8,266 nt of DNA from Candidatus Jordarchaeales archaeon (GCA_038858525.1 JAWCFL010000003.1:1-8266); one strand, 5' to 3'; shown: positions 1-8,266, numbered from the stretch's first letter. A program made the numbers and translations. The notes: generated by a model not told the origin, from the letters alone.

Positions 1-226
1 GCACAAGGTTAAGCTTGCTGTCGATGTCGGGAAGGGAGGCGGCGAGACGGGCAACGACGTCAGCCAGCTGCCCAGGCGACAGCCTATCCGCCGCCCCAAG
101 CACAAGGTTAAGCTTGCTGTCGATGTCGGGAAGGGAGGCGGCGAGACGGGCAACGACGTCAGCCAGCTGCCCAGGCGACAGCCTATCCGCCGCCCCAAGC
201 ACAAGGTTAAGCTTGCTGTCGATGTC
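1..226 (-). repeat. Perfect 99-bp tandem repeat (2 full units plus 28 bp, truncated by window edge), in-frame, encoding LPDIDSKLNLVLGAADRLSPGQLADVVARLAAS
   Basis: Positions 1-99 = 100-198 exactly, and 199-226 = 1-28. The period is 33 codons in the frame of the giant ORF. Confidence 0.97.
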
Positions 227-3200
227 TGGGAGTAGTTTGGCTAGTTCTGGGAGTTTCTCTGCGAGTTGTTCGGGTGCTAGTTTTTCTGCGGCTAGGGTGG
301 CTAGTTCTTTTCTGTATTCTTGTGGTGCGAGTTCTAGTATTTGGGTTATTCTTGGGGTCACGTATTCGATTTTCTCATTTATGACTTCTACTGCCAGCTT
401 GTAGAAGTCGTTGAGTGAGTTTAGCATTTTTAGGTATTGTAGGAGTCCGACTATTTTTTCTGTTGATGGTCTTTCTTTTATCATTTTGCTGAACTCTTCA
501 TAGTCGAACATGCGAAGCCACCCTCTTGAACGGCAGAAGTTGTAATATTGGTTGGCTGCATATTCACTACGTTCATAAAGGTATATAAGGCACTCGGTTC
601 TTATCTTGTCCATTCTTTTTCTTGCATCTCTTTTTTTGGCTTCATTCACCATTGCGGTGTCCGTGAAGGCTAGGGCTAGTGAGTTTCCAGGTTCAACCTT
701 CATTTGTGGGGCGTAGGCGAGGACGAACTTGACGGGCTCCATGCCCTCCACCTTCATTTCCACGAGGTAGTAGCCGTCTTCTTGGGGCTCCGCTAGGCAC
801 GTGAACTTTATCTCAGGTTTTCCCTCATAGGTGAACGTTTTGAGGGGGTTTTCCATGGCGTCCTTGAGTGGGGAGGCGACGATGTTCGTCTCGCATAGGA
901 CAGCTGGGACCATTCTCTCGCCATACTTGCCGTGTCTTCGTTGGGCTATGATCCTCTCGGCTATAGCGATGAACGCCTCTCTATCGGCCAACTTGTCGTC
1001 CACCGATTTTACCTCGAGGAGCATGGGGGAGGGTGGGGGGTTCACTGAGCCAAAATAGGTTTCCATTATGCGTGCTAACGTGTGCCTGAACTGGTTCTCG
1101 CCTTTAGTTATGGCGTCGTAATCCAGCATGGGATATACGAGGTCCGCTATCCTGTACTCTCCCCTCTCATCAACTACTATTCTTACCTCCGCTTTCCCAT
1201 ACTCGTCCGTTAAGATGGGAAGTAGGAAGGTGACCAGCCTCCCCGGCTTCATATCCACATAGCGGGGTTGGGGCTCGGCGGCCCCGGCAACGCTCAGCCC
1301 CGCGGCCTCCAAGCTGCTGTCCCCAGCCCTAACTTCCCGGACGATGCCTAGAGCGCTCTCCGCTTTCTCTGGGGCAACCTTTAGTAGGAAGGCTGTGAGC
1401 CTAACCACGCTCTCACCTGTGACCTTCGTTTCCCGTGTGCTCCTCTTCTCGATGAGCTCGTAGTGGTCGATGATGAAGCCTAGCCCAGCCTTCCTGTATG
1501 GTTCCATGCCGAACTTCCACTTCCCCCCTACAACCTCACTCACATCCTCAACAAGCCTCATGAACTTCTCGTTGTCCACAGTCAGCCTAGTCATCAGAGG
1601 TATGTTGGCTTTTAAGTCCCCTATTTTCGTCGCTACACCATCCTTCACGTCGACAGGCACTGTGAAGACTCTCCACTCCCCGTCGACAGGCGGCTCCACC
1701 CTGTGTGTGGCTTCCCGCCTAACGAGTGCTCTGAGCAGCGTGGTCCTCAACATCTCGTCGTCCATGGCTGCCTCCGTTGGGAGGCCGAGCGTTCTGCAAA
1801 GGCTGTAGAGTTTCTCCGGATTGATGAGGGGGACAATGTATTTCGCCCTTTCTCCGACCTTCTCCACGAGCTCGTCCATTTCCCCCTTGAGACCCATGAC
1901 TCTCCTCGCCAGCTCTTCTCTTCCTCTCAGGATCTCGACGAGTTTCCTCCCACTCCTCGCAGTGTATTGCTTCGCCTCAAGCTTGCCCTCCACCCCCAGC
2001 GCCTTCACGAGCGCCTCAAATGCTTCAGCCGGCATTATCGCCCTCCCCATGAGCATGAGGTACTCTGGCTTGTTTAGCCCGAGCCCCTCCTTGATTTTCA
2101 TCTTGTCTGCTTGTCTCAGCTTGAAGCACGCCTCCAGCACATTTTCCGGGACCGGCCTCCTTGAAAGTAGGACGTCGGGTTTCTCCTTGATGGCGGACGA
2201 CAGTATCTCGGCGGCTTCCCTCGCGCTGAGACCGCTGAGGGCGCTTGTTAGGGCCTTTGCAACACGGGCCACGTCTCCCGCCTTCCTCGCTAGGGCTTCG
2301 AGTACCTCGTCAGTTGTCCCCTTGCCTCTTACCAGCGCATCTAGGACTTGGCGGAGTGGGTGGGCCTCCACTCTCACTTTCACTACCCCTTCGACCGGCG
2401 CTCTCCTATCTGTCCCCGCATCCCTGAACGACGCGGCAAGCCTCTCCGTCCTGTCTGGAGTGAAGTGGGCTGAGAGTATTATTAGCTTGATGAGCCCTTG
2501 GCCGCTGAGCGTCCTCGACTTCCCAGCTAAGTAACTGTACAGCTCCTCGATGCCGCCCTCCTTGATGCTGCTTGACTTTAAATCCATCCGCCTGAAAATG
2601 TCTCTCACAGTCTCGTCGACGAATTTCTTGTCTGTCGGCTCATACCTCCTCCCGAGGTCGGCTATGACATTAATTGTTTTCCCGCCAACGTTCACTCTCC
2701 TAGCGACGAAGCCGTCTACGGACACCATAGCCTCGAAAAGCCTCCACTCCCCCCTGGCGGGGGGCTCGCTCTTCAAAACGGCATGCAGAGCGGTGAGAAT
2801 GGACGCCTTCGCCTTGTCCCGGTCAACCTCAAACCTCGTGAGGCCTAGGAGCCTGCAAACTTCGTCTATCACGTCAGGCCCGGCGATCATGAGAGCATAC
2901 TGAATTGTGGTTCGCGGCGCGCCAATAACGCTGCTAAGCCGCCAGGGATCAAAGCCTTTCTCCATAATCCTCTCGAAGATCTCACTCCTCCCCCTCACAA
3001 TAACGCACCTGCCCGGCCTACCCTTATCAATACTAACCTTACCCCTCAGGTCCTCACCCAGCACGCTGAACATCTTCTCCAGCGCCACTTCCGGGATGCC
3101 ATGAATTCTAGTGAAGAGGTCCCAGAAGCTAACCTTCTCCTTGAGGAGGCTCTTCTCATCATTGCTAAGCTTCCGACACTTATCAGCAACGTAGTCGGGA

Positions 3201-4012
3201 ACAACAACCCCTCTACTAAGGAGACCGGACTTGCTCCACAGTAGCTCCATGGCCTCAGCTAGTTGGGAAGCCCTTAAACCAGGCTGCAGGCCGACATCAC
3301 CAAGCAGGAAAGCCGCCACCCTAGCAGCATACTTGTCAGGGTGGCTCCCAGCAACCTCTCTAAGAACCTCAGTAGCCTCAGCGTCGCCTGCTCCCTCAAG
3401 AAGTTCACGGACAACCCTGAACCCTCCAGGCGTGAGCGGGACGCTGGCTCCACGCTCATCTCCTCCACCAGCACCCGGCAGCCTCGCCTCGCCCCGCTGC
3501 TCTTTGAAGCCTTCAGGGGCCACAGCCAGCCTCCCAGCACCCTCAGCTCCACCTCTCCCGCCCCGCTCAACACCCTCATCAGCCGCCCTCACGGTTGGGC
3601 CAGTGAAGGCGTAGGGTGTGCTCCTCTCAGTATTCGGAGCAGGCCCAGCTTTCTGGCTCTCCGTGGGGTGTGTCGGAGATTTGCCGGCTTCAGTCCTCCC
3701 AGCCTCAGGTTTACCATCAGTCTTCCCTGCTCTTCTCGCTTCGGAGCACTCGTTCGCCGTCAAGTAGTTGTTGAGCGTCCTCACTCCTCCAGCGCCCCTA
3801 GCCTCAAGCTTTGCTCCACATTTCTCCAGCGGGGTCGTAGGTCCTTTTTTAGCCTGCTCCTCCACGCCTTCCTCTTTTTTCTCTGTGGCGCCTTTTTCTT
3901 TCTCGTTCCCCCCATAGTTCACGCTAATAAAGCGGTATAGGCTGTCAAACCCTTTAGCCTTACTCCTCGCTTTATGCTCTCCTCCATATTCGCTCGTTTC
4001 GTTTCCTCTCAT
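2..4012 (-). CDS. Giant multidomain hypothetical protein (>=1337 aa, 3' end beyond window): low-complexity N-terminus, two diverged ~350-aa modules, candidate PD-(D/E)XK nuclease-like domain, C-terminal 33-aa tandem repeats
   Basis: Manual translation of the minus frame (codons starting at positions = 1 mod 3) shows no stop from the TGA at 4073-4075 down to position 2. Candidate starts are ATG 4012 (MRGNETSEY..., preceded by AAGGAGAG) and ATG 4054 (1351 codons). Six + strand ORFs in the track (starting at 15, 831, 1470, 1821, 2550, 2907) and the 3231 ORF all sit in one constant shadow register to this frame. It is missing from the track because it has no stop in the window. Confidence 0.92.
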   Translation of the reverse strand, partial: MRGNETSEYGGEHKARSKAKGFDSLYRFISVNYGGNEKEKGATEKKEEGVEEQAKKGPTTPLEKCGAKLEARGAGGVRTLNNYLTANECSEARRAGKTDGKPEAGRTEAGKSPTHPTESQKAGPAPNTERSTPYAFTGPTVRAADEGVERGGRGGAEGAGRLAVAPEGFKEQRGEARLPGAGGGDERGASVPLTPGGFRVVRELLEGAGDAEATEVLREVAGSHPDKYAARVAAFLLGDVGLQPGLRASQLAEAMELLWSKSGLLSRGVVVPDYVADKCRKLSNDEKSLLKEKVSFWDLFTRIHGIPEVALEKMFSVLGEDLRGKVSIDKGRPGRCVIVRGRSEIFERIMEKGFDPWRLSSVIGAPRTTIQYALMIAGPDVIDEVCRLLGLTRFEVDRDKAKASILTALHAVLKSEPPARGEWRLFEAMVSVDGFVARRVNVGGKTINVIADLGRRYEPTDKKFVDETVRDIFRRMDLKSSSIKEGGIEELYSYLAGKSRTLSGQGLIKLIILSAHFTPDRTERLAASFRDAGTDRRAPVEGVVKVRVEAHPLRQVLDALVRGKGTTDEVLEALARKAGDVARVAKALTSALSGLSAREAAEILSSAIKEKPDVLLSRRPVPENVLEACFKLRQADKMKIKEGLGLNKPEYLMLMGRAIMPAEAFEALVKALGVEGKLEAKQYTARSGRKLVEILRGREELARRVMGLKGEMDELVEKVGERAKYIVPLINPEKLYSLCRTLGLPTEAAMDDEMLRTTLLRALVRREATHRVEPPVDGEWRVFTVPVDVKDGVATKIGDLKANIPLMTRLTVDNEKFMRLVEDVSEVVGGKWKFGMEPYRKAGLGFIIDHYELIEKRSTRETKVTGESVVRLTAFLLKVAPEKAESALGIVREVRAGDSSLEAAGLSVAGAAEPQPRYVDMKPGRLVTFLLPILTDEYGKAEVRIVVDERGEYRIADLVYPMLDYDAITKGENQFRHTLARIMETYFGSVNPPPSPMLLEVKSVDDKLADREAFIAIAERIIAQRRHGKYGERMVPAVLCETNIVASPLKDAMENPLKTFTYEGKPEIKFTCLAEPQEDGYYLVEMKVEGMEPVKFVLAYAPQMKVEPGNSLALAFTDTAMVNEAKKRDARKRMDKIRTECLIYLYERSEYAANQYYNFCRSRGWLRMFDYEEFSKMIKERPSTEKIVGLLQYLKMLNSLNDFYKLAVEVINEKIEYVTPRITQILELAPQEYRKELATLAAEKLAPEQLAEKLPELAKLLPDIDSKLNLVLGAADRLSPGQLADVVARLAASLPDIDSKLNLVLGAADRLSPGQLADVVARLAASLPDIDSKLNLV
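880..1230 (-). other. Candidate PD-(D/E)XK (restriction-endonuclease-like) domain within the giant ORF
   Basis: KAEVRIVVDERGEYRIADLVY ... PMLLEVKSVDD ... IIAQRRHGKY ... VPAVLCET. E at 1187-1189, D at 1142-1144, E-x-K at 1013-1015/1007-1009. The D-to-E spacing (43 aa) is longer than usual. Confidence 0.45.
1340..3430 (-). repeat. Diverged internal tandem duplication of a ~350-aa module (protein level only)
   Basis: LLSRGVVVPDYVADKCRKL..EK..LKE matches LLSRRPVPENVLEACFKL..DK..IKE (offset 351 aa). SEPPARGEWRLF matches VEPPVDGEWRVF (offset 357 aa). VCRLLGL matches LCRTLGL. Boundaries are approximate. Confidence 0.8.
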
Positions 4013-4044
4013 TTTTGTCTTCTCTCCTTCTTGGTTTTCACGTT

Positions 4045-4064
4045 TTTGGAACATGTGTTCCAAA
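4045..4064. promoter_or_regulatory. 20-bp inverted repeat TTTGGAACA-TG-TGTTCCAAA, possible operator at the 5' end of the giant gene
   Basis: 9-bp perfect arms with a 2-bp spacer. It covers ATG 4054 and lies 32 nt upstream of ATG 4012. Confidence 0.45.
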
Positions 4065-4099
4065 GTAATGTTTCACCAACCACAAACCCTACACCACCT

Positions 4100-4474
4100 T
4101 CACCCCTTCATTCCTTCTTCACCCATCTTTTCGAGGTCCTCCGCCGCTTTTATCATCCACCCCGCGTTCACGGTGAGCGCTACCGGGATTGTCACTCCCT
4201 TACTGAGGATGACATTTATGAGTGTGACTTCTCCCTCCTCTGCAGCTCTCCTCATCCATTCTGAGACGTATTTGTGTTGTGGGAATGTCGCGACAGGCGC
4301 ACTTTTCGGGTCTCCGAGCGCCACGAGAAGGGCTGGGGGCTGCGACGCCACTGCGAACGCCACCCTGTCTGCTCCCTCCCCCTCATCCCAGACTGCGATT
4401 ACTGCGGGTGAGCCCTTGACTGTTAGAAGGTCGGCCACTCTCAGCTTTTTCTCGCTCACGTCCTCTACCTCCAT
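4100..4474 (-). CDS. Hypothetical protein (124 aa, MEVEDVSEKK...GEEGMKG)
   Basis: The track ORF is 4100..4537. The internal ATG at 4474 overlaps the upstream stop (4465-4467) by 10 nt, which fits translational coupling. The 21-aa extension lies over the upstream gene's zinc-finger codons and is less likely. Confidence 0.75.
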   Translation of the reverse strand: MEVEDVSEKKLRVADLLTVKGSPAVIAVWDEGEGADRVAFAVASQPPALLVALGDPKSAPVATFPQHKYVSEWMRRAAEEGEVTLINVILSKGVTIPVALTVNAGWMIKAAEDLEKMGEEGMKG

Positions 4475-5193
4475 CCGCTGTACGCCTGTCTTACCTCCGA
4501 CGCGTGCACGCACTTGTGGCTCCTGCACGTCATGCACACTACAGCCTTCCCATACCTTGTATCGAACGAGAGTACTTCCGCCCTGTCAACGTCCACCTCC
4601 CTGTAGTCTAGGAGTGAGGGCGCGACTTCTAGGGCGAAGGCTGTCAGCTCCACTGGTAGCCTTATGTCCTTGTAGGCATCGCTGACCGCGAATGTGAGTG
4701 CTGTCTCGACGAGCAACGCCACGTGGCTGCACGCCTCCTCCGGTCTCTCAGGGGACACATAGCTCTTGCACGTGTCGCAGTAGACGAAGCCTCTAACCTC
4801 GCCGTTAAAGGGGTCGTCCGACCTCATAGGCCCCCTCATCACGCACAGGCCATATATGAACGGGAGCCTGAACGGTGACAGTTTGCCGCAGCACGTGAGG
4901 ACTATGAGTTTAAGCGCACTGTCCTCGAAGCCGCTGACCTCGTAGCTCACAGCGTAGCCTCCCCCGGCCAGCTTGGAGAGAAGCTCAACGGAAGTCAATT
5001 TGACCGTCGCGTATTCCTCGTTCTCGTCAACGTTGAAGAGGCGATCCACGGCAACCTTAAGCCTACTCTCCGGGAGGAGTGACTCATCCATCAGCCTTAG
5101 AAGATTAACCCTAAATCCCTCACGAGCCGCCATAAAAGCCCTGGCAACGTCCTCCAGCTCGTCAAGCGATAATTCTTCATCTCTACTCAACAT
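4465..5193 (-). CDS. Hypothetical protein with two SWIM-like CxxC...CxH zinc-finger motifs (242 aa)
   Basis: C139-x2-C142-x12-C155-x-H157 (CDTC...ACSHVALL) and C220-x2-C223-x4-C228-x-H230 (CMTCRSHKCVH). AGGAGG lies upstream of ATG 5193, and the gene overlaps the upstream gene by 7 nt. Confidence 0.85.
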   Translation of the reverse strand: MLSRDEELSLDELEDVARAFMAAREGFRVNLLRLMDESLLPESRLKVAVDRLFNVDENEEYATVKLTSVELLSKLAGGGYAVSYEVSGFEDSALKLIVLTCCGKLSPFRLPFIYGLCVMRGPMRSDDPFNGEVRGFVYCDTCKSYVSPERPEEACSHVALLVETALTFAVSDAYKDIRLPVELTAFALEVAPSLLDYREVDVDRAEVLSFDTRYGKAVVCMTCRSHKCVHASEVRQAYSGWR

Positions 5194-5492
5194 CTCATCC
5201 TCCTGAGCTCCTCGCCGCTCGGAGCACTCCTCTTAACCAGTGGGGCGACGACCTGGACAGGCTCGTAGTCCTTGTGGTGCACCCCTGGAGGGGTGACTAT
5301 AGCCCAGCCTAAGCCCATCCTCGTTATCCAGCGTGCAACCATCCTGTGGTCCCAGCTTGGGTCCCTTAGGACCTGCCTGGTCACGAGTTCGACGTCTTGG
5401 CCCTGAGTCTCAGCTAGCCTAAGAACAGCCTTGAACGGGGTGTTTCCGAGCACGTCTGGGGGCAGCTTCGATGGCGTTTGGCTTATCGCCAT
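5187..5492 (-). CDS. Hypothetical protein (101 aa), first gene of the cluster
   Basis: ATG start, codon usage like its neighbours (AGG, CTA, GTC), stop overlapping the next gene's start, and located downstream of an archaeal TATA box. No family recognised. Confidence 0.7.
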   Translation of the reverse strand: MAISQTPSKLPPDVLGNTPFKAVLRLAETQGQDVELVTRQVLRDPSWDHRMVARWITRMGLGWAIVTPPGVHHKDYEPVQVVAPLVKRSAPSGEELRRMRC

Positions 5493-5631
5493 GAGGTGTA
5501 TCCCGTAGCTTCTACCCTTTAAGGAAAGACCAACGCAAAGCTGATCCCCCTAAGAGTGATTTTTTGAGTGATTGCGGTCCGGGTTTTGAGGAACGTGTGG
5601 CCCAACACGCCCATAATTGGTGGGCACGAAC

Positions 5632-5648
5632 ATTTATATAAATTTTTT
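5632..5648 (-). promoter_or_regulatory. Putative archaeal promoter: A-rich BRE-like tract plus TTTATATA box
   Basis: The minus strand reads AAAAAA-TTTATATAAAT inside the most AT-rich patch of the region, pointing toward the four-gene cluster. 5632-5643 is a perfect palindrome (ATTTATATAAAT). Confidence 0.55.
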
Positions 5649-5756
5649 GTTAAAAGAATAACTAATTTTTTACAATGTGCTGTCCACTACCAAACGAAGC
5701 CATAGCTTCCTACACGCTTCCTTCCAGACACACGCCGCCAGCCAACACGCCCACAC

Positions 5757-5833
5757 TAAAACCAACAAAAAATAATAAAAACCTAACGGAAAACAACAAA
5801 AACAAAAACAAACAAAACCAACAAAACAAAAAG
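5757..5833 (+). repeat. Low-complexity A/C-rich tract (AAAC/AAAAC-like units; T/G-rich on the minus strand)
   Basis: Sequence such as aaaacaacaaaaacaaaaacaaacaaaaccaacaaaacaaaaag. It could serve as an oligo-U terminator zone for minus-strand read-through (inference). Confidence 0.7.
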
Positions 5834-6134
5834 TATAACACTACAGCCGAATTCCCCACAAAAATTTTCTCAAAAGTCATCCACCTACACAGTCAAATGA
5901 GGAGTGCTGTTAGAGAGCAAGGCGTTCCTAAAAAAGTAAGCCGGCAGCCGAAAACGCCAGGCAGACCCACACTCCAACCTACAGCTCTGAGAAAACTGAT
6001 TCGAAGCAACCATCAAAACCTTCCCTAAAATGGCAGATTAGGGTGTCCTACACCTCCCACTCAAGGCTCAACCCAGCAGTCCCAAATCATCCGCCATCAA
6101 CCCACAACAGCTCAAATTAAAACTAGACTAGACC

Positions 6135-6149
6135 AACACAAAAAAGAAG
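6135..6149 (-). terminator. Putative oligo-T archaeal terminator after the surface-protein pseudogene
   Basis: CTTCTTTTTTGTGTT on the minus strand, 17 nt after the TAA at 6167-6169. Confidence 0.4.
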
Positions 6150-6166
6150 TTAATGTTCCCCGCCGG

Positions 6167-7240
6167 TTAAGTCCTGCGCAAGCGATAATAGATGACTGTT
6201 ACTACTACGAAAGCAACAACGGCGGCGAGCACCGCAGGGCTGAAAAGCGAGGACATAACCACTTGCTGAAGCGATAGGAGCAGGAGAACTTCTGGCAGCG
6301 GTGTTATTGTGACGTTTTCGGTGTGCATTGTTGATGCTATTGTTTTGGTTATTTTGACCCCGTTGTAGTAGATTTTGATCTCCGTGTTTTTTCTCGTGAA
6401 GGTTTCTTTGCCCGTGAAGGCACCGCGCTGAACAATTATCCATCGCTTGGCCGTTTTCGTCCGTCGCCGCGTTTACCCCGCCGTAGTGGGGCGTAGCATA
6501 AATGGCGTGCCATCAGTCGCCAGAGGACGCCAACCTCGCTCACCGGGCTACCGAGCTCATCAACAACCCCCAAGCGAACATACACCAGTACACGGCTACC
6601 AGTGAAGTCATTCTCCTTACCCGTCCACACAAACCCCCAGAGCAGTTTAAGGCAACACATCCACGGACAACACTAAAGGACCCATACACAGCAAAGCCAT
6701 AGTCATTATCCACCTCAACAGTACCTATAAGAACATTACTACCCGAGGAGTCCAGGTAGAAGTTGCAGTTTTCCGCAGCGTTGCCCATAAAGCTACTGCT
6801 GTTCGAGCGATACAGGTAGAAGCCGTAGTAGTAGGAGCCACTACAGTTTGCCGCAGTATTGCTTTGTAGTGTTACGTTTACGCTGTAAGTAATTTTGAAG
6901 GCGGTGGTCCAGTTTGTGGCTTTCAGGTTCTTTACCGTCACGCTGGTCCTTCCATCGACCACCACTCCCTCATAGCTTCCTGAGCCTATTAGGTAGTGTC
7001 CGTTTCCATCTATCACTATGTGGTCAGCAGCAACAATGAGCTGTGTCTGTACATGTCCTCGTTGAGTGTGTAGTCGCTTGTGACAATTATTGTTTGGAGC
7101 TTCACCTGCGCCTGCTGGGACTGCTGAGCCAGCGAACAGGAGAACAGAAGGGAGGGGGCGAGGGGGCGAGGGGGCGAACGCCAAAACCGAGAGCACGGCT
7201 GAAAGCACGGCAACGGCAGCAACTAACCCCTCAACTTCAC
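6167..7240 (-). pseudogene. Frameshifted cell-surface protein gene: signal peptide, NosD/CASH-type right-handed parallel beta-helix, beta-sandwich-like segment, C-terminal TM anchor
   Basis: Fragments in alternating frames join into one coherent protein: MKLRG/LVAAVAVLSAVLSVLAFAP...; TIIVTSDYTLNEDMY; LIVAADHIVIDGNGHYLIG...YGFYLYRSNSSSFMGN...FYLDSSGSNVLIG...NDYGF; VYVRLGVVDELGSPVSEVGV; YGGVNAATDENGQA; IIVQ...PAVLAAVVAFVVVTVIYYRLRRT*. Inferred shifts are near 7228, 7094 (or the 8-mer repeat), 7048, 6636, 6515 and 6441. Confidence 0.85.
7150..7176 (+). repeat. (AGGGGGCG)x3 8-mer microsatellite; also matches a G-quadruplex pattern
   Basis: AGGGGGCG at 7153-7160, 7161-7168 and 7169-7176, preceded by GGG at 7150-7152, giving GGG-A-G5-CGA-G5-CGA-G5. 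Confidence 0.85.
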
Positions 7241-7473
7241 ACCCAAACACTCCCTCAACAACGTTAACAAGAGATTAGCAAAAACGACAAGAAAATGTTA
7301 CCTTGGTGAACATGGACGCCGTAGCACGTATGCTGATGCCGCCTGAGGCCGCACTCCTTCGGGGAGCATCATTAGCCGGCTTGCTGCTCGGGCGCTGACT
7401 AGGCAAGGAAGGGGGCGGGGCTGCGCCTTGGCAGCAGGCAAAACTAGCAAAACGAGAAGGACGAAGTGAGAGT

Positions 7474-7486
7474 AAACAAATAAAAA
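7474..7486 (-). terminator. Possible T-rich terminator downstream of tfb
   Basis: TTTTTATTTGTTT on the minus strand, about 50 nt past the tfb stop. Confidence 0.3.
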
Positions 7487-7534
7487 TGGGTTTTGAGGGT
7501 TTCCTGCACCGTTTTTTGCAAGTTTATGCTTAAA

Positions 7535-8266
7535 TTAAACTTCGACTTCTAAGCCGAGTTTTTTAACGAGTTCCTTGTACCTGTTCCTTATCGTGACCTC
7601 TGTGACGTGCGACGTCTCCGCTATTTCTCTCTGCGCCCTTCGTTCTCCCGTTAGTATGCCTGCTATGTATAGGGCTGCTGCCGCCATGCCTGTCGGGTCT
7701 TTTCCTCCGGTTATGCCGAGCTGCTTCGCCTTGCTAAGTATTTCGAGCGCCTTTGACGTTGTTTTTGGTGGAAGCTTGAGCTCCGCTGCAAACCTCGGGA
7801 TGAAGTCCGCCGCGTTCGGCCTCGGCGATTTAAGCTGCAACCCTCTCAAGATCAGCCTTATGCAGTGGGCTAGCTCTTTCCTGTTCACCCTCGCCGTGTG
7901 CTCAATCTCATCCAGCGGTCTCGGAACCTTGTGCTCTCTGCAGGCTAGATATACCGACGCCGCCACCATCGACTCTATCGATCTTCCCCTCACCAGTCCA
8001 TTCTCGAGCGCTCTCCTATATATGTAGGCCGCCGTCTCCCTTATCTCCCTTGGCACCCCAATCTGGCTTGCGATCCTGTTCAGCTCGGGCATAGCTTGAG
8101 CTAAATTCCTATCTTCCGAGGAATGCACTCTTGTCCTGACCTGCCATTTTCTTATCCTGTAGATTTGTGCTCTTCTTCTTGGGGATATTTTTCTTCCGTA
8201 GGCGTCGCGGTCGCTTCTGCTTATTGTTGTGCTTAGTCCTCTGTCTGGCATTCTTAGTGTTAGTGG
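7535..8266 (-). CDS. tfb: Transcription initiation factor IIB (archaeal TFB), 5'-truncated by the window
   Basis: Hallmark motifs: DRGLSTTI, RIRKWQ..R, ERNL-type (EDRNLAQA), GLVRGRSIESMVAASVYLACR, GKDPTGMAAAALYIA, and C-terminal VTEVTIRNRYKEL. The frame stays open upstream of ATG 8251 (PLTLR-MPDRG), and the N-terminal zinc ribbon is missing, so the true start is outside the window. Confidence 0.98.
   Translation of the reverse strand, partial: PLTLRMPDRGLSTTISRSDRDAYGRKISPRRRAQIYRIRKWQVRTRVHSSEDRNLAQAMPELNRIASQIGVPREIRETAAYIYRRALENGLVRGRSIESMVAASVYLACREHKVPRPLDEIEHTARVNRKELAHCIRLILRGLQLKSPRPNAADFIPRFAAELKLPPKTTSKALEILSKAKQLGITGGKDPTGMAAAALYIAGILTGERRAQREIAETSHVTEVTIRNRYKELVKKLGLEVEV

What the first reader, a model, noticed from the sequence alone, without database searches (positions are those of the whole stretch)
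2..4012. Hidden giant protein combining a candidate nuclease domain with an array of 33-aa helical repeats
Seen: an uninterrupted ORF of at least 1337 aa, missed by the ORF track, with the order [low-complexity N-terminus]-[module A]-[module A']-[E..D..ExK motif]-[helical linker]-[33-aa repeats x >=2.3, open-ended]. Known: 33-35-aa two-helix repeat solenoids (TALE, PPR, mTERF, TPR) can bind nucleic acids or proteins modularly, and PD-(D/E)XK folds are DNA-cleaving domains. Inference: this may be a natural repeat-array-targeted nuclease or effector in an archaeon, an architecture I do not recognise from any named family.
Basis: partly seen in the sequence, partly recalled or inferred. Interest (0 to 1): 0.78.

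Follow-up and report, generated by a model that had tools for sequence, protein, structure and literature searches.

The report
Orphan Asgard HTH–nuclease–repeat protein
A real protein of about 1,360–1,400 residues, found only in a few hot-spring Asgard archaea (Jordarchaeales), combines two DNA-binding-like modules, a probable restriction-endonuclease-type domain and a short acidic helical repeat tail; it is the last gene of a small ATPase-led accessory cassette that is decaying in this genome, and it is not a TALE-like programmable nuclease.

Summary
Window 2..4012(-) is one open frame of 1337 aa from ATG 4012, cut by the contig start inside a 99-bp tandem repeat. Sister assemblies complete it at 1362-1395 aa, so the array is short: a degenerate unit, 1 to at least 4 identical 33-aa units, a divergent unit and a 19-aa cap.

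The domain order is confirmed:
- a disordered N-terminus;
- a duplicated ~340-aa basic module containing a Cro/XRE-like HTH;
- an alpha/beta domain with E..D..ExK invariant in four divergent copies;
- a linker and an acidic alpha-solenoid.

The family occurs only in Jordarchaeales: 8 hits in 1.84 billion proteins, and 1 of 400 Asgard genomes (the window's own). The gene ends a four-gene cassette (HerA-like ATPase, Zn protein, 126-aa protein, this protein) in a ~7-kb island between two convergent TFB genes. That island is missing at the same site in a same-genus genome. Here the ATPase is reduced to its last ~100 aa, and a sister strain carries real frameshifts.

Best reading: the HTH-guided nuclease effector of a nuclease-NTPase conflict cassette. 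The TALE-like reading is not supported.

The parts
2..4012 (-). CDS of the large protein. It is partial: 1337 aa from ATG 4012, with the C-terminal 25-58+ aa lying beyond the contig start. Alternative upstream starts are ATG 4054 and TTG 4063.
3413..4012 (-). Disordered, low-complexity N-terminus (aa 1-200). It carries two L-x-x-[FY]-[LVI] motifs at 3911-3955 (KGFDSLYRFISVNYG) and 3746-3790 (GGVRTLNNYLTANEC), which are PIP-box-like.
   Evidence: The PCNA test gave weak support only.
2348..3400 (-). Module A (aa 205-555, pI 9.1): helical head, Cro/XRE-like HTH, five-stranded beta unit and further HTH-like helices.
1319..2335 (-). Module A' (aa 560-898, pI 9.2), an ancient tandem duplicate of module A.
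638..1264 (-). Probable PD-(D/E)XK nuclease domain (aa 917-1125, pI 5.0). Candidate catalytic residues: D957 (1142-1144), E1000 (1013-1015), K1002 (1007-1009). A conserved E949 lies at 1166-1168.
281..637 (-). Helical linker (aa 1126-1244) with one TPR/PPR-like hairpin. It is conserved in all paralogues.
2..280 (-). 33-aa helix-turn-helix repeats (alpha-solenoid): degenerate R0 at 182-280, canonical R1 at 83-181, canonical R2 (partial) at 2-82. The 99-bp DNA units are 99% identical and caused the assembly break.
4100..4537 (-). Cassette gene 3: a small orphan protein, orthologue of the 126-aa protein in L014 (56% identity). The true start is probably near 4489.
4465..5193 (-). Cassette gene 2: a 242-aa orphan protein with two CxxC...CxH (SWIM-like) motifs, orthologue of the 232-aa protein in L014 (52% identity). 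It is found only in Jordarchaeales.
5187..5519 (-). Remnant of cassette gene 1. Only the last ~100 aa of a 741-aa HerA/FtsK-type (DUF87) ATPase survive (83% identity to L014); the 5' three quarters are gone.
5520..7534 (.). Rest of the strain-specific island: a low-GC, A-rich stretch (5500-6500) and a beta-helix (NosD-like) ORF at 6540-7250(-).
7535..8266 (-). TFB paralogue 1, the conserved left flank of the island. The right flank, a convergent TFB paralogue 2, lies beyond the contig start and is seen in L012.

Best explanation
The gene encodes a lineage-restricted (Jordarchaeales) multidomain DNA-acting protein.

Proposed roles of the parts:
- Two basic, duplicated modules, each containing a Cro/XRE-like helix-turn-helix, bind DNA (inferred).
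- A divergent PD-(D/E)XK domain with conserved E..D..ExK cleaves DNA. The fold class is supported; activity is inferred.
- An acidic C-terminal alpha-solenoid, built of strain-variable identical 33-aa repeats, serves protein-protein contact such as self-assembly, partner docking or target sensing (inferred).
- The disordered N-terminus carries conserved short docking motifs, possibly for PCNA (weak).

The protein is the terminal gene of a four-gene, tightly packed cassette led by a HerA/FtsK-type ATPase. It therefore most likely works as the nuclease effector of a nuclease-NTPase conflict system, either antiviral defence or mobile-element warfare. The nearest analogy is HerA-DUF4297.

In this genome the cassette sits in a ~7-kb variable island and is decaying. 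The ATPase is truncated, and sister strains carry frameshifts in the nuclease gene and in the Zn-protein gene.
For: Anatomy:
- The ORF, the duplication and the conserved motif are confirmed.
- The domain model has a core pLDDT of 70-90 and an alpha-beta-beta-(helical insert)-beta-alpha-beta order. D957 lies on beta2 and E1000-x-K1002 at the end of beta3.

Fold:
- The ESM Atlas search returns Rpn/YhgA (Transposase_31), DUF2887 and Replic_Relax families at TM 0.36-0.45.
- The module A model (pLDDT 79.7) has an XRE-like HTH sub-part. Modules A and A' have pI 9.1-9.2; the repeats have pI 4.9.

Cassette:
- The orthologue locus L014 has DUF87 ATPase, then 232-aa, 126-aa and (81-aa) proteins, then the 1405-aa protein.
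- The window's ORFs match these at 52-83% identity.
- The ATPase hits PADLOC HerA models (5e-16) and NCBIfam CedD (1.7e-16) and HerA_antiphage (5.6e-9).

Accessory nature:
- Not found in three same-genus genomes.
- Found in 1 of 400 Asgard genomes.
- An empty site exists in G001: the TFB1-TFB2 gap is 0.9 kb, against 7.9 kb here.
- The orthologous cassette lies at a different chromosomal place.

Decay:
- The ATPase is truncated.
- The frameshifted allele is reproduced in an independent 72x run.
- pN/pS is about 0.9, from 26 nonsynonymous and 9 synonymous changes.
- Paralogues on C2 and C1 carry in-frame stops.

Precedent: HerA activates a Cap4-like nuclease by complex assembly (PMC11291478), and complex formation is general in nuclease-NTPase systems (bioRxiv 10.1101/2025.07.10.664194).
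Against: - No sequence-level membership in any nuclease or defence family.
- Foldseek found nothing significant.
- The alignment behind the model has only four sequences, and the model's mean pLDDT is 63.6.
- The 43-aa helical insert between D and ExK is atypical.
- Active-site geometry could not be inspected, because no coordinates were available.
- The cassette link rests on two lineages only. Neighbours of the paralogues are unknown.
- No defence phenotype or neighbouring known defence genes are shown.
- The ATPase equally resembles DNA-transfer ATPases (CedD, CedB, VirB4-like).
- In this genome the partner ATPase is absent, so the protein either acts alone or is on its way out.
Confidence: 0.5

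Rival explanations
1. It is a DNA-processing protein of a decayed integrated mobile element, involved in transfer, replication initiation or recombination. The HerA/FtsK/CedD-like ATPase would translocate DNA. The HTH-nuclease protein would nick or recombine the element's DNA, like Rpn/YhgA or Replic_Relax proteins, rather than attack invaders.
For: - The Atlas fold neighbours include Rpn family recombination-promoting nuclease (Transposase_31) and Replic_Relax.
- The ATPase scores as well on CedD, CedB and conjugative ATPase models as on HerA defence models and on phage FtsK/terminase PHROGs.
- A membrane protein lies upstream in L014.
- The island is strain-specific, sits at different sites in two lineages, and has three paralogues in one genome.
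Against: - No integrase, relaxase, replication or capsid gene, and no terminal repeats, in or around the island.
- No relatives on IMG/VR viral contigs with the close-relative scan.
- No plasmid or virus family match.
Confidence: 0.25
2. It is a non-catalytic DNA-binding scaffold or regulator. The PD-(D/E)XK-like domain would be a degenerate fold used for DNA or protein binding, and the protein would act through its HTH modules and solenoid only.
For: - The insert between D and ExK is atypically long.
- The fold scores are modest.
- Purifying selection between close strains is not evident.
- Inactive PD-(D/E)XK domains are common (own knowledge).
Against: The ExK triad is invariant across copies of 18-29% identity, including the degraded C1 copy. 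E..D is invariant in the three longer copies, and an Asp is present on beta2 in all four by eye. That is the pattern expected of a retained active site.
Confidence: 0.15
3. This is the first reader's reading: a natural repeat-array-targeted nuclease, in which the 33-aa repeats read nucleic-acid sequence modularly (TALE/PPR-like) and direct the nuclease.
For: - The period of 33 aa and the two-helix units are as in such proteins.
- The first half-unit 'L[ST]P[EG]QLA' superficially recalls the TALE 'LTPEQVVAIA' (own recollection, not tested).
- The profile of the C-terminal region hits designed PPR proteins.
Against: - The units are identical at protein and DNA level, so there is no variable specificity position.
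- There are only 1 to at least 4 canonical units, varying between strains.
- The array is acidic, pI 4.9, net -1 per unit.
- The PPR hit is an artefact of ten identical target repeats, each at about 9 bits and i-E 5-8. No natural PPR, TALE or Pfam PPR/TPR model is matched significantly.
Confidence: 0.03
4. It is a chromosomal, PCNA-tethered repair or replication-associated nuclease of the host (a housekeeping role).
For: - Conserved L-x-x-[FY]-[LVI] motifs lie in the disordered N-termini of four family members.
- The PCNA-peptide test gave weak support. Score 0.35, best control 0.01. The mark was reached by 51 of 78 solved complexes and 2 of 108 mismatched pairs, but at 0.60 or under by only 5 of the 78 and by all 4 mismatches that passed. 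Partner pLDDT was at least 43, and the runs agree in at least 66% of contacts.
- NucS, a PCNA-bound archaeal nuclease, is among the fold hits.
Against: - Absent from same-genus genomes and from 399 other Asgard genomes.
- Island-borne and pseudogenised in sister strains.
- The motif pattern was defined post hoc.
- PIP-PCNA complexes are abundantly solved, so the weak pass may come from memory.
Confidence: 0.05

Closest known systems
HerA-DUF4297 anti-phage system (Cap4-like nuclease plus HerA hexamer; PMC11291478) and nuclease-NTPase defence systems in general (bioRxiv 10.1101/2025.07.10.664194)
   Same: - The location is accessory and island-borne.
   Different: - No sequence match to DUF4297, or to any PADLOC model, for the large protein.
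- Two further orphan genes lie between the ATPase and the nuclease.
- The nuclease protein is about three times larger, with two HTH-bearing modules, an IDR and a repeat solenoid.
- The ATPase has a Ser-rich N-terminal region.
- It is archaeal and confined to one Asgard order.
- Complex formation is untested.
Stand-alone PD-(D/E)XK nucleases of archaea and defence systems (NucS/EndoMS 2vld, HamA of Hachiman 8zue, LmuA of Lamassu 9ux8, Card1/Can2, McrC)
   Same: - Predicted alpha-beta-beta-beta-alpha-beta core with Asp on beta2 and ExK on beta3.
- The acidic and Lys residues are conserved across paralogues.
   Different: - There is a ~30-aa helical insert between beta2 and beta3.
- There is no family-level sequence signal.
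Alpha-solenoid repeat proteins
   Same: - Period of 33 aa with helix-turn-helix units.
- Weak profile similarity to designed PPR, DHR and alphaRep solenoids.
   Different: - No significant match to any natural repeat family or Pfam repeat model.
- The units are identical, few and acidic, so there is no code-bearing variable residue.
Cro/C1 (XRE)-type HTH DNA-binding domains (C.EcoT38IS 2ef8, HigA, HipB, Aca1/Aca10)
   Different: - The scores are weak.
- The ~340-aa module as a whole has no structural analogue in PDB or the Atlas.

Membership tests
PD-(D/E)XK (restriction-endonuclease-like) superfamily | Core alpha-beta-beta-beta-alpha-beta fold | tested here: inconclusive
   - The model (mean pLDDT 63.6, core 70-90) has this order of elements, with a helical insert.
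- Foldseek found nothing significant.
- The Atlas gave PD-(D/E)XK families at TM 0.36-0.45.
PD-(D/E)XK (restriction-endonuclease-like) superfamily | Conserved Asp on beta2 and (D/E)xK on beta3, with an optional Glu upstream | tested here: met
   - E1000-x-K1002 is invariant in four copies.
- An Asp is present on beta2 in all four by eye (D957 here), with a one-residue register shift between copies.
- E949 is invariant in the three-sequence alignment.
- The positions fall on strands E49-59 and E91-98 of the model.
PD-(D/E)XK (restriction-endonuclease-like) superfamily | Metal-dependent phosphodiester cleavage | not testable with these tools
   This needs a biochemical assay.
DUF4297/Cap4-type nuclease of HerA-DUF4297 | Sequence membership in DUF4297 / PADLOC models | tested here: not met
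   No Pfam hit at E up to 1 and no PADLOC hit at E up to 0.1.
DUF4297/Cap4-type nuclease of HerA-DUF4297 | Adjacent HerA-type ATPase gene | tested here: met
   - In the orthologue locus L014 the HerA-like ATPase is in the same cassette, separated by 2-3 small genes.
- In the window only its last ~100 aa remain.
DUF4297/Cap4-type nuclease of HerA-DUF4297 | Physical complex with the HerA hexamer that activates the nuclease | not tested
TALE / TALE-like repeat DNA binders | Array of 33-35-aa repeats with hypervariable base-specifying residues | tested here: not met
   The canonical units are identical at DNA and protein level.
TALE / TALE-like repeat DNA binders | Basic or neutral superhelical groove that wraps DNA | tested here: not met
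   The repeat region has pI 4.9 and net charge -4. The fold itself was not modelled.
PPR (pentatricopeptide repeat) proteins | Significant match of individual repeats to PPR models | tested here: not met
   - Per-unit scores are about 9 bits, i-E 5-8. The summed E of 1e-22 arises from ten identical designed repeats hitting one query hairpin.
- No Pfam PPR model hit.
PIP-box PCNA clients | Q-x-x-[LIM]-x-x-[FY]-[FYWL] motif that binds PCNA | tested here: inconclusive
   - The motifs have L-x-x-[FY]-[LVI] but lack the Gln.
- Complex prediction gave weak support only: 0.35 against a best control of 0.01, with the caveats given.

The most novel reading that the evidence does not exclude
This is the effector of a previously undescribed, Asgard-specific four-gene conflict system: a HerA-like ATPase, a SWIM-like Zn protein, a 126-aa protein and an HTH-guided PD-(D/E)XK nuclease. 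The copy-number-variable identical repeats would form a rapidly evolving sensor or assembly surface. The N-terminal PIP-like motifs would tether the nuclease to PCNA, so that it acts on replicating (foreign) DNA.
Probability: 0.15. Interest if true: 0.65.

Novelty: new variant of a known kind. Interest (0 to 1): 0.42.

Why it matters
If the reading holds, this would be an archaeal, Asgard-restricted version of the nuclease-NTPase theme. It uses entirely new accessory parts: a ~340-aa duplicated HTH module with no structural analogue, a Zn protein and a small orphan protein. It would add to the still thin catalogue of Asgard conflict systems.

The strain-variable, DNA-identical 33-aa repeats and the mix of intact, frameshifted and truncated copies in hot-spring populations give a natural series for studying the gain and loss of such a system.

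The practical value is limited. The family is tiny, the host is uncultured, and the copy in this window has lost its ATPase partner.

Tried and rejected
- Sequence families. Pfam, NCBIfam, PHROGs, PADLOC and PDB sequence searches of the whole protein and its domains gave nothing above noise.
- Homologue searches. The word-indexed searches returned only the protein itself or fragments of the family. The ESM Atlas feature search gave no usable hit.
- Foldseek against PDB. For the nuclease model it returned only tyrosine phosphatases at E above 0.008. I treat these as noise; no Cys-X5-Arg motif was looked for. For module A it returned nothing. The Atlas shape search for module A gave TM below 0.3.
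- PPR lead. Rejected as score inflation.
- P0010. The idea that this relative, which has module A but a different C-terminus, carries a LAGLIDADG domain found no Pfam or NCBIfam support.
- Context of P0010 and P0006. Their contigs are too short.
- Island boundaries. I searched for island-flanking direct or inverted repeats and for mobility genes; none is convincing.
- Other collections. Single-protein scans of IMG/VR and GTDB representatives found no relatives.
- Expression. The metatranscriptome run X13 holds pieces of a ~95%-identical variant, but these are contigs in an RNA library, so transcription is not shown.

Full report
**1. Observation**

The window is the first 8266 bases of contig C3 of a 2.09-Mb, 63-contig genome. 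On the minus strand, 2..4063 is open for 1354 codons and runs off the contig start. Translation from ATG 4012, which is preceded by an AAGGAG-like box, is letter for letter the 1337-aa partial protein on record for a 120,104-nt contig (P0024). Cluster members are named 'Candidatus Jordarchaeales archaeon', so the host is an Asgard archaeon from hot springs.

Tandem Repeats Finder reports a 99-bp unit at 1-231, 2.3 copies, 99% matches. These are the 33-aa repeats, and they sit exactly at the contig edge, which explains the assembly break.

The array is not open-ended:
- P0018 (1362 aa) and P0021 (1395 aa) are complete versions of the same protein. They end with a divergent unit and a 19-aa cap (...HVKGLLKAMYLV).
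- The number of canonical units is 1, 2 or at least 3-4, depending on the assembly.

**2. Anatomy** (P0021 numbering; window coordinates are given in the parts list)

- aa 1-200: low-complexity and disordered.
- aa 205-555 and 560-898: an ancient tandem duplication (29.5% identity, E 1e-13). Each copy has pI 9.1-9.2.
- aa 917-1125: an acidic alpha/beta domain.
- aa 1126-1244: a helical linker.
- aa 1245 to the end: the repeats, pI 4.9.

**3. The candidate nuclease**

Four divergent copies of the domain (18-29% identity) were aligned. The ExK triad (E1000, K1002) and the following Asp are invariant. The upstream Glu (E949) and an Asp are invariant in the three-sequence alignment. An Asp is present on beta2 in all four copies by eye, with a one-residue register shift.

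The model has mean pLDDT 63.6 and a core of 70-90. Its element order is helix, beta1, beta2 (carrying D957), a ~30-aa helical insert, beta3 (ending in E1000-V-K1002), helix, beta4.

Fold searches:
- Foldseek against PDB found nothing significant.
- The Atlas shape search returned Rpn/YhgA, DUF2887 and Replic_Relax families at TM 0.36-0.45.

**4. The repeats**

A profile of the C-terminal region from six family members hit designed PPR proteins at E 1e-22. The alignments show ten identical target repeats, each matching one query hairpin at about 9 bits (i-E 5-8), so the total is inflated. No natural repeat family or Pfam repeat model matches.

The canonical units are identical at DNA level, few in number, variable between strains and net acidic. 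These properties fit a protein-contact solenoid and do not fit a TALE/PPR-type reader of nucleic-acid sequence.

**5. Distribution**

- An exhaustive phmmer search over 1.84 billion representative proteins found 8 hits, all of them Jordarchaeales proteins or fragments.
- The domain profile matched only the window's own genome among 400 Asgard genomes. There it occurs three times: the C3 copy; a C2 paralogue at a contig end with an in-frame TAG, where a sister sequence has Glu; and a short C1 copy interrupted by TAA that lacks the HTH modules.
- Three same-genus genomes lack it with this query. One of them is 95% complete in 8 contigs.

**6. Context**

The 45%-identical orthologue P0030 (1405 aa) lies in locus L014. 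It follows a 741-aa DUF87 ATPase and proteins of 232, 126 and 81 aa, and is followed by the thermosome gene.

The window's ORFs correspond to these as follows:
- 4465-5193 matches the 232-aa protein (52% identity, E 3e-83). It has two CxxC...CxH motifs.
- 4100-4537 matches the 126-aa protein (56% identity).
- 5187-5492 matches only the last 97 aa of the ATPase (83.5% identity). The rest of the ATPase is absent.

The ATPase matches PADLOC HerA models (5e-16) and NCBIfam CedD (1.7e-16), HerA_antiphage (5.6e-9) and a Ser-rich family, the last below its cut-off.

L012, a sister MAG 99% identical to the window, supplies the missing downstream side: a convergent second TFB gene, then NUDIX, DUF2148, HIT and TnpB.

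In same-genus genome G001 the same flanks (SCP2, a 146-aa gene, TFB1, TFB2, NUDIX, DUF2148, HIT) lie on one contig, with only 0.9 kb between the two TFB genes. The gap is 7.9 kb here. The cassette therefore occupies a strain-specific island. No integrase or terminal repeats were found.

**7. State of the gene**

- L012 differs from the window by 35 substitutions (26 nonsynonymous, 9 synonymous; pN/pS 0.89) and by three frameshifting indels.
- The same indels, plus one in the Zn-protein gene, appear in a contig of an independent run at 72x depth. They are therefore real strain variants.
- A 2017 run from another study carries the intact form.
- A metatranscriptome holds pieces of a ~95%-identical variant. 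This does not prove transcription.

Over the longer term, two 1400-aa orthologues at 45% identity keep all domains, which implies past constraint.

**8. N-terminal motifs**

The pattern L-[DEN]-x-[FY]-[LVI] occurs 1-3 times in the disordered N-termini of four family members, for example KPSLDRYLKAEAG three times in P0030. That is 8 hits in about 630 aa, against about 0.2 expected. The pattern was defined after seeing the motifs.

Its spacing is that of Q-less archaeal PIP boxes (own knowledge). A complex prediction of the genome's PCNA with aa 60-104 gave 'weak support':
- Score 0.35, best control 0.01.
- The mark was reached by 51 of 78 solved complexes and 2 of 108 mismatched pairs.
- At 0.60 or under, it was reached by only 5 of those 78 solved complexes and by all 4 mismatches that passed.
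- Partner pLDDT was at least 43, and the runs agree in at least 66% of contacts.
- PIP-PCNA complexes are abundantly solved, so the pass may come from memory.

This remains a lead only.

**9. Interpretation**

The best-supported reading is an accessory, HTH-guided PD-(D/E)XK nuclease that serves as the effector of a HerA-type ATPase cassette. This is a nuclease-NTPase conflict system. Its nearest described analogue is HerA-DUF4297, in which assembly on the HerA hexamer activates a Cap4-like nuclease (PMC11291478). Complex formation is a general feature of such systems (bioRxiv 10.1101/2025.07.10.664194).

Membership in DUF4297 fails at sequence level. The architecture (two novel modules, IDR, solenoid, two extra orphan genes) is new.

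The main rival is a DNA-processing role in a decayed mobile element, because the ATPase resembles CedD/VirB4-type translocases equally well and Rpn and Replic_Relax families are among the fold neighbours. The TALE-like reading is disfavoured.

The earlier notes of this scan on the same window describe the same repeats, motif, duplication and four-gene cluster. They are first-reader notes, not independent evidence.

Noticed in passing
window 5187-5519 (-): The 101-aa ORF is not a gene of its own. It is the C-terminal stump of a 741-aa HerA/FtsK-type (DUF87) ATPase that is intact in the orthologous locus L014. The 5' part was lost next to a low-GC, A-rich stretch (5500-6500).
   Followed up: yes
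window 7535-8266 (-) and L012:10766-11701: Two convergent TFB paralogues (62% identical) bracket the island. In same-genus genome G001 they are only 0.9 kb apart, so the space between them is a variable hotspot.
   Followed up: partly
G000:C2:120673-123348 (-) (L007/L010): A paralogue with the same architecture ends contig C2 in a poly-G/C run. It carries an in-frame TAG exactly where a near-identical sister sequence (P0009) has Glu. Its repeats are a different 37-aa unit in three near-identical copies, so the repeats expanded independently.
   Followed up: partly
G000:C1:74290-75638 (-) (L003/L011): This is a third, short copy: N-terminal motif, nuclease-like domain, TAA, then linker plus repeats. 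It has no HTH modules and lies next to a KaiC/RecA-like P-loop ATPase gene (72356-73783).
   Followed up: no
P0010 / L015 (GCA_054386335.1, 3.3-kb contig): A 1076-aa relative has one module A followed by an unrelated ~380-aa C-terminus with two LAGLIDADG-like strings (GLGGIAGYYLSDA, AAIVGDGNV). No Pfam or NCBIfam support was found, and it was not folded.
   Followed up: partly
window 6540-7250 (-): A 236-aa ORF with an N-terminal hydrophobic segment and a right-handed beta-helix (Beta_helix 4.4e-8, NosD 2.6e-7) lies inside the island. It is broken into small calls in the sister MAG L012.
   Followed up: no
window 3746-3955 (-) and N-termini of P0030, P0006 and the C1 copy: A repeated short motif, [small/basic]-L-[DEN]-x-[FY]-[LVI], occurs in otherwise unalignable disordered N-termini. 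In P0030 it sits in a 47-aa unit repeated three times. It is a possible PCNA-docking (PIP-like) motif, and the prediction gave weak support only.
   Followed up: partly
L012:14563-15735: A TnpB/Cas12f-like (MJ0013, Cas12f1-like_TNB) gene lies ~4 kb beyond the island in the sister MAG. It is missing at that place in G001.
   Followed up: no
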